Shown: one piece after another, positions 1 to 55,641 of the stretch | Layout of the letters: every line of letters starts with the position of its first letter | Numbering within the stretch: position 1 is the stretch's first letter | Notes under the pieces: generated by a model | Told to the model about the DNA's origin: nothing | What the model saw: the letters and a program-made list of their open reading frames with translations, nothing else | Databases searched by the model: none | IMG/VR virus record: IMGVR_UViG_3300020478_000010 | Location: 1-55,641 of that record | Length of the DNA stretch: 55,641 nucleotides | From: a virus | Taxonomy: Duplodnaviria; Caudoviricetes | Strand: one strand, 5' to 3' | Made by a program: the position numbers and the translations under genes

Positions 1-63
1 ATCACCGGTGCTGTAAAAAATATAGCAGGGGACTTATAGTTCACAATTTTTTGTAGAAACTTT

Positions 64-94
64 GTTTGGTTAGTGGGCGATTCTTTGGTATTAT
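64..94 (+). promoter_or_regulatory. Early promoter, class GTTTGGTTAG-N12-TGG-TATWWT (copy 1)
   Basis: GTTTGGTTAG 64-73 and TGG-TATTAT 86-94; same motif and spacing at 1140 and 2652. Confidence 0.7.
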
Positions 95-134
95 ATGTCT
101 AAATCAAAAAGCAACAAAAAACACGGAGAAAAAA

Positions 135-353
135 ATGATTAAATTATTTGACACATTATTTTACAGAATATACTCACCATTCGTGGGTATATTTGGTTTG
201 TACTTTGGAACTCATCATGGCTTGGCTTATGTCTTGCCACATTTTGTTGATGTTTCATTGGAAGTATGGTTACATATATTCGTTTCATTCACATTACTTA
301 TGGCAGGAGTTATGTTCACAATAATCACAATCACACAATGGAGGAAAAAATGA
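135..353 (+). CDS. Small early membrane protein (2 hydrophobic segments)
   Basis: ORF 66..353; ATG at 135 follows a GGAG SD; two hydrophobic stretches and basic C-terminus (WRKK). Confidence 0.6.
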   Translation: MIKLFDTLFYRIYSPFVGIFGLYFGTHHGLAYVLPHFVDVSLEVWLHIFVSFTLLMAGVMFTIITITQWRKK

Positions 354-736
354 GCCAGTTATCAAAAGAAAATTATGAGACAATGGTTAGCATTTTAGCT
401 GACCACAATGCCTCTGATGAATTAGCAGGAGCATTAGCCAGTTACTTTGAGCAGGACAATCCATTGTTCAAACGAGAGTTATTTTTAAAAAAGTTTTTCT
501 TAAAACGTGAAGTTTCACAACAATTAAGTCAGGCTCACAAGCATTTAAGTTCAATGCATTCACTAGCCGTCAAATGTTTTAAATGTAACAAACCTCTTGA
601 CGTAGTAAAAATTAATTATGTAATGCTTGATGACAAAGAGGCTTGTTATCCTTGTGCATTGAAAGATGCAAAAGAAAAACTCACTTTGGCTCACAACGAT
701 TACAGAACTGCTTATTTTAAAGGGAGAGGTGCATGA
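350..736 (+). CDS. Hypothetical early protein with CxxC...CxxC zinc finger
   Basis: ATG at 350 overlaps the upstream stop (ATGA), GGAGG SD; CFKC and CYPC pairs. Confidence 0.65.
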   Translation: MSQLSKENYETMVSILADHNASDELAGALASYFEQDNPLFKRELFLKKFFLKREVSQQLSQAHKHLSSMHSLAVKCFKCNKPLDVVKINYVMLDDKEACYPCALKDAKEKLTLAHNDYRTAYFKGRGA

Positions 737-1086
737 GAATCAAAAAAGATATTCACAAAGGTGTGCTTCACGATAATGGTTGTGAGCATTTGAAAAGTCA
801 ATATATGTTTTCTTGCAAAACTTTTGACCACAATGATGAAGCTGTTGGTTGGGACATATATTTGTTACCTGCCGTAACTGGAACTAATTCAAATAACTTT
901 CAACTCTGCTTACGTAATGGTGATGAAGGTCATGCTTATTCAAGTGTTAGCCTAGAAATAGTTATAAGAGATTATCTTAATAGACAACAAAAAGAAGATA
1001 ACAAACTTAACATTGCAGAAGATATTCTTTTTAACGACCAACGTAATAGAGATATAAGTTTAGAAGAACTTTCTGAACTTATTTAA
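733..1086 (+). CDS. Hypothetical early protein
   Basis: ATGA overlap with the upstream gene, GAGG SD, 117 aa. Confidence 0.6.
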   Translation: MRIKKDIHKGVLHDNGCEHLKSQYMFSCKTFDHNDEAVGWDIYLLPAVTGTNSNNFQLCLRNGDEGHAYSSVSLEIVIRDYLNRQQKEDNKLNIAEDILFNDQRNRDISLEELSELI

Positions 1087-1105
1087 AGAGTTTCTCCCCC
1101 AAACT

Positions 1106-1132
1106 GCCCCCACTTCGGTGGGGGTTTTTTTT
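1106..1132 (+). terminator. Rho-independent terminator
   Basis: GCCCCCAC-TTCG-GTGGGGGT stem with cUUCGg tetraloop followed by a T run. Confidence 0.9.
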
Positions 1133-1139
1133 GTGCTTT

Positions 1140-1170
1140 GTTTGGTTAGTAAGGGGGTTTGTGGTATATT
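1140..1170 (+). promoter_or_regulatory. Early promoter (copy 2)
   Basis: GTTTGGTTAG-N12-TGG-TATATT immediately after the terminator. Confidence 0.7.
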
Positions 1171-1178
1171 ATGAGCAT

Positions 1179-1277
1179 GGAAAGAGATTGGTTTTTTGTC
1201 TCCAAAATCTCCTTGGGGTTCGGCTAAAAAATTAAATGGTGTGTTGTTAGCATAATAACATACGTCAATCTCTTTTC
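1179..1277 (+). ncRNA. Candidate structured RNA / 5' leader (three-way junction)
   Basis: GGAAAGAGATTG (1179-1190) pairs with CAATCTCTTTTC (1266-1277) and encloses two hairpins. Confidence 0.45.
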
Positions 1278-1303
1278 AAATCTTAGAAAGGAGGACTAAA
1301 TTA

Positions 1304-1747
1304 TTGACAAGTATATCACTTGATATGTCTTTGCCAAAAGACTGGGTAGATACACCACTCACTCAATGGTTGGTACGTAATGATGTTCGTAGTGTGAACA
1401 AATTCATCACGTACTCTGGCATTGGTTGGGACACTGGCATGAAGATTGTTCGTGGTTTTAATCAAGGTTACGGCATTTCTACACCAACACGTAGAAAGCT
1501 AATTAATCTTGGATTACCACGTGCTGCGATTACGGCTCACGAGAAGGCAGTTGCCAAATTACCTCGTGCATCAATGCTTCAGAAAGTCGCCAAGACTGTC
1601 CCTAATAATCCGATTGGTTTATCTTTCACAGGCTCTGTGAGCAAAGATACAAAAGATGATGCACTCGCTAAAGAGGTTGCAGACATCAAAAAATTACTTC
1701 AGTCTATTGGTTCAAGGTTATTACACTTTGACCTTGAAAGGAAGTAG
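1304..1747 (+). CDS. Hypothetical protein, possible HTH DNA-binding regulator
   Basis: TTG start after AGGAGG SD; helical N-terminal region loosely XRE-like; short C-terminal coiled coil. Confidence 0.5.
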   Translation: MTSISLDMSLPKDWVDTPLTQWLVRNDVRSVNKFITYSGIGWDTGMKIVRGFNQGYGISTPTRRKLINLGLPRAAITAHEKAVAKLPRASMLQKVAKTVPNNPIGLSFTGSVSKDTKDDALAKEVADIKKLLQSIGSRLLHFDLERK

Positions 1748-1755
1748 ATAAGCAA

Positions 1756-1870
1756 TTATCAAACAACTCTTACGAGTCAGTCCGTGGTTAGCAAATTTAT
1801 AGACTGGGTCGATAAAGACAAGAGCAGGACGGTTTCAGCAACCCACAGCTGAATGGTCTTGCTCTTGTTT
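1756..1870 (+). ncRNA. Candidate structured RNA upstream of the tRNA
   Basis: Long hairpin GACAAGAGCAGGAC (1817-1830) / GTCTTGCTCTTGTT (1856-1869) with inner TTCAGC/GCTGAA; further stems upstream. Confidence 0.4.
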
Positions 1871-1877
1871 CCACTAT

Positions 1878-1953
1878 GTCCCGTTCGTCTAGTGGTCTAG
1901 GACATCACCCTTTCAAGGTGACAACGTAGGTTCGAATCCTGCACGGGATACCA
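1878..1953 (+). tRNA. tRNA-Glu (anticodon TTC)
   Basis: 76-nt cloverleaf: acceptor GTCCCGT/ACGGGAT, anticodon arm TCACC-CTTTCAA-GGTGA, T-loop TTCGAAT, encoded CCA. Confidence 0.95.
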
Positions 1954-1984
1954 ACATTACTTTAATTATATAGGAGAAAGGCAT

Positions 1985-2230
1985 ATGTCAAGTGTCGAAT
2001 GCCAAAAATGTGGTGCAGACTATCCGTCTGTACGTAGAGAAGTCGCAAAGTATTTCCCTAATCTTTGCATTAATTGTGCTACTGATATGGATTATCTTAT
2101 CGAGATTCCTTATTCTTCAGTACCAACTCATAAAGGTGCGTATTTCCCGGTGAGGACTAAAAAGGACGTCTACAACCTTACGTGCAATCCCAAAAATTAT
2201 GACCATGAGCATTCGGAGAATCTATCGTGA
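1985..2230 (+). CDS. C4 zinc-finger protein, DksA/TraR-finger-like
   Basis: CQKCGADYPSVRRE...LCINCA matches the CxxCGxxIxxxR...LCxxC pattern; GGAG SD. Confidence 0.55.
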   Translation: MSSVECQKCGADYPSVRREVAKYFPNLCINCATDMDYLIEIPYSSVPTHKGAYFPVRTKKDVYNLTCNPKNYDHEHSENLS

Positions 2231-2652
2231 TGTCGGCTATCGCTTGCTTGGCGACGGCAGTTTATTTTGAAGCCAGAGGTGAACCTATGGTTGGACAAGT
2301 AGCCGTTGCACAAGTTATTGTTAATCGTGTTTATGATGAACGATTTCCCGATACTGTGTGTGATGTAGTAAAGCAAGGCGAATATTACACATGGAATAAA
2401 TCAATACCAATAAAACATAGATGTCAATTTTCTTTTTGGTGTGATGGCAAACCTGAAGTTATGCGAGATGAAACTGCAAAACAATGGGCATACAATGTTG
2501 CTGAATCCACATTACAAGGAATATTTTATGACACAACGTCAGGTGCTACACATTATCATGCAGACTATGTTGTGCCTGATTGGTCAAAAAATTCTATGTT
2601 CACAAAAACTGTTCAAATCAACGCTCACATTTTTTACAGGTGGGAGCGTTAG
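2227..2652 (+). CDS. Cell wall hydrolase, SleB / Hydrolase_2 family
   Basis: CLATAVYFEARGE, VAQVIVNRV, CQFSFWCDGK, GATHYHADYV and HIFY motifs. Confidence 0.9.
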   Translation: MMSAIACLATAVYFEARGEPMVGQVAVAQVIVNRVYDERFPDTVCDVVKQGEYYTWNKSIPIKHRCQFSFWCDGKPEVMRDETAKQWAYNVAESTLQGIFYDTTSGATHYHADYVVPDWSKNSMFTKTVQINAHIFYRWER

Positions 2653-2682
2653 TTTGGTTAGCAATGTCTTATTTGGTATAAT
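2652..2682 (+). promoter_or_regulatory. Early promoter (copy 3)
   Basis: GTTTGGTTAG-N12-TGG-TATAAT. Confidence 0.7.
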
Positions 2683-2714
2683 ACTTCAAATCAAAAATTA
2701 ACAAGGAGATAAAA

Positions 2715-3155
2715 ATGCCTAGAAAATACAAAGATGGCGATATCGTCAAGGTGTACTACAGCACACGCAGTAGACACCTCGCTTTTATTGGCAGAGTCAC
2801 AGACTATGTCGATAAGAAATATCGTGTCCTTTATCTGTGTGAATCCAGTGGTAATGAACGTGGCACATACAGATTCTCAAGTGACATGATATTTTCATGT
2901 TGGGTTTATGAAATTTCTGAACTACCCAACGACCATGAGTATATGTACAATGTGCAGAAATCAATCAAACGTATGTATTCAAGTTTCTGCGAAGATATGC
3001 TCGTAAAAAGAAATTGGTATTCCACTCCTGAGAACAAAGTAACTAAAATGGTTTACCAAGCATTCAAAGTAAAACGACTATTAGACTGGGATTTCACAAG
3101 GGTATTTCCAGTTGTACGATTTAGCGAGAGAGGAGAATACTTCTATGATTATTAG
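2715..3155 (+). CDS. Hypothetical protein (SH3/Tudor-like N-terminus)
   Basis: AAGGAG SD; YKDGDIVKV...GRVT beta-barrel-like pattern. Confidence 0.6.
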   Translation: MPRKYKDGDIVKVYYSTRSRHLAFIGRVTDYVDKKYRVLYLCESSGNERGTYRFSSDMIFSCWVYEISELPNDHEYMYNVQKSIKRMYSSFCEDMLVKRNWYSTPENKVTKMVYQAFKVKRLLDWDFTRVFPVVRFSERGEYFYDY

Positions 3156-3705
3156 CCCTTACAAAGTAAATGATGTTATCAAACGTAGTGATATTTCTAC
3201 AGGTAACATCTTCACCTACCAAAATGGTAATGGCACTCGTTATGCCTCACTTGGCAGAAACAACGGCTTTTACTATGGTTTTAAACTTCAAAGTTTTGCA
3301 GAGTACACGCCAAGAACAGCTACGAGTTCTGACGACCCTGTAATCCACAAGCCTATTAAAGCAGTGGTTACACCTGTAACTTCACAGACTGTAGATAAGA
3401 TGTGTGTGATTGTCGGCTATTTTACTCTTGACCTTGCATTTGACAATATGCCAGAGATACGAGCCTACGACGGCACGTCCGTTCCATCATTTGGTAAACT
3501 TATATCTACACCAAATTCTGTAAACAAAGATGGTAAACCGCATTTGTTTATGAATCTCGGTCCGTCTGTACACACCGACAGAGGCATTGACTTGTATCCA
3601 TTATCTGAAGGTGGAAACGTCAAAGTGCTAGAGTTCGGTAATCTACTGGCTATCCGTGGCGACGTTACTTTTATTACTCATGAACAGAAGGAGAAAAAAG
3701 CATGA
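3145..3705 (+). CDS. Hypothetical protein
   Basis: ORF 3112..3705; ATG at 3145 follows GAGGAG SD. Confidence 0.65.
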   Translation: MIISPYKVNDVIKRSDISTGNIFTYQNGNGTRYASLGRNNGFYYGFKLQSFAEYTPRTATSSDDPVIHKPIKAVVTPVTSQTVDKMCVIVGYFTLDLAFDNMPEIRAYDGTSVPSFGKLISTPNSVNKDGKPHLFMNLGPSVHTDRGIDLYPLSEGGNVKVLEFGNLLAIRGDVTFITHEQKEKKA

Positions 3706-5783
3706 GAAAAACTAAACTCAAAAAAGTGATTGAGGAGGCTGAGGAGGTTAACTCCTCTATCCTTGCTTTCGCTAAATCACACAAAATACCGAATGAGTAT
3801 TTTGAGTATATCCCAGTTGAAGCACACCCTGTTGTTGTTTCAGCTTCTCGTAAACTAAAAATCTTAGCTCCACACTTTGAGAAACTTGTTTCAGATATTA
3901 TTGTTGGTATCAGTAGCTTGAGACACTCATCAGCCGTGTTGAGCAAAGAGCATGATAACCGAGACCTTTGTCATGCACATAACTACACACTAACTGGCAT
4001 TGCCATATGGTCTAAAGACAACCAAACAGTATGGTCTTATCCTAATCTGTGGGTAACTAAAAGACACGTTTACGCAAGTGCCTATCAGTATCAAAATGAC
4101 GGACTTGCTACAGAGATTGCTTTGTTTCCAAAAGTTACTGCTAGACTCCGTGATAAAATTAATCTTGATATATCAAATGGTAGGACAGAGTCATGGACTC
4201 CAGTTAGTCGTGGCATCAAACGACTAGGTGCAAAGCGTGAACAATCTTTGTCAGGCTATCTTGCCAAATGTCTGATGTTTAGTGGTAAGAGTATGCAAAG
4301 CATTCATGGTGGTTCTCAAATCGTTGATGCAATCTCTGCAAAAGTTCATGAGTTGTATGCACCCACTGAGTTTCACTTTGCTGATACTGTAGAAGATATA
4401 CGTTATATGTACAAAGTAGTTAGCAGAGAAACCCCTACTTCATGTATGGATAGCAAGCATTCATTTGGTCTCAGGTACGAAGATGGTTCAGAGGCTAGAC
4501 CAGTTGACTTCTATGCTCATTGTCCAATCACACGTGGCGCCTATCTTAAACGTGGCGATACTGTTCTTGCTCGTACAATCTGTTGGCTGGATACTTTGAC
4601 CGACAGATGGTTCTTTGGCAGGGTGTATGGCAACAGGAGTGCTTATCAGACTAGCTTGATAAACAAACTCAAAGCAGAGATAAATCCTGAAACAAACTAT
4701 GGTTACACACAGTTATCTGACGACAGAGATTGGTTTCCCGGTCGTGGCAACTATGACTATGCTCCGTATCCAAATCGAGCAGTTGATACGTTTACTGTGC
4801 CGTATGCTCGGACAGATGATGACTACGAAGTTGCACTCATACCATATCTTGACCAACTGCCGTTCAACTCAATCAAGGTTGACGAAGGTAAGGGCGAGTG
4901 GACATATCACATCAATCACTCTGACAACCACGAGAAAGGCAATCACCCTATTGATGTTCGTGCTACCTGTGGTTACTATTATCCTGAGGGTGGTAGCAGT
5001 GATGACTATATCTACTGTGCTGAATGTGATACTGAACATTGGCATGAAGATGCTCTAGAAATTTCAGGTGAATATTTCTGCGACTCACACTGTGCCGTTG
5101 ACTATGGTTTGTGTCTCTATGTGCAATCAGATAATTCTCGTTGGCGACGACGAAGTCAATTACATGAGATTATACCTGTAGCAGATTATATTCCTGCCTT
5201 TGGTCAAGATGCGTTGTTTAGCAACTATCAGGCTGCGATAAATAATATGAATACTGCTATTTATCGTCCATCTTTGTTTGCGGAAACAGAGCTTGATTTT
5301 TTTGTCTATATTCGCAGGATAAGCTTACCATTTCTTGGTAACGAGTTACTTGTAGACGAAGATTCAAGTATGGCAAAAGATTATCAGGGACTTGGCAATG
5401 TTCATTTGTATCATCACCCTAGAGATGTGTATCTTGCAGAAACTAAAAATGTTGACATGACTTTTACTAAATCAGTTGTGAGCCAAATGACTCCAGATTA
5501 TCTTACTAAGATACAATGTAGACACGCAAATACAACGAGTATCATTGATACTGTATCTTGTACTCGTAACATTGAAGATAATTTACATATCAAAGACTCT
5601 TATAAGCTAATATCACATACTAGATATCGCAGTGACAATATACTTGACTTTGACATGGATAGAGAAGACAAAGCAATCTTTGAAGCTTTCTCTCAAAAAC
5701 TAGGAGATTTACCAAAACTACTTACTGGTGAACTTCCAAAACTAGAATTAATTGTAACAACCAATAAAGGAGAAACCAAATGA
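3702..5783 (+). CDS. Large early protein with SCM-motif (PcfJ/GNAT-like) domain and Cys-rich zinc-ribbon
   Basis: TSCM...LARTICW...FFGRVYG...IPYLD motif series, then CAECD...FCDSHC; AGGAG SD. Confidence 0.55.
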   Translation: MRKTKLKKVIEEAEEVNSSILAFAKSHKIPNEYFEYIPVEAHPVVVSASRKLKILAPHFEKLVSDIIVGISSLRHSSAVLSKEHDNRDLCHAHNYTLTGIAIWSKDNQTVWSYPNLWVTKRHVYASAYQYQNDGLATEIALFPKVTARLRDKINLDISNGRTESWTPVSRGIKRLGAKREQSLSGYLAKCLMFSGKSMQSIHGGSQIVDAISAKVHELYAPTEFHFADTVEDIRYMYKVVSRETPTSCMDSKHSFGLRYEDGSEARPVDFYAHCPITRGAYLKRGDTVLARTICWLDTLTDRWFFGRVYGNRSAYQTSLINKLKAEINPETNYGYTQLSDDRDWFPGRGNYDYAPYPNRAVDTFTVPYARTDDDYEVALIPYLDQLPFNSIKVDEGKGEWTYHINHSDNHEKGNHPIDVRATCGYYYPEGGSSDDYIYCAECDTEHWHEDALEISGEYFCDSHCAVDYGLCLYVQSDNSRWRRRSQLHEIIPVADYIPAFGQDALFSNYQAAINNMNTAIYRPSLFAETELDFFVYIRRISLPFLGNELLVDEDSSMAKDYQGLGNVHLYHHPRDVYLAETKNVDMTFTKSVVSQMTPDYLTKIQCRHANTTSIIDTVSCTRNIEDNLHIKDSYKLISHTRYRSDNILDFDMDREDKAIFEAFSQKLGDLPKLLTGELPKLELIVTTNKGETK

Positions 5784-7201
5784 CTGGTTCTTATTTCTAT
5801 AATATAAAACCCAAAGTAGAACTTGACGAGACAACTCGTCTACAACGAGGCGACGATAAGATGAATACTCTTCTATTCGACTTACTAACCAATGCTTCAC
5901 CAAATGGCACAGAGAAAGTTATTGCTGACATCATTACATCTTATGTCAATAAAAATTTACCTGCCAAGGCATATGAGATTATACCTGACAAGGAAGGAGA
6001 AAATCTTATTATTCGTGTCGGCAAAGCTAACAATGTAATGTTCAGTTCGCACATGGACACAGTTCATACAAGTAACAGACATAATATTAATCTTCATGTT
6101 ACTGATGAGAATTATGTCTATGGCTCTATCGACGATATGAGCAAACTGTATTACAATGATGATGACGAACACGTTACTCAACATCAGATTGAACAAGAGG
6201 CTAAAAAGCATGGTGCGTCATACGACCACTACATTATGTGGAGTGGCAAACTCTATGGTTCAGATGATGACTTTGACGGGTGGTCTGACCTCAACATGGA
6301 ATATACACACAAGCATGAAGTTATCACCAAAAATTCTGTACTTGGTGCTGATGACAAACTAGGTTGCTACATCATGTGTCGCATGATTGAGAAACGAGTT
6401 CCCGGTCTGTATGTCTTTCATGTAGGCGAAGAGTGTGGTGGTATCGGTTCTACTTATCTTTCTACATCTCGTAAAGAACTATTTACTAATATTGATTACT
6501 GTATTGCTTTCGACAGAAAAGGCTACAATGATGTCATCTATCGTCAATCAGGTGGTCAATGTTGTTCAAACATCTTTGCTAAAACTTTGTGTGATGAAAT
6601 CAACAAGTATCTTCCTCCGAAAGAAAAAGCTGAACCATCACCAAACGGCTCATTTACTGACTCAGCAAACTATACTGACTTGATTGCCGAGTGTACTAAT
6701 ATGCCAGTTGGTTACTTTGACCAACACAGTTCAGGAGAACACTTTGACCTTGAATGGCTTGAACGATATGCGATACCTGCTTACACCAGTATCAAATGGT
6801 CTTCCCTGCCTGTCAAGAGAAATCCTGACGAGCCAAAAGTCAACAACTACACGAGCCGTTTTAGTAGTTACAACAGACATGGCTATCGTGGTTACAATTC
6901 AGGCTACGGAGACTACCAAAATTCTTTTTGGGACGAAGACGAGTTTGAGCAACGACACTCTAGGACAAAGTCAACAAACAGAAACAAGCATCAATCAACT
7001 CTTGACAAGATAAAACATCTTGTAGAAAACAAGGTTGATAAGTATGAACCTGATATTGGCTTTGAAAGTGAAGAAACTCATGGACAAAGAGTTCAACGTG
7101 TGCTATATTCGTTTATAGCTTCTGACTTAACTTTAGAAGAGATTGCTGAACTTGTTGTAGACACCTATGACAATGCACAGGCAAATCATTATGATTGGTA
7201 A
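5780..7201 (+). CDS. M28/M20-clan zinc metallopeptidase
   Basis: Co-catalytic metal ligand motifs SHMDTVH, GADDKLG, GEECGG, AFDRK and DQHS. Confidence 0.8.
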   Translation: MTGSYFYNIKPKVELDETTRLQRGDDKMNTLLFDLLTNASPNGTEKVIADIITSYVNKNLPAKAYEIIPDKEGENLIIRVGKANNVMFSSHMDTVHTSNRHNINLHVTDENYVYGSIDDMSKLYYNDDDEHVTQHQIEQEAKKHGASYDHYIMWSGKLYGSDDDFDGWSDLNMEYTHKHEVITKNSVLGADDKLGCYIMCRMIEKRVPGLYVFHVGEECGGIGSTYLSTSRKELFTNIDYCIAFDRKGYNDVIYRQSGGQCCSNIFAKTLCDEINKYLPPKEKAEPSPNGSFTDSANYTDLIAECTNMPVGYFDQHSSGEHFDLEWLERYAIPAYTSIKWSSLPVKRNPDEPKVNNYTSRFSSYNRHGYRGYNSGYGDYQNSFWDEDEFEQRHSRTKSTNRNKHQSTLDKIKHLVENKVDKYEPDIGFESEETHGQRVQRVLYSFIASDLTLEEIAELVVDTYDNAQANHYDW

Positions 7202-7233
7202 GTCATAAGCTGTTTATCTCTTGTTTGACCCTT

Positions 7234-7271
7234 ATCCCTCATCTGCTTTTGCAGGTGGGGGATTTTTTTTT
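7234..7271 (+). terminator. Rho-independent terminator
   Basis: ATCCCTCATCTGC-TTTT-GCAGGTGGGGGAT stem followed by a T run. Confidence 0.9.
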
Positions 7272-7272
7272 G

Positions 7273-7301
7273 TTGACAGATTAATTTTAATATGCTAAAA
7301 G
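7273..7301 (+). promoter_or_regulatory. Sigma70-type promoter for the replication module
   Basis: TTGACA-N17-TAAAAG with TG extended -10. Confidence 0.55.
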
Positions 7302-7329
7302 CAAGCTACTTGCCGAGGGGGTACACCAT

Positions 7330-8106
7330 ATGGATAAGCTAACTAAATTTATTTTAGCACATTCTCCTAATGAGGGAATGTCTTTTAGAACTAACTGCCC
7401 AATGTGTGGTGGTCGAAACACATTTACAATTTCCAAACTACAAAGTAGATTATTATGGAACTGTTACAAAGCCAGTTGTAAAATTCGTGGCACAAAAGAA
7501 ACAGACAGAACAAAGCATGATATCGTGCAGAAGTTGCAAAACTATCATCCTTCTTTCTATCATAATTTTCAAATCCCTGATTATTTCACATCAGTCACAA
7601 ATAATGACAGAGCCTTGCGTTATTTAAAAAATAATAATTGTATAGATGCTTACGAAAATCGCCTTGCTAATATCATGTACGACCCTAAACAAGATAGAGT
7701 TGTGTTTATTGTAAAAGACGGAGTTCACATTGTTGACGCAATAGGTAGAAGTTTAAATTATAAAGTTAAACCAAAATGGTATAGATATGGTAAATCAGAA
7801 AAGTTATTTATTTGTGGCGATTCACAAGATGCTATACTTGTAGAAGATGCGGCAAGTGCTTGTGCTGTGTCTAAAATATTTACAGGGGTAGCTTTGTTAG
7901 GCACAAACTTAAAACACGCAGACCTCACATTTCTTAAGAAATTTCACAAAGTTCACATCTGTCTTGACCCTGATGCTACAAGAAAGTCGCTTGACATACA
8001 AAAGTATTTGTGCTATCTTGTTCCTAGTAATGTAATAAGGATAAAAGATGATTTAAAATATTTTGGGTCACAGGAGATTAAAAAATTAGTATCGAACAAC
8101 AGCTGA
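7330..8106 (+). CDS. DNA primase (zinc-binding domain + TOPRIM)
   Basis: CPMCGG...CYKASC zinc domain; LVEDAASA and CLDPDA TOPRIM motifs. Confidence 0.85.
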   Translation: MDKLTKFILAHSPNEGMSFRTNCPMCGGRNTFTISKLQSRLLWNCYKASCKIRGTKETDRTKHDIVQKLQNYHPSFYHNFQIPDYFTSVTNNDRALRYLKNNNCIDAYENRLANIMYDPKQDRVVFIVKDGVHIVDAIGRSLNYKVKPKWYRYGKSEKLFICGDSQDAILVEDAASACAVSKIFTGVALLGTNLKHADLTFLKKFHKVHICLDPDATRKSLDIQKYLCYLVPSNVIRIKDDLKYFGSQEIKKLVSNNS

Positions 8107-9302
8107 TAAAGCTTCTGTTGCAGAAAGATTTTTATCAAGAGAATAAGAATCGTGTAATGCCATCAATGTTCCCTGAGGAACTGTCTGATTTGTATGACAC
8201 TATCGTAACAGGACATAAACAATATGAAAGAGATTTAACCGTATCAGAGGTTCGTGAACTCTTTAAAGTTCACAACCCTACGATTACACGTGCCAAGCAT
8301 CAAGTAATCTCTGATATGCTCACAGACATTCACAACATTCCTGCAATCGGTAAGGACGTTGCCAAAGATGTTTTACAAAAAATATGGCAACAAGAGATTG
8401 GGCGAAATATAGCTGACATGGGTTTAGCTATTATGGAAGGCTCACCGGAAAAGATTGCTGATGTAAAAAGACTTGTAGAAAAATCAGAAGAAGGCTTTGT
8501 GCCTGATGATGATGTAGAGCCTGTAACAACAGATTTAGATACGCTTTTAGAGTTCACAAAGAATGAAGATTGTTGGCATTTTAATATACCAAGTTTAAGT
8601 AAAGTTGTACGTGGTGGCAAAGCAGGTGAATTTATGATTACCTTTGCACGACCTGAAATTGGCAAAACAGCTTTTTATGTTTCACTGGTAGCATCACCAA
8701 ATGGTTTTTGTTGTCAAGGCGCTGATGTTCACATTATTACAAACGAAGAACCTGCAAGACGGACTATGCTTCGTGCAGTATCGGCTTACACAGGATATGA
8801 TGAACATAATATCTTTGTCCACAAAAAACAGGCAAAAGAAAAGTTTGCTGAGATAGCCGCAAATATCACAATGGTTGATAATGTTGATGCTTCAATAGAA
8901 TGGCTAGATAAATATTGTGCAAACAAAAAACCACATATAATAATAGTTGACCAACTAGATAAACTTAACGTCATGGGTTCATTTGCAAGAACAGATGAAA
9001 AGCTACGTGAGATATATACTAAGTTTAGAGAAGTATGTAAACGTAGAGATGTTTTTGGTATAGGTGTTAGTCAAGCTAGTGCTGATGCTGAGGCTAGAAC
9101 TAACGTAACTTATGCTATGATGGAGAATAGTAAAACTGGTAAAGCCGCTGAAGCTGATTTAATTATTGGCATAGGTAAATCAGATGTTACAGATAACAAC
9201 GATAGCCGTCGATATCTCACAATATCTAAAAATAAGTTGACAGGTTTTCATGGTAACATAGTATGCAACCTAAATACTGACTTGAGCAGGTACACGGCAT
9301 GA
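8085..9302 (+). CDS. DnaB-like (SF4) replicative helicase
   Basis: Walker A ARPEIGKT, NEEP, IIVDQLD, GVSQA, KAAEAD, ISKNK; frame open from 8082; ATT start at 8085 proposed (track start is TTG 8118). Confidence 0.9.
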   Translation: MSIEQQLIKLLLQKDFYQENKNRVMPSMFPEELSDLYDTIVTGHKQYERDLTVSEVRELFKVHNPTITRAKHQVISDMLTDIHNIPAIGKDVAKDVLQKIWQQEIGRNIADMGLAIMEGSPEKIADVKRLVEKSEEGFVPDDDVEPVTTDLDTLLEFTKNEDCWHFNIPSLSKVVRGGKAGEFMITFARPEIGKTAFYVSLVASPNGFCCQGADVHIITNEEPARRTMLRAVSAYTGYDEHNIFVHKKQAKEKFAEIAANITMVDNVDASIEWLDKYCANKKPHIIIVDQLDKLNVMGSFARTDEKLREIYTKFREVCKRRDVFGIGVSQASADAEARTNVTYAMMENSKTGKAAEADLIIGIGKSDVTDNNDSRRYLTISKNKLTGFHGNIVCNLNTDLSRYTA

Positions 9303-11401
9303 TTACTGTATTAGATGTAGAAACAACTTTTATTATTAAAGAGAATAGACGTAGTGACCCCTCACCTTTTTGTCCTGATAACAAACTTGTATCTGTTCAA
9401 TATTCACAAGGTTCACAAGACCCACAATTTGTTTGGTTTTATCATACTAGCAAAAAATTTGATGTTCACAAATCTTCACAACAAATTCAAAATATATTGG
9501 ACACAACCACACTTTTAGTTGGGCATAATATAAAATTTGACTTAATGTGGCTATGGGAAACTGGATTTACCTATGACGGAGCAGTATATGACACCATGAT
9601 TGGTGAATATATGTTACTTCGTGGGCAAAAATGGGGCATAAGTTTGGCAGATTGTTGTGAAAGACGTAATATAACCCTAAAAAAGTCACAACTTGTAGAT
9701 GACTTTTTAAAACAAGGCAAAGGGTTTGATGTCATACCTATGGAAATAGTTGAGGAATATGGTCTAGGCGACATAATATCCACAAGAGAATTGTATCATG
9801 AGCAAACTCGCCTGTATAAAAAGGCAGGATATTATGACCTAACTAAGCATTTGAATTTGATGAATAAATTTCTTATTGTGCTTGCTTATGTAGAACAAAA
9901 TGGAATTAAAATAGATTTTCCACAACTTCACAAAGTTAAGGAAGATTATGAAAAAGAGAAAGAAAAGCTAGAGCAGACAATGCGAAATGTGGCTGAAGAA
10001 GTTATGGGCGACACTCCTATAAATTTTGCTTCACCTGAGCAAATGGGACAGCTTATATATTCTCGTAAAGTTAAAGATAAGAAACAATGGGCAAGACATT
10101 TTAACATTGGATTAAATGAAAAAGGCAAGCCTTTATTACGTCCACGTATGTCAACTTCACATTTTGTTGGTTCAGTTAAAATGATGACTAGCCGTATGCA
10201 TAAAACAAAAGCTAGGCAATGTACAAAATGTTTTGGCAAAGGCACTCTTTACAAAATTAAGAAGGATGGGACACGTTGGAAGAATCCCACTAAATGCAAG
10301 TCTTGCAGTGGGAAGGGTTACACACTTATCCCACTACACAAAATTGCCGGACTTCACATGAACCCAAGAGATGTTTCAGATGTATCAGCAAATGGTTTTG
10401 CAACAGATAAGACTACACTAATAAGATTATTGGGTGTAGCTAAACACAATGGTAACGAAAATGCTGTCAAATTTTTGACATCTGCAGTTAGGTTAAATGC
10501 AGTTGACGTCTATCTGTCTAGTTTTGTAGGTGGCATTGAAAGAAATACACGCAGTAATTTATTATTGCATCCTAAGTTTAATCAATGTGTTACAAGAACA
10601 ACTAGGCTATCGTCATCTGACCCAAACTTTCAAAATCAACCTAGAGGCTCAACTTTTCCTGTTCGTTCTGTGGTTGTATCACGATTTGAAAATGGTAAAA
10701 TATTACAAGCTGACTATAGTCAACTAGAGTTTAGAGTAGCCGCACAACTATGTGGTGATGAAAAAATGATTAAAGACATATTGGAAGGGCAAGATGTTCA
10801 CAAATACACAGCATCAATTATATTTGACAAGGCTGAAGCTGACGTTACTAAAGAAGAGCGAACTGCAGCGAAGGCACATACTTTTAAGCCCTTGTATGGG
10901 GGGTTTTCGGGTACGCCACGTGAGATGGCATACTACAAGGCTTTTGTGGAAAAGTATCCTAAACTTGGAGCATGGCATGCAGATTTACAAACTGAAGCTA
11001 TTTCACATGGTATTGTTAGGTTATATACTGGTCAACAGTTTGCTTTTCCTGATACTAAAAGGCTTTCTAGTGGTGCAGCAACAAACGCACCATCTATTAA
11101 AAATTACCCTGTACAAGGAGTTGCAGGGGGTTGCATTGTTCCACTTGCACTGGTGGATTTATATAATAAGCTTAAGAATAGCAAGAGCAAATCTCTTATC
11201 ATTAATACAGTCCATGATTCGGTTGTCGTCGACATATATCCCGGAGAGGAATTACAAGTGGCGAACATGATGTATAATTCAATGACTAAAGTTTCACAAA
11301 AATTTGAAGAGTTATATAATGTAAAATGGTCCGTGCCATTAGAGGTTGATTTAGAGATTGGAAATAATTGGTTAAATATGAAGAATTATAGCTTGACATA
11401 A
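9299..11401 (+). CDS. polA: DNA polymerase family A with 3'-5' exonuclease and DnaJ-type zinc-finger insert
   Basis: Exo motifs DVET, GHNIKFD, YGLGD; pol motifs RLSSSDPNFQN, DYSQLEFR, KAHTFKPLYG, VHDS; insert CTKCFGKG...CKSCSGKG. Confidence 0.95.
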   Translation: MITVLDVETTFIIKENRRSDPSPFCPDNKLVSVQYSQGSQDPQFVWFYHTSKKFDVHKSSQQIQNILDTTTLLVGHNIKFDLMWLWETGFTYDGAVYDTMIGEYMLLRGQKWGISLADCCERRNITLKKSQLVDDFLKQGKGFDVIPMEIVEEYGLGDIISTRELYHEQTRLYKKAGYYDLTKHLNLMNKFLIVLAYVEQNGIKIDFPQLHKVKEDYEKEKEKLEQTMRNVAEEVMGDTPINFASPEQMGQLIYSRKVKDKKQWARHFNIGLNEKGKPLLRPRMSTSHFVGSVKMMTSRMHKTKARQCTKCFGKGTLYKIKKDGTRWKNPTKCKSCSGKGYTLIPLHKIAGLHMNPRDVSDVSANGFATDKTTLIRLLGVAKHNGNENAVKFLTSAVRLNAVDVYLSSFVGGIERNTRSNLLLHPKFNQCVTRTTRLSSSDPNFQNQPRGSTFPVRSVVVSRFENGKILQADYSQLEFRVAAQLCGDEKMIKDILEGQDVHKYTASIIFDKAEADVTKEERTAAKAHTFKPLYGGFSGTPREMAYYKAFVEKYPKLGAWHADLQTEAISHGIVRLYTGQQFAFPDTKRLSSGAATNAPSIKNYPVQGVAGGCIVPLALVDLYNKLKNSKSKSLIINTVHDSVVVDIYPGEELQVANMMYNSMTKVSQKFEELYNVKWSVPLEVDLEIGNNWLNMKNYSLT

Positions 11402-11421
11402 GGTTCAAGATATAGTAAAAA
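11393..11421 (+). promoter_or_regulatory. Sigma70-type promoter
   Basis: TTGACA-N17-TAAAAA, same architecture as at 7273 and 55144. Confidence 0.55.
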
Positions 11422-11447
11422 GTGTGTTCTAGAAGAAGGAGTCAAAA

Positions 11448-12320
11448 ATGACAACACAAACATTACCTACGATAAATACAGACGTAAACTTTGAACAAAT
11501 AGCATCTATTATAGGACAAGATGAGCCTAAAGCATCAAATGAGGGCGATAGCTTAGCTTTCCTACGTATTAATTATAATACAGAAGATGATAATGAAAAA
11601 CAGTTGCCTGTTGGTTACTGGACTATCGCTACACCTGAACATGGTGCTATATTTTCTAAAGAAATAGAATTTCAAGTATTTCTACAGCGATACCAATATA
11701 CACATTGGGATGAAGAAGCTGAGGAAATGGCTAATAAATCTATTTTTGCACAAAATTTGTATCCACAAACGGAAGTTCCTGACATGTTAGGCACAATGCG
11801 TTGTGGTTCTGTTCCTTACTCACAACGAGAAGGATTGAATGCTGAACAAGCACTCAAACAAAAAAGTATTCGGTGTTTTAGAATGTTATTCGGTAGGGTA
11901 ACACTCAAGGATGCCGTGAACGTAGACGGGGAGAAAGTTGAAGCTTCTAACCTTCCTTGTCTATGGAGAGCTAGAGGAAGTAATTTTATGACCATCTCTG
12001 ATGCCATGGATTCACTTTCTGCTCAGAAGAAACCTTTTATCTTTTACAAGTTAAAAAGTGGTCTTGAAAAAAGAAAAAATGGTGGAGTAATTTATTATGT
12101 TAGCAACTTTGAAGTTAGCGAAGGTCCGCTTTCTTTTGGTGAAGAAGATAATAACTTATTGAAGCTATTTTGCGAGTACGTTGATAACGAAAATAAGGAT
12201 ATTATGAAGGCGTATGATAAAGCGTTGATGAAAAAAGCTGGTTCAACCCCTAACGGACAAGGTGAAGTCATTGACATAGATGATGCGTTAAATGATGATT
12301 TACCTGATTTTAGTAAATGA
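11448..12320 (+). CDS. Probable ssDNA-binding / recombination protein
   Basis: Position between polymerase and exonuclease; acidic tail ending DDDLPDFSK. Confidence 0.55.
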   Translation: MTTQTLPTINTDVNFEQIASIIGQDEPKASNEGDSLAFLRINYNTEDDNEKQLPVGYWTIATPEHGAIFSKEIEFQVFLQRYQYTHWDEEAEEMANKSIFAQNLYPQTEVPDMLGTMRCGSVPYSQREGLNAEQALKQKSIRCFRMLFGRVTLKDAVNVDGEKVEASNLPCLWRARGSNFMTISDAMDSLSAQKKPFIFYKLKSGLEKRKNGGVIYYVSNFEVSEGPLSFGEEDNNLLKLFCEYVDNENKDIMKAYDKALMKKAGSTPNGQGEVIDIDDALNDDLPDFSK

Positions 12321-13198
12321 ACGTAAAAGAAGCTTCATTAATCTCCTACTTGGTTAATGTGTTAGATGGGAAGGCAGAAATGCCTTCCTATTTATTTGAC
12401 GAGTTTGCAGATTTATCTAGAAAAGCTTTAGAAAAACATTTTACAAGAAAAAAAGAAGACTTTAGGCTTCGCATGAGTAATGTGGGCAAACCCTTGTGTC
12501 AGCTACAAATGCAGGCAAAAGGTGTTGAGCCGGAAAAACCATCTCATGATTTTATTGTAAGAATGATTATAGGAGATATGCTTGAGGCTCTTGTAATTGT
12601 TTTACTTAAAGCTGCTAAAATAAAAGTTAAGTCACAACATCAGAAAGTATCTTTGGGTGTTGGTGATAGACAAATTGAAGGCGAATATGATATCGAACTT
12701 GATGACGGTATTTACGATATAAAGAGTGTATCGCCTTTTTCATTCACAACTAAATTTAATGCCGATAACGGCTATGATAAAATAAAACAATCAGATTCTT
12801 TTGGCTATATTTCACAAGGACATGGTTATGGTATGGCGGTTAACAAACCATTTAAAGGTTGGATTGCCATAAATAAAACAACTGGTGAAATAGTTTTTAC
12901 TGATGCAAAACATACTGATAAAGAAAAGAAAGAAGTCTATTCAAAGATATATAATACTAGTGTAGCTTTGTTAGATGAAAAACCTTTTGAAAGATGTTTT
13001 ACAGATATTGAAGAAGTATATTATTCTAAACCAACAGGCAATCGTACATTAGGTATTGAATGCAGTTATTGTCCATATAAACATAATTGTTGGGAAAATC
13101 TTGAGTTTAGAAGACAGTTGCCAAGCAAAGGTAAAAATCCTAAATGGATGTGGTATACTAAAATTGACCCTAAATGGATGGAAGAGAATGTACAATGA
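12317..13198 (+). CDS. PD-(D/E)XK exonuclease (RecB/Cas4-like)
   Basis: LRMSNVGKPLCQ, GEYD...YDIKS, CSYCPYKHNCW. Confidence 0.85.
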   Translation: MNVKEASLISYLVNVLDGKAEMPSYLFDEFADLSRKALEKHFTRKKEDFRLRMSNVGKPLCQLQMQAKGVEPEKPSHDFIVRMIIGDMLEALVIVLLKAAKIKVKSQHQKVSLGVGDRQIEGEYDIELDDGIYDIKSVSPFSFTTKFNADNGYDKIKQSDSFGYISQGHGYGMAVNKPFKGWIAINKTTGEIVFTDAKHTDKEKKEVYSKIYNTSVALLDEKPFERCFTDIEEVYYSKPTGNRTLGIECSYCPYKHNCWENLEFRRQLPSKGKNPKWMWYTKIDPKWMEENVQ

Positions 13199-13620
13199 CA
13201 CGAGTACAAAAGTTTGTAAATCTGCAACGTAGAAAAAATTTAAACTACACACCTAAAAAGAAACCTATGTCACCAAGGTCAGCAAAAGCAAAAGGCAGAA
13301 AATTACAAACATGGGTTGTAGATAAAATATTAGCTTTGTTTCCTTCATTATCTTCTTTGGATGTTAGGTCAACACCTATGGGGGTAAATGGGGTTGATGT
13401 TCAATTATCTAGTTTAGCACAAAAGTTTTTTCCTTATGATATTGAATGTAAAAATACTGAAAGAACAAAAACAATTTATAATTACTATGAGCAAGCTATA
13501 GACCATACAAATGGGGGCGAGCCACTTGTTATTATAAAAATGAATAGACAAAAGCCTTTGGCTATTGTAGATGCAGAACACTTTATGGAGATGACATTAT
13601 GTCAGAAAAAGAAACTATAG
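13195..13620 (+). CDS. Holliday junction resolvase-like endonuclease
   Basis: SAKAKGRKLQ...GVDV...IECKN...PLVIIK; start uncertain (13174, 13195 or 13267). Confidence 0.75.
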   Translation: MTRVQKFVNLQRRKNLNYTPKKKPMSPRSAKAKGRKLQTWVVDKILALFPSLSSLDVRSTPMGVNGVDVQLSSLAQKFFPYDIECKNTERTKTIYNYYEQAIDHTNGGEPLVIIKMNRQKPLAIVDAEHFMEMTLCQKKKL

Positions 13621-13856
13621 ATTTAAAATCAGGTGACTCTGCTGTTGTTATACGTCATGATAAAAACCTTGAAGGCGGATTTATAGTAGAAGTTTACCAT
13701 AACATGGATAGGAAAAAACTAACCGTATCAGATATTGCATTTTACGCTTTACTTACACGAGGAATGGCTTATCATGTAACAACAGACTTGCCTTCCGTAC
13801 TTGATTATGGAAGACAGAGTTTTGAAGAATCAGAATCAACATTAACAATTCATTAG
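13599..13856 (+). CDS. Hypothetical protein
   Basis: 85-aa ORF with GGAG SD, in operon. Confidence 0.65.
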   Translation: MSEKETIDLKSGDSAVVIRHDKNLEGGFIVEVYHNMDRKKLTVSDIAFYALLTRGMAYHVTTDLPSVLDYGRQSFEESESTLTIH

Positions 13857-13865
13857 AGAGAAACT

Positions 13866-14126
13866 ATGGCAGAACAATTAGAATTGTACAGCAATGGTAA
13901 AGATGCTGTAAACAGTCCTTCTCATTATACCGTATCTAAATTAGAATGCATAGATGCTATCAAAGAAGCTACAGGAGAAGGTTACGAGTATTATTTACAA
14001 GGTGTAATTATGAAATACTTGTGGCGATACCGCTATAAAGGCACACCTGTAGAGGATTTACAGAAAGCCGAATGGTATCTAAAGAGGCTTATAGAAGTAA
14101 CTCAACATGCAAAAGAACACAGATAA
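13866..14126 (+). CDS. DUF3310 / T7 gp1.7-like nucleotide kinase family protein
   Basis: VNSPSHY...ECIDAI...KYLWRYRYKG...EDLQKAEWYL. Confidence 0.85.
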   Translation: MAEQLELYSNGKDAVNSPSHYTVSKLECIDAIKEATGEGYEYYLQGVIMKYLWRYRYKGTPVEDLQKAEWYLKRLIEVTQHAKEHR

Positions 14127-14280
14127 AGTTGTTATTAAGATTATAGCAGATGTAGAAACAAAAGAATTTGTTCTTGACAAAGAAGAATTGCCTTATATTT
14201 TAGAAGATATATTAATAGATTTATTACATGAAATATCAGGCGTAAAAACAAAAGATATAACAGTAAAGGTAGTAAAATGA
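14107..14280 (+). CDS. Small hypothetical protein (57 aa, below track cutoff)
   Basis: MQKNTDKVVIKIIADVETKEF...; fills the gap; stop overlaps the RNR start (ATGA). Confidence 0.6.
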   Translation: MQKNTDKVVIKIIADVETKEFVLDKEELPYILEDILIDLLHEISGVKTKDITVKVVK

Positions 14281-16202
14281 ACGTAACAAATCTCCCGACA
14301 TATTATCAACAATTTATTCATAAATCTCGCTATGCTCGTTGGGTAGAAAGTGAAAACAGGCGTGAAGAATGGGATGAAACTATTAGTCGTTATATGGCAT
14401 TTATGAGTGCCCATCTTATGGAAAAGCATGACTATAAAATAGATAACAAATTATATCATCAGTTGTATGAAGCTATCGTAAAACAGGATATTATGCCATC
14501 TATGCGTTGTGTTATGACAGCAGGTAAAGCTTTAGAAAGAGACAATACTGCAGGATATAACTGTTCATACCTGCCTGTAGATGACCCTAAGTCATTTGAT
14601 GAGGCTATGTACATACTAATGTGTGGCACAGGCGTTGGTTTTTCTGTTGAAAGAAATTATGTTAACAAGTTGCCCGAAGTGCCGGAACAACTATTTAGAG
14701 CAGAAGAAATTATCATAGTAAACGACAGTAAAGAAGGCTGGGCAAAAGCATTACGCAAGTTATTAGCTTTACTATGGTCTGGTGAAATACCAAACTGGGA
14801 TTTAAGCCGTGTACGTCCTGCAGGTTCTATACTTAAAACATTTGGTGGTCGTGCATCAGGTCCTGCACCTTTAGAAAGCTTGTTTAATTTTATTGTATTG
14901 ACATTTAAAAATGCAAGTGGCAGAAAATTATCTAGTTTAGAATGTCATGATATTATGTGCAAGGTTGGCGAAGTAGTTGTATCAGGGGGTGTAAGACGGT
15001 CTGCTATGATTAGTTTATCTAATTTATCTGATGACAGAATGCGTCATGCAAAAACTGGCGAGTTTTATAAATTACAACCACAACGACAAATGGCTAATAA
15101 TTCTGTAGCTTACACAGAAAAACCTGACATGAAGACATTTTTACGTGAATGGTTGTCCTTGATTGAGTCTGGTACTGGTGAACGTGGTATGTTTTATAGA
15201 GGTGCTGCAAAAAGTAAAGCAGAAGAAAATGGCAGAAGAAATAGCGATTGGGATTTTGGAACTAATCCATGTTCAGAAATAATACTGCGTCCTTACCAAT
15301 TCTGTAATTTATCCGAAGTTATTGTAAGAGGCGACGACACTATAGACGATATATCAAAGAAAGTAGAACTGGCTACTATACTTGGTACTTTCCAATCAAC
15401 ACTTACAAACTTTCCGTATTTAAGAAAGATATGGCAAAAGAACACAGAAGAGGAAAGACTTCTTGGTGTATCATTAACTGGTATCATGGATAATAGTATA
15501 ATGAATGGTCGTGAAGCAGATAATTTGAGCAAAATACTGCAAGAGTTGCGTGAAGTTGCTATTGACACAAACAAAGAGTTTGCTGAAGTGTTAAACATAA
15601 ATCAATCTACTGCTATAACTTGTGTTAAACCAAGTGGCACAGTTTCACAACTCACAGATGCTGCATCAGGTATACATGCACGGCATAGCCAATATTATAT
15701 TAGAACTGTTCGTGGTGATAAAAAAGACCCAATCACACAATTTATGATGGAAAATAATATACCTTGGGAAACAGATTTGTGGAATAGTAACAACGCTGTA
15801 TTTAGCTTTGCTATTAAATCACCTGAAGGTTGTATAACAAGTAGTGATATGACTGCTCTTGAACAACTAGAGTTTTGGAAAGTGTACGCTGATAATTGGT
15901 GTGAACACAAACCATCTATTACAGTATCAGTTGGTGCAGAAGAATGGTTAGAAGTAGGAGACTGGATATACAAAAACTTTAATATTGCATCAGGTCTTTC
16001 TTTTCTACCAAGAAGTGAGCATGTATATCAACAAGCACCATATCAAGAATGTTCTAAAGAACAATACAATAGTTTAGTTAAAACTATGCCAACAGAAATA
16101 GAGTGGACAGAATTGACAAAGTATGAAAAAGATGATAACACAGTTGGGTCGCAGACACTTGCGTGTTCAGGTGATAGCTGTGAAGTAGTGGATATTACGT
16201 AA
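14277..16202 (+). CDS. nrdJ: Class II (adenosylcobalamin-dependent) ribonucleotide reductase
   Basis: YNCSY, GGVRRSA, GTNPCSEI, FCNLSE, VKPSGTVSQL, C-terminal CSGDSC; no beta subunit gene present. Confidence 0.92.
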   Translation: MNVTNLPTYYQQFIHKSRYARWVESENRREEWDETISRYMAFMSAHLMEKHDYKIDNKLYHQLYEAIVKQDIMPSMRCVMTAGKALERDNTAGYNCSYLPVDDPKSFDEAMYILMCGTGVGFSVERNYVNKLPEVPEQLFRAEEIIIVNDSKEGWAKALRKLLALLWSGEIPNWDLSRVRPAGSILKTFGGRASGPAPLESLFNFIVLTFKNASGRKLSSLECHDIMCKVGEVVVSGGVRRSAMISLSNLSDDRMRHAKTGEFYKLQPQRQMANNSVAYTEKPDMKTFLREWLSLIESGTGERGMFYRGAAKSKAEENGRRNSDWDFGTNPCSEIILRPYQFCNLSEVIVRGDDTIDDISKKVELATILGTFQSTLTNFPYLRKIWQKNTEEERLLGVSLTGIMDNSIMNGREADNLSKILQELREVAIDTNKEFAEVLNINQSTAITCVKPSGTVSQLTDAASGIHARHSQYYIRTVRGDKKDPITQFMMENNIPWETDLWNSNNAVFSFAIKSPEGCITSSDMTALEQLEFWKVYADNWCEHKPSITVSVGAEEWLEVGDWIYKNFNIASGLSFLPRSEHVYQQAPYQECSKEQYNSLVKTMPTEIEWTELTKYEKDDNTVGSQTLACSGDSCEVVDIT

Positions 16203-16423
16203 TGGCAACAGTAGATAGATTTTTTAAAGAAGGTCAGTCTGCTTTTTATAAACCTAAAAAGTACGGAAGGTTTATGCACCATGCCTGTAATCCGTACACA
16301 AGTACCTCGTTTCGTGGTAAAGAGTGGCAAAGAGGTTTTAATAACAGTTATGGCAAAAAATTAAAAAAACGCCATAAATTTCCGGGTACAAAGACACACG
16401 GGCATGTCGTTTCACCCCTCTGA
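16202..16423 (+). CDS. Small protein with RMF-like motif
   Basis: FKEGQSAF...CNPY...KEWQRGF resembles ribosome modulation factor (RGYQAG...CPY...WLGGW). Confidence 0.45.
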   Translation: MATVDRFFKEGQSAFYKPKKYGRFMHHACNPYTSTSFRGKEWQRGFNNSYGKKLKKRHKFPGTKTHGHVVSPL

Positions 16424-16475
16424 CGGGCTTTAAAACGAGACGTTTTTTGAACAATATAGTCGAAAAGGAGCAAAT

Positions 16476-16730
16476 ATGCGAGAAATACTAATTGGAGCCG
16501 CAAGAGCCTATTATATGGGTTTAATCAATAAACACATAGCAAATGTGGAAATATTATTGACTAATCCTGTTGGAATAGGAGAAGATGCTCACCAAGATAT
16601 ACAAGCTGCTATTGAATTAGAACTCGGTAAGATAGCTGATTATCATGATAAGCTAGAGATGCTACAAAAGTTTTTTGTAAGGTCTCAAAATAAAGAAGAA
16701 AAACCTGCTGAAGAAAAATCTAAAAAGTGA
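16476..16730 (+). CDS. Conserved phage hypothetical protein (NPVGIGE motif)
   Basis: AAGGAG SD; helical hairpin with NPVGIGEDAH. Confidence 0.7.
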   Translation: MREILIGAARAYYMGLINKHIANVEILLTNPVGIGEDAHQDIQAAIELELGKIADYHDKLEMLQKFFVRSQNKEEKPAEEKSKK

Positions 16731-17149
16731 AACCTTCAGTAAAAGACAGAAAGAAGTTTGACCTCGATTTACAGTACGGACAGGTTCGTGAGGACATGGT
16801 AGCAGAAATGTTACAAGGCTGTAAAATCGAGGTTAAGTCTGAAAGAGATTTGTGGCAGAAAACAGGAAACATTGCTATAGAGTATGAATCATATGGCAAA
16901 CCTTCTGGCATAATGGCAACGGAATCTGAATACTGGTTTCACAATCTTTGCATGGGCGACACTACATATGTTACCCTTGTATTTAAAACACAAGTATTAA
17001 AAGATTTAATAGAGTCTTTAGATTATATTAAAACGGTACGTGGTGGAGATAACATGGCATCTAAAATGTACCTAATTAGTTTGCAAAAACTCTTTTCGGG
17101 TGATGCAATAAAGACATTTGGAAATAAGAATGACAAACAAAAGACTTGA
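16727..17149 (+). CDS. PD-(D/E)XK-like nuclease-fold protein
   Basis: IEVKSER...TGNIAIEY...PSGI motif. Confidence 0.6.
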   Translation: MKPSVKDRKKFDLDLQYGQVREDMVAEMLQGCKIEVKSERDLWQKTGNIAIEYESYGKPSGIMATESEYWFHNLCMGDTTYVTLVFKTQVLKDLIESLDYIKTVRGGDNMASKMYLISLQKLFSGDAIKTFGNKNDKQKT

Positions 17150-17426
17150 ATTAGTAAATGAATTTAGTGTGCATGTATCCCCTACTGTAAAAGGTGTTGG
17201 TATAACTATAATGGGTCAAGAAACTGACCCTTCTTTTCATGAGTTTGCGTGGCACAATCTTATAGAGGATTTAATAGAAGAACATACTGTTACAGTATTA
17301 AAAACAAGTGATGTTCGTGTTACTAAAGATAGCAAAGAAGCTTTGTTACGGATAGCTGCTGCTTTACGTTTATGTTCTTATACATTACATAAAAAGGTTC
17401 TACAACTTAACGTGGTTGATGTCTAA
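17130..17426 (+). CDS. Hypothetical protein
   Basis: Last + strand gene; converges with the - arm at 17423-17426. Confidence 0.6.
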   Translation: MTNKRLELVNEFSVHVSPTVKGVGITIMGQETDPSFHEFAWHNLIEDLIEEHTVTVLKTSDVRVTKDSKEALLRIAAALRLCSYTLHKKVLQLNVVDV

Positions 17427-20400
17427 GAACCAAGTTGAGCATCTAGAAGTCCCATATTCATAAGTATTTTTTGTGAGGTTGTAGGACGACCAAATATAGT
17501 TTCTTTATTATTTTTTTCTTCTTTAGAAACTCTAGGTAAAATACTATTAGTAAATAAGTTAGTTTTATACTCCTGTAATTTTTTTATGTTTTCAGGAGTA
17601 AGTTTTATTCTTAAAAACTCTTCTACAGCATCTTCTGTATATGTTTTTTGTCCTGCTATAGACATACGAGGGACTTTAATAATTTCTGTTTCTACATTTG
17701 CCTGTTTAAATATATTAGGTATTTTATCTGTGTAAGTATCTACTAATCCACCATAATTTGTTTTTTTGTATCCCGTAATCATGTCTTCTTTAAAAGTAGA
17801 ACTAAAAAAATTATTATGGGTTAAAAAGTTATGCGCTTCTTTATAATGGTCCTGTAATTTATGTAGTTCTTCTATAATATTGTCCATACTTTTATAAGAT
17901 GAATTTGTACCTTCAAAAATTTTATCTAAATTAATAGTAGCAAGGCGATTGTCGTAAGCATCTACAGCTACATTGTCAATTTTATCTACATAAACTTTAT
18001 ATTTTTCTGTTTTAGCCAGCTCTTCAGCACTTGCAATTTTTTGTCCTGCAGAATCTACAAGGTTTTGTATTTGTGTCTCTTGCATTTGTTTAAAGTCTTT
18101 TTTAACATTGTTATTAAATGCTTTTAAATGTGATTTTTTTCCTTGAAGTATTTTAGATAATTCTTCATATATAACTTGGGGATTATCCGTATTAAAAATA
18201 GTTTTTAGTACCCCTTCTATAAGTACATTATGATTTTCAACATTATCAACTTGTTTAGCTGAATGGGCAGCAAGAGTTAATATAAATTCAGGATTTTTAA
18301 ATTTCTCCCTAAGCTCTTCGGGTATTTTTAAATAATCATAAGAAATACCGGAAGAGCTTGGGGAGAAGTTTAATAACACTTTTTTATGAAATGCACTTCG
18401 TTGAAAATAGGGGTCATTTGGTTTTTTATAAACAGGATTAACATCACTTGTTTTTCCCATAATGACAAAATTTTTAAAAACTTTATCTGCAGATATATCA
18501 GCAGCATCTGGCATTTTATTTGTTGAAATTAATCTTAAATACTCCATTTCAGAAAGAATCATTCTAGCAAAAGACGTTCCTAAATCTTTATTTACGTCGT
18601 AGTCTTTAAAATTTTTAAAGGTATTTTGTACAAGTATGCCGTCTATGTATCTTGTTCCTTTTTCTGAAATTGTATCAGTTGGTTTAATAAATGGTCTTCT
18701 ATGTTGGTAACTTAGGTTAATAAGGTCTGTTATACTGGTAGAATGTCTCTTTACTTGTGCCATATCTTGTTCAACTATATCAATTATTTGGTTAAAACTC
18801 TTTTTGTCAAATGCGTGTATTCCGATTCCATCATAAAGGTTTACATAATTAAATCCTGTTGTTTTGTTGCCAACTCCCGATTGAAAAAATTCTTTAATAT
18901 AAGGTTTTGCATTTTTTGTTATTGCATTATTATATTTGTTTAAATTTGTACCTTGTAAAGTCCATGATTGTAATTTTTGTGCAGTATGTATGGTTGGAAA
19001 AGCGATATATTTATTCCCTTGTTTAATTGCTTGCGCTATTGCAGCTTCTACTACTAAACCTGTAGCAATAGAATCTTTATTTTTTCCAGATACAGAAATT
19101 ATTTTTTCATTTAATGTTAAAGGAAACTCTTTTTTTAACAATTCTGCTTCCCGTTCATTAAAAAAAGAATATGGGTCTAATTTATTTACTTCTTCTACAA
19201 AATTTGGATTGACTTTACCATCTTTAAAATAATATTCACCATATAGTTTTTGTCTAAATTCTTTCATAAATGTTCCTATAGCATCGTCACTTACACCACC
19301 CGATACAACAAAAGAAGGGTCTGATATTTTGTTTTCCTTAATTATTTCTTCCATACTATGTCGTGCTGAAATAACTGAAGGGTCTTTAACAAATGACAGC
19401 TGACCCTCTACTATAGGATTATTTTTATAATAACTATTATAAAACTCTTTGGACAAGGCTTTGTTAAGTAATATGTACACCTGTGTTTCTAGTGTAGTAG
19501 GCGTTGAGTTTATAGTTACAGGACCTCTAGCAGTATTTACTGCAAGTTTAAAAGGTTTAAATGCATCTTGTTGTATTTCAAACGCAAACATTGTTTCTGG
19601 TATGGTGGAGTCATAGGCTTGTATTTTACTTACGTACTCTGGAGTATTTAAATTTAATTTTCTAAAATGTCCAAAATATCCTAAATTAGGCATTATGTTA
19701 GAGAGTTGTCCAATATCAGACATAGATTTAGGAAATTCTCCTGCTATTACTGTATGTTCAAAGCTATCCCCCATAGCTTTTGAATAGAAAAAAGGATGCA
19801 CACCTGCATACCCAACTGCGATTGCTGATGGGTTTTGTTCTATTGTTCCGGCACTAGAAGTAAAAACTCTAGGGTCATCTCCCGGACGCACCGCCATATT
19901 TTCAAAAACTTGTGATGTGCCATAAAGTGTCATATGTTTATTCGCACTTACAGAGGGCGATAGTTTTGGTTGCAAATCTGCAATTCTTTCTAATACATAT
20001 TTTTCAAAATCAGCACCAGTAACTTTTTTTTCTGCAGGTTTAATAAATCCTAAATTTTCAAAAAAACCTGTTGCTGCTTCTCTTTCAGCCATAAAATCAT
20101 CTATAAGCGTCTGTAGTATTTCTTTTTTTTGTTGATTTTTAGATATATCTGATGTATTTAATAAACTTTGTATTGCATTTGCATCAAATTCTCTCTCTAC
20201 ATTGTTCTTTCCTGATGTCTTACTTCTAAACCAGTTAGACAATATAGGACGACTGCCTAATGTTGCACCTACTCCTCCGGGTACAGGTAAAAGTAAATCT
20301 ATTTGTGGAAATGCATCAAAGAAAGCAGGAAAAGCTAGCTGAAATTTTTGTGCAAACCCTTCGCCTTTCTCATATTTTTCAATTAGTTTTTGTTTAGCTT

Positions 20401-20671
20401 TTTCAGGTAGATAGAGATTGTCTATATTTTCTAATTTTTCAGGAACACTTTTTTTTAATTTTTCTATTTCTTCTTTTTGTGGAATTTTAAAGGGGAAAAC
20501 AGTAGAAACACCCTTTTCTTTTGCTTCTTTAAAGTAAGCAGCTGGATTTAAAAATCTGTCTATCATAGAGATAGACATAGCACTTGCAGGAGACATCATA
20601 CCAGATGATTGATTTTCTTCTTCATTTGTTAAAGGGGACATAAGACCAGAGGATTTGTTTTCTTCAGCCAT
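17423..20671 (-). CDS. Large internal virion / ejection protein
   Basis: 1082 aa, last gene of the structural operon, TAATG-coupled. Confidence 0.6.
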   Translation of the reverse strand: MAEENKSSGLMSPLTNEEENQSSGMMSPASAMSISMIDRFLNPAAYFKEAKEKGVSTVFPFKIPQKEEIEKLKKSVPEKLENIDNLYLPEKAKQKLIEKYEKGEGFAQKFQLAFPAFFDAFPQIDLLLPVPGGVGATLGSRPILSNWFRSKTSGKNNVEREFDANAIQSLLNTSDISKNQQKKEILQTLIDDFMAEREAATGFFENLGFIKPAEKKVTGADFEKYVLERIADLQPKLSPSVSANKHMTLYGTSQVFENMAVRPGDDPRVFTSSAGTIEQNPSAIAVGYAGVHPFFYSKAMGDSFEHTVIAGEFPKSMSDIGQLSNIMPNLGYFGHFRKLNLNTPEYVSKIQAYDSTIPETMFAFEIQQDAFKPFKLAVNTARGPVTINSTPTTLETQVYILLNKALSKEFYNSYYKNNPIVEGQLSFVKDPSVISARHSMEEIIKENKISDPSFVVSGGVSDDAIGTFMKEFRQKLYGEYYFKDGKVNPNFVEEVNKLDPYSFFNEREAELLKKEFPLTLNEKIISVSGKNKDSIATGLVVEAAIAQAIKQGNKYIAFPTIHTAQKLQSWTLQGTNLNKYNNAITKNAKPYIKEFFQSGVGNKTTGFNYVNLYDGIGIHAFDKKSFNQIIDIVEQDMAQVKRHSTSITDLINLSYQHRRPFIKPTDTISEKGTRYIDGILVQNTFKNFKDYDVNKDLGTSFARMILSEMEYLRLISTNKMPDAADISADKVFKNFVIMGKTSDVNPVYKKPNDPYFQRSAFHKKVLLNFSPSSSGISYDYLKIPEELREKFKNPEFILTLAAHSAKQVDNVENHNVLIEGVLKTIFNTDNPQVIYEELSKILQGKKSHLKAFNNNVKKDFKQMQETQIQNLVDSAGQKIASAEELAKTEKYKVYVDKIDNVAVDAYDNRLATINLDKIFEGTNSSYKSMDNIIEELHKLQDHYKEAHNFLTHNNFFSSTFKEDMITGYKKTNYGGLVDTYTDKIPNIFKQANVETEIIKVPRMSIAGQKTYTEDAVEEFLRIKLTPENIKKLQEYKTNLFTNSILPRVSKEEKNNKETIFGRPTTSQKILMNMGLLDAQLGS

Positions 20672-23600
20672 TAGTTACTATAATACTTTGATACTGCAGG
20701 AGAAATATTTTGAGTATTTAATACTTCATCTGTTTGTTCATCTAAAGACTGTGCCGTTGTTAGAGAAAAAGAAGCAATAATATTTCCAAGAGCACCTTTT
20801 CCAAAAAACATTTGTCTTAACTTTTGTGCTGTAGATAAAGGTTTTCCTGTTCCTGTGACTGCTTGCACGAAGTTTTTATTTGTAAATAAGCGAGCTATTC
20901 TGCCTTGTGCGTGTAGTCGTGCAAGACCATCAACAAATTTACCGGGGTCAAGCGTAAATAAATTACCTATAATTTGCGCACCTGCTAATGCTGAACCTGC
21001 ATCTGCACCAGAGGACGACGTTGTTCTAACGTATTCTACTAATCTGTCAAGCATTTTTTTGTCATCAAAAGTAAGAATAGTCGATACATCACCTTTATTT
21101 TTACCAAATGCATTTCCTTGTTTTAAAAGCTGCACCAAATCACCAAAAACTTGAACGTCAATTTCTAGGTCTCCTACATCACCATAAGGACTATTCTGTT
21201 TTATTTCTTTAAGAACGCCACTTTTAGTAGATATTATGTAGTTTAATAGCCCTGCCCTTAAATTATCTTTTTCTTTCTTTGTTTTTGCATTTAATATTAG
21301 GTTTTTAAAATTTTGAGCTACATCAATAACGTCTGTATCTTTTAATGTTTTTTGAAACATATCGTCCATGCCAATTTGTGCATTTGACCTAACAGCAGAC
21401 TTTTCTAAAAATTTAGTTTCTTCAAGTCTTTCCAATATAATTAAATCTTTATCAATTCGTTTAAATGTTTCATCATCTATACCTAAAGCTAATCTTTCTT
21501 CTTTAGTAAAACTATTAAGATAGTCTCTCGCATTTTTTACAGAACCTAGTTTAGTGCCCCCCATATCTAAAGAGCCTTTCATTTTTTGGCTAATAATTTC
21601 TGCAAAAGCACTTTGTAATCTGTCTTTTGCAAGAGGGTCATCTGCACCTATTTGTTTTAAAACTGTTTTGTTCTTTAAAATATACTCACTCATTGCATTT
21701 ATATTAGAAATTGTAGAGGCAAACCTTTGTTTAGGTCCTGTGGCTGCTTCTGGTGTAGGTCCTAAACCAAAAATCTGTGCAAACTCAGCTTTTTCGTAAG
21801 ATTCTTCTCCAATAATTTTTCTTTTTGTTCTTTGTTGTATTTGTATTTCAGAACCAGTTAAATCAAAGCCTCTTTTATAGTGTTCGTTAGCTGTGAGTAA
21901 ATCTTTTGCAATTTTATCATTGTCAAATACAACTTTACTTCCTTTTGGTGCAATAGGATTAGATATTTTATTTAACAAAGATTCTCCTAATTCATAAGTA
22001 AAAGTAGCTAGCTGGTTATTTGGTGCAGTGCCTATTTCACCGTATATATCACGTGACATCTCTCTTAATTTTGAAGAATATAATTGTAGTATTTTAGCAG
22101 GACTATCGTAGTACTGGTTTTTAAAATCTTTTCCAATAGATTCAGGATGGTCTTTCTTAAACTTATTTATTGCTGCTTTTAATGCTTGAGGATTTAATAC
22201 TTTATTCCCATTTTCTAAATTTTTACCTAGCAGCATAATGTCTTCAAGAATAGAGTTTAATTTTACATTACCCTCTGAAGCGGCTTTTGCCAGTGATGCA
22301 TCATATTTAACATCTCCTGTTTTAACTACTCCTTTAGGCGTAGTAGGAATTATTACTGCGCCTCTGTTTTTAATTGTAGTAACAATATCTGTTAAATCGT
22401 ATGACGCATTTTTTACTTGGTCAAAAACTTTATTGTATAAGGCTAAACTTTCAACTCTATATACATCTTTAAATACTTGTTCTAACTTTGCAATAGATGT
22501 TCCAAGTCTTTCAGGAGTTTCTCCTGTTTGCGTTATTTTTGTTTTTAAAGAATCTATTTGGTTTCGTATTCCTAATACAGACTTACGAAATAAATTAAAA
22601 TCTCCTGTGCCTACTTTTTTAGCTTCTTTTTGTAAAAAGTTTACAGCAGACTGCATTTGTTCTTTTAGTTTGTTTGGGATAATTATAGTGGTCTGTTCTG
22701 ATAAAGAAGTTAGACGTTGAATAATTTTGTTAGAATTAATTTGAGATAAAATTAAATCAGAAAGTCCGTAGCGTTCTGCTGTTATTTGAGAACTTATAGA
22801 ACTTTTATATGTTTGTCCAATTTTACTTTTTCCGCCTAGTAATCCTAATTCTCTAGCTCTAGCCATAGCCAGTACTATCCTATCAGCTATAGCCCCCGGA
22901 AAAGAGAAAACAGTTCCTAATAAAGCTTCAAAATTTTCATTCCACGAATCTTCATCTGCATCATTTTGAAAAAATACTTTTGCACTTGTTGGGTCTATAA
23001 CTTCTGCAAGTCCGTCCATAGCTCTAATAAAACTATTTGCTTCATCTTCTTTTAAGTCTAACTCTTCTCTAAGAAAATTTTTACCTTTTGCCGCCCCTTG
23101 ATTTAATGTATATAAAGTGTAAAGAAATGCAGCTGGTGCTGTAATAACTGCTGCATTTCCTGAAACACTTCCTACATAAGCTCCTGCAGCTAATGATGTT
23201 CCTACAGCTGCAGTGTCTATTCCTATATCCACACTAAAAGATGGTGCATATCTTTTTACTTGTTGTTTAAAAGAAGGTGTTACAGGAGAAAATTTACTAA
23301 ATTCTCCAGTATTTTCATCTATAACACTAACATAGTATTTAGGACTAAGAAAAGGTGCTTCCTTATCTATGATATATCTGTACTTACCTTCTCCTAAAGA
23401 AGCATTAAGACCATTTATAAACTGTTCGTCATCTAGCACAAAACCTAATCTAGCTAAATTTTTAAAACCAAGTTTTTCTGAAACTTGCGTTCCTTTTATA
23501 TCTATATCCTCTTCAGTATACCCTGCATCAATCGCTGCTTTTTCTGCACGAAGTTGTTGTCTTTCTTGTAGTGCTTGGGAATAGGGTGTGACGGCTTCTT

Positions 23601-23799
23601 CAGGAACATCAGCAAGAAAACCAAAAAGATTTTTAAAAGATGGTTTAGGAGGGGGAAATTCGGCTGCTTTTTTTGTATCTACAATTTGTAGCTGTCCGTC
23701 CATAAAGACAGGAACTTGACCAAACTTTTCTTCAGGTTCAGATGATTGTTGTTGAGGTACAGGTTGCCCATAGTAATTTGCAATATTTTGTGATGACAT
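20671..23799 (-). CDS. Internal virion / ejection protein
   Basis: 1042 aa, helical, Ala/Gly-rich hydrophobic segment near residues 190-230. Confidence 0.6.
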   Translation of the reverse strand: MSSQNIANYYGQPVPQQQSSEPEEKFGQVPVFMDGQLQIVDTKKAAEFPPPKPSFKNLFGFLADVPEEAVTPYSQALQERQQLRAEKAAIDAGYTEEDIDIKGTQVSEKLGFKNLARLGFVLDDEQFINGLNASLGEGKYRYIIDKEAPFLSPKYYVSVIDENTGEFSKFSPVTPSFKQQVKRYAPSFSVDIGIDTAAVGTSLAAGAYVGSVSGNAAVITAPAAFLYTLYTLNQGAAKGKNFLREELDLKEDEANSFIRAMDGLAEVIDPTSAKVFFQNDADEDSWNENFEALLGTVFSFPGAIADRIVLAMARARELGLLGGKSKIGQTYKSSISSQITAERYGLSDLILSQINSNKIIQRLTSLSEQTTIIIPNKLKEQMQSAVNFLQKEAKKVGTGDFNLFRKSVLGIRNQIDSLKTKITQTGETPERLGTSIAKLEQVFKDVYRVESLALYNKVFDQVKNASYDLTDIVTTIKNRGAVIIPTTPKGVVKTGDVKYDASLAKAASEGNVKLNSILEDIMLLGKNLENGNKVLNPQALKAAINKFKKDHPESIGKDFKNQYYDSPAKILQLYSSKLREMSRDIYGEIGTAPNNQLATFTYELGESLLNKISNPIAPKGSKVVFDNDKIAKDLLTANEHYKRGFDLTGSEIQIQQRTKRKIIGEESYEKAEFAQIFGLGPTPEAATGPKQRFASTISNINAMSEYILKNKTVLKQIGADDPLAKDRLQSAFAEIISQKMKGSLDMGGTKLGSVKNARDYLNSFTKEERLALGIDDETFKRIDKDLIILERLEETKFLEKSAVRSNAQIGMDDMFQKTLKDTDVIDVAQNFKNLILNAKTKKEKDNLRAGLLNYIISTKSGVLKEIKQNSPYGDVGDLEIDVQVFGDLVQLLKQGNAFGKNKGDVSTILTFDDKKMLDRLVEYVRTTSSSGADAGSALAGAQIIGNLFTLDPGKFVDGLARLHAQGRIARLFTNKNFVQAVTGTGKPLSTAQKLRQMFFGKGALGNIIASFSLTTAQSLDEQTDEVLNTQNISPAVSKYYSN

Positions 23800-23811
23800 T
23801 TTATACTTTCT

Positions 23812-26097
23812 TTATTGTATATCAGATACGCCAGTTGTTACAAAATTTTTCCTATATGCTTTTTCGTCTTGTCTGTAAGCATATATTGCTTCCATAGCAA
23901 GAATAGCACGCTTGTGAAGTATATCAAATTCTGTTAAATACGCATCTTTTTCTTTTTGTGTTGTTAAATTATTAAACTCTTCTTTTGTTAATATTTTACC
24001 TGTAGAAGAAATACCACTAGCCAATACCATTTTATTTAATAAATCACGGGCTATAGAATCTTCATCAAAATCAATGCCTCCATCTTTTTTAACAATAATC
24101 GTTTTATTAGGCATTAAGTCTGACAAGCCAATTGCTATTCCTGTTGTAAATATTCTTTCTACCCCAACTAACGCAGCTTGTGCAGCACTTGAACCAATAG
24201 CATTATTGTTAATAATTCCAATAAAATTTAATACTAATTTTAAATCTTGGTCAGATAGACGGGGGTCTTCAAATAATCTCCCTTTAACATTAGTTATAAA
24301 TCCGGTTTTTCGCTGTTCTGCATCTTGTAGCATACCTGTCATTCGTCTGTCTGCTAGGTCGTAACCTGTTACTGTTGCTTGAATATCTGAAATGTTACCA
24401 AAAAAACGTCTAGCATTTCCTATTGCATTATAAGCATTTGGAAATTCTCTTAGTAATCCTAATAAGAAAGATACATCTCCCAGTCCTGTTTGATTTCTAT
24501 TAAGATTATTATTAATTTCTTTTATAATTTCATCAGTGGGTTCACTTCGTTCTCCCGGACCAATATTAATTTGTTTTACAAAAACTTTTATTTGTCCATC
24601 AACTCCAACTACTACATCTTCAGCGTACAGTCTGCCATCAAGAATATGAGCATCCATAATAGCAAACTCATTTGCTTTTGTTCTTACTTCATTTGCAATT
24701 TGTTTTTGTTTTTCTTCATTCCCCGCTGCGTTAGAAAGTAATTCTGCGTAATAGGGAGATGTAATAATTGAATTATAAAACATATCCGATTTTACTTGTT
24801 CTTTTGCACTAAGTGTTTTTTCCTCTTCTGGATATGTTGGTTTTAAATTTTTAACCAGCAAATTAACAACTTGCCAAGCCTCATCATTATCAAGATTCCG
24901 TTGTGCATGTGTAAGAGCATCACTTAATTCTTCTATTTTACCTGCAGGATATTCAACTCCTTTAGATATACTTTTTTCAAGATGTTTAACGGCTAAATCA
25001 TTTATAGTTTTTTGATATGGTGATAATTTCTTTTCAGTGGTTTTTTGTTTTATTACTTTATTTTGTGTTATATCAAAATACAACTCTTCTACTTTTTGCC
25101 AATCTTCATCTTCACCACTTCCTATAGCCTCAGCTTGTGCTTTACCTAGCTGTAATATTTTTGCGTTGTCAAAGGTTATATCTTTATTATTTATAACAGA
25201 GCCTAGTAATGTTTCTGTATTTTTAGATAAGGTTTGCCATTTTAAATCTATTTTAGCGTTTTCTGGTTTAGATATAGGTACAATTTTTTCAACTCTGCCA
25301 CTAATTAACGCCATACTAACTGCATCATCATTTTCCATAGCAGTTATCATGTTATTAATAGCACTTTGAGCAAACGTAACATCTCCTTCTTTATATTGTC
25401 CTTGATTATCAGGACTTAGAACACGATTGATAACAGTTTTTACATTTAAAAACATTTGTCCGGAAGGAGAATCTGTTGAAAATATGCTCTTCTCATCTTG
25501 TTTTTCTAAAGCAGCTAACATAGCTTCAGGAGCAGGTTTAACCTTGTATTGTACTTCAGGTAATAAATCACCAAATGTACCAGATAACATACTTTTTACT
25601 CTGTCAACAGATACCCCTCGTCTTTTTGCAAATATTTTTATAGCCTCTTCAGTACCATACTGCTTAAATAAACCTGCAAAGTCGCTAAGCATAGAAGTTT
25701 CAACAGCTTCTTTAGGTGCAGCATCTACTTGCATTTGGTCAGTCAAAGTTGTTTCTTTAGTGGGTGCAATAGCTAGAGTAGGAATTTCTTGGTCGCCATA
25801 GGTGTCAATCATGTTTTTTAGTTGTTCTCGTGTTTTGCTTTCATCTCCACCGTTAGCTGCATATACAGAATTTACTATACCTTTCTCTACACCAAAATCA
25901 CTGGCTATACGTTCTATATTAGCAATGTTAGCTTGGGCTGCTGACATTTTAGTTTTAAACTCTTTTTCTGCATTATTATACAAAAGTCCCATTTCTTTTA
26001 AATCTTCTTCTAACTTTGCCGGTACAGCTTGCAGTCCGGCTGTACCCATATCGGCAGCCCCCTTTATTAATCCTGCTGCAAATGAACTTAATGCCAT
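23812..26097 (-). CDS. Internal virion / ejection protein
   Basis: 761 aa; N-terminal SFAAGLIKGAA amphipathic helix typical of podovirus core proteins. Confidence 0.6.
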   Translation of the reverse strand: MALSSFAAGLIKGAADMGTAGLQAVPAKLEEDLKEMGLLYNNAEKEFKTKMSAAQANIANIERIASDFGVEKGIVNSVYAANGGDESKTREQLKNMIDTYGDQEIPTLAIAPTKETTLTDQMQVDAAPKEAVETSMLSDFAGLFKQYGTEEAIKIFAKRRGVSVDRVKSMLSGTFGDLLPEVQYKVKPAPEAMLAALEKQDEKSIFSTDSPSGQMFLNVKTVINRVLSPDNQGQYKEGDVTFAQSAINNMITAMENDDAVSMALISGRVEKIVPISKPENAKIDLKWQTLSKNTETLLGSVINNKDITFDNAKILQLGKAQAEAIGSGEDEDWQKVEELYFDITQNKVIKQKTTEKKLSPYQKTINDLAVKHLEKSISKGVEYPAGKIEELSDALTHAQRNLDNDEAWQVVNLLVKNLKPTYPEEEKTLSAKEQVKSDMFYNSIITSPYYAELLSNAAGNEEKQKQIANEVRTKANEFAIMDAHILDGRLYAEDVVVGVDGQIKVFVKQINIGPGERSEPTDEIIKEINNNLNRNQTGLGDVSFLLGLLREFPNAYNAIGNARRFFGNISDIQATVTGYDLADRRMTGMLQDAEQRKTGFITNVKGRLFEDPRLSDQDLKLVLNFIGIINNNAIGSSAAQAALVGVERIFTTGIAIGLSDLMPNKTIIVKKDGGIDFDEDSIARDLLNKMVLASGISSTGKILTKEEFNNLTTQKEKDAYLTEFDILHKRAILAMEAIYAYRQDEKAYRKNFVTTGVSDIQ

Positions 26098-26636
26098 TAT
26101 ATAGTCTCCTTTTTAGCCATAATACCTTGTGGTTGTATTTCTTCTTTAATTTCTTGTGTTTTTTGAGGTGCTGGTGTAATTTTACCTTCAAACTCTTTCT
26201 TTTCTTTTTCCCCTCTAGCTAACTGATGGAACACGTCTTCAACATCTATTTCATCTTCTGATTCTGAAACTTTATATTTAATCCCTGCTGAGTCAGCTAA
26301 ATACATAATCAACATGCCTAAATCTTCTACTGCAAGTATAGCTACGTCAGGAGTAAACATACCCTCTGAAAAACCTGCTAGTAGCATAGAATCCACCAGT
26401 GTATCTACAGGAATACCGGAAGATAATAATCCAATAAGATGTTGTGCAGACTCTTCGTTGTTAAATTTAGATGCAAAATGGTCCATAACCTCATCTGCAG
26501 TATTAAACATAGGAGGTTTGTCCCATGGGTAAAGCCCCGGTGCTTTTGTCCAAGACTGTCCGGGTATATTTGTGTCAAATGCAGAACGCTCTGCACCGCT
26601 TGGTAAAGTGATTTTGTCAGATAAAATTGGTTTCAT
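26097..26636 (-). CDS. Conserved virion-module protein
   Basis: IPGQSWT...YPWDKPP...GFSEGMFTPD motif; TAATG-coupled. Confidence 0.65.
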   Translation of the reverse strand: MKPILSDKITLPSGAERSAFDTNIPGQSWTKAPGLYPWDKPPMFNTADEVMDHFASKFNNEESAQHLIGLLSSGIPVDTLVDSMLLAGFSEGMFTPDVAILAVEDLGMLIMYLADSAGIKYKVSESEDEIDVEDVFHQLARGEKEKKEFEGKITPAPQKTQEIKEEIQPQGIMAKKETI

Positions 26637-26637
26637 A

Positions 26638-26886
26638 TTAGCTATACTTTGTTATATTAAGCATTTTACGTAAAACGGAATTATATTTACTTGTTGCTGT
26701 TAATGCTGAACCAACAACAGGTGCGGCTTTGCTTTTAGGGCTATATCCTGTTCTTTTTCCGCTTCTTGCCATAAAAGGTCGTAGGTTAACTGATGGAGGT
26801 TTAGGCACAGGTTGTGCTTTAGTGCCTCCTATTAATTTATCTTTGGCTATTCCTAGCATCATACTTGTTACTAATTGTCCTAACAT
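26638..26886 (-). CDS. Small virion-module protein
   Basis: 82-aa basic ORF in operon. Confidence 0.55.
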   Translation of the reverse strand: MLGQLVTSMMLGIAKDKLIGGTKAQPVPKPPSVNLRPFMARSGKRTGYSPKSKAAPVVGSALTATSKYNSVLRKMLNITKYS

Positions 26887-26887
26887 A

Positions 26888-28822
26888 TTACTTACCTGTA
26901 TCCTTTTGAATTTTAGCTATACCTAGTGCTGTTAAAAACTCTCCAATAGAGGTAGCAGCTGAAGTATTTACATATTGGTCATACATATCTTTATTTACTT
27001 TTGATTCTAATATAGCCATAGCATAATTAAATGTTCTATCTTTTGAATTTTCTGCCGCTGAATATGCATAATCAGCTTCATCTCTATATTGTTGCCATAT
27101 ATTATTTAATGCAGTATTTGATATAGATAAATAATTTGTAGCGTTAATCTGATTAGCAGCATTTACTGCTGCAGTATTAGCTGTATTAACATTTCTACGC
27201 CAAGCGGCATTACTTTGTGCAATTTCTACAGAGTTTTTAGTATTAAACTGTTCACGTTGATTTTGCATTGTTGCTTTAAATTGTTGTAATGCGTTAGCTT
27301 GCCCTGCATTAAACTGTTCTTTTGCATTATTTTGTGCAGCATTAAACTGCGATATATTTGTAGATAACGTATCATAAAATTGATTTACTTGATTTTGACT
27401 TGTGGCATTAAACTGTTCAGCAGCATTTAAAGATGCTTGGTCAGATAACATACCTTGCATACGTGCCTGTTGATTAATTACTTCTGCCTGTTGTGCATTT
27501 GTTAAATTCGCCATTTCTATTTGCATAAAGTTTTGTGAAGATAGCACAGCGGCTTGTTGTCTATTATTTAAATTAGCTGTATCCATACTAGCAAGAGTTG
27601 CTGCATTTTGCAAGGTAGCCGCCTGTCTATTTGACAAGTTTTGTAATTCCATTGTTTCAATCATTTTAGAGTTAGCAAAAACTCTTTGTTGTTCTTGTGT
27701 AAAATTAAGATTGGCAGCTTCAGCAAATCTCTCAGCATTGAGGACATTTGCTTGTTGTTGGTTTGAGAGGGATTGTCCTGCTAAAGCTGCCTCTACCTGC
27801 ATTTTTGCTAACGCAGTTTGTTGACGATTTGAGGTATTCGCCAAATCTATATTCATATTATTTTGAGTATTTGTCAACCTTGCTTGCTGCTCATTATCCA
27901 TTATCTTAACAGCAGTTTGATAATACGTTTGTGCATCTTGTACAGCGATTGGTACAGAAGCTTCCATAACAGCTTGTGTTATTGCAGCTCCTGCCATTGA
28001 AGAAGCAGGTATCCCTCTTGCCGCCATTTGAGCATTTGCTGTTCTAACAACACCCGCTGCCCATGGTGGTACTTGTCCTTCATCAAATTGTTCAGATAGT
28101 CGTGTAAGCTGTCCTTCTACAGTCATGTCTGGAGTAACCTGCATGGTTGCTCCCTTCATATCACTTACAAATCCAGATTGTGCAGCCTGATACTTGTCTA
28201 AAAATCTAGTGTCTCCTATTGCAGCAACAACTTTTTCATCATCTCCAACTTGTCTTTCAGTTAAATCGCCCCTTTCAATAGTTTTAGCAGTTCCTGTTTG
28301 ACCCTCTGCAAGTGTTCCTATTTCTCCTTGTGCTGCATCTACCCCAACGGCAGTTCCTGTTTGTGCTTGTACCTCCGGGGTATCTCCTAAAAGAGCAGGA
28401 TTCATAGTTGCTGCAGGTACTTTACCTGCGGCTGTAGCAGTTTGTACACCAGCTTGTGTTTGTTCTACAGTAGGCAATCCAGTAACTTGCCCTAAGCTAG
28501 GGTCTAAAGTTTCATATCCTTCGTAAATTAATTGTTGTTGGGGGGTATATACACCTTGAGCGGGCATTAATGGATTAACTGCTTGTTCGCCCATGTAAGT
28601 TGCAACAGATGTAGGTTGAACTTCTGCAGGTGGTTGTTCTACAGGTGGTTCTGGTTGAGGACCCGGAGGTCCATCATCTTCCCCTATCATTAAAGTTTTT
28701 ACAACACCGTCAATCGGACCTATACCAGGCGGAAACTGTGGGTTTTGATTTGGGTCCATATAAGTATTATCTGCTGGAGTTTTAACTGGTTTGTCTGTTT
28801 GTTTTGGTGTATTTTCTGCCAT
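26888..28822 (-). CDS. Gln/Asn/Ala-rich internal virion (pilot-like) protein with N-terminal plesiocin-like motif
   Basis: VPPWAAG...MAARG...SSMAG motif, long (A/L)NxQQ and QFNA repeats; KTLMIGEDD at residues 42-50. Confidence 0.7.
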   Translation of the reverse strand: MAENTPKQTDKPVKTPADNTYMDPNQNPQFPPGIGPIDGVVKTLMIGEDDGPPGPQPEPPVEQPPAEVQPTSVATYMGEQAVNPLMPAQGVYTPQQQLIYEGYETLDPSLGQVTGLPTVEQTQAGVQTATAAGKVPAATMNPALLGDTPEVQAQTGTAVGVDAAQGEIGTLAEGQTGTAKTIERGDLTERQVGDDEKVVAAIGDTRFLDKYQAAQSGFVSDMKGATMQVTPDMTVEGQLTRLSEQFDEGQVPPWAAGVVRTANAQMAARGIPASSMAGAAITQAVMEASVPIAVQDAQTYYQTAVKIMDNEQQARLTNTQNNMNIDLANTSNRQQTALAKMQVEAALAGQSLSNQQQANVLNAERFAEAANLNFTQEQQRVFANSKMIETMELQNLSNRQAATLQNAATLASMDTANLNNRQQAAVLSSQNFMQIEMANLTNAQQAEVINQQARMQGMLSDQASLNAAEQFNATSQNQVNQFYDTLSTNISQFNAAQNNAKEQFNAGQANALQQFKATMQNQREQFNTKNSVEIAQSNAAWRRNVNTANTAAVNAANQINATNYLSISNTALNNIWQQYRDEADYAYSAAENSKDRTFNYAMAILESKVNKDMYDQYVNTSAATSIGEFLTALGIAKIQKDTGK

Positions 28823-29580
28823 TATTTTAATCCGTTTACTATTTCAAAAGATATTTGATTATTTACTTCTTGGTCAAAAGCTACAAACATTGGGTTTGTG
28901 TTTGTCTCTAGATACCAAATACCACTTTCATCTTCCATAAAATCACTTGCACTAAAATTTAAATTTAATTTTTTTACAAGTTGTTTTGTTTTATTTACTA
29001 TATCATCACTAAATTTAGATTTTATAACAGTTGAACTTTCATCATCCCTATAGTCTAATTTATCTGTTACTATTTCAAATCCAAAATGTTTATCATTAAC
29101 TATATACAATCTTTTATTTTTGCCTGTTATTTTCTTTTGAAATATTACAGGAAACTGTGCCATAGTTACTTCTTTAGTGTGTTCTCCACCTGTTATGGGT
29201 TTGGCTATAACATTTTCTTTACTTGTTTTATCTGTACACTCTGTTTCTAAAATAGGTAATCCTATGTTTTTAGCATGTAATAAATTATGTAACTTCATAG
29301 GTGTTTCGTAATTATAATTTTTATTGTACATTTTTACATTATTATATTTAATATAATTTTTTATTATATGCCAATTATTATACATCAAAGTGTTATCTTT
29401 TTTAAAAACATTATATCTTAAAAATATGCTTGTTATGTTAACATTTTGATGATTAACTAATAACTTATTATTTAGTACGTCCCAATATATATTACTTTCT
29501 TGGTCAATAAAATTAGTAAAATAAGGTCTTAGAGTTTTTATGTTTGGGTCAGTAAGTTGACCAAATAAATAATCAGACAC
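28822..29580 (-). CDS. ATP-grasp peptide ligase (RimK/graspetide synthetase-like)
   Basis: KLHNLLHAKNIGLPI, IAKPITGG, PVIFQKKI...KRLYIV, LDYR, LNLNFSASDF, WYLETNTNPMF. Confidence 0.85.
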   Translation of the reverse strand: MSDYLFGQLTDPNIKTLRPYFTNFIDQESNIYWDVLNNKLLVNHQNVNITSIFLRYNVFKKDNTLMYNNWHIIKNYIKYNNVKMYNKNYNYETPMKLHNLLHAKNIGLPILETECTDKTSKENVIAKPITGGEHTKEVTMAQFPVIFQKKITGKNKRLYIVNDKHFGFEIVTDKLDYRDDESSTVIKSKFSDDIVNKTKQLVKKLNLNFSASDFMEDESGIWYLETNTNPMFVAFDQEVNNQISFEIVNGLK

Positions 29581-29810
29581 TATTTACCTATTAATATCTT
29601 ATCTAATTTATCTTCTAGTCTTTGTAGTGCATCCATTACTGTATGCATATCTTCTTTTACGTCATCACGCTTTGCGTACTCTTCTCTTGTCTTGTTAATA
29701 AGTATATCTATACGTTTTATTTCTGATAGCATACTACGAAACATCCATATAGCAGGTGCTATTACAAGTGTAAGCACACCATTCCAAAATAGTATTGGGC
29801 TTATTTCCAT
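29580..29810 (-). CDS. Small membrane-anchored coiled-coil protein
   Basis: N-terminal TM helix and C-terminal RLEDKLDK. Confidence 0.7.
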   Translation of the reverse strand: MEISPILFWNGVLTLVIAPAIWMFRSMLSEIKRIDILINKTREEYAKRDDVKEDMHTVMDALQRLEDKLDKILIGK

Positions 29811-29812
29811 AA

Positions 29813-30109
29813 TTAACCTTTAGGATATTTATCTTTTACTGCTTTAATAGTTTTTTTCCAACCATCAATTCCATTGTGATATAAATCATCTAGTTGGTCT
29901 TTAATTAACGGATAAGCTACTTCTCTATCTCTTTGATATTTGTTATTATCGTAAGCAGTTTGAAGTTCTGCTTGTTTATCGGTAATTTGTTTTGTTGTTA
30001 TATTAGTTGGATTGCCATCATGCCAAGTAATTTGATTTATATCTTCAGCATTTACACTGACTTCTGCATCTGATTTTATTGCTAAAATTGCACTTATAAT
30101 ATCAGTCAT
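29813..30109 (-). CDS. Tail-fibre-associated protein
   Basis: YQRDR..AYP.I.DQLDDLYH...IKAVKDKYPK pattern familiar from marine phage tail modules. Confidence 0.7.
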   Translation of the reverse strand: MTDIISAILAIKSDAEVSVNAEDINQITWHDGNPTNITTKQITDKQAELQTAYDNNKYQRDREVAYPLIKDQLDDLYHNGIDGWKKTIKAVKDKYPKG

Positions 30110-30630
30110 CCTGCTATCTCCATTACTGTAATTGATGATGTTCCTCTACCTAAATAGGTTTGATTACCGTCATTTGCACTTCTATTTACTGTTAAAGTGC
30201 CACTAGATTGAATTGAGCCTTGAAGTTTATATGTAAGTTCTTCTGTAGAATTTGGTGAATCTAAGTAAGTAATATTCCAAACTTGTCCTCCAATATCAGA
30301 TTCATCTCTACCCCATATTGAACATTCTCTTTTATTATCTGATGCATCATCACCTTTAAAAATACTTGTTGAACCTCGAACTAAATCAAAAAACTTTACG
30401 TATGTTTGAGTAGCATTATTATTTACTTGTACTAGAACAAGAATTTTACTTGATGTTGATGAAGGAGTAATATTCACAGACATTCCTGTAACATCTGTAA
30501 AAGACGTAGACGTTGTTGTAAATGTATCTGTTTTTGTTGTTTGAACAACTTGTAACACTGAGCCAGTGCTATTTAAAATAGGTTTATTACCAGTTGTCTT
30601 AATTGAATTAACTCTTAATATACTTGCCAT
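30106..30630 (-). CDS. Small tail / receptor-binding-module protein
   Basis: GSVLQVVQ...ITPSSTSSKILV...YLDSP...SSITVMEIAG. Confidence 0.7.
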   Translation of the reverse strand: MASILRVNSIKTTGNKPILNSTGSVLQVVQTTKTDTFTTTSTSFTDVTGMSVNITPSSTSSKILVLVQVNNNATQTYVKFFDLVRGSTSIFKGDDASDNKRECSIWGRDESDIGGQVWNITYLDSPNSTEELTYKLQGSIQSSGTLTVNRSANDGNQTYLGRGTSSITVMEIAG

Positions 30631-31078
30631 TACGCTAAATCTCCTGCACAAATTAAATCTACTGAGGAATAATCATAATTTGTTCTATTTGCACTTGTCC
30701 ACACATAAACAGATTCACAACGAATAGAACTTGTTAATGTCATAGAAGTTGATGAATCATCATTATCTGCTCTCATGTAATTGTGTATAATTACTGTTGA
30801 ACCTATACCATAAGTAGCTGCACCAAAATGTCCATAAAGAGCATCTGAAAAATTATTAGAAAAATTATGTGTATAATCCCCTGTTCCATTATCTGTTATT
30901 GATGAACAATTTAAAGAACCAGAAGAGAGTGTACCTGCAAGATGATGTGCTCTATGTTTTATCATTCCTGCTTGTAAAGTTGTTGTAGCACTTCCTGTAG
31001 TGACAGAAATCACATCAGCCGTACTAACACCTGTAAATTTATCTACTTTAAGTTCACTTGCCATTACGCTAAATCTCC
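30622..31078. repeat. 23-bp perfect direct repeat at gene junctions (30622-30644 and 31056-31078)
   Basis: ACTTGCCATTACGCTAAATCTCC occurs twice, flanking gene 30630..31064. Confidence 0.9.
30630..31064 (-). CDS. Small tail-module protein (C-terminal GDLA family)
   Basis: MASELKVD...SLNCSSITDNGTGDY...GDLA. Confidence 0.7.
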   Translation of the reverse strand: MASELKVDKFTGVSTADVISVTTGSATTTLQAGMIKHRAHHLAGTLSSGSLNCSSITDNGTGDYTHNFSNNFSDALYGHFGAATYGIGSTVIIHNYMRADNDDSSTSMTLTSSIRCESVYVWTSANRTNYDYSSVDLICAGDLA

Positions 31079-31468
31079 ATGAATTACTACAGCAGTATCA
31101 ACATTATCATCTGTTAAAGAACCACTATCTGCAACAAATGCTCTAGTTATAAATGCTGAAGCTGAAGCATCATTAACATTAATTGCTCTAGAATAACTGC
31201 CATCATGGATAGTCGCACTAGGCACTGCAGCTTTTGCCGCTGAAAAAGGATTTGCTACTGTTATAGTATTTAATCCAGTAGAACCATCTGCTATACCACT
31301 TATATTAAGAGATGCATCAGCATTTGCAACTGTTCCATCTAAAGCAGCAGAAACAGTAGCTTTAGCTACTCCTTGTTGTAATACTTGACTGTTATCATTT
31401 TCAAGTGAAAGAGTAATGCTACCAGCAGTTTGTCTACCACTAATTTCATCTACAGATAATTTACTCAT
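31064..31468 (-). CDS. Small tail-module protein (GDLA family paralog)
   Basis: MSKLSVDEI...LQQGVAKA...SLNISGIAD...GDLA. Confidence 0.7.
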   Translation of the reverse strand: MSKLSVDEISGRQTAGSITLSLENDNSQVLQQGVAKATVSAALDGTVANADASLNISGIADGSTGLNTITVANPFSAAKAAVPSATIHDGSYSRAINVNDASASAFITRAFVADSGSLTDDNVDTAVVIHGDLA

Positions 31469-31653
31469 ACGATTGTCCACTGTCCTTTAACAGTTACTTT
31501 GGCAGGGTCTACTATTGTTATATCTCCAGCAGAAACTGCCCTGTCATCTGTATCAATTAAAACATTTGTTAAAATTTTATGAGAATTAATTCTTACAACC
31601 GGTTCATATGATTTAGCATCATAATTTTTACCTTTATATGTTTGATTTGACAT
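31465..31653 (-). CDS. Small tail-module protein
   Basis: SAGDITI...VTVKGQWTIV C-terminus; GGAG SD. Confidence 0.6.
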   Translation of the reverse strand: MSNQTYKGKNYDAKSYEPVVRINSHKILTNVLIDTDDRAVSAGDITIVDPAKVTVKGQWTIV

Positions 31654-31661
31654 ATTATCTC

Positions 31662-32033
31662 CTATGCATAAGGGTTAGTGCCAAGCACTGATGTATCCCA
31701 AGCAGCTTTTAACTTAGTAATTGTATCTGCATTTGTTATTGCACTATTAGCTGGTGCATCTCTTAATGCTTTCTTCTTATTTACACTTGCAGTCTTGGCA
31801 GAACTATCATCTGCTTCCATTGCTTTCATATACACAACATCTTCAGCTTCCAATAAAGGTTTTCTTACTTCCCTTATCTTATCTTTAAATATTTCTTTAG
31901 CCTTAGTCATGTCTTCAGCTATAACTTTACCTGATATTGCCCAAGCATTTCTAAAATGTCTGTCTGATGGCTTTGATGAAACACTTGAAGCATCAATCTG
32001 GTTGCCATCTTTATCTATAATTAAACTTGTCAT
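31662..32033 (-). CDS. Tail fibre assembly-like protein
   Basis: DRHFRNAW...IREVRKPLL...KKALRDAP. Confidence 0.7.
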   Translation of the reverse strand: MTSLIIDKDGNQIDASSVSSKPSDRHFRNAWAISGKVIAEDMTKAKEIFKDKIREVRKPLLEAEDVVYMKAMEADDSSAKTASVNKKKALRDAPANSAITNADTITKLKAAWDTSVLGTNPYA

Positions 32034-32041
32034 ATTAACTC

Positions 32042-32515
32042 CTATGCTACTAATTTAATGTCATCTCTAATTTGCCATGCATCTCGCCATTGACGGTGTT
32101 TAGGCAGTTGATGTGCTCGGCATATAACCATTTTTGGTTTATTACCCTCATTCCATGTTCGCCATACACGTTGTGGAATATCTTTTTGGATTAAGTATTC
32201 TATTGCTTGTTCTTCTGTCATTGCTTCAACAGGTTTAGTGTTATGCAATAAATACCCTCTTGTATGCTTTACAAAGTTAGGTTGTGCTTCATCTTTTGCT
32301 AGTTCCCAATATACTTCTACAGGTGGCAAAATACCACCTTGAATTGCACAAGCCATCCAGTTAGGGTCAGGAGATAACACCTTTGCTGGATTTTCCATGT
32401 CTTTTGGGTCTTCATATACAACTTTAATATCACTTTTAACAGGCTCAAGATTTTCTTTTGCCCAACATAGTCTATTCCATAAATGAGTGCCTTGAAAATT
32501 TGGTGTTTTTATCAC
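32042..32515 (-). CDS. Conserved tail-module protein
   Basis: MTEEQAIEYLIQKDIP...LPKHRQWRDAW. Confidence 0.65.
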   Translation of the reverse strand: MIKTPNFQGTHLWNRLCWAKENLEPVKSDIKVVYEDPKDMENPAKVLSPDPNWMACAIQGGILPPVEVYWELAKDEAQPNFVKHTRGYLLHNTKPVEAMTEEQAIEYLIQKDIPQRVWRTWNEGNKPKMVICRAHQLPKHRQWRDAWQIRDDIKLVA

Positions 32516-32862
32516 GTAATTTCCATTATTGATAAAGAAGCATCTAACATACCAGCAACAGAACTTGAAATTTTTAAAACATCTGTTGTCTGTAAAACAT
32601 ATTTATTGCCTGTCATCATCTCAACACTACCACCACCACCAACAACTATATCTTTCTGTATATTAACATCTGTATTTGTTTCAGTATCTGAAGTATTACT
32701 TTCAATATTAACTGTTGCCTTTACTGCTTCACTATGATTGTTGCAAAGGTTAAGAGATAAGATAATTGTTGTAGTTGAACTTGGAACTGTATATAAAGTC
32801 TGCAAAGTAAAGGCTTGTGTACTTATACCTGATTTACTTTTTAATTTAAATGTGTTTGCCAT
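32512..32862 (-). CDS. Tail-module beta-sandwich protein
   Basis: MANTFK...LYTVPSSTT...KYVLQTTD...LSIMEIT. Confidence 0.7.
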   Translation of the reverse strand: MANTFKLKSKSGISTQAFTLQTLYTVPSSTTTIILSLNLCNNHSEAVKATVNIESNTSDTETNTDVNIQKDIVVGGGGSVEMMTGNKYVLQTTDVLKISSSVAGMLDASLSIMEIT

Positions 32863-32864
32863 AT

Positions 32865-33314
32865 TTAAGCAACATCATCTAATAAAGCAGCAACTACACA
32901 ATCAACTGTTCCTGTTGATGTAATCGCATGAATATTTGCTACTGTTGTATTTGGTAAATTACCAAACCACGAATGTCCAGCAGCTATTTTAATTCCATCA
33001 GCTACTGAAGTTGAAGCTGTACCTCCATCAATAACAATATAAACATCTGCACTTGCATCCGTATTTTTAATAAATAAAAAATTTACTTTGTCATTTGCAT
33101 GAACTGCTGTAGGAGATGTATCATCATCTATCCCAGCATAATCTAAAAAATATCCAGCTATTAAATCTGTTGATGAATTAGATACATTGGTAAATTTATA
33201 ATACCATTTATCATTAGCATCAGCAGGACTAATAGTTGTACTGCCCTCTATAACTTTTGATATTGTGTCAGGCAGCAATGTTGCAGTTATATTAACTGTT
33301 GCCGAATTTGCCAT
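32865..33314 (-). CDS. Virion structural protein
   Basis: 149 aa, beta-rich, AAGGAG SD. Confidence 0.6.
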   Translation of the reverse strand: MANSATVNITATLLPDTISKVIEGSTTISPADANDKWYYKFTNVSNSSTDLIAGYFLDYAGIDDDTSPTAVHANDKVNFLFIKNTDASADVYIVIDGGTASTSVADGIKIAAGHSWFGNLPNTTVANIHAITSTGTVDCVVAALLDDVA

Positions 33315-33370
33315 TTTATTTTCTCCTTTTTATATAATTAAACACTAAAATTAGTAATTTGTAAAGCAAA

Positions 33371-36300
33371 TTATCCTAGTGCTATTGCTAATGCCGTCGC
33401 ATCATCTGTTGTTGCTTTTGCATCAATTTGTGTTTGAATACTAGATGTTACACCATCTAAATATCCTACTTCTGTTGAAGTAACATCACTTACTGAAACA
33501 TCCCCACTACCATCAGACACCAAAGCCCTTCCAGTTGTAAGGTTTGCCATCTTGCTAAAGGCTATCGCTGCACCTGATGCTACACTTGCGTTGACTACAG
33601 CATTTGATGCTAATTGGTCTGCACCTACAGCATCATCAGCTATCTTTGCCTGTGTAACATTATCATCAACTATTGAAGCTGTTACTACGGCACTAGCAGC
33701 AAGTTGGTCTGCACCTACAGCATCATCAGCTATCATAGATTGTTCTACTGCATCAGCCTGTATTGTAGCACTGCCTGTTACATTACCTGACCCATCAAAA
33801 CTAGCAGATGTCCACGCAACATCTCCTGTCATTGCAATAGTTCTACCTGTAGCTAACGCTGTAGCTGTATCTGCATTACCTGTTACATCACCTGTCAAAG
33901 GTCCAGCAAAAGCATCAGAAGTTACTGTTCCATCAAAGAAAGCATCTTTAAATTCTAAACTAGAAGTTCCTAAGTCTATTTGATTATTAGTTTCAGGTCG
34001 TAAAGCCCCTGTTGTTAATGTTAATCTTACTGCATTATCAACTTTAAAATCTATTTCATTTGCTGTTCCAAAATCAACAGCAGTTTGTGAATCTTCACCT
34101 ATAATTAAATCAGTTGCATGAATTGAAGTAATATCTGTCTGTGCTGCCTTTATAGTAAAAGTTAAATCGTAAGGGTCAGCATCTGAACCAGTTGAAGTGT
34201 CTGTCCAGTTAATGTCAATACCACCACCCTCAACAAATTTAACCTCTTTACCATCAGCTACAGTAACTTCTGTTCCGTCACCATCTTCAAGGATAAAGTT
34301 ACTCATACCCCCAGCATTGTCATCAACATAAGCCTTAACAGATTGTTGGGTAGGAACTAAAGTAGCACTGTTACTATTCATATCGTCTTCATCAACAAAC
34401 GCTGTAATCGTTATTGTGCCATCACTGAGACTGCCGTAGGTAACTGTTCCTGTGGTTGTAATAGCAGATGAACCGTTATTAATACTTCCAAAATTACTTG
34501 TAATGCTACCACTATCTAATGCACCAGTTGTGGTAATAGAACTACTTCCTGCAACAGGAGAAAAATAAGTTTTGAGAGTATCCATCCCAACTTTTTTAAG
34601 TGTTCCACCATCAGAATAAAGCAACTCATCTGCATCAGCTAAACCACTAGTGATTTCTGTTTGACCAGATATTACATTGTTATTTAAATGCTCACTTTCA
34701 ACAGCATCATCAGCAATTTTAGCTTCTGTTATTGCATCTCCAGCAATCATTGCAGTTTCAACTGCACCACTAGCGATTGTTACAGCACCTGTGTTAGCTA
34801 TTGTAACGTCACCTGATACTGCTACTTCTTCATAACTTGTTCCATCTGATACTAATATTTTAGCATCTGTTACATCAGGCATAATTAATTTAGCACCTAA
34901 TGTTAAATTACCAGTTACACCAAGAGTTGTTGCCATATCAACAGCACCATCTATATCAACTACATCTAAATTAGTTGTACCATCAACATCTATGTTGCCT
35001 GATATATCAAGAGAAGCTGCAATAAGTTGGTCAACTTGTAAATCTTCGTAATCTGAACCTAACTTCAATTCAAATTTAGGACCTGATGTACTATATAAAA
35101 ATGTAGCATCTGTTCCTGAACCACCTTCGATTGTAATACCTGCACCATTAACTACAGCAGATGTACTGTTACCACTGTCAAGTACAATGTTATGGTCATT
35201 TAAATTTACAGTAGTTGAGTTTACAGTGGTTGTTGTACCTGATACTGTTAAGTCACCTGCAAGTGTTACATCAGCACCAGAGAATGTCATAGCAGTTGTA
35301 CTACCTGATTTAACAATAAGATTGCCACTAGAGTTTGTAAAGGCTGCATATTGTGTGCCGTCATCTTTAAGTATAACATCTGCACCACCTGCATCTAAAT
35401 TAATATCAGCCGCAGCATCAACTGTAAGATTGTTTGCTGAGATTGTTAAATCCGTACCATCTCCCTCAATCTTCTCGCTGTCACCACCAAAAACGATACC
35501 AACATTGTTTGGTACATGAATATCAGATGTAGCTGTTAAATTTAATTTAGCACTTGATGCAATCGTGAGGTCAGTTCCATCCCCTTCTATCTTTTCCCCA
35601 TCATTACCAAGTGTTAGCCCTACATTAGCAGGAATATTAATATCTGTTGTTGCTGTTAAATGTAAATCATTGCTGGATGCTATTGTTAAATCAGTACCAT
35701 CGCCTTCTATTTTTTCTCCATCATCACCAAAGGTCATACCTATATTAGCAGGTACGTTTATATCAGAAGTAGCTGTTAAATTAATATCAGCTCCAGATGT
35801 TACTGTTAAATCAGTATTATCCCCTTCTATTTTTTCTCCAGTACCAAATGTTACACCAACATTAGCAGGGATAACTACATCTGTTGTAGCTGTTAAATTA
35901 ATCGCACCTCCTGATGCAAGGGTAAAATCTGTACCATCAGAAGATATATATTCTCCACCCTTATCAAAGAAATAAAGTCTTCTGTCATCAGCTATACGAA
36001 CAACTTCATTACCATCGTATTGTTGTAGTATGACATCTTTAGCATCTGTAAGAGGTTTAAAGATTACATCACTGGAAGAATTTGCTATATTTAATTTATT
36101 TCCTACTAAACCTAAACTAGCATTATCTTCAATACGAATAACTTCTGTTCCATCATATTGTGAAATAACTAAATCATCAGAATCTACGGCAGGTTTCATT
36201 ATAACTTCACCTGCTGTACCATCTAAATCAAAAGCAATTTGGTCAACCCCACCATCTTGAAGTTTAATATCGCCTATAGTTGAGTTTAAGTGTAACTCTC

Positions 36301-37369
36301 CAGTTGAGTCAATTGATATTGGTGTGGCTGCAATAGTTAATCCTGTAGTACCATCGTGTGTAAAAGTAATATCATTTCCTGCACCTAATGAAAGCACAGC
36401 AGAGTCTGATAATAATTTTACATCATTACCTAATATAGCATCTTTAGCTACAGATAATCCACCATCTGTTTGTAAAGAACCATCTGTGGTAGTTGTAGCA
36501 TCTGTAGTATTATCTGTTTTTATAATACCAGTAGATGTAATAGCACCTGAAGCAATAGTACCTAAACCACTAACATTACCACTTGTATCAAAAGTATAGT
36601 TGCCATCGGAAAATGTACCATCTATGGTTAGGTTACGAACTGTTCCTATATCTTTATTAGCATCTACAACCATAGCCTTACTAGCAGCAACAGTACCTGC
36701 AGTAATGCCATCAAGCATTTCTAATTCAGCTTCAGCTAACTCTGCACCTGAACCTAGTGTTAATGTTCCACCTACAGTTAAGTTACCTGCTACAGCTAAT
36801 GTAGAGTTAGCTACTGTAGAATTAGGAGTTAAAGTAAGATGTGTTACATAACTTCCTGCACTCGCTATATCATTACCTAATGTTAGTGTGCCACCATCAG
36901 CTATATTTAATTTCCATTCATCTCCTGCATCATCCCCTTCGTCAGCCATTAATGTAATAGCTAAACCTGCACCTTCAGTTGCAGCTATTTTTAGAGAATC
37001 AGTTGTAGTTTCATCATAACTAATTGCAACATTTGAATCTGAACCAAATATTAATTGTTCATCATCTATAATTAATATATCATCTGAAAACTTAAAATAG
37101 TCTTCGTCTTCCATCCATGTAAGCACACCATCATTGCTCTCTCCATCAAATGTAATTGCAATGTCTGTTCCTGATGTACCATCGCCAAGTGTGAGTGCTG
37201 TACCCAACATTTTAGTTATAGGACCACCTTCATTGGCAGTGCCATCGTGAGTGTGTCCACTACTTGCCTGAAAGGCTGCTAAGAGTTGGTCAAATTCATC
37301 ATTAGTATGTGCTGCAGTAATTGTATCGCCATCTGTATAAGATGATTGTCTTGTATACGTTGCTCCCAT
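33371..37369 (-). CDS. Tail fibre protein
   Basis: N-terminal YTRQSS...GHTHDG anchor, G/D/T-rich repeats, KIADDAV repeats, C-terminal ALAIALG. Confidence 0.85.
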   Translation of the reverse strand: MGATYTRQSSYTDGDTITAAHTNDEFDQLLAAFQASSGHTHDGTANEGGPITKMLGTALTLGDGTSGTDIAITFDGESNDGVLTWMEDEDYFKFSDDILIIDDEQLIFGSDSNVAISYDETTTDSLKIAATEGAGLAITLMADEGDDAGDEWKLNIADGGTLTLGNDIASAGSYVTHLTLTPNSTVANSTLAVAGNLTVGGTLTLGSGAELAEAELEMLDGITAGTVAASKAMVVDANKDIGTVRNLTIDGTFSDGNYTFDTSGNVSGLGTIASGAITSTGIIKTDNTTDATTTTDGSLQTDGGLSVAKDAILGNDVKLLSDSAVLSLGAGNDITFTHDGTTGLTIAATPISIDSTGELHLNSTIGDIKLQDGGVDQIAFDLDGTAGEVIMKPAVDSDDLVISQYDGTEVIRIEDNASLGLVGNKLNIANSSSDVIFKPLTDAKDVILQQYDGNEVVRIADDRRLYFFDKGGEYISSDGTDFTLASGGAINLTATTDVVIPANVGVTFGTGEKIEGDNTDLTVTSGADINLTATSDINVPANIGMTFGDDGEKIEGDGTDLTIASSNDLHLTATTDINIPANVGLTLGNDGEKIEGDGTDLTIASSAKLNLTATSDIHVPNNVGIVFGGDSEKIEGDGTDLTISANNLTVDAAADINLDAGGADVILKDDGTQYAAFTNSSGNLIVKSGSTTAMTFSGADVTLAGDLTVSGTTTTVNSTTVNLNDHNIVLDSGNSTSAVVNGAGITIEGGSGTDATFLYSTSGPKFELKLGSDYEDLQVDQLIAASLDISGNIDVDGTTNLDVVDIDGAVDMATTLGVTGNLTLGAKLIMPDVTDAKILVSDGTSYEEVAVSGDVTIANTGAVTIASGAVETAMIAGDAITEAKIADDAVESEHLNNNVISGQTEITSGLADADELLYSDGGTLKKVGMDTLKTYFSPVAGSSSITTTGALDSGSITSNFGSINNGSSAITTTGTVTYGSLSDGTITITAFVDEDDMNSNSATLVPTQQSVKAYVDDNAGGMSNFILEDGDGTEVTVADGKEVKFVEGGGIDINWTDTSTGSDADPYDLTFTIKAAQTDITSIHATDLIIGEDSQTAVDFGTANEIDFKVDNAVRLTLTTGALRPETNNQIDLGTSSLEFKDAFFDGTVTSDAFAGPLTGDVTGNADTATALATGRTIAMTGDVAWTSASFDGSGNVTGSATIQADAVEQSMIADDAVGADQLAASAVVTASIVDDNVTQAKIADDAVGADQLASNAVVNASVASGAAIAFSKMANLTTGRALVSDGSGDVSVSDVTSTEVGYLDGVTSSIQTQIDAKATTDDATALAIALG
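35430..35965 (-). repeat. About five tandem ~40-aa coding repeats in the tail fibre
   Basis: GEKIEGD(G/N)TDLT...LTATxDIxxPxNxGxxFG repeated. Confidence 0.8.
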
Positions 37370-39091
37370 TTATCTTCTTGCTCCTAACTGATATTCTAAT
37401 TGAAATCCTTTTAATGAGTATGGTGCTGTTGTAGCATTATCATTTACTCTTAATGCTACTGCAAAACCTGAACCCTCTACGGATTGTCTTAATAATGGTT
37501 GTGATGCACCCCCATACGTGGGCGTTCCATATGTTGATGTTCCATATATAGCAACCACATCTTCAGAATCTAATGGATATGCTGCGGGTCTTGCAGAATT
37601 TCTGTCTTCATAGTCATATCTTACAAACATATCAGCATTAATAGCTGATTCAGGTTTGTAGTTAACTATGACCCTTTGCATATGTTTTCTTATACCGGGG
37701 TCTCCAAAAGTTAAATCAGGACTTCTATACCTACCTGATACTTTTGTTCCATCAAAATCATTGCCCTTTTCTTGCCTGTATATATATCCGTCATACCCAC
37801 CATGTAAAACTAATACATTACCTGCTTCTACAAACGTATCTGTAGCAGATGGTTTTATCCCTTTTAATTCTGCAAACTCAAAGGTCTGACCTTTCATAAC
37901 GCAGATAACACCTCTTGTGTTATCTTCGGACGTCCCGTCTTTTGCAAAAAATATTCTATATTGCGTTTTATCAGGTATAACTATTGACTCAAATAGTGCC
38001 GCATCAACTAAATTTTCATCAAATATAGACTGCACATTTGCACTAATAGTTCCAAGTTCAACGTCCCCAATTCTTGCTGTACCTGCAACTGTACGTAATC
38101 CATCTGGTCCTAAAAATATTAAGTCACCTGCAAATTCTTGTATGGTATCTCCGTTTATACAACCGATATTTCTTGTGACAGGCGTTATTGCAAAATCACT
38201 TGAGGAACTTCCTGTTAGTTTAAAAATTCTGTTTTCGCAAAATATAAATAAATCATTACGAAAAGCTTTCATTCCTACAATAGTATCATCAATTTTTATA
38301 CTACCTGCACCACTACCACTATTAAATGCATCTTCATCAAAGGGCTGACTAAATACTAAGGTTTGTGGTGTGCTAGACATACCAGCATAGAACATATGTT
38401 CCCTAAATGCTGTTACAAATTTTGCACCTTCTACGCTTGATTCAGTAACATCTGTTGCTGAAAAAGATGTATTAAAAACTGTAGGGTCGTTTGTGCCATC
38501 TGTAACGATTATTTTATCATTACCATCAAAATTAAATCTTTCAAATGCGTATTTACTTGCATTAGTCCTGCCTGTGTCTCTTTGTGTCCAACTTTCAGAA
38601 ACTGCACTATTAACTATATGTGCTGCAGCAGTTGTAGAACTTTGTGCCCTTGTTACACCTGTAAAAGTTGTTGATGTAACACCTGTATAAGTAAATATTT
38701 CTGAGTCAATTTGTAATGTACCACTTGAACTAAACCCTGTTGTGCTATCTACAGTTATAGTTCCTGACCCTGACATTGTTGCACTTGATGTTATTGCAGA
38801 TGCTAATTCAGTTGAAGCTGAACTAAATATTTTTTCACCTCTTGCAGCAACAATATTATTATTAAAAAATGCTACCATCAAAACTTTTTCAGAACTAGTT
38901 GATGTTTGAGGTACGATATGATTTATATGTTTTCTAAAACCATTTATTCTTCTGTAGCCACCCTCTATATCAGGTTCAAAATTTAATAGCTCTATTGCTT
39001 GACCCGCTTGCATAATAAATGTTGAACGGCTTTTAATTAAACCTCCTTCACACACAAATGCTGAAGGTTGTGTTTGAGATAAATCTGGCAT
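37370..39091 (-). CDS. Tail nozzle / tubular protein B-like
   Basis: LLNFEPDIEGGYRRING, beta-propeller-like; follows the adaptor gene. Confidence 0.75.
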   Translation of the reverse strand: MPDLSQTQPSAFVCEGGLIKSRSTFIMQAGQAIELLNFEPDIEGGYRRINGFRKHINHIVPQTSTSSEKVLMVAFFNNNIVAARGEKIFSSASTELASAITSSATMSGSGTITVDSTTGFSSSGTLQIDSEIFTYTGVTSTTFTGVTRAQSSTTAAAHIVNSAVSESWTQRDTGRTNASKYAFERFNFDGNDKIIVTDGTNDPTVFNTSFSATDVTESSVEGAKFVTAFREHMFYAGMSSTPQTLVFSQPFDEDAFNSGSGAGSIKIDDTIVGMKAFRNDLFIFCENRIFKLTGSSSSDFAITPVTRNIGCINGDTIQEFAGDLIFLGPDGLRTVAGTARIGDVELGTISANVQSIFDENLVDAALFESIVIPDKTQYRIFFAKDGTSEDNTRGVICVMKGQTFEFAELKGIKPSATDTFVEAGNVLVLHGGYDGYIYRQEKGNDFDGTKVSGRYRSPDLTFGDPGIRKHMQRVIVNYKPESAINADMFVRYDYEDRNSARPAAYPLDSEDVVAIYGTSTYGTPTYGGASQPLLRQSVEGSGFAVALRVNDNATTAPYSLKGFQLEYQLGARR

Positions 39092-40029
39092 TATGAAGTT
39101 ACTTCACTAGTAAAGTATCCTGCCATGCTATCGGGTTTAAATATAACTGTAGAACGAACATATTGATACTTATTAACTAATAAACTTTGCATGTTTTTTA
39201 TGCCTTGTTCAAAACGAGCAAAATTTAATTGATATTGTTGAATTTCTCCTCTGTATTGATACGCATATGCTGTAGCACCATCTACAATTACTGGAGCAAA
39301 TCTATCGGGTATTGAAGTTGTATCACTATGTGCTGACAAACTAGATGAAAAAGTAAAATAGTCATACTTTAAAGCGTATGTTTTATTAGGAAAAGGATAT
39401 AATAAATAATTATTATCTAATGTTCTAATAACGTATAGAGGAACTCCTCCGTTATCAAACTCTGCTACTTGTACATCATCTGAATGAGCAGCGGCTGTAG
39501 TTGAATTAGCACCTCTTGTTACACCTGTAAAAGTTGTAGAAGTTGTGCCTGTATATGTTACTTGTTCATTTGCAATATGCAAAGTTCCAGAAGATGAAAA
39601 TCCTGTTGTGCTATTAACTGTAATTGTTGTAGCAGAATCTGTTAGTGAACCATCTAAATTAGTAGTAGTTACATCATCTTCCTGTGATATGTATTTATCA
39701 ACATACTCATTATAATTTAACATGGTAAGACTGCTACCACTTGTACCTAAATCTGTATCTTTAGCTATTCTAAATGTATTATAATCTGCATGTTTTGCAT
39801 CTGTAGGCAAAGAATATCTAACTGTGCCCGGAACTAAAGTTTCTGTTTTAGCCGAATGATTAAAAGGATAATTAAATTCTCTTTGATTAATATAACGTAT
39901 GGCTTCATTAACTGCATTTTGTGCTTGTGTTTGTATGCCTCTAGCACTCGTAAAGTTACTAGAAGTAAGTTGTACTTCATTCATTCTAGATAGAACGCTA
40001 TTAGTTAATGTAAGAAATGTTTCTGCCAT
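39091..40029 (-). CDS. Head-tail adaptor / tail tubular protein A-like
   Basis: FLTLTNSVLSRMNEV...AVNEAIRYI...LLYPFP...IPDRF. Confidence 0.75.
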   Translation of the reverse strand: MAETFLTLTNSVLSRMNEVQLTSSNFTSARGIQTQAQNAVNEAIRYINQREFNYPFNHSAKTETLVPGTVRYSLPTDAKHADYNTFRIAKDTDLGTSGSSLTMLNYNEYVDKYISQEDDVTTTNLDGSLTDSATTITVNSTTGFSSSGTLHIANEQVTYTGTTSTTFTGVTRGANSTTAAAHSDDVQVAEFDNGGVPLYVIRTLDNNYLLYPFPNKTYALKYDYFTFSSSLSAHSDTTSIPDRFAPVIVDGATAYAYQYRGEIQQYQLNFARFEQGIKNMQSLLVNKYQYVRSTVIFKPDSMAGYFTSEVTS

Positions 40030-40043
40030 GGTTAATTCGTATT

Positions 40044-40072
40044 AAAAGGGTGACAAGTTTCCCTGCCACCCT
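40044..40072 (-). terminator. Intrinsic terminator after the capsid/decoration genes
   Basis: - strand AGGGTGGCAGG-GAAA-CTTGTCACCCT followed by TTT. Confidence 0.75.
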
Positions 40073-40087
40073 ATAAAAGTTAAGCCG

Positions 40088-40618
40088 TTAAGCTAATTGG
40101 TCTCTATCGACTTCGTCAGGCTTATCGTCTAATCCATGCCCTGCTAAATCAATAACAGTTGCATAGACTCTGAGTCTACCTGTAGCTGGAGCAGCACCTG
40201 CAATCGTACAATCAATAGTATCAGTAGTAGTGATAAATTGAGTGTAAGTTGAAGCTGCACTTCCTACAACAGTGTTAGTTTGACCATTAGTTCCTGCCGC
40301 ACAAAAACCTGTAGAGGTTATATCTGCACCATCAATAATGTCATCACCACCACCAAAGTCCATGTCAAGAGTACAACTTGAAGTAAATGCTTTCATTACT
40401 TCTGCACCTGAATTTAAGACTAAAGTGTTTGCAGGGATTTCTAACACCTGAAAGACATCTCCGTCTGAAAAGCTACCACCTGCTGCTACTAACGCATCAA
40501 TATCAAGGTAAGCCTCAATATTTCTCATAACATTAGTATTCTTAGATGATGGCATAGCCACGATAGAGTCGGAAGATACACCAGTGGTATCTTTAGAAGT
40601 TAAATCATAAGTTGCCAT
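40088..40618 (-). CDS. Capsid decoration / minor capsid protein
   Basis: Directly after the MCP, GGAGG SD, beta-rich (GDVFQVLEIPANTLV). Confidence 0.65.
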   Translation of the reverse strand: MATYDLTSKDTTGVSSDSIVAMPSSKNTNVMRNIEAYLDIDALVAAGGSFSDGDVFQVLEIPANTLVLNSGAEVMKAFTSSCTLDMDFGGGDDIIDGADITSTGFCAAGTNGQTNTVVGSAASTYTQFITTTDTIDCTIAGAAPATGRLRVYATVIDLAGHGLDDKPDEVDRDQLA

Positions 40619-40628
40619 TTATACCTCC

Positions 40629-41702
40629 CTACGCTACGTTGTATTTAGCAGTTGCGATTGCTTCAGGTCGAAGAATCTTTCTGCCATATAAATGCATTCC
40701 ACGAACAATGTCCGCAAAAGAATCCGGGTCTCTATAAGACTCAGTCTTTGTAATCTGAGAAGCCGAAGCTATAGCAGATGAATGCCCTGCCACGATAACA
40801 CCATAGTTACTATTTTGGTTTGCAGAACCTGAAGTTCCCGGACCTGTACCAACTGAAGGTAAGTTATTTGACATATAGATATCAAAGCCGTGAAGCTGAC
40901 CAACAGCTAAACCTGACCTTAATCCACCTGACTCACCGAAGTCTGCATTGAGAAGTCTTGAGTCTTCATCTTTGAGAACTTCAATAAATGTTGGATGTAG
41001 GACAAGCCATCTGCCATCTGAATCCACGAACTGAGTATCAAGCAATCTAGCCATTCTAGCAATAACCTGTAAAGGTGTTGCTGTAGCAGTTGCTTGTGCA
41101 GTTGCACCGCCCATTCTTGGTGCAAGTGGAATAGAGTGGTCGCCTGCACTAGAAGTTGTGATGTTGCTAAAGCTATCTTTTCTTAGCTTCATGGAAGTCA
41201 ACAATTCATCAGAACCTGCTGTTGATACTGCTTTTGTGCCGCTAACGACATCATTTGCAGTTCCAGCTAAAGAACTAATTGATGCTTGCTTGAAACCAGA
41301 TAAGTAACCAAGAACTTCCATATCATGTTGGTCTTTAAGTCTATATCCTGCTCTATCTGATGCAAGAGACTCAAAGTTTACATGACTATGTGCTTCTTCG
41401 ATATCATCTATTTTAAATGCAAAATAATTTGCTTTGTCAACGACAAGAGAAAAATCTTCGTCGTCGAGGTCTTGTGGTTGAATGTTTACGCCACGGGCGT
41501 ATTCCTTCACGGTGATTTCTGGTTCTTTAATAATCTTAACAGTATCACCAAAGTTTGCAATTTCTCCGAAGTAATCACTATTAGTAATTGATTCAGCTAC
41601 GGAAGATTTGCGGAAAGCCTGCTGAACTTTCTGGGAATAAATAATTGGACTGAAATTACCATTAGGTAGATTCCCGTATCCAGCAGCAGTTTTAAAAGCC
41701 AT
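40629..41702 (-). CDS. Major capsid protein
   Basis: NFSPIIYSQKV, GEIANFGDTVKIIKEP, FADIVRGMHLYGRKILRPE; position after scaffold. Confidence 0.92.
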   Translation of the reverse strand: MAFKTAAGYGNLPNGNFSPIIYSQKVQQAFRKSSVAESITNSDYFGEIANFGDTVKIIKEPEITVKEYARGVNIQPQDLDDEDFSLVVDKANYFAFKIDDIEEAHSHVNFESLASDRAGYRLKDQHDMEVLGYLSGFKQASISSLAGTANDVVSGTKAVSTAGSDELLTSMKLRKDSFSNITTSSAGDHSIPLAPRMGGATAQATATATPLQVIARMARLLDTQFVDSDGRWLVLHPTFIEVLKDEDSRLLNADFGESGGLRSGLAVGQLHGFDIYMSNNLPSVGTGPGTSGSANQNSNYGVIVAGHSSAIASASQITKTESYRDPDSFADIVRGMHLYGRKILRPEAIATAKYNVA

Positions 41703-41872
41703 AATATTTCTCCTCGGGCTATAATACTACAATTTCTGAACACATATGAAAGACCAGACGTACAGGTATCCGAAAGGGGCTGAACAAAACTGGGTAGTTT
41801 CTCAGAGTCTAAAATCGTTTTTATGTAGGGTAAGAGTAGTCGTCCAATGAACGAGGTCTATTGTGATACTAT

Positions 41873-41900
41873 ATTTTACCACATTTTTCTACATTTGCAA
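41873..41900 (-). promoter_or_regulatory. Promoter for the capsid gene
   Basis: - strand TTGCAA...TGG-TAAAAT (extended -10), about 165 nt upstream of the MCP start. Confidence 0.55.
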
Positions 41901-41909
41901 AGAAAAAAA

Positions 41910-42773
41910 TTAAGTAGCAGGTCTACTTACGTCATAAATAAAGTCTCCTGACCTTATTGCAGACATAATTGCATCCTCATTTTTTTCAAACTGTTGAGCT
42001 GTCATCTTAGCAACTTGCGATTCTTTAAATTGATTTGACTGCTTATCTTTAGTAGGTGCAGGACTTGCAGAAGCCCCTTTTGATACGGCTTTTGCAGCAT
42101 CTTTATTACTAAAAGTTTTTTTAGTTTGCGTCATACCCATATCAGATTTATACAAATCAATCGCTCTTGCAGCAGCTTTTGCATCACTATCGTTTTCATA
42201 TAGTGCCTGTTGTATAAGCTTTGGTTGAGTTTCAACCCAATCATGAAACTTTTGGTCATTTCTAATATCATCAAAATCAGGATGAGATGACATAAGCTCT
42301 ACTTCTGCTCTAGCTCTGTCTGCATATGCTTCTTTTTCAGCTATAATTTTCATGCGTTCTTCTAACGAAGAATCCAATTCTTTTGCTTTTTTAGTTGCAA
42401 TAGTTTCTATAACTTGTGCAACATCAGGATACTTTGATGACCAAGCAGCCAATTCTTCTTCAGATTTAGGCATTTTAATTTCTTTATTAACTGTGCTTGC
42501 AACTTGTTCTTTTAGTTTAAGTATTTCTTTTTTATAGTCGTCTTCTTTTTGTTGAGTGTATCTGCGTAAATCGCCATATCTCTTTTTAAATGTTTTTTCT
42601 TCAGGATTTAAAGAGTCTGTTTCTTCAGCATCTTTCTTTTCTTCTTCTTCCTGTTGCAATGTCGCATCTCTTTCAGCGACTAATGTTTTTAAATTCTCTT
42701 CTTCAGAGTTATCATTACGTTTATATTTAATAGGTTTTTTTACTATTTCTTTTTTAACAGCCTGTTCAGCCAT
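41910..42773 (-). CDS. Capsid scaffolding protein
   Basis: Charged coiled coil, EKTFKKRYGDLRR, HPDF; between portal and MCP. Confidence 0.8.
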   Translation of the reverse strand: MAEQAVKKEIVKKPIKYKRNDNSEEENLKTLVAERDATLQQEEEEKKDAEETDSLNPEEKTFKKRYGDLRRYTQQKEDDYKKEILKLKEQVASTVNKEIKMPKSEEELAAWSSKYPDVAQVIETIATKKAKELDSSLEERMKIIAEKEAYADRARAEVELMSSHPDFDDIRNDQKFHDWVETQPKLIQQALYENDSDAKAAARAIDLYKSDMGMTQTKKTFSNKDAAKAVSKGASASPAPTKDKQSNQFKESQVAKMTAQQFEKNEDAIMSAIRSGDFIYDVSRPAT

Positions 42774-42851
42774 AGTCTTCTCCTCTTTAGAGCCACCAGT
42801 TGCCTGTTAGGGGTGATGGGTAGCCAAAGTACGACCTAAGTCGTGAAAGTA

Positions 42852-45005
42852 TTATATGTCTTTAGAAACAAAAAGTCCAGTAATAAAAAACTGTACAGTT
42901 CTAAAGTAGTAATTTAATCTCAGTTTTAAACCCTTTTTAAGTCCTCTGCCAAAAGAAACAAAGTCCTTAAACTCTTGATAAAATTGTGACGCAGTATCTT
43001 GTTCAACGTGTTTGCCTGCTAAGTACCTATAACCACGTCTAAATGCTTCACCATACCATTTACCATGATATGTTTTTTCGCACCATATCTCTGCTTTAGC
43101 TTTTTCCATTGGACTAAAGCCACCATTAGCTACACCATGTGTTGCAATAACACATTTTTCATCTTTTTCTTGTTTTTCTTCTTTCTCTTCTTTGCCAAGA
43201 TTAACCCCTAATATTTTTCCGCCTGTGCCTGTTGTAATAGTAACCGGCTTAGAATCTTCATGTTTAGATTCTATTGTAGTGCCTTGGACTGGGTCTCGTT
43301 TAACCACAGTTCTAGGCTCAGGTTCAGGTTTAGGTTTTATTGGAGCACCATAGTCTTCGTCTCTGTAGGGCGTGTATGGTTCTTCAGCTTGTTGGGCTAA
43401 AATTTGTTGAGTTTGTGTATTTACTTCTTCTCCCGGAAAAGAACCTTCATCAACTTTTTTAGATAACGCTTCATCAATACTAATTTCTTCAGGCGGAGCT
43501 TCTTTTCTTGCTTTAGCAACGTCACTTTGATAATATCGTTTAACCGCTTCGTCTATTGGTCTAGTGCCATCAGGTCGTTCTGCATTGTTAAATAAAAATC
43601 CGGGTAAACCAAATGAACCAAGAGGTGTGTTGGCTTTAATATTACCCCCTTGTATATATAGTGCTATTTCTTCAGGTGTAGTAAACCCTGCAGCAATAGC
43701 TTGTGTTACAGCACTATCGTAACTTCTGTCCATATCTGCACGTGCCTGTGCCATACTTTGGGGTGACGTAGCATCATCTCTTGGGTCGACTTTTGGAGGT
43801 TCAACTAAAGGAGCCAGTGTTGTTGTAACTTTAGGAGCTTCAGGTGCACCATCATCTTCTTCAGGATTAATAATATCAGTATAACTTCCTACATTAGGTG
43901 CAACAATAGGTGCATTAGGATTTGTTACTGGAGCATAAGCAAGTGTCAGAGGATTAGATGGAGGATAAGGCAGATAAGGGTAGGGGCTCATGTAACCGGG
44001 AAAAGGACCCATTCCCGGAAGGGCATTAACGCGTCGGGTGTTGTTTGTGTTTGATGTGTTAACCAAACCTTTATTTGCTTTTTTTATACCAGTATCGTAA
44101 TTAATCTGTCCAGAGTTCTCCATTTCTGATAATCCCATAAGAGCTTCTCGTCTTAGTCCTTCATATGTACCAAGTCCATGATATCGTACAACATTAGCAG
44201 GAACGACTAACTCACCTTCACTCATCAACACATGCTGGTCATCAGCTACTTCATCTGCTGTTGCTCCCGGAGGTGGGTCTTTTGGTGTACCCATAGAAGC
44301 TTCTTCATAAGCTGGCATAGGAGAACTACCAAGTCCAATAACAACAGACATGCCTTCTTTATCTGTTTTTGTTCCGCCACGTTTTGCCATCATTGGTTTT
44401 TCAGGTGGCATCATATCTAAAGCAGGAGCAGCTAAACCTTGAGCTCCTTGTGCTACAAGACTATCTGATGTAAGAGGAGCAGGGGGAGCAGGAGAAGTAG
44501 GGGGAGTAGGGGGAGTAGGAGGTTTCTGCGCCTGTTTTTTTTGACTTTGTTGCATTACAAGTTGTATTGCTTCATCTCTTGGGTCAGTTCCCGGTCCTGC
44601 CTTTGGTTTTGGAACAGGTGGGGGTGGCATTAATGTAGCAGGATTACCTGCTTTTGGTGCATTACCTTGCGGTGCAGCCTGTGCTTCTGTCATTGGGTTT
44701 GCCATTATCTCTCCTCCTCTGGCTTTTCTCTGTGGTACAATATCACTTAGTGCCTTTGAAAATGCTGTAGGGTCTAGCCCTTCAGGCACTAATAGTGCAT
44801 CACCTAATTCTTCTGCTTTTTTTATAGCTTCTTTATCTTTTAATTTATAAAGTTTTCCATCTTCTCCCATACGAATAGTTGGTACTAAATACATTTTACC
44901 ATCTATTTCTACATCAATGGTTCTCATGGTTTCATTATCATCAGTCATTGGTGTACTAGGGTCAAAAGCCCTTTTTAACCAAGATGGTAATTTATCATTT
45001 GCCAT
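42852..45005 (-). CDS. Modular head-associated protein (Pro-rich; DDxxxxxSEGExVVPA domain; C-terminal CVIATH domain)
   Basis: ADDQHVLMSEGELVVPANVVRYHG; KCVIATHG...FRRGY; possible internal ATG at 44705 after GGAGGAG. Confidence 0.65.
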   Translation of the reverse strand: MANDKLPSWLKRAFDPSTPMTDDNETMRTIDVEIDGKMYLVPTIRMGEDGKLYKLKDKEAIKKAEELGDALLVPEGLDPTAFSKALSDIVPQRKARGGEIMANPMTEAQAAPQGNAPKAGNPATLMPPPPVPKPKAGPGTDPRDEAIQLVMQQSQKKQAQKPPTPPTPPTSPAPPAPLTSDSLVAQGAQGLAAPALDMMPPEKPMMAKRGGTKTDKEGMSVVIGLGSSPMPAYEEASMGTPKDPPPGATADEVADDQHVLMSEGELVVPANVVRYHGLGTYEGLRREALMGLSEMENSGQINYDTGIKKANKGLVNTSNTNNTRRVNALPGMGPFPGYMSPYPYLPYPPSNPLTLAYAPVTNPNAPIVAPNVGSYTDIINPEEDDGAPEAPKVTTTLAPLVEPPKVDPRDDATSPQSMAQARADMDRSYDSAVTQAIAAGFTTPEEIALYIQGGNIKANTPLGSFGLPGFLFNNAERPDGTRPIDEAVKRYYQSDVAKARKEAPPEEISIDEALSKKVDEGSFPGEEVNTQTQQILAQQAEEPYTPYRDEDYGAPIKPKPEPEPRTVVKRDPVQGTTIESKHEDSKPVTITTGTGGKILGVNLGKEEKEEKQEKDEKCVIATHGVANGGFSPMEKAKAEIWCEKTYHGKWYGEAFRRGYRYLAGKHVEQDTASQFYQEFKDFVSFGRGLKKGLKLRLNYYFRTVQFFITGLFVSKDI

Positions 45006-45210
45006 TTGCTAATACTTCATCTCGTAGAGTCTTTAATCTTTTTAATTCTCTAATTGCACCTTGTGCCATGTGAACTTCTCTAATATCTTCTGTCTGTTCT
45101 AGCACCTTGTGCATATCTTCTATACGTGACTCCATATATATCTCTAATGAGTCCATATTCTTTTTTATATTTACAAACGACGCTAATTTACGTGCAACAT
45201 CTACTATCAT
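44995..45210 (-). CDS. Small conserved protein downstream of portal
   Basis: HMAQGAIRELKRLKTLRDEV pattern. Confidence 0.7.
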   Translation of the reverse strand: MIVDVARKLASFVNIKKNMDSLEIYMESRIEDMHKVLEQTEDIREVHMAQGAIRELKRLKTLRDEVLANGK

Positions 45211-47315
45211 TGTGCTCCGCCAAGTAACTGTTCTAATCCTTGTGCAGCTTGTGGTTCAGCTTGTGTCTTCGGTGCACTAAATCCTTGTTCACCCGGAGCA
45301 GGAGCTTGTCCAACACCTATGTTGCCTCCACCACCACCAGATGGGTCAGCAGCATTTATACCTTGTGCCCCACCTTGTTCGCCACCATCATCATCTTTAA
45401 CACCACCTGCAGCTTTAATTATTTCTGCTTGTACAAAAGCTTCACGTTCGTCATTAATTAATTTTTCTGAATCAAGGTCCATAGCTGCACCTAATTCTCT
45501 TAATATAACTGGTATTTTTAAATAGGGTGCTACAGCAGGGTTGTTACCAATTTGTAATAGTTGTAGTAGTCTTTGACTTCTAACTTCATTCTTCATTAAA
45601 CTTTCTGTACCACGGGCTTTAACTTCTAAATCACCACGTGCTTCAGGGTCAAAATCAAACTGCATATTAAATGCAAATAATGCTTCTCCTAAAGGTTGTA
45701 ATAAATAATCATCTAAATTTTTTACTACACTTTTTATAGATAACTGTGCCGCACCCATCAACATACTTATACCAGCTGCTGTTCTTCCTGTACCTGCTAC
45801 GCCTGTTTGTCCATGTGAGTAAGATGGTATGCCTGTAGCATCATCCGCTAACACACGTGCTTTGTCAAACATCATCATATTCTCTTGGCTGACGTTGGGG
45901 TATTTAGTTCCGAACAGAGCTTGACCGGGTGCTCCACCTTGTCTTCTAAATACTTTGCCGGGATATACCTGTAAGTCTTGTCCCGGAACTAAATTAGTTT
46001 CATCTATTTCAAACACTAGGTTACCTGATAATACAGCATTATCAACAGCCATTCTCATAAAGCCATTCATAAGTGTTTGTGAGTCTGTCATATTTTCAGC
46101 AAGTCCTACACCAAAAAATGAATATGGATTTGTTTCATAAGGTGTAGCAAAGTAAGGTATTCTTTTTGGGCTAAAAGGATTTATAACCATGCGTAGTATT
46201 TGATTGTTACATACCCAAATATTTACTTGTAGTGTGTCAACATCTTGTAGTTCGTTTGGTACATCAAGTCCAGCTTCTTCTGCTAAACTTTTATCTATGT
46301 TGCCCCAAAACTCTAATATTTCAAATCTGTCAACATCATACTGTGTTTCATTATCTCGTAAGTCTGTTTCCCACCATTTACGAGTATAATTATATCCCAT
46401 TTCAATACACTCATTAATTGCATCTGTATTAAAATAAGGTCGTCTTTTTAAATTACGTAATTCAGAATGGCTCATCTTATGTCGCTGTATAACATACTCA
46501 ACCTCTGACATATTATTTGCATCATAGTCAGGATAAAAATTCCATATTGAAACAGCTTCAACTTTAGGAACTGTTTTACTTTCAGGACTATACGTGCCTT
46601 CTTCGTCCCAATTAGCCAATTCTTTATCAAAAGCAAAAGGTCCCTTTAATATTCCTGTACCAAAAAGAGCCATTTCAAATGCTACATTACGTAAATGTTT
46701 AGACGCACTTGATTCTTCTAGTTGGTCAAGTATCTTTTTTTCCATTCTTTTAGCTGCTTTTTGTGCAGGATAAAAAGTTTGGGATGTTGGTGTTTTACCA
46801 ACTCCCATATTTAATTTTTCATTAATTGGTTCTAGGTCATCAGTAAATGCCCCTAAATTTTTTTCCTTATCCAATGTTTCTTTAGTTGCTCCCGGAGCTA
46901 AATCTTTTCCGTCCCCCGGAAACCCATAAACATTTTTTAATTCTTCCATAGCATTTTCAGGGTCTTTAGGGTCAAAATGTACAGCTTCTGTAACACCATC
47001 AGGTATCCTTGTCGGGTCGACTCCTAGAGGAAATCGTTGTCCTGCAAACAATACGTCAATTATCTGTCCGTACGCTGCAAGAACTTTTGTTTTAGTTATC
47101 TTAATAAATACTTTAGACCTTTCAGTTTCAGTAAACTGCATGTCTGTGCTGTAAAGACCTCTATATTGTCTATAAGCATTTAGCCAACGCTCTTCATCAT
47201 ATCGTCTTGAATCTTCAGCTGAATCAAATTTTTCTTTTACGTAAGCTGCTAATTCTTCTTTTGGAGACTTTGGTTCAAACACCATAGCTTCAATATTTTC
47301 ATCTTCTTCTGCCAT
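45207..47315 (-). CDS. Portal protein
   Basis: 702 aa; KITKTKVLAAY, FGTGILKGP, RTAAGISML; follows the terminase. Confidence 0.9.
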   Translation of the reverse strand: MAEEDENIEAMVFEPKSPKEELAAYVKEKFDSAEDSRRYDEERWLNAYRQYRGLYSTDMQFTETERSKVFIKITKTKVLAAYGQIIDVLFAGQRFPLGVDPTRIPDGVTEAVHFDPKDPENAMEELKNVYGFPGDGKDLAPGATKETLDKEKNLGAFTDDLEPINEKLNMGVGKTPTSQTFYPAQKAAKRMEKKILDQLEESSASKHLRNVAFEMALFGTGILKGPFAFDKELANWDEEGTYSPESKTVPKVEAVSIWNFYPDYDANNMSEVEYVIQRHKMSHSELRNLKRRPYFNTDAINECIEMGYNYTRKWWETDLRDNETQYDVDRFEILEFWGNIDKSLAEEAGLDVPNELQDVDTLQVNIWVCNNQILRMVINPFSPKRIPYFATPYETNPYSFFGVGLAENMTDSQTLMNGFMRMAVDNAVLSGNLVFEIDETNLVPGQDLQVYPGKVFRRQGGAPGQALFGTKYPNVSQENMMMFDKARVLADDATGIPSYSHGQTGVAGTGRTAAGISMLMGAAQLSIKSVVKNLDDYLLQPLGEALFAFNMQFDFDPEARGDLEVKARGTESLMKNEVRSQRLLQLLQIGNNPAVAPYLKIPVILRELGAAMDLDSEKLINDEREAFVQAEIIKAAGGVKDDDGGEQGGAQGINAADPSGGGGGNIGVGQAPAPGEQGFSAPKTQAEPQAAQGLEQLLGGAQ

Positions 47316-47317
47316 AA

Positions 47318-48919
47318 TTAATATCCAAATATGTTATCTGCAGGTTGCCATTTTTGCATTGTTTTCTCAGGGTTGTAATCAAATATTGATTGTGACCTTG
47401 GTCTTGACATAACTCCATAACGTAAAGAGTCGTATAAATGGTCTTCTGCTTTTGTATCAACATCCTCTTTGTTTGTTTTATCAAGAGGTAATGTTGGTAG
47501 TTGTGCAATTAAATTAGTGCACGAACTAAATATTACGAGACCTGCTTCTTCTGTCTCTTCATCTACTTGCAGGCGTCTATGTATTTCGTTTTTACCTGCA
47601 ACACGTGACCCTCTGCTTCTGTCAGAAGGTCGCCATCGACAACCAGTAGCAATCATCTGTTCTGCTAATGATGGTCCTGTGTCCCCTCGTTTATGCCAAC
47701 AAGAGCTATCCAATACACCATAGCTAATCTGCCCATCATCTATTTCGTTTTCCAAGACAAGATACGCCAAATCTTTTGCAGTATATTTAGACACGTACAA
47801 CTCACGGTATACAATAAGCTGCTCATTAGCCGGATTAACTGCAAACCATAATACTCCACTGTACGAAGAATAACCGTAATCGCATGAACGAAACCTTCTC
47901 CAACTAGCTGGAATTGAATAATCATCCACCACATGGAATTTCCTATTAAACTCAGCAAACGCTGCACCTTCTGCAACATCCCAACTCCCTTCTAATAACT
48001 GTTTACGTTGCGTCTCTGGTAAAGAGAGCAACATGGCTTCATAATCCCCTGCGTTATACAAGTATGGATTATCAAGTAGTTTTGCCGGTATGAACCTTCT
48101 TTTAAAAAGGGGCATTCCTGCTCTGCTATGGGCTTTTGGGTATCTAAGTGTTTCACCCGTTGAAATATCTGTTGCCCAAAATGCTTTATTAGGTACAGAG
48201 GGGTCAATAAACATTTTTTTAACCCAACTGTGTCCCGGACCTCCGGGGTTTGTTGTGCCTCGCATGTAGACTGGTAATGAGGCATCTGCTGTTCTAAGAC
48301 GTGAACGTAAATAATCCCAAGCATAAGGTGTCGGATACTGTGTTAATTCATCAAAACCAATATATGTAAAAGCCTGACCTTGATAACGTAAAACATCTTT
48401 TTCTTGCTCCAAATAAGTCATCCATACACGTGCTCCCGAAGGGAACGTCCACTGACTTTTTCGTTCTTGCCATTTAGCACCCGGAAAAGCCCTTGGATAT
48501 ATTTCTTGAGATTTATGTATAATCTCTCTTAGTTCATCATTTGTACGTCTGAGTATCAATGCATTCGTTGCACCGTTACCACAATAACGTAAAGGGTCAA
48601 TAATTAAACTATAAGTCTTGCCCCCTCCAGCTGCCCCACCATATAATACTTCTCTTTCAGGCGCAGCTAAAAATTCTGTTTGTGGACCGGGATTAGGTTT
48701 AAATAATATTTCCTGTTCCGGTTGCTCACTTGTTGATGTAGCATCTGGTTTAAAATATGCTTCATCCTGAATTATATCATCTTTTGTTAGATTTTGCAAC
48801 TGTCGTTGCGTATGACGCAACTTCATTTTAGCAGACCTAACTTTTGTTCCTCGTGTGCTTTTAGGCTTCGACGCTGCTTTCAGCTTCGTACGAGGTGGTA
48901 TAGCGTTTTCGTTGACCAT
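47318..48919 (-). CDS. terL: Terminase large subunit
   Basis: Walker A YGGAAGGGKT, Walker B IGFDE, TTNPGG, nuclease DYGY and DHLYDSLRY. Confidence 0.95.
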   Translation of the reverse strand: MVNENAIPPRTKLKAASKPKSTRGTKVRSAKMKLRHTQRQLQNLTKDDIIQDEAYFKPDATSTSEQPEQEILFKPNPGPQTEFLAAPEREVLYGGAAGGGKTYSLIIDPLRYCGNGATNALILRRTNDELREIIHKSQEIYPRAFPGAKWQERKSQWTFPSGARVWMTYLEQEKDVLRYQGQAFTYIGFDELTQYPTPYAWDYLRSRLRTADASLPVYMRGTTNPGGPGHSWVKKMFIDPSVPNKAFWATDISTGETLRYPKAHSRAGMPLFKRRFIPAKLLDNPYLYNAGDYEAMLLSLPETQRKQLLEGSWDVAEGAAFAEFNRKFHVVDDYSIPASWRRFRSCDYGYSSYSGVLWFAVNPANEQLIVYRELYVSKYTAKDLAYLVLENEIDDGQISYGVLDSSCWHKRGDTGPSLAEQMIATGCRWRPSDRSRGSRVAGKNEIHRRLQVDEETEEAGLVIFSSCTNLIAQLPTLPLDKTNKEDVDTKAEDHLYDSLRYGVMSRPRSQSIFDYNPEKTMQKWQPADNIFGY

Positions 48920-49163
48920 CTCTTCTTCTGTTGGCTCTGTCTTTCTTTATACGTTTCCACAGACCCATAGAAGTAATCTTTCTTCCTGTATAATCTGTCA
49001 ACCATCTAGCTACTTCTTTGTAAGATGATTGTTTTAGATATTGTTCTGCCTGTTCCAGAGCGTCCAACTGCTCTTCAATAGGTTCTAAAACATAACTATT
49101 CTTGTCAGACTGCCTGTATCCCCAAGGAACAGTAGGTCCTTTTAAACTATTGTAGTGGTTCAT
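48861..49163 (-). CDS. Small HTH protein (recombinase DNA-binding-like)
   Basis: VPWGY...SYKEVARWL...GRKITSMGLWK. Confidence 0.65.
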   Translation of the reverse strand: MNHYNSLKGPTVPWGYRQSDKNSYVLEPIEEQLDALEQAEQYLKQSSYKEVARWLTDYTGRKITSMGLWKRIKKDRANRRRDGQRKRYTTSYEAESSVEA

Positions 49164-49530
49164 CTTCTTCTTTTTTTGCAGGTAAAACAAATAAACCAAC
49201 TGGCTTGTTTGTTTCTACATTTATCTTTTCTACCTTAGAAAGACCAACTCTGTCAAGGATTTGTTGTGATGCAAGTAATTTTTCTCTAGTTCCAATCTCT
49301 GTTGGGTCATCTAAAACACCTACCATTGACATTACAGCTTTAGGAGCATGTGCTGCCATTTCCAGTTCAGCACGTTCAATAATCTCCTGTCGTAATGATT
49401 GAATAATATGATGTGGATTAGTGTTTTCTGAATAACCTGCAAGACGCATGGCTTTAGCATAATTACCTTTTGCTTCTCCAAATAGATTGTTTAAAAAGTT
49501 TTGTTGTAATTCTGTTAATTCTTTACGCAC
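49147..49530 (-). CDS. terS: Terminase small subunit-like protein
   Basis: LTELQQNFL...AMRLAGYS HTH, ILDRVG; GTG start at 49530 proposed (track start 49566). Confidence 0.7.
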   Translation of the reverse strand: MRKELTELQQNFLNNLFGEAKGNYAKAMRLAGYSENTNPHHIIQSLRQEIIERAELEMAAHAPKAVMSMVGVLDDPTEIGTREKLLASQQILDRVGLSKVEKINVETNKPVGLFVLPAKKEEDEPLQ

Positions 49531-49777
49531 GTTTATTCTTCTTTCTTGCTGTTTTAGTTCTGGCAAAAGAACGATTATTACTCTTTGATTTTACAGACAA
49601 TTTTTTATTATTCATAGGATTGCCTGTTGTATGATGTACGTCTTTGCCATCACCTTTAGTTACCACTCCCCGTTTAGCCATAATAGCTCTAGCTTTATTA
49701 CGTGATGCCCTTCTCTTTACTTGTGTAGGACGTTTGTGATATCGGTCATATTCTTTTCTGTAATTACGTTTAGTCAT
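49523..49777 (-). CDS. HNH endonuclease
   Basis: RNYRKEY...GDGKDVHH...N...NRS. Confidence 0.75.
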   Translation of the reverse strand: MTKRNYRKEYDRYHKRPTQVKRRASRNKARAIMAKRGVVTKGDGKDVHHTTGNPMNNKKLSVKSKSNNRSFARTKTARKKNKRA

Positions 49778-50049
49778 TTCTTTTTTCGTACTTGTTTACG
49801 CTTGCGTCCAGAGGGTGATACGGACCATTTAATACTGGTGGGTTTTCCTCCGGGATTTCCAGCTTTTCGTTTCTTACGGACGGCTGCAGATTTTTGTCCT
49901 TTGGACATCTTGTCCGCAACTGCTTTCGGACGACACGCTGGATATTTTCTTTTTGATTTACCAGCCGATTTACGCCCACATGGTTTCCCTGTTGCTACGT
50001 CTCGCCAATCTTCTTTGAACCATTTTCGTAGTCCACCTTTGTATGCCAT
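49774..50049 (-). CDS. Small basic protein
   Basis: GGLRKWFKEDWRDV...CGR...YPACRP; very K/R-rich. Confidence 0.7.
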   Translation of the reverse strand: MAYKGGLRKWFKEDWRDVATGKPCGRKSAGKSKRKYPACRPKAVADKMSKGQKSAAVRKKRKAGNPGGKPTSIKWSVSPSGRKRKQVRKKK

Positions 50050-50055
50050 TTATGC

Positions 50056-50370
50056 TCACTTTCTAAATTGGTCTTTTATACTTTTAATTACACTTTTTAA
50101 ATCAAAAGGTTTTTCATTTGGTCTGTACGGACATTGATATTCTCTTGGGCATTCTCCTGCATCATAAGGTACATACTCTCTGTACTGTGTATGATTTGCT
50201 CCAACGAATATACAGATTCTAGTATCTCCTTCTAGCAAATGGCTTGCCAATCGGCAAGTTGTCATTTTACTTTCTTCGCCTCTTGCTTTATTTACTCCTG
50301 CAAAAATATAACATATAAAAGCAAGAGCAAGCAATGTTAAATAGAAAGACTTATTATCCATATCATCCAC
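50056..50370 (-). CDS. Signal-anchored Cys-containing protein
   Basis: N-terminal TM, TCRL...CIF...CPREYQC. Confidence 0.6.
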   Translation of the reverse strand: MDDMDNKSFYLTLLALAFICYIFAGVNKARGEESKMTTCRLASHLLEGDTRICIFVGANHTQYREYVPYDAGECPREYQCPYRPNEKPFDLKSVIKSIKDQFRK

Positions 50371-50816
50371 CCTATTGCACTAGCCCCTATTAAACAGGCT
50401 ATACCAATAATGGTGTAATCTCGTATCTGTCTACTTTTTTCTTGTCTAGCATATACGGCTTCCCTTCTAGCTTTTCGTATACGCCCTTCTTCCCGTATCA
50501 GGTCGTCCCATGCCTGAACGCCATAATGTGCAATTAGAAAATTTTTTAATTCTTCTCTTTGTTTAGCAAGTTTCTTTTTACTAGCAAAACTTTCTATTGC
50601 AACTTGTTCAATCGAACCATTAAACAGCTTATCTAAAGTTGATGGATTGTTAGAAGTCCTGTGTATATTATCAACATCACTAACTGCTGACATCCAACGA
50701 CCCAGTTCACCTGACAAATCTTCAATCTCTTTGCCTAAATATATGGCTTTTTTTATGCCGTTATAAGCAGCTGTTGCCCCACTGACAGCAGCTGACAAAG
50801 TTATTGGGTCTAACAT
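50337..50816 (-). CDS. Coiled-coil protein with C-terminal TM segment
   Basis: MLDPITL start; C-terminal hydrophobic helix. Confidence 0.65.
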   Translation of the reverse strand: MLDPITLSAAVSGATAAYNGIKKAIYLGKEIEDLSGELGRWMSAVSDVDNIHRTSNNPSTLDKLFNGSIEQVAIESFASKKKLAKQREELKNFLIAHYGVQAWDDLIREEGRIRKARREAVYARQEKSRQIRDYTIIGIACLIGASAIGWMIWIISLSI

Positions 50817-50823
50817 ATTTTTA

Positions 50824-51006
50824 TTATTTATCTCTAGGTAAACAAACTGCAACTATTTTATGTTTTGTCTTGCCGTCGTTGCTAGGGACAAGAGGCTGGT
50901 TATTTATCCTTTCTGCAAAATATTTACAATCGTTAACATTTGCAAATGCTTGAGTGTTGTTTTGAATTACTGTGCCAATGTAAACATATAGCACAAATTC
51001 AATCAT
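50824..51006 (-). CDS. Small hypothetical protein
   Basis: 60 aa, C...AVCLP pattern. Confidence 0.55.
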   Translation of the reverse strand: MIEFVLYVYIGTVIQNNTQAFANVNDCKYFAERINNQPLVPSNDGKTKHKIVAVCLPRDK

Positions 51007-51179
51007 GACGAACGCCAGCCACCACCCATTGCTTTATATCGTTTTGCAGCAAAAGCATTTGCGTAAGCCGAAGGATATACCTTAAACTTACGCTTTGCTT
51101 CAGCTTTTGCTTTTGACCATAAAGCTGGCTTAGTAGGTTTTGGCTTAGACGAAGATTTTTTCTTCTTCTTTGCTGCCAT
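51003..51179 (-). CDS. Small basic protein (58 aa, below track cutoff)
   Basis: MAAKKKKKSSSKPKPTKPALWSKAKAEAKRKFKVYPSAYANAFAAKRYKAMGGGWRSS; coupled on both sides. Confidence 0.75.
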   Translation of the reverse strand: MAAKKKKKSSSKPKPTKPALWSKAKAEAKRKFKVYPSAYANAFAAKRYKAMGGGWRSS

Positions 51180-51367
51180 TACACTTTAACCAATTTATAG
51201 CCTTTAGCTTTAGCCATTGACCTAATCTGTGCCAATGTCATTGCTTTTTTAGAACCGCCTCTAGCCATTCCTTTTGACTTCATTCCGCCTCTAGCATAGC
51301 CTTTGGATTTCATTTTTGCTCCACCTCTTGCCATACCTTTAGCTTTTTTCTTACCATGCATTGCCAT
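51179..51367 (-). CDS. Small basic protein with three KG(M/Y)ARGG repeats
   Basis: ATG at 51367 after AGGAG SD; 62 aa. Confidence 0.75.
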   Translation of the reverse strand: MAMHGKKKAKGMARGGAKMKSKGYARGGMKSKGMARGGSKKAMTLAQIRSMAKAKGYKLVKV

Positions 51368-51368
51368 A

Positions 51369-52034
51369 TTATTTCTCCTTAGCATATAAATTGTTAAATA
51401 CTCTAGCAGTGTCCTCAACATAGTTGGGGTCTTGCTTTGAGTGATGAGTCCATTGACTCGGTACAAAATCAGGTGGACCTTCACCTGTTACAAACCATGC
51501 AGGATTTGTCACCCTTACACGATTATTCGGTAACGCTACTATGTTACCTGTCCATTTTCCTGCATCCATTAATTCTAACACATGACTCTGTTTGTGTTGT
51601 GCAGGGTCATCAGCTACTTCAGTATCCGTATAGTCAATAGTAAAATAATACTTTGCCGGATAAAACTGGTTATCTATTTTTGCCTGCCAAGGACAAGGCG
51701 TTGCTCTATTCAATACAAAAACCGAATGATGGTGCGATTGGCAATCCCAAGGCTGAGCCAAATATGTAGGCAAAGGTTCTGCCCATTCATCATATGGTGT
51801 ATCTCCTACAAGGGCAGTTAGTGGCATTCTCGCCCACATAGCACCCCCGTGTACATTCTCTTCTTCATCGCAACCTGTAAACAATATCTGAAAACTTAAT
51901 GTTTTCATTGGTAAGGTTGTTACTGCTACAGCCATACCATGTAAAAACTCGCCATGGTATCGCTGAAAATTGGTCGTATATTCTCTACGAACCCATACCT
52001 TAAAATAAGGTATGTTACTTGTTATATAGTTCAT
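51369..52034 (-). CDS. Conserved marine phage protein
   Basis: 221 aa; GGAMWARMP, QPWDC, HKQSH, ALPNNR. Confidence 0.7.
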   Translation of the reverse strand: MNYITSNIPYFKVWVRREYTTNFQRYHGEFLHGMAVAVTTLPMKTLSFQILFTGCDEEENVHGGAMWARMPLTALVGDTPYDEWAEPLPTYLAQPWDCQSHHHSVFVLNRATPCPWQAKIDNQFYPAKYYFTIDYTDTEVADDPAQHKQSHVLELMDAGKWTGNIVALPNNRVRVTNPAWFVTGEGPPDFVPSQWTHHSKQDPNYVEDTARVFNNLYAKEK

Positions 52035-52331
52035 TTATTTCTTCTTACGTTTAGTTATCCGTTTTTGTTGTTCAATAAATGCTCTATAAATGCGAGCTGC
52101 ACCAGTTTTGCCAGCAACTCTCGCTCTTTGTTCCATTGCAATAGCAGCCTGCGTTTTATGAGCATGGCTCCTATTTGACCTTTTAATTTTAGCTACTGAT
52201 GCTTTAGCGTCAGCGGCTGTAGTAAATTTTAATCCCCTAATTGTACCTTTAGGGTTTTCATCAGTATATAGGTCGCTATGTTTCTTTGACCTTGCGGGCT
52301 GCCCCTTTTTCCTTGGTATTCGACGAGCCAC
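52035..52331 (-). CDS. Small basic protein
   Basis: LYTDENPKGTI...MEQRA; K/R-rich. Confidence 0.7.
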   Translation of the reverse strand: MARRIPRKKGQPARSKKHSDLYTDENPKGTIRGLKFTTAADAKASVAKIKRSNRSHAHKTQAAIAMEQRARVAGKTGAARIYRAFIEQQKRITKRKKK

Positions 52332-52684
52332 TATTTATTTCTTTGGGCTGCCATAGATTTTTCAATAGCTTTCTGTCTAACTTTTTCATAGCCTGACATT
52401 TTGCCATCTTTATTTAAATCACCTAATTGTCCTCCTTTTTTTAATCTAGGCACATTAGTCTTTAATTCCATAACATGTGGTGTTTTCTTTTTTGCAACTT
52501 TTTTCTTTTTCTTTTTAGGTAAAGTTGTTTTACCACGTTTGTTTTTCAAATCTCTATCTGATTGTGCACTTAACAAATATTCATCTAAACTCATATAATC
52601 ATCTCTTCCTAGATTAAAATAGTTTTCTCGTTTCATTTGTTCAACGTCAACAACCTCTGGTTTAATATCGCTATCTTCAGCCAT
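52331..52684 (-). CDS. Small protein with KKGG and EF-hand-like loop
   Basis: RLKKGG followed by DLNKDGKMSGYE. Confidence 0.6.
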   Translation of the reverse strand: MAEDSDIKPEVVDVEQMKRENYFNLGRDDYMSLDEYLLSAQSDRDLKNKRGKTTLPKKKKKKVAKKKTPHVMELKTNVPRLKKGGQLGDLNKDGKMSGYEKVRQKAIEKSMAAQRNK

Positions 52685-53135
52685 GTAATGGTACTCCCTT
52701 CATTCTATGAATTAGTCTATCTGCTCTATTGGTTACTTGTTTGTACCATCTAGAATCCTGCATTTGATTTCCGGCTTCAATCCACTCGCCATCTCTAACA
52801 GCCTGTATCATTTTTTTAAATTTGGAAAATCTTGGATAACCGAGATTGAACATCATATTTGCCATGATTAATCTTACTTGCTCAGGCATAGCCTCCCAGT
52901 CATCAAATATCTTTTTACAATCCGTTATAGTCGTTCGTATATCCTGCTCAAAACATTCAAGCACCCGTTCTTTGCTAACGGCTGTTCCAATAGGTTTGTT
53001 ATACTCCGGGTCAGTGCCTTTGACCAAGTGCCCGATACCAAAAGTGGGTAAACCAAGATGGTCCAAATACGTTTCATATTTACATCCCTCATCAATCTCA
53101 AGTTCTTTTTGCAGTCGTTCAACAAAATATTCCAT
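52677..53135 (-). CDS. Endolysin, T4-lysozyme-like (GH24)
   Basis: DEG...YLDHLGLPTFGIGHL; MMFNLG; DSRWYKQV.NRA. Confidence 0.9.
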   Translation of the reverse strand: MEYFVERLQKELEIDEGCKYETYLDHLGLPTFGIGHLVKGTDPEYNKPIGTAVSKERVLECFEQDIRTTITDCKKIFDDWEAMPEQVRLIMANMMFNLGYPRFSKFKKMIQAVRDGEWIEAGNQMQDSRWYKQVTNRADRLIHRMKGVPLHG

Positions 53136-53149
53136 TATTTAAATAATCC

Positions 53150-53392
53150 TCACTTTTTATTATGTAATTGAAATAAAGATTCTATTTTTTTCTCTGTTTC
53201 CTTTACAGCACTTTCAGTTCTTACAGAACTTACAAAGTTGTTTTGTATTTTTTCATTTGCACTTTTACAGTCTTCTTCTAACTTATCTACATCTTTTCTT
53301 AACGTGGTTACTTCAGTGTGTAATTTAACAGCTACAACTAAAGCCCCTAAGAAAAAAACTAATTGTTCCCAATACTGTAGTATCCCTTCCAT
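53150..53392 (-). CDS. Membrane-anchored coiled-coil protein (spanin/holin-associated?)
   Basis: N-terminal TM plus coiled coil, next to the endolysin. Confidence 0.55.
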   Translation of the reverse strand: MEGILQYWEQLVFFLGALVVAVKLHTEVTTLRKDVDKLEEDCKSANEKIQNNFVSSVRTESAVKETEKKIESLFQLHNKK

Positions 53393-53399
53393 ATAATCA

Positions 53400-53570
53400 T
53401 CAATGTATCTTTTCTTTTTTAATTTTTTTAATAAGCTTATAATAAGCTTCTGTTATGTGTTTTAAATCGTCTTTTAATAGTAGTATCATCTGTTGTGCAG
53501 CTAAAAGTTCTCTACGTAAGGCTTCCTCAAAAGTATCTTCGTGATTATCCCATCCGTTACCTTTAAGCAT
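53400..53570 (-). CDS. Small hypothetical protein (56 aa, below track cutoff)
   Basis: MLKGNGWDNHEDTFEEALRRELL...; TAATG-coupled to the upstream gene. Confidence 0.55.
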   Translation of the reverse strand: MLKGNGWDNHEDTFEEALRRELLAAQQMILLLKDDLKHITEAYYKLIKKIKKEKIH

Positions 53571-53860
53571 TATTTCTTTCCACTCAAGGCACTAAAACCA
53601 AAATAAGCCCCTAATAGTCCACACATTGAAAGATACTGGGTCATTAAAATGCTTTCTGCCTCTGCCATTCTGGTAGGGTCGTAAATTGTAGCAACAGTAG
53701 TGAAAAGCATCATAGCCAATAAAATCCAAGCCATCCTCCGTTTGTTTGTTTGATAAGTCAACTTATCAGGTACTAAGTCAGTGCTGGACTTATCTGTATT
53801 TATATACTGCAAATCATTATTGCAAGTACACTTTTTATTTTCGCCACACTTGCAGGTCAT
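53570..53860 (-). CDS. Holin-like membrane protein (2 TM)
   Basis: RRMAW + TM, TM ending GAYFGFS. Confidence 0.6.
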   Translation of the reverse strand: MTCKCGENKKCTCNNDLQYINTDKSSTDLVPDKLTYQTNKRRMAWILLAMMLFTTVATIYDPTRMAEAESILMTQYLSMCGLLGAYFGFSALSGKK

Positions 53861-54240
53861 TATTTCTTTTTAAACTTATCTAAGCCACGAATACCCAATG
53901 CTGCTGAAACAGTTAAAAATAATAAATAGGTATACCACTCAGGTAACTCATTTAGTCTTGCAAAACCATTTTTTACAACATCTTCCATTCCCGGAATAAA
54001 AACTAACACAGTCGGTATTAGAATAACAATAGTAACCAGCTCGTCTTTCCACGAGTTCTGTGTACCCTGCGCCATAATAATTTCCCATTTTGAATCATGG
54101 GTTGCGGCAGTTCTCATTATCTCTGCTTCTGCAGCAGCTTTTGTTTGTGCTAAAGTAGCTTTAGCTTTCTGCTTTTCTATCTGTCCTTGCATAAATGAAC
54201 CAGCGAGTTCGCTTATTGGTCCTATCAAAGCTTGAAACAT
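53860..54240 (-). CDS. Holin-like protein (GTA/3TM holin-like)
   Basis: SWKDELVTIV...LPEWY...ALGIRG. Confidence 0.65.
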   Translation of the reverse strand: MFQALIGPISELAGSFMQGQIEKQKAKATLAQTKAAAEAEIMRTAATHDSKWEIIMAQGTQNSWKDELVTIVILIPTVLVFIPGMEDVVKNGFARLNELPEWYTYLLFLTVSAALGIRGLDKFKKK

Positions 54241-54449
54241 TACGTATTCTCTCCTGTAGGGCTACCTATATATACACAAGTACTATATCCATTTAAGTAT
54301 TGAGGGTCTTGCGTTATTTTATTTCTTGCATGCTCTATATAGGTGTAGCATTTCTCTGATGATGAAAAGGGAAAATTAACCATTGGAAAATTTACCCATG
54401 TCGCACTTTCACCAAGTGCCCATAATATTGTTATAACTGGTATCCACAT
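54240..54449 (-). CDS. Small hypothetical protein
   Basis: 69 aa, hydrophobic N-terminus, two Cys. Confidence 0.55.
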   Translation of the reverse strand: MWIPVITILWALGESATWVNFPMVNFPFSSSEKCYTYIEHARNKITQDPQYLNGYSTCVYIGSPTGENT

Positions 54450-54734
54450 TTAACACTTCCATCTTCTCCTAGCCTGTCTTAAACGACTGTTAGGATTTTT
54501 TGCGGCTTTTGGAAACTTTTTCATCTGTCCTGCACTTCTTGCACAAAACGATTTACGTCTCTTTGCTGCTTTGCTTCCTTTTTTAACTTTACCAGTTACT
54601 GCTGTCTTTAATTTACTACCCGGGTTCTCTCGTCTATATCTTTCTACGCCAGCTTTAGTCATGCCAGCACCAGATTTAGTAGAACGAAAGTATTTTTTTG
54701 TTTTTGGGGGCTGTTTATCTCTTTTTCGTGCCAT
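54450..54734 (-). CDS. Small basic protein
   Basis: GAGMTKAG...NPGSKL...RRKSFCARS...ARRRWKC. Confidence 0.75.
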   Translation of the reverse strand: MARKRDKQPPKTKKYFRSTKSGAGMTKAGVERYRRENPGSKLKTAVTGKVKKGSKAAKRRKSFCARSAGQMKKFPKAAKNPNSRLRQARRRWKC

Positions 54735-54861
54735 ATTATCTCATTATATTAATTAAGGACGGAATCCATTGGTATAACTCCGTCCTTTGTACGTTAGATT
54801 GGCTGTAGCGAACCCCTCAAGTATAAGTACAGCTTCTTTACGCTTGTGGTAGGGCAGGTTT

Positions 54862-55065
54862 TCACCTGACATACTCAGACAATCCCTCTGCTACCAATGC
54901 TTTTTCAATGTCCTCAACGCTGAAGTCCTGTCCAGTACGTTCTCTTAAAGCCGCACGTATATAATATACATGATGGCTTGGTATATGCGTTGTAAAACGT
55001 CCCTTTTCTTCGTATTCGGCACTAATTTGCTCTAATAATGAGTTAAATTGACGTTTTTTTCTCAT
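54862..55065 (-). CDS. Small hypothetical protein (first gene of the - arm)
   Basis: HIPSHHVYYIRAALRERTG; ATG at 55065 lies 10 nt after a TG-T-TATAAT extended -10 (55083-55075). Confidence 0.6.
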   Translation of the reverse strand: MRKKRQFNSLLEQISAEYEEKGRFTTHIPSHHVYYIRAALRERTGQDFSVEDIEKALVAEGLSEYVR

Positions 55066-55143
55066 GGTATACATATTATAACACAAAAATAGAGATTTAG
55101 GAAGGGATAAGTTGTCAAGAAAAATTTATTTTTATTTAGGGGG

Positions 55144-55172
55144 TTGACAAGAGTCAAAAAATACGGTAAAAA
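55144..55172 (+). promoter_or_regulatory. Sigma70-type promoter for the ArfA-like ORF
   Basis: TTGACA-N17-TAAAAA. Confidence 0.55.
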
Positions 55173-55219
55173 GTGCTTGTTTTTCTTTTTTCCCTTTTTT
55201 TCTTTTTCAGGAACAACTA

Positions 55220-55387
55220 ATGGTAAGTAGCCGAACTCGTAAAAGAAACCCTGTTGCGGCATCCGTACGCAAATTCAGACCTAAAATAATACCCAACAAG
55301 AAAAAAGTAGTGCCCCGAAAGGCTAAACACAAGCTGGTTTACAATGCCAGCTTTTTTTATGCCCAATATCCTAGCTACTGTAAGTAG
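55220..55387 (+). CDS. ArfA-like small basic protein (55 aa, below track cutoff)
   Basis: MVSSRTRKRNPVAASVRKFRPKIIPNKKKVVPRKAKHK...; AGGA SD; resembles the ArfA core N-A...FR..V..NKK....RKGKH. Confidence 0.55.
   Translation: MVSSRTRKRNPVAASVRKFRPKIIPNKKKVVPRKAKHKLVYNASFFYAQYPSYCK
55331..55358 (+). terminator. Intrinsic terminator inside the ArfA-like ORF
   Basis: AAGCTGGT-loop-GCCAGCTT with T7 run at 55352-55358, upstream of the TAG at 55385. Confidence 0.65.
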
Positions 55388-55497
55388 CCGCACTCTGGTT
55401 TACAAACCCATACCCCAAAATTATGCAGGAGTCAAGCACATATAACGTGTAGGGGTGGGGTGGGTCATGCGTATGCCTATGCTAAAATATGTAATAA

Positions 55498-55510
55498 AAT
55501 CAATGACTTA
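55498..55510 (+). promoter_or_regulatory. IHF-consensus site
   Basis: AATCAA-TGAC-TTA matches WATCAANNNNTTR, with AT-rich 5' flank. Confidence 0.45.
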
Positions 55511-55641
55511 AGTTATTCCGTCGGAGAAAACTAAGTACTTGTTTTTGTTGTGTTTTTTGGTGTCAATTTTTTGACGCACTGGCTCTTTTTATTGTCAGTT
55601 TATTGACTATTTGAAATATAGGCAGGTAGTACAAATTTGTG

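Follow-up and report, generated by a model that had tools for sequence, protein, structure and literature searches.

A predicted graspetide-type module in marine phages: a compact ATP-grasp ligase coupled to a large late-operon protein bearing a plesiocin-like core

We identified a probable ring-forming module in a 55,641-nt viral DNA stretch (IMG/VR record IMGVR_UViG_3300020478_000010, positions 1 to 55,641; hereafter the window). It combines a compact graspetide macrocyclase with a coupled substrate protein bearing the core; the chemistry, its timing and its role are inferred. Until now, graspetide chemistry has been known only from bacteria, which use it to make small secreted peptides out of dedicated precursors that carry a leader. 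In the present case enzymes of this family are encoded by viruses, and their target would be a protein of 500-1100 residues from the late (structural) operon that apparently lacks a leader.

Results

Organisation of the predicted module

Genes in this part of the window are ordered terminase, portal, head, tail, fibres, transmembrane (TM) protein, ligase and 644-aa protein, followed by proteins of 82, 179, 761, 1042 and 1082 aa. The relevant features are as follows.

29580..29810, minus strand: 76-aa TM protein with PHROG 12220/462 matches, directly upstream of the ligase; context, outside the system
28822..29580, minus strand: ligase ORF, 252 aa, GTG start; predicted compact graspetide-type ATP-grasp macrocyclase
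29416..29418, minus strand: R55, corresponding to PsnB Arg72 (touches the Gly backbone of the core)
29110..29112, minus strand: R157, corresponding to PsnB Arg213 (holds the ring-forming Glu)
29047..29055, minus strand: D176-Y177-R178, equivalent of the essential D(F/W)R loop of PsnB
26888..28822, minus strand: substrate ORF, 644 aa, with a conserved Q/N/A-rich C-terminal part; putative virion/ejection protein by position only
28613..28795, minus strand: Pro-rich N-terminal insertion of ~58 residues (residues ~10-70), which carries the core
28673..28699, minus strand: core K42-T43-L-M-I-G47-E48-D49-D50, for which an inner-ring ester T43-E48 and an outer-ring amide K42-D49 are predicted

Read directly, the junctions are TAGTG, where the stop of the TM-protein gene and the GTG of the ligase overlap, and TAATG, where the ligase stop overlaps the start of the 644-aa gene, the latter as described in the initial annotation. 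That annotation had also placed V41-K-T-L-M-I-G-E-D-D-G51 (nt 28702..28670) in a Pro/Gly-rich N-terminus of the 644-aa protein, and both statements hold, with 17 Pro and 6 Gly within residues 1-75.

The same protein had been called an internal virion protein. This name agrees with where the gene lies, at the close of the structural operon and ahead of genes for very large proteins, but no described internal-virion or ejection protein family was matched. Homologs were found in 27 phage records, and in none of them does the alignment begin before residue 135. The C-terminal part is common to HMO-2011-type and related podophages, and the same gene block is present in HMO-2011, HTVC103P, CRP-1 and phiM6. 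The protein belongs to no Pfam, NCBIfam or PHROG family, none of 11 homologs matched Pfam or PHROG (0/11), and the ESM Atlas returned only unnamed viral clusters. No virion proteomics of HMO-2011-type or related phages was found in the literature, supplements not being covered. A virion or ejection function thus remains putative and unconfirmed, resting on gene order and synteny only.

Sequence relationships of the ligase

The identification of the 252-aa ORF as an ATP-grasp ligase was borne out by NCBIfam and family-profile matches to graspetide enzymes, and it is on these HMM matches that the identity rests. The best NCBIfam match was TIGR04187, 'ATP-grasp ribosomal peptide maturase' (2.5e-11), compared with 5e-6 for MvdC, 1e-4 for MvdD and 0.015 for RimK. 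The TIGR04187 match reached 43.3 bits against a curated cut-off of 350 and covered only model positions 164-306 of 312. Pfam gave no match, and the PHROG search gave only a weak RimK-like match to the 'S6 glutaminyl transferase' family (1.4e-4). Among wider-family members, all 48 matched TIGR04187 and 29 of the 48 matched the RimK family model. When the ligase-family profile was run against the PDB, six graspetide macrocyclases were retrieved at E < 1e-4 (PsnB 7drm at 5.3e-14, then CdnC, AMdnB, MdnB, 9bou and MdnC) and nothing else fell below 0.3; no RimK structure was among the PDB matches of either the phage or the bacterial-type profile. Grouping with RimK, which would have refuted the initial annotation, was therefore not seen in the NCBIfam comparison, the PDB profile search or the 48 relatives; the ligase groups with graspetide macrocyclases.

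The residues implicated in core binding are conserved. D176, Y177 and R178 are invariant in 19/19 ligase-family members, and the DYR triplet aligns with the DFR loop of PsnB (chain 253-255, 233-235 in the paper's numbering), with Y rather than F/W in the middle; the proposed likeness of LDYR to the DWR-like motif of graspetide synthetases thus stands. Across 48 divergent relatives, K127, Q148, R157, D176, R178, D213, E225 and N227 are invariant. R157, which aligns with PsnB Arg213, is invariant in the 19-member alignment too, where R55 is likewise invariant, being at least 90% conserved among the 48. The equivalence of R55 and Arg72 was mapped transitively, from the bacterial-type profile against PsnB and an alignment of phage and bacterial ligases. 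As far as the accessible part of the PsnB preprint goes, Arg72, Arg213 and DFR are core-binding or essential in that enzyme, Arg213 gripping the ring-forming Glu and Arg72 touching the core Gly backbone. PsnB Arg101 (chain 121), which is Group-2a-specific, sits in an insertion without counterpart in the bacterial-type profile, and the phage system is therefore not Group 2a. By sequence, then, the ligase is a graspetide-type macrocyclase; since it reaches 43 bits against a cut-off of 350 and lacks a Pfam match, we describe it as divergent and shortened and its activity as assumed. A tblastn search of 50,697 annotated phage records found no ligase; that collection thus offers no example of a cultured phage carrying the module.

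Core motifs accompany the ligase

The window substrate contains a single core, KTLMIGEDD, in which T43, G47 and E48 fit an inner pair Thr(i)/Glu(i+5) with Gly before Glu. The outer pair is K42/D49, not the plesiocin Thr(i-1)/Glu(i+6) of TTxxxxEE. Within the window itself, whose ORFs total 19,316 residues, the loose pattern TxxxGE turns up 7 times, and the one motif is, by itself, indistinguishable from chance; its significance rests on comparative counts in ligase-linked and ligase-less proteins. PTIRMGEDG in a 717-aa ORF (42852..45005) was considered as a second substrate, but its surroundings are ordinary sequence without the Pro/Gly character, it does not satisfy the strict core, and it was treated as chance.

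Had motif and ligase been uncorrelated among relatives, the initial annotation would have been refuted; instead the association was tight in forward, pooled and reverse counts. TxxxGE was present in the ORF downstream of the ligase at all 14 loci comprising the window and 13 from IMG/VR. When viral and metagenome loci with at least 150 readable residues in the downstream protein were pooled, 1-11 strict cores (224 in total) were present in 53 of the 57 non-redundant proteins whose genes directly follow a ligase homolog. The four exceptions were L103 and L149, with no core in the readable part, L128, with only a Pro-for-Gly near-motif, and L113, a truncated ORF. Ligase-linked proteins contained the loose pattern 231 times in 35,106 residues, compared with 3 times in 55,606 residues of ligase-less homologs; six-frame translation of the same loci outside the downstream ORF (266,354 residues) gave 2 core matches. 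In the reverse test, 80 loci were picked by the virion-protein domain. Only one (1/80) had the ligase, and that one carried 5 cores; the two strict matches in the other 79 homologs lie among the same 55,606 residues. The pairing extends to a second substrate family, not homologous to the first and from a different phage context, whose members (L014, L159, L160 and L165) likewise bear cores.

Close relatives of the window differ at exactly this place. In loci L018-L022, whose protein is 63-66% identical to that of the window, the alignment lacks the ~58-residue insertion. L021 and L022 visibly lack the ligase, and there the 76-aa TM gene abuts the substrate gene. The ligase gene and the insertion are the sole difference between the window and its ligase-less relatives, and comparison of these genomes and alignments shows that the two were gained or lost jointly.

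Covariation of residues flanking the core

The residue before the core Thr (-1) was strongly linked to the residue after the core Glu. Lys at -1 was accompanied by Asp after Glu in 62/63 motifs, and Thr at -1 by Glu in 69/85. With a non-nucleophile at -1, the residue following Glu was non-acidic in 25/76 motifs, compared with 4/148 otherwise. Fisher tests on these counts take related cores as independent, and their p-values overstate the case. According to the part of the PsnB preprint available, plesiocin has an inner ring T32-E37 and an outer ring T31-E38. The T43-E48 and K42-D49 pairs put forward in the initial annotation match these two rings. The covariation fits a two-ring topology, and the K/D versus T/E pattern supports the outer pair, although the rings are predicted and no chemistry was observed. 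In the aligned partners, T0, G+4 and E+5 were conserved at 85% and A+2 at 76%; the core repeats themselves can pull this alignment together.

Compact bacterial relatives and the absence of a recognisable leader

The nearest cellular homologs of the ligase are compact bacterial enzymes (E 1e-25 to 1e-17, about 265-300 aa) from cyanobacteria, Acidobacteriota, Longimicrobium, Thiothrix and Myxococcota (loci L178-L257). They share with the phage enzymes an N-terminal D-P-N motif, the L-D-Y-R loop and repeated cores of the same consensus. TTxxxGEE cores were repeated in an adjacent ORF at 76/80 bacterial loci with a compact ligase. In 70/80 the multi-core ORF (2-25 cores) lay directly upstream on the same strand, whereas the phage substrate lies downstream. 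The flanking pair was T/S…E in 558 of 589 bacterial cores and K…D in none; the K…D class occurs in phage. Phage ligases also carry three deletions relative to the compact bacterial enzymes, and in a quick IQ-TREE tree they formed one long-stemmed group (27/27, SH-aLRT 99).

The phage ligases lack the 8-11 residues that bear the PsnB leader contacts R192, I193 and L196. One bacterial-type enzyme shares the same short GG-to-Q segment, so the deletion is no proof of leader independence. In 15 of 80 metagenome loci the first core begins within the first ten residues. A conserved N-terminus of the MAMFKGFKP type was considered as a leader and rejected, as ligase-less homologs share it; alignment with the ligase-less L018-L022 revealed no ligase-specific conserved N-terminus in the substrate. 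The phage system is thus apparently leaderless, and judging from these alignments recognition would occur through the core itself.

Proposed mechanism and role

We propose that a two-part module was inserted at one place in the phage late operon. One part would be a compact Group-2 (plesiocin-type) graspetide ATP-grasp macrocyclase, and the other a translationally coupled substrate with its core inside a Pro-rich, probably disordered N-terminal insertion. In the cytoplasm of the infected cell, the ligase would phosphorylate the E48 side chain using ATP, whereupon attack by T43 would close the inner ring as a side-chain ester, like T32-E37 of plesiocin. The outer ring would follow in a second round, as an amide between D49 and K42, leaving the 644-aa protein with a small bicyclic hairpin on display.

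For the role of these knots, which is pure inference, we lean tentatively, and with rather less than even confidence, towards protease-resistant or protease-inhibiting loops. Such loops would shield the 644-aa protein, and perhaps proteins entering with it, from host proteases, and the loop residues M/R/Q/L would set the protease target. It is unlikely, though it deserves serious consideration, that the cross-links are real but purely mechanical, protecting a disordered N-terminus in seawater or during assembly without inhibiting any protease. The cores are located in low-complexity linkers, and loop positions +1 and +3 were kept in only about 30% of aligned partners, similar to the linkers (33%); if the role were structural alone, such variation would be neutral. 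However, R-, M-, Q- and L-loop cores are often combined within one protein, which fits multiple specificities, and all characterised graspetides are protease inhibitors according to the accessible text of Makarova et al. (2022); neither point is decisive. The protease-directed reading can be extended further, to a picture that we offer as speculation and think doubtful: abundant marine podophages, of the HMO-2011 type and at least one other lineage, would have captured a RiPP macrocyclase, freed it from its need for a leader and used it to build a protease blocker of multiple specificities, which the virion would deliver to disarm the proteolytic defences of the host at entry. Arrays of bicyclic inhibitors, including a phage-invented Lys-Asp/Thr-Glu hybrid knot, would then travel with the genome on the protein.

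It seems improbable that the large protein is a mere carrier whose modified N-terminal region is cleaved, for example at lysis, to release free graspetides as a natural product. The dedicated multi-core precursors of the bacterial relatives, which are processed to peptides in known systems, would be a precedent, and the phage cores (median 4 per relative, up to 11) are spaced by a median of 20 residues in flexible Pro/Gly-rich linker. A second, non-homologous substrate family with cores (L014, L159, L160 and L165; 355-393 aa, Gly/Pro-rich in L160), found in a different phage context, resembles a giant precursor more than a structural protein. Against release of peptides, the module comes without a protease or transporter gene, the window has one core only, and in 43 of the 57 representatives the cores are fused to a conserved domain common to ligase-less phages; the joint presence or absence of ligase and insertion as the only difference from ligase-less relatives also speaks against it.

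We consider it very improbable that the pairing is vestigial in this phage, with the single off-consensus core left unmodified or the ligase acting on another target. The window has one core where relatives have a median of four, its core has M at +2, where A is found in 207/224 cores, and L103 and L149 have the ligase but no readable core. Yet M occupies +2 in 17/224 cores, the catalytic and core-binding residues are all intact, and no other window ORF contains a strict core. Locus L098, with a ligase 87% identical, retains the same layout with a shorter insertion and a single K-T-L-A-I-G-E-D-D core. Independent seawater runs from three other studies gave contigs bridging ligase and core in which the core was unchanged and the ligase differed by 2 synonymous changes only, while the N-terminal region of the substrate had 9 substitutions and a two-codon deletion. 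An RNA run (X20) gave three short contigs on the stretch (336, 45 and 134 nt); these were not counted as transcription because DNA can occur in such libraries.

That the ligase is a RimK-like amino-acid ligase extending or decorating acidic residues, for example by polyglutamylation, without forming rings, is scarcely tenable: the weak PHROG match and the 29 of 48 RimK-model matches are outweighed by the far stronger maturase match and the lack of RimK structures in the PDB searches, the substrate's acidic residues are internal rather than C-terminal, and an invariant Thr before Glu and the K/D-T/E covariation would be meaningless for tail addition.

Discussion

The module is carried by members of one of the most abundant groups of marine phages, and many seawater metagenome studies contain near-identical copies; an influence on infection, if there is one, would for these reasons matter ecologically. 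If the proposed chemistry is correct, the module would install a side-chain macrocycle enzymatically on a phage protein, define a new core class K-T…E-D, and provide a natural case of leader-independent graspetide cyclisation useful for protein engineering. We found no description of phage-encoded graspetide chemistry among the titles and abstracts listed from a literature in which subscription journals and supplements were poorly covered, and the word 'phage' does not occur in the main text of the graspetide phylogenomics paper.

Side-chain cross-links that form autocatalytically are known from the Lys-Asn isopeptides of the HK97 capsid and the Thr-Gln esters of Gram-positive adhesins. They toughen exposed proteins without a dedicated ATP-dependent enzyme, whereas the phage system encodes a separate ligase. 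In gene order, a parallel concerns T7 IVP-A, a non-structural, acetyltransferase-like gene that heads the internal-virion-protein operon, as described in the available text of Hardies et al. 2016 (PMC4819975). As there, an enzyme-like and presumably non-virion gene immediately precedes putative podovirus ejection-protein genes. IVP-A has an unrelated fold and chemistry; it is also widespread, in contrast to the ligase, a rare accessory (1/80 loci).

Among graspetides, multi-core microviridin precursors offer a precedent for one ATP-grasp enzyme handling several cores per polypeptide, as here, to the extent covered by the accessible text of PMC5934393 (Nat Commun 2018); by that account the microviridin type differs in its TxRxPSDxDE core, its leader dependence and its dedicated precursor. 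The closest system is plesiocin PsnB/PsnA2 (Group 2). PsnB is the best solved relative in both profile searches (6.2e-37 with the bacterial-type profile), and the core geometry is the same: two nucleophile positions, three variable residues, Gly and two acid positions. The PsnB chain has 334 aa, about 20 of them tag residues by the numbering offset, compared with 252 aa in the phage enzyme, which lacks both the leader-contact segment and the insertion holding Arg101. Plesiocin-type systems use a short dedicated precursor whose N-terminal leader binds and activates the enzyme, whereas in the phage substrate, at 644 aa, no leader can be recognised, and its gene lies downstream rather than upstream. 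The outer pair is T/E in plesiocin and K/D in the window, and the phage system is virus-encoded. What is new here, with the chemistry inferred, is a phage-encoded and apparently leaderless graspetide system with a large-protein substrate and a phage-specific K/D core class.

Late operon and the ligase–substrate junction

The window was a full virus record of 55,641 bases (CheckV completeness 100%), and it was assigned to the HMO-2011 type through the best annotated relatives of the 644-aa protein, namely Puniceispirillum phage HMO-2011, roseophages CRP-1, CRP-9 and CRP-207, and pelagiphages HTVC103P and HTVC104P. The late genes were arranged as follows.

Late operon, first part, minus strand: terminase, portal, major head and tail proteins, a set of small fibre-like ORFs, a 98-aa ORF and a 76-aa transmembrane (TM) protein
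Late operon, second part, minus strand: 252-aa ORF (putative ligase, 28822..29580), 644-aa ORF (putative substrate, 26888..28822), then ORFs of 82, 179, 761, 1042 and 1082 aa
Conserved block: window 26097..26886 and 23812..26097; Sinorhizobium phage phiM6 (L259), 5762-8237

The stop codon of the TM-protein gene overlapped the GTG start of the ligase as TAGTG. The junction sequence bore out the initial annotation, which had reported a TAATG overlap between the ligase stop and the start of the 644-aa gene and had placed the motif V41-G51 of the latter at nt 28702..28670. A four-gene block, consisting of the substrate-family protein and ORFs of 65-82, 179-183 and 575-761 aa, was conserved between marine HMO-2011-type phages and phiM6. 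The latter has an annotated endolysin immediately upstream, and for this reason the small TM proteins preceding the ligase may be lysis genes.

Family and active site of the ligase

We compared the ligase with several profile and structure databases. It had no match in Pfam and a single weak RimK-like match in PHROGs. In NCBIfam, the graspetide maturase models ranked above RimK (TIGR04187, 2.5e-11; MvdC, 5.1e-6; MvdD, 1.1e-4; RimK, 0.015), in line with the proposed graspetide-type assignment, and every model scored far under its curated cut-off. A profile of 19 close family members retrieved six PDB sequences at E < 1e-4, all six of them graspetide macrocyclases (PsnB at 5.3e-14, CdnC, AMdnB, MdnB, 9bou and MdnC). 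An exhaustive search with a cut-off of E = 1e-3 yielded 543 representatives; among 48 sampled, TIGR04187 matched 48 (best 5.6e-47), MvdC 47, MvdD 46 and RimK 29.

According to the part of the PsnB study available, Arg213 of this plesiocin macrocyclase holds the ring-forming Glu, Arg72 touches core Gly36, the D(F/W)R loop at 233-235 is essential, Arg101 is specific to Group 2a, and the leader is contacted by Y171, R181, R192, I193, L196, V201 and F203 (bioRxiv 10.1101/2021.03.09.434688). We mapped these residues by counting along the profile–PsnB and phage/bacterial ligase alignments (PsnB chain number = paper number + 20). By this counting, ligase R157 would correspond to Arg213 and R55 to Arg72; the LDYR noted earlier in place of a DWR-like motif contributes D176-Y177-R178, which aligned with the DFR loop. 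R55, K127, R157, D176-Y177-R178, D213, E225 and N227 were invariant or nearly so, both in the close family and in 48 divergent relatives. Arg101 of PsnB lies within an insertion and has no counterpart in the compact ligases. The distance from the GG loop to Q148 was 15 residues in 19/19 phage enzymes and 15-26 (median 23) in bacterial-type relatives, and the segment missing from the phage enzymes corresponds to the part of PsnB that carries R192, I193 and L196.

Co-occurrence of ligase and core motif

We scored a loose motif, TxxxGE, and a strict core, T-x-[AM]-x-G-E. The ORF directly after the ligase carried 1-9 loose motifs in 14/14 cases (13 IMG/VR ligase loci and the window), while the ligase-less HMO-2011 gp25, HTVC103P gp59 and CRP-1 gp35 had none (0/3). 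Adding 80 metagenome loci gave a pooled set of 91 downstream ORFs; the 76 whose readable part reached 150 residues or more were grouped at 90% identity into 57 clusters. One or more strict cores were present in 53 of the 57 clusters, with 224 cores in total, compared with 2 in 266,354 six-frame residues of the same loci outside the downstream ORF. One of those two, V-T-M-M-V-G-E-E-Q-G, was found at the extreme C-terminus of a 422-aa protein (L160:6877-8145, plus strand) that follows a 374-aa core-bearing protein in a different phage context and may be an additional substrate of that ligase.

Despite intact ligase genes, the readable parts of the downstream proteins of L103 (312 aa) and L149 (163 aa) contained no core, and we regard these as real absences. 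L128 had only a near-motif with Pro in place of Gly, and the coreless L113 was a truncated 163-aa ORF. In the tree, the nearest neighbours of the L103 and L149 ligases belonged to core-positive loci (L102, L157), which suggests recent core loss; on this evidence the two look like such losses or orphan ligases.

Conversely, with the conserved domain of the 644-aa protein as the sole criterion, we selected 80 loci and searched both strands of each whole locus. A ligase was found in one (L032, on the same contig as L011), together with 5 cores. The 79 ligase-less proteins (55,606 residues) held 3 loose or 2 strict matches; in 57 of these loci at least 900 nt preceded the gene. The predicted correlation between motif and ligase across relatives held in both directions.

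The loose-motif background was 7 matches in 19,316 residues of the window's own ORFs. P-T-I-R-M-G-E-D-G at residues 42-50 of a 717-aa ORF (42852..45005, minus strand) has its Thr at residue 43, as does the 644-aa protein. It failed the strict core (R at +2), lies in ordinary charged, structured-looking sequence and is probably a chance match.

Core composition and predicted rings

The core profile read P/G-rich, hydrophobic, A, [T/K], T, [M/R/Q/L], A, [V/I/M], G, E, [D/E], [G/D], followed by G/P-rich sequence; representatives carried 0-11 cores at a median spacing of 20 residues. In plesiocin, the inner T32-E37 ring is made first and the outer ring is T31-E38, as described in the accessible part of the same source (bioRxiv 10.1101/2021.03.09.434688). 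Across the 224 strict cores, the two outer positions covaried: K before the core Thr was paired with D after the Glu in 62/63 cores, and T with E in 69/85 and with D in 12. The post-Glu residue was non-acidic in 25/76 cores with a non-nucleophile at -1 versus 4/148 with a nucleophile (covariation, Fisher P = 3.6e-27; 2e-12 on unique 9-mers). Kinship was ignored, so the evidence is at most this strong. For 688 ordered pairs of related proteins, we defined the cores in one member and scored the partner: T0, G+4 and E+5 were retained in 85% of partners, A+2 in 76%, and positions +1 and +3 in about 30%, similar to linkers at 33%; repeats can steer the alignment, and this test is supportive only.

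Bacterial relatives of the ligase

The next-nearest ligase relatives, of about 265-300 aa, were found in bacterial genomes, and 80 loci were kept out of 274 relatives. An ORF with two or more TxxxGE, or one or more TTxxxxEE, was present in 76/80; in 70/80 the ligase was immediately preceded, in the same orientation, by a multi-core ORF with 2-25 TTLAVGEEG-type cores, the core type of plesiocin (Group 2). The outer pair was T/S…E in 558/589 bacterial cores and K…D in 0/589. In a quick IQ-TREE search, a long branch (SH-aLRT 99) separated 27/27 sampled phage or viral-metagenome ligases from 40 bacterial ones.

Very large multi-core precursors adjoin these compact bacterial ligases (L178-L257), with up to 25 TTxxxGEE cores in a single 673-aa frame of a Myxococcales MAG (L240:975-2993). 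Close to their start, the cyanobacterial precursors share I-T-V-H-A-G-E-F, a possible leader element. All 7 cores of an Azospirillaceae MAG precursor (L234:1912-2904) were 'single-ring' (T-x-A-x-G-E-D-G preceded by an aromatic or hydrophobic residue), a class otherwise found mixed into phage proteins.

Variation of the core-bearing insertion

The five closest relatives of the 644-aa protein (L018-L022, 63-66% identity) lacked residues ~10-70, the core-bearing Pro-rich insertion; the TM-protein and substrate genes of L021 and L022 were directly adjacent, without an intervening ligase. L098, with an 87% identical ligase, encoded the same protein, in which the insertion was shorter and the core read K-T-L-A-I-G-E-D-D. 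A second core-bearing family (355-393 aa) occurred in a different phage context, with no detectable homology to the 644-aa family.

Near-identical copies were present in seawater metagenomes of many studies other than the possible source, and contigs from two sequencing runs, X11 (1,756 nt) and X5 (1,582 nt), ran from the ligase into the N-terminal coding region of the substrate. The X11 contig carried 11 substitutions, of which 2, both synonymous, fell in the ligase and 9 in the substrate N-terminal region. An in-frame 6-nt (two-codon) deletion at 28706..28717 (residues 36-39), lying two to five positions ahead of the core, was common to contigs of three independent seawater runs, as were several non-synonymous changes in the flanks. 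None of the 11 substitutions and the deletion in the X11 contig changed a core codon, in numbers too small for a test. In these three runs the substrate linker tolerated the indel and the core was unchanged.

Comparison with Group-2 graspetide systems

We consider the ligase–substrate pairing likely, on comparative evidence alone, and it is backed about as far as comparative genomics can go; dehydration, the presence of the 644-aa protein in virions or its ejection, and its role are inferred, not shown. The pairing would work like a Group-2 graspetide system, yet it fails several membership criteria: the phage pair lacks a curated-level HMM score and a dedicated precursor bearing a leader, and this phage lacks the TT/EE outer pair. 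Because these criteria fail, the phage pair is best described as a putative variant of the Group-2 graspetide system and not a standard one.

Follow-up and report, generated by a model that had tools for sequence, protein, structure and literature searches.

We analysed a viral genome from the IMG/VR collection of 55,641 bp (linear class, 100% complete according to CheckV), hereafter called the window, and focus on a small gene at its right end. The window represents a whole marine podovirus of the HMO-2011 type. Its portal protein shares 63.6% identity with the portal of Puniceispirillum phage HMO-2011, the Roseobacter CRP phages being the next best matches. It encodes an SU10-type portal, a terminase, a ribonucleotide reductase (RNR) and a family A DNA polymerase that has a DnaJ-type zinc motif, and its G+C content is 33-39% along the genome. 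The hosts of the cultured relatives are marine alphaproteobacteria. The portal, polymerase, RNR, terminase and G+C traits together fit the HMO-2011-type group as it is set out in the available text of Qin et al. 2022, where subgroup X has 34.4-39.0% G+C and RNR is frequent (PMC9038755). The + strand encodes the replication genes (1-17.4 kb), and the - strand those for structure and lysis (17.4-55.1 kb). The small gene sits in the divergent control region beside the first - strand gene, which encodes 74 aa, and is the first gene of the rightward (early) transcription unit. The features of the locus, with groups A and E being two of the layouts described below for related phages, are as follows:

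54862..55086, - strand: divergently transcribed 74-aa gene (ORF list), the anchor for related loci (61)
55144..55172, + strand: sigma-70-like promoter read from the sequence, with -35 TTGACA at 55144-55149, a 17-nt spacer and -10 TAAAAA at 55167-55172
55176..55208, + strand: pyrimidine-rich 5' leader, kept in groups A and E
55209..55212, + strand: Shine-Dalgarno sequence AGGA, 7 nt ahead of the ATG, read from the sequence
55220..55387, + strand: ORF of 55 codons (ORF list), with ATG at 55220 and TAG at 55385-55387 as the first in-frame stop
55247..55327, + strand: conserved 27-codon core, residues 10-36 (N10 to K36), NP..NKKK..PRK.K (alignment of relatives)
55331..55358, + strand: in-frame intrinsic terminator, with stem 55331-55338 / 55346-55353 and T-run 55352-55358 (scan and fold)
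55359..55387, + strand: unconstrained tail and incidental stop, the tail varying among group A relatives
55380..55475, + strand: conserved element 3' of the terminator; two pieces of the gene repeat its first 31 nt (comparison of relatives)

An earlier note on this DNA had described a promoter at 55144, a Shine-Dalgarno sequence and a 55-aa ORF at 55220..55387, all of which we find in the sequence and the ORF list. A consensus promoter scan omits this promoter because its -10 lacks the final T; in relatives the -35 at the same place is invariant and the promoter reads TTGACA-17-TATAAA. Group E relatives carry AAGGAG 6 nt ahead of a TTG, ATG or GTG start. The terminator scan and folding likewise bear out the claim that a hairpin and T-run (55331-55358) follow KAKHK and precede the stop codon. 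The hairpin (55331-55353) has 8 pairs, 4 of them G-C, and a loop of 7, and is followed by TTTTTAT; folded alone it reaches -11.4 kcal/mol, a value matched by 0 of 200 shuffles, and the region 54000-55641 holds four terminator-like sites, where shuffles lead one to expect 1.1. Codon 38 (AAG), which encodes the last K of KAKHK, is where the hairpin starts, and hairpin and T-run lie 27 bp ahead of the stop. The whole promoter-to-terminator unit spans ~180 nt, and no gene has been called at this site.

Downstream of the hairpin the ORF encodes the tail LVYNASFFYAQYPSYCK, whose hydrophobic and aromatic character the earlier note had pointed out. Among group A relatives the tails differ (AQYPSYCK, VKNITFCK, VKNFTPYK, or A followed by a stop in one relative that ends early), and the TAG of the window ORF falls within a conserved DNA element, GTAAGTAGCCGC; because the tail is unconserved and its stop belongs to this element, the last ~9 codons look untranslated or irrelevant. 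A transcript that ends in the T-run would break off near codon 46, making it a non-stop mRNA. Groups A to E all have the conserved element, which is ~100 nt long (GTAAGTAGCCGC..CTGGTTTACAA ... GGGTCATGCGT). Copies of its first 31 nt lie, in two pieces and in a different frame, at 55223-55238 (the first codons) and 55334-55349 (the hairpin). As many related contigs end 100-250 nt past it, the element may lie near a genome end. The CTGGTWTA / GTAAGTAGCCG repeats, which occur only here in the genome, were considered as a phage-polymerase promoter, a sigma-54 site or a tRNA-like arm, and these candidates were dropped.

Is this short frame a real, translated gene? Direct searches with the 55-aa product returned four viral contigs only, whose 95-97% identity leaves too little divergence for a useful comparison. 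Neither a DNA search with 54700-55641 nor tblastn of the ORF gave a match among 50,697 phage records, nothing was found for the ORF in PHROGs and NCBIfam or by a single-ORF word-index protein search, and the family profile described below retrieved nothing from the PDB sequences. A pattern scan of 185,579 species genomes for the family yielded 430 pattern matches, none of them confirmed, and six-frame translations of HMO-2011 (50500-55282) and MW202701.1 (42000-45500) gave no match to the family HMM. The sole match of an exhaustive representative search, a 687-aa protein (E 2.4e-5, 25% identity, 4 stretches), was set aside as presumably low-complexity.

Related loci were gathered by using the neighbouring 74-aa protein as an anchor, which gave 61 viral loci at 61-96% identity, and by tblastn the small peptide is present in 50 of the 61. 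Five of the 11 loci without a tblastn match have less than 300 nt upstream of the anchor and six have room without having the gene; the family HMM found nothing in six-frame translations of these 11. The six with room are L046, L053, L054, L055, L058 and L034, of which L046, L053, L055 and L058 cluster on the neighbour-gene tree and L054 has their match profile.

The 27-codon core is free of indels, measuring 81 nt in all 54 locus records in which it was found; some contigs are counted more than once among these records, another record is cut, and 38 distinct DNA sequences are represented. Across these 38 sequences the column entropy at codon positions 1/2/3 is 20.4 / 20.5 / 31.1, and conserved residues such as PRK are written with several synonymous codon sets. 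The fold of the whole transcript is not significant (z = 0.46), and Rfam gave chance-level matches only (E > 4). The excess of change at third positions, the indel-free core and the Shine-Dalgarno sequence, along with a lack of unusual RNA structure and of Rfam matches, indicate that the ORF is a conserved, translated and very basic small gene, not a small RNA.

We sorted the 50 loci by contig into six layouts; 47 contigs are assessable, with the window counted apart:

Group A, window plus 8 contigs, one cut: the hairpin starts at the last core codon, and the stop comes 11-32 nt after the hairpin
Group B, 7 contigs: a different hairpin (CCCAGCGCTGCTGGG + T7) in frame, with the stop after it
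Group C, 1 contig: a third hairpin, in frame
Group D, 2 contigs: TAG at the foot of the hairpin
Group E, 26 contigs, two cut: ~11 more codons, a stop, and the terminator 12-23 nt later
Group F, 6 contigs: the stop one codon past the core, and the next hairpin ~50 nt on

The earlier note had proposed that the in-frame terminator be sought in homologues, and had named homologues that stop before the hairpin as evidence against its reading. Both kinds exist: besides the window, the terminator lies in frame before the stop in 15 of the 47 assessable contigs (A 7, B 7, C 1), and the stop precedes the terminator in the other 32 (D 2, E 24, F 6). Groups A, B and C have three different hairpin sequences. 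On the neighbour-gene tree group A is nested within stop-first group E, and B, C, D and F make up the other main clade (98/93 support); given where A stands relative to B and C, the stop-less layout arose, or was lost, at least two times. The non-stop layout is recurrent in the phage family, not universal, and because 32 of the 47 contigs have an ordinary stop, the protein works without it. Some relatives from protein databases, known as proteins only, have tails ...GFFYA, ...RFFYA and ...AAGFFCA, which look like further read-throughs of a T-run.

To which proteins is the small basic protein related? The Pfam family DUF7230 (PF23876) matches the window ORF weakly (E 0.038, 14.6 bits, below the 27-bit cut-off), a six-frame search with the same profile gives 13.6 bits, under the cut-off as well, and only 2 of 22 phage family members match DUF7230 at E up to 10. 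In an Atlas neighbour cluster, DUF7230 is found on 30% of the members. The families can also be compared as alignments. From 602 sampled genomes we obtained 11 bacterial DUF7230 genes (2 from 401 genomes of a phylum sample and 10 from 201 genomes of one order, one genome being common to both), and hhalign aligned the phage family with these 11 proteins at a probability of 76% and E 2.2e-5. The score of 29.4 compares with a maximum of 11.0 in column shuffles and was reached by 0 of 148 (148 valid of 150; two were dropped for artefactual scores near 130 on alignments of 2-9 columns).

A profile search of 5.8 billion sequences with the family alignment found 18 proteins. In this search a bridging protein of 40 aa, P0015, scores E 6.5e-5 with the family profile, and it matches a bacterial DUF7230 protein by BLASTP at E 5e-9, with 55% identity over 29 residues; when its locus was sought in viral and metagenome scans, only members of groups E and F came back. 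DUF7230 and the phage proteins have in common an N-terminal [KR].NPVA[KR], a basic C-terminal half ending in KHK and, in many members, an in-frame hairpin or terminator past the KHK, whereas DUF7230 reads DRKKA.K.GY where the phage proteins have NKKK.IPRK. By these profile and motif comparisons, the small protein is a divergent relative, or phage branch, of the DUF7230 superfamily. In three further proteins, P0016, P0017 and P0019, an NKKKVIPRK.K end is fused to longer N-terminal parts, and one of the three has a zinc-ribbon-like CxxC...CxxxC.

The gene layout recurs on the bacterial side. By inspection, KHK(G) is directly followed by a strong stem-loop or terminator within the ORF in 8 of the 11 bacterial DUF7230 genes, the loci with such an arfA-like in-ORF hairpin or terminator being L186, L190, L191, L193, L194, L196, L197 and L198, and several of the bacterial proteins end in ..QAA or in a hydrophobic tail. 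Locus L186 shows the same anatomy as the window, with ...IKHKG, an in-frame hairpin + T6 and then 30 hydrophobic codons. In a fixed 90-nt window past the conserved part, a fold z<-2 was found at 5/11 DUF7230 loci, as compared to 29/30 ArfA loci, our positive control, and 2/41 control windows taken 500 nt upstream. Within one order, ArfA occurs in 9/201 genomes and DUF7230 in 10/201 with 0 shared, which shows nothing since the expected overlap is only ~0.5.

ArfA (YhdL, PF03889) is an RF2-dependent alternative ribosome-rescue factor of gamma- and betaproteobacteria. The earlier note had called the ORF ArfA-like, and at the level of profiles this does not hold: PF03889 (cut-off 25.5 bits) gave no match at E up to 10 to the window ORF, to the 22 family members or to P0015, and no match in a six-frame search of the window. 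We compared the family with 30 diverse ArfA sequences gathered from 301 genomes of the phylum by a Pfam-based search, which superseded an earlier genome scan for ArfA relatives that gave only Enterobacteriaceae. The window ORF scores 2.2 bits with an HMM built from these 30. Of the ArfA sequences 30/30 have the KGKGSY motif, and none of the 38 family sequences does, which confirms the earlier caveat that the KGKGS element is missing. By hhalign the phage family meets ArfA at E 0.04 and a probability of 1.3%, with 1 of 148 column shuffles as good; for DUF7230 against ArfA the profile comparison gives E 0.43 and the pairwise likeness is weak (E 1e-3). Membership of the ArfA family is ruled out by the missing PF03889 match, the missing KGKGS and the non-significant profile comparison.

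What stands of the claim is a likeness in layout, together with the kinship to DUF7230 and a faint likeness in sequence. In the register that the note had pointed out, N.[VI]..L..F...NKK...RK.KH, the family HMM scores E. coli ArfA (NC_000913) at 11.1 bits, which 0 of 5000 shuffled ArfA sequences reach and which counts for little alone because the likeness had already been seen before the test. P0015 compares with ArfA at E 2e-4. The KHK of the window ORF lies at residues 36-38; family-wide, the residue after the K is H, Y, R, Q, D or N. According to the available text of PMC8012679, arfA and brfA are expressed from non-stop mRNAs and have a KH motif in common, and ArfA cut to 40 residues is inactive (PMC8012679). 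Like ArfA, the window gene encodes a small basic protein in a frame that runs into a hairpin or terminator, which would give an mRNA without a stop, and its read-through tail is hydrophobic; its KHK may correspond to the KH motif that closes the active part of ArfA. In contrast to the ~38-residue phage core, ArfA has ~47 ordered residues; the window gene is moreover phage-borne, and most of its phage relatives have a normal stop.

Two other rescue factors can be likened to the window gene from their descriptions in the available texts. BrfA (YqkK) of Bacillus subtilis has a rho-independent terminator before the stop, a non-stop mRNA, a level kept low by tmRNA and a KH motif, but its active form has ~62 residues and is confined to Bacillus (PMC8012679). 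ArfT of Francisella tularensis, with ~40 residues, is about as long as the phage core, is basic and helical, and recruits release factors, but in its case those texts describe no non-stop mRNA (PMC8012679, PMC6514570).

Four metatranscriptome runs yielded contigs over parts of the region. A contig of run X15 covers 55100-55297, and one of run X16 bridges the terminator (55208-55416), representing either read-through or contaminating DNA; the X16 contig gives a hint that some read-through exists, and only a hint because transcript ends are not visible in contigs and RNA libraries may contain DNA. We also predicted a complex of residues 1-40, supplied as the family alignment, with RF2_CAUVC from Caulobacter as a stand-in for the host. 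The prediction scores 0.50 against 0.00 for the best of 3 controls, in a range (<=0.60) where, by the calibration, passes are wrong more often than not unless the pairing was already likely. In the calibration the mark was reached by 58/80 solved complexes and 2/110 mismatches, with 7/80 and both mismatches at <=0.60. Partner pLDDT is >=52 and the runs share >=88% of contacts. The prediction lends weak support to a pairing of the small peptide with RF2, and the pass may only reflect likeness, because ArfA-RF2 complexes have already been solved.

What could such a protein do in an infected cell? A rescue role for the phage small protein is plausible, and our preferred reading, which we hold tentatively and somewhat short of an even chance, is a ribosome-directed, ArfA-like small protein that is gated by tmRNA in this lineage. 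Points against it are the stop-first layout of most relatives, the variable residue after the K of KH, the lack of PF03889 and KGKGSY matches, the inactivity of ArfA cut to 40 residues, the X16 contig that crosses the terminator, and the failure of the pattern scan to find the family in species genomes. The functional core would comprise ~38-40 highly basic residues (RNPVA ... NKKK.VPRK.KHK). With no stop ahead of the gene's own terminator, the mRNA would be non-stop and the ribosome would run to its 3' end; unless trans-translation is saturated, tmRNA would then tag the ~46-residue product for degradation, given the termination efficiency and the tagging that we infer. The basic C-terminal part would occupy the empty mRNA channel, presupposing that the protein binds the ribosome, and the N-terminal part might engage RF2, so that peptides would be released from ribosomes stalled on broken mRNAs during infection. 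The stop-first relatives would make the factor constitutively. A broader version, which we consider rather unlikely, is that marine phages have here their own release-factor-recruiting rescue peptide and that the DUF7230 superfamily adds one more lineage, so far undescribed, to the rescue factors made from non-stop mRNAs; the peptide would free ribosomes on degraded host mRNAs and, in lineages without the stop, accumulate only when host tmRNA is saturated.

The layout admits other readings. The gene could encode a small basic early protein with another job, such as nucleic acid binding or action on a host-takeover target, its in-frame terminator being an accident of a compact, rearranged region and the protein being made by read-through, or tagging being irrelevant; we see this as possible, if clearly below an even chance. 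The ordinary stops of most relatives agree with it, as does the RNA-library contig that spans the terminator. Group A moreover resembles a deletion or rearrangement of group E in which the leader is fused directly to the ORF, with first codons that are a copy of the post-terminator element, and in some distant relatives the sequence is joined to different N-terminal regions, of which one resembles a zinc ribbon. An accident is harder to reconcile with a layout that is found in at least two lineages with different hairpins and also in bacterial DUF7230 genes, and neutrality is unlikely because a stop-less gene under a working terminator would lose most of its product to tmRNA.

The ORF could also act as a translation-coupled attenuator of the pyrL type, in which a ribosome on the leader ORF melts the terminator and sets read-through into the downstream early genes. 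It does overlap the sole terminator between the early promoter and the downstream region, and in group E the same leader region contains a further terminator as well as a hairpin by which the Shine-Dalgarno sequence is sequestered. Leader peptides are, however, seldom conserved, yet 27 codons are kept here across deep divergence; the downstream genes differ between relatives, and groups E and F stop 12 to 60 nt ahead of the terminator, so that a ribosome could not cover it. Attenuation is for these reasons improbable in our view. Least probable by far, and close to refuted, is a non-coding small RNA or a chance ORF: a short promoter-terminator unit of ~180 nt with no called gene invites this reading, as did the absence of close homologues from the first protein searches, but the codon-position pattern, the indel-free core and the Shine-Dalgarno sequence indicate translation, the fold (z 0.46) is not significant and no Rfam match rises above chance.

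As regards precedent for the rescue reading, the stop-less-mRNA rescue factors named in the available text of PMC8012679 are bacterial ArfA and BrfA only (PMC8012679), and the available text of Burroughs and Aravind's review of ArfT does not contain the term 'phage' at all (PMC6514570). In the literature searched we found no paper on a phage-encoded rescue factor of this kind and no paper on DUF7230. If the rescue reading is true, abundant ocean phages would manage their host's pool of stalled ribosomes, and DUF7230 would gain a testable function. The natural variants amount to a ready-made experiment, with stop-less genes, genes with a stop at the foot of the hairpin and genes with a stop directly past the core.

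Some minor features of the region and its relatives are recorded here. In group E contigs (L051, 2330-2470, - strand; L185, 2650-2880) the same promoter and leader lead into an extra terminator and a ~130 nt spacer, and 3' of this spacer a hairpin pairs with the AAGGAG of the small gene. In the window, a 94-aa basic protein with a DUF6321 domain (E 8e-13) is encoded at 54450-54734 (- strand); this domain forms the C-terminal end of several much larger PHROG families. A lone tRNA-Glu (UUC) gene lies amid the early genes at 1878-1953 (+ strand).
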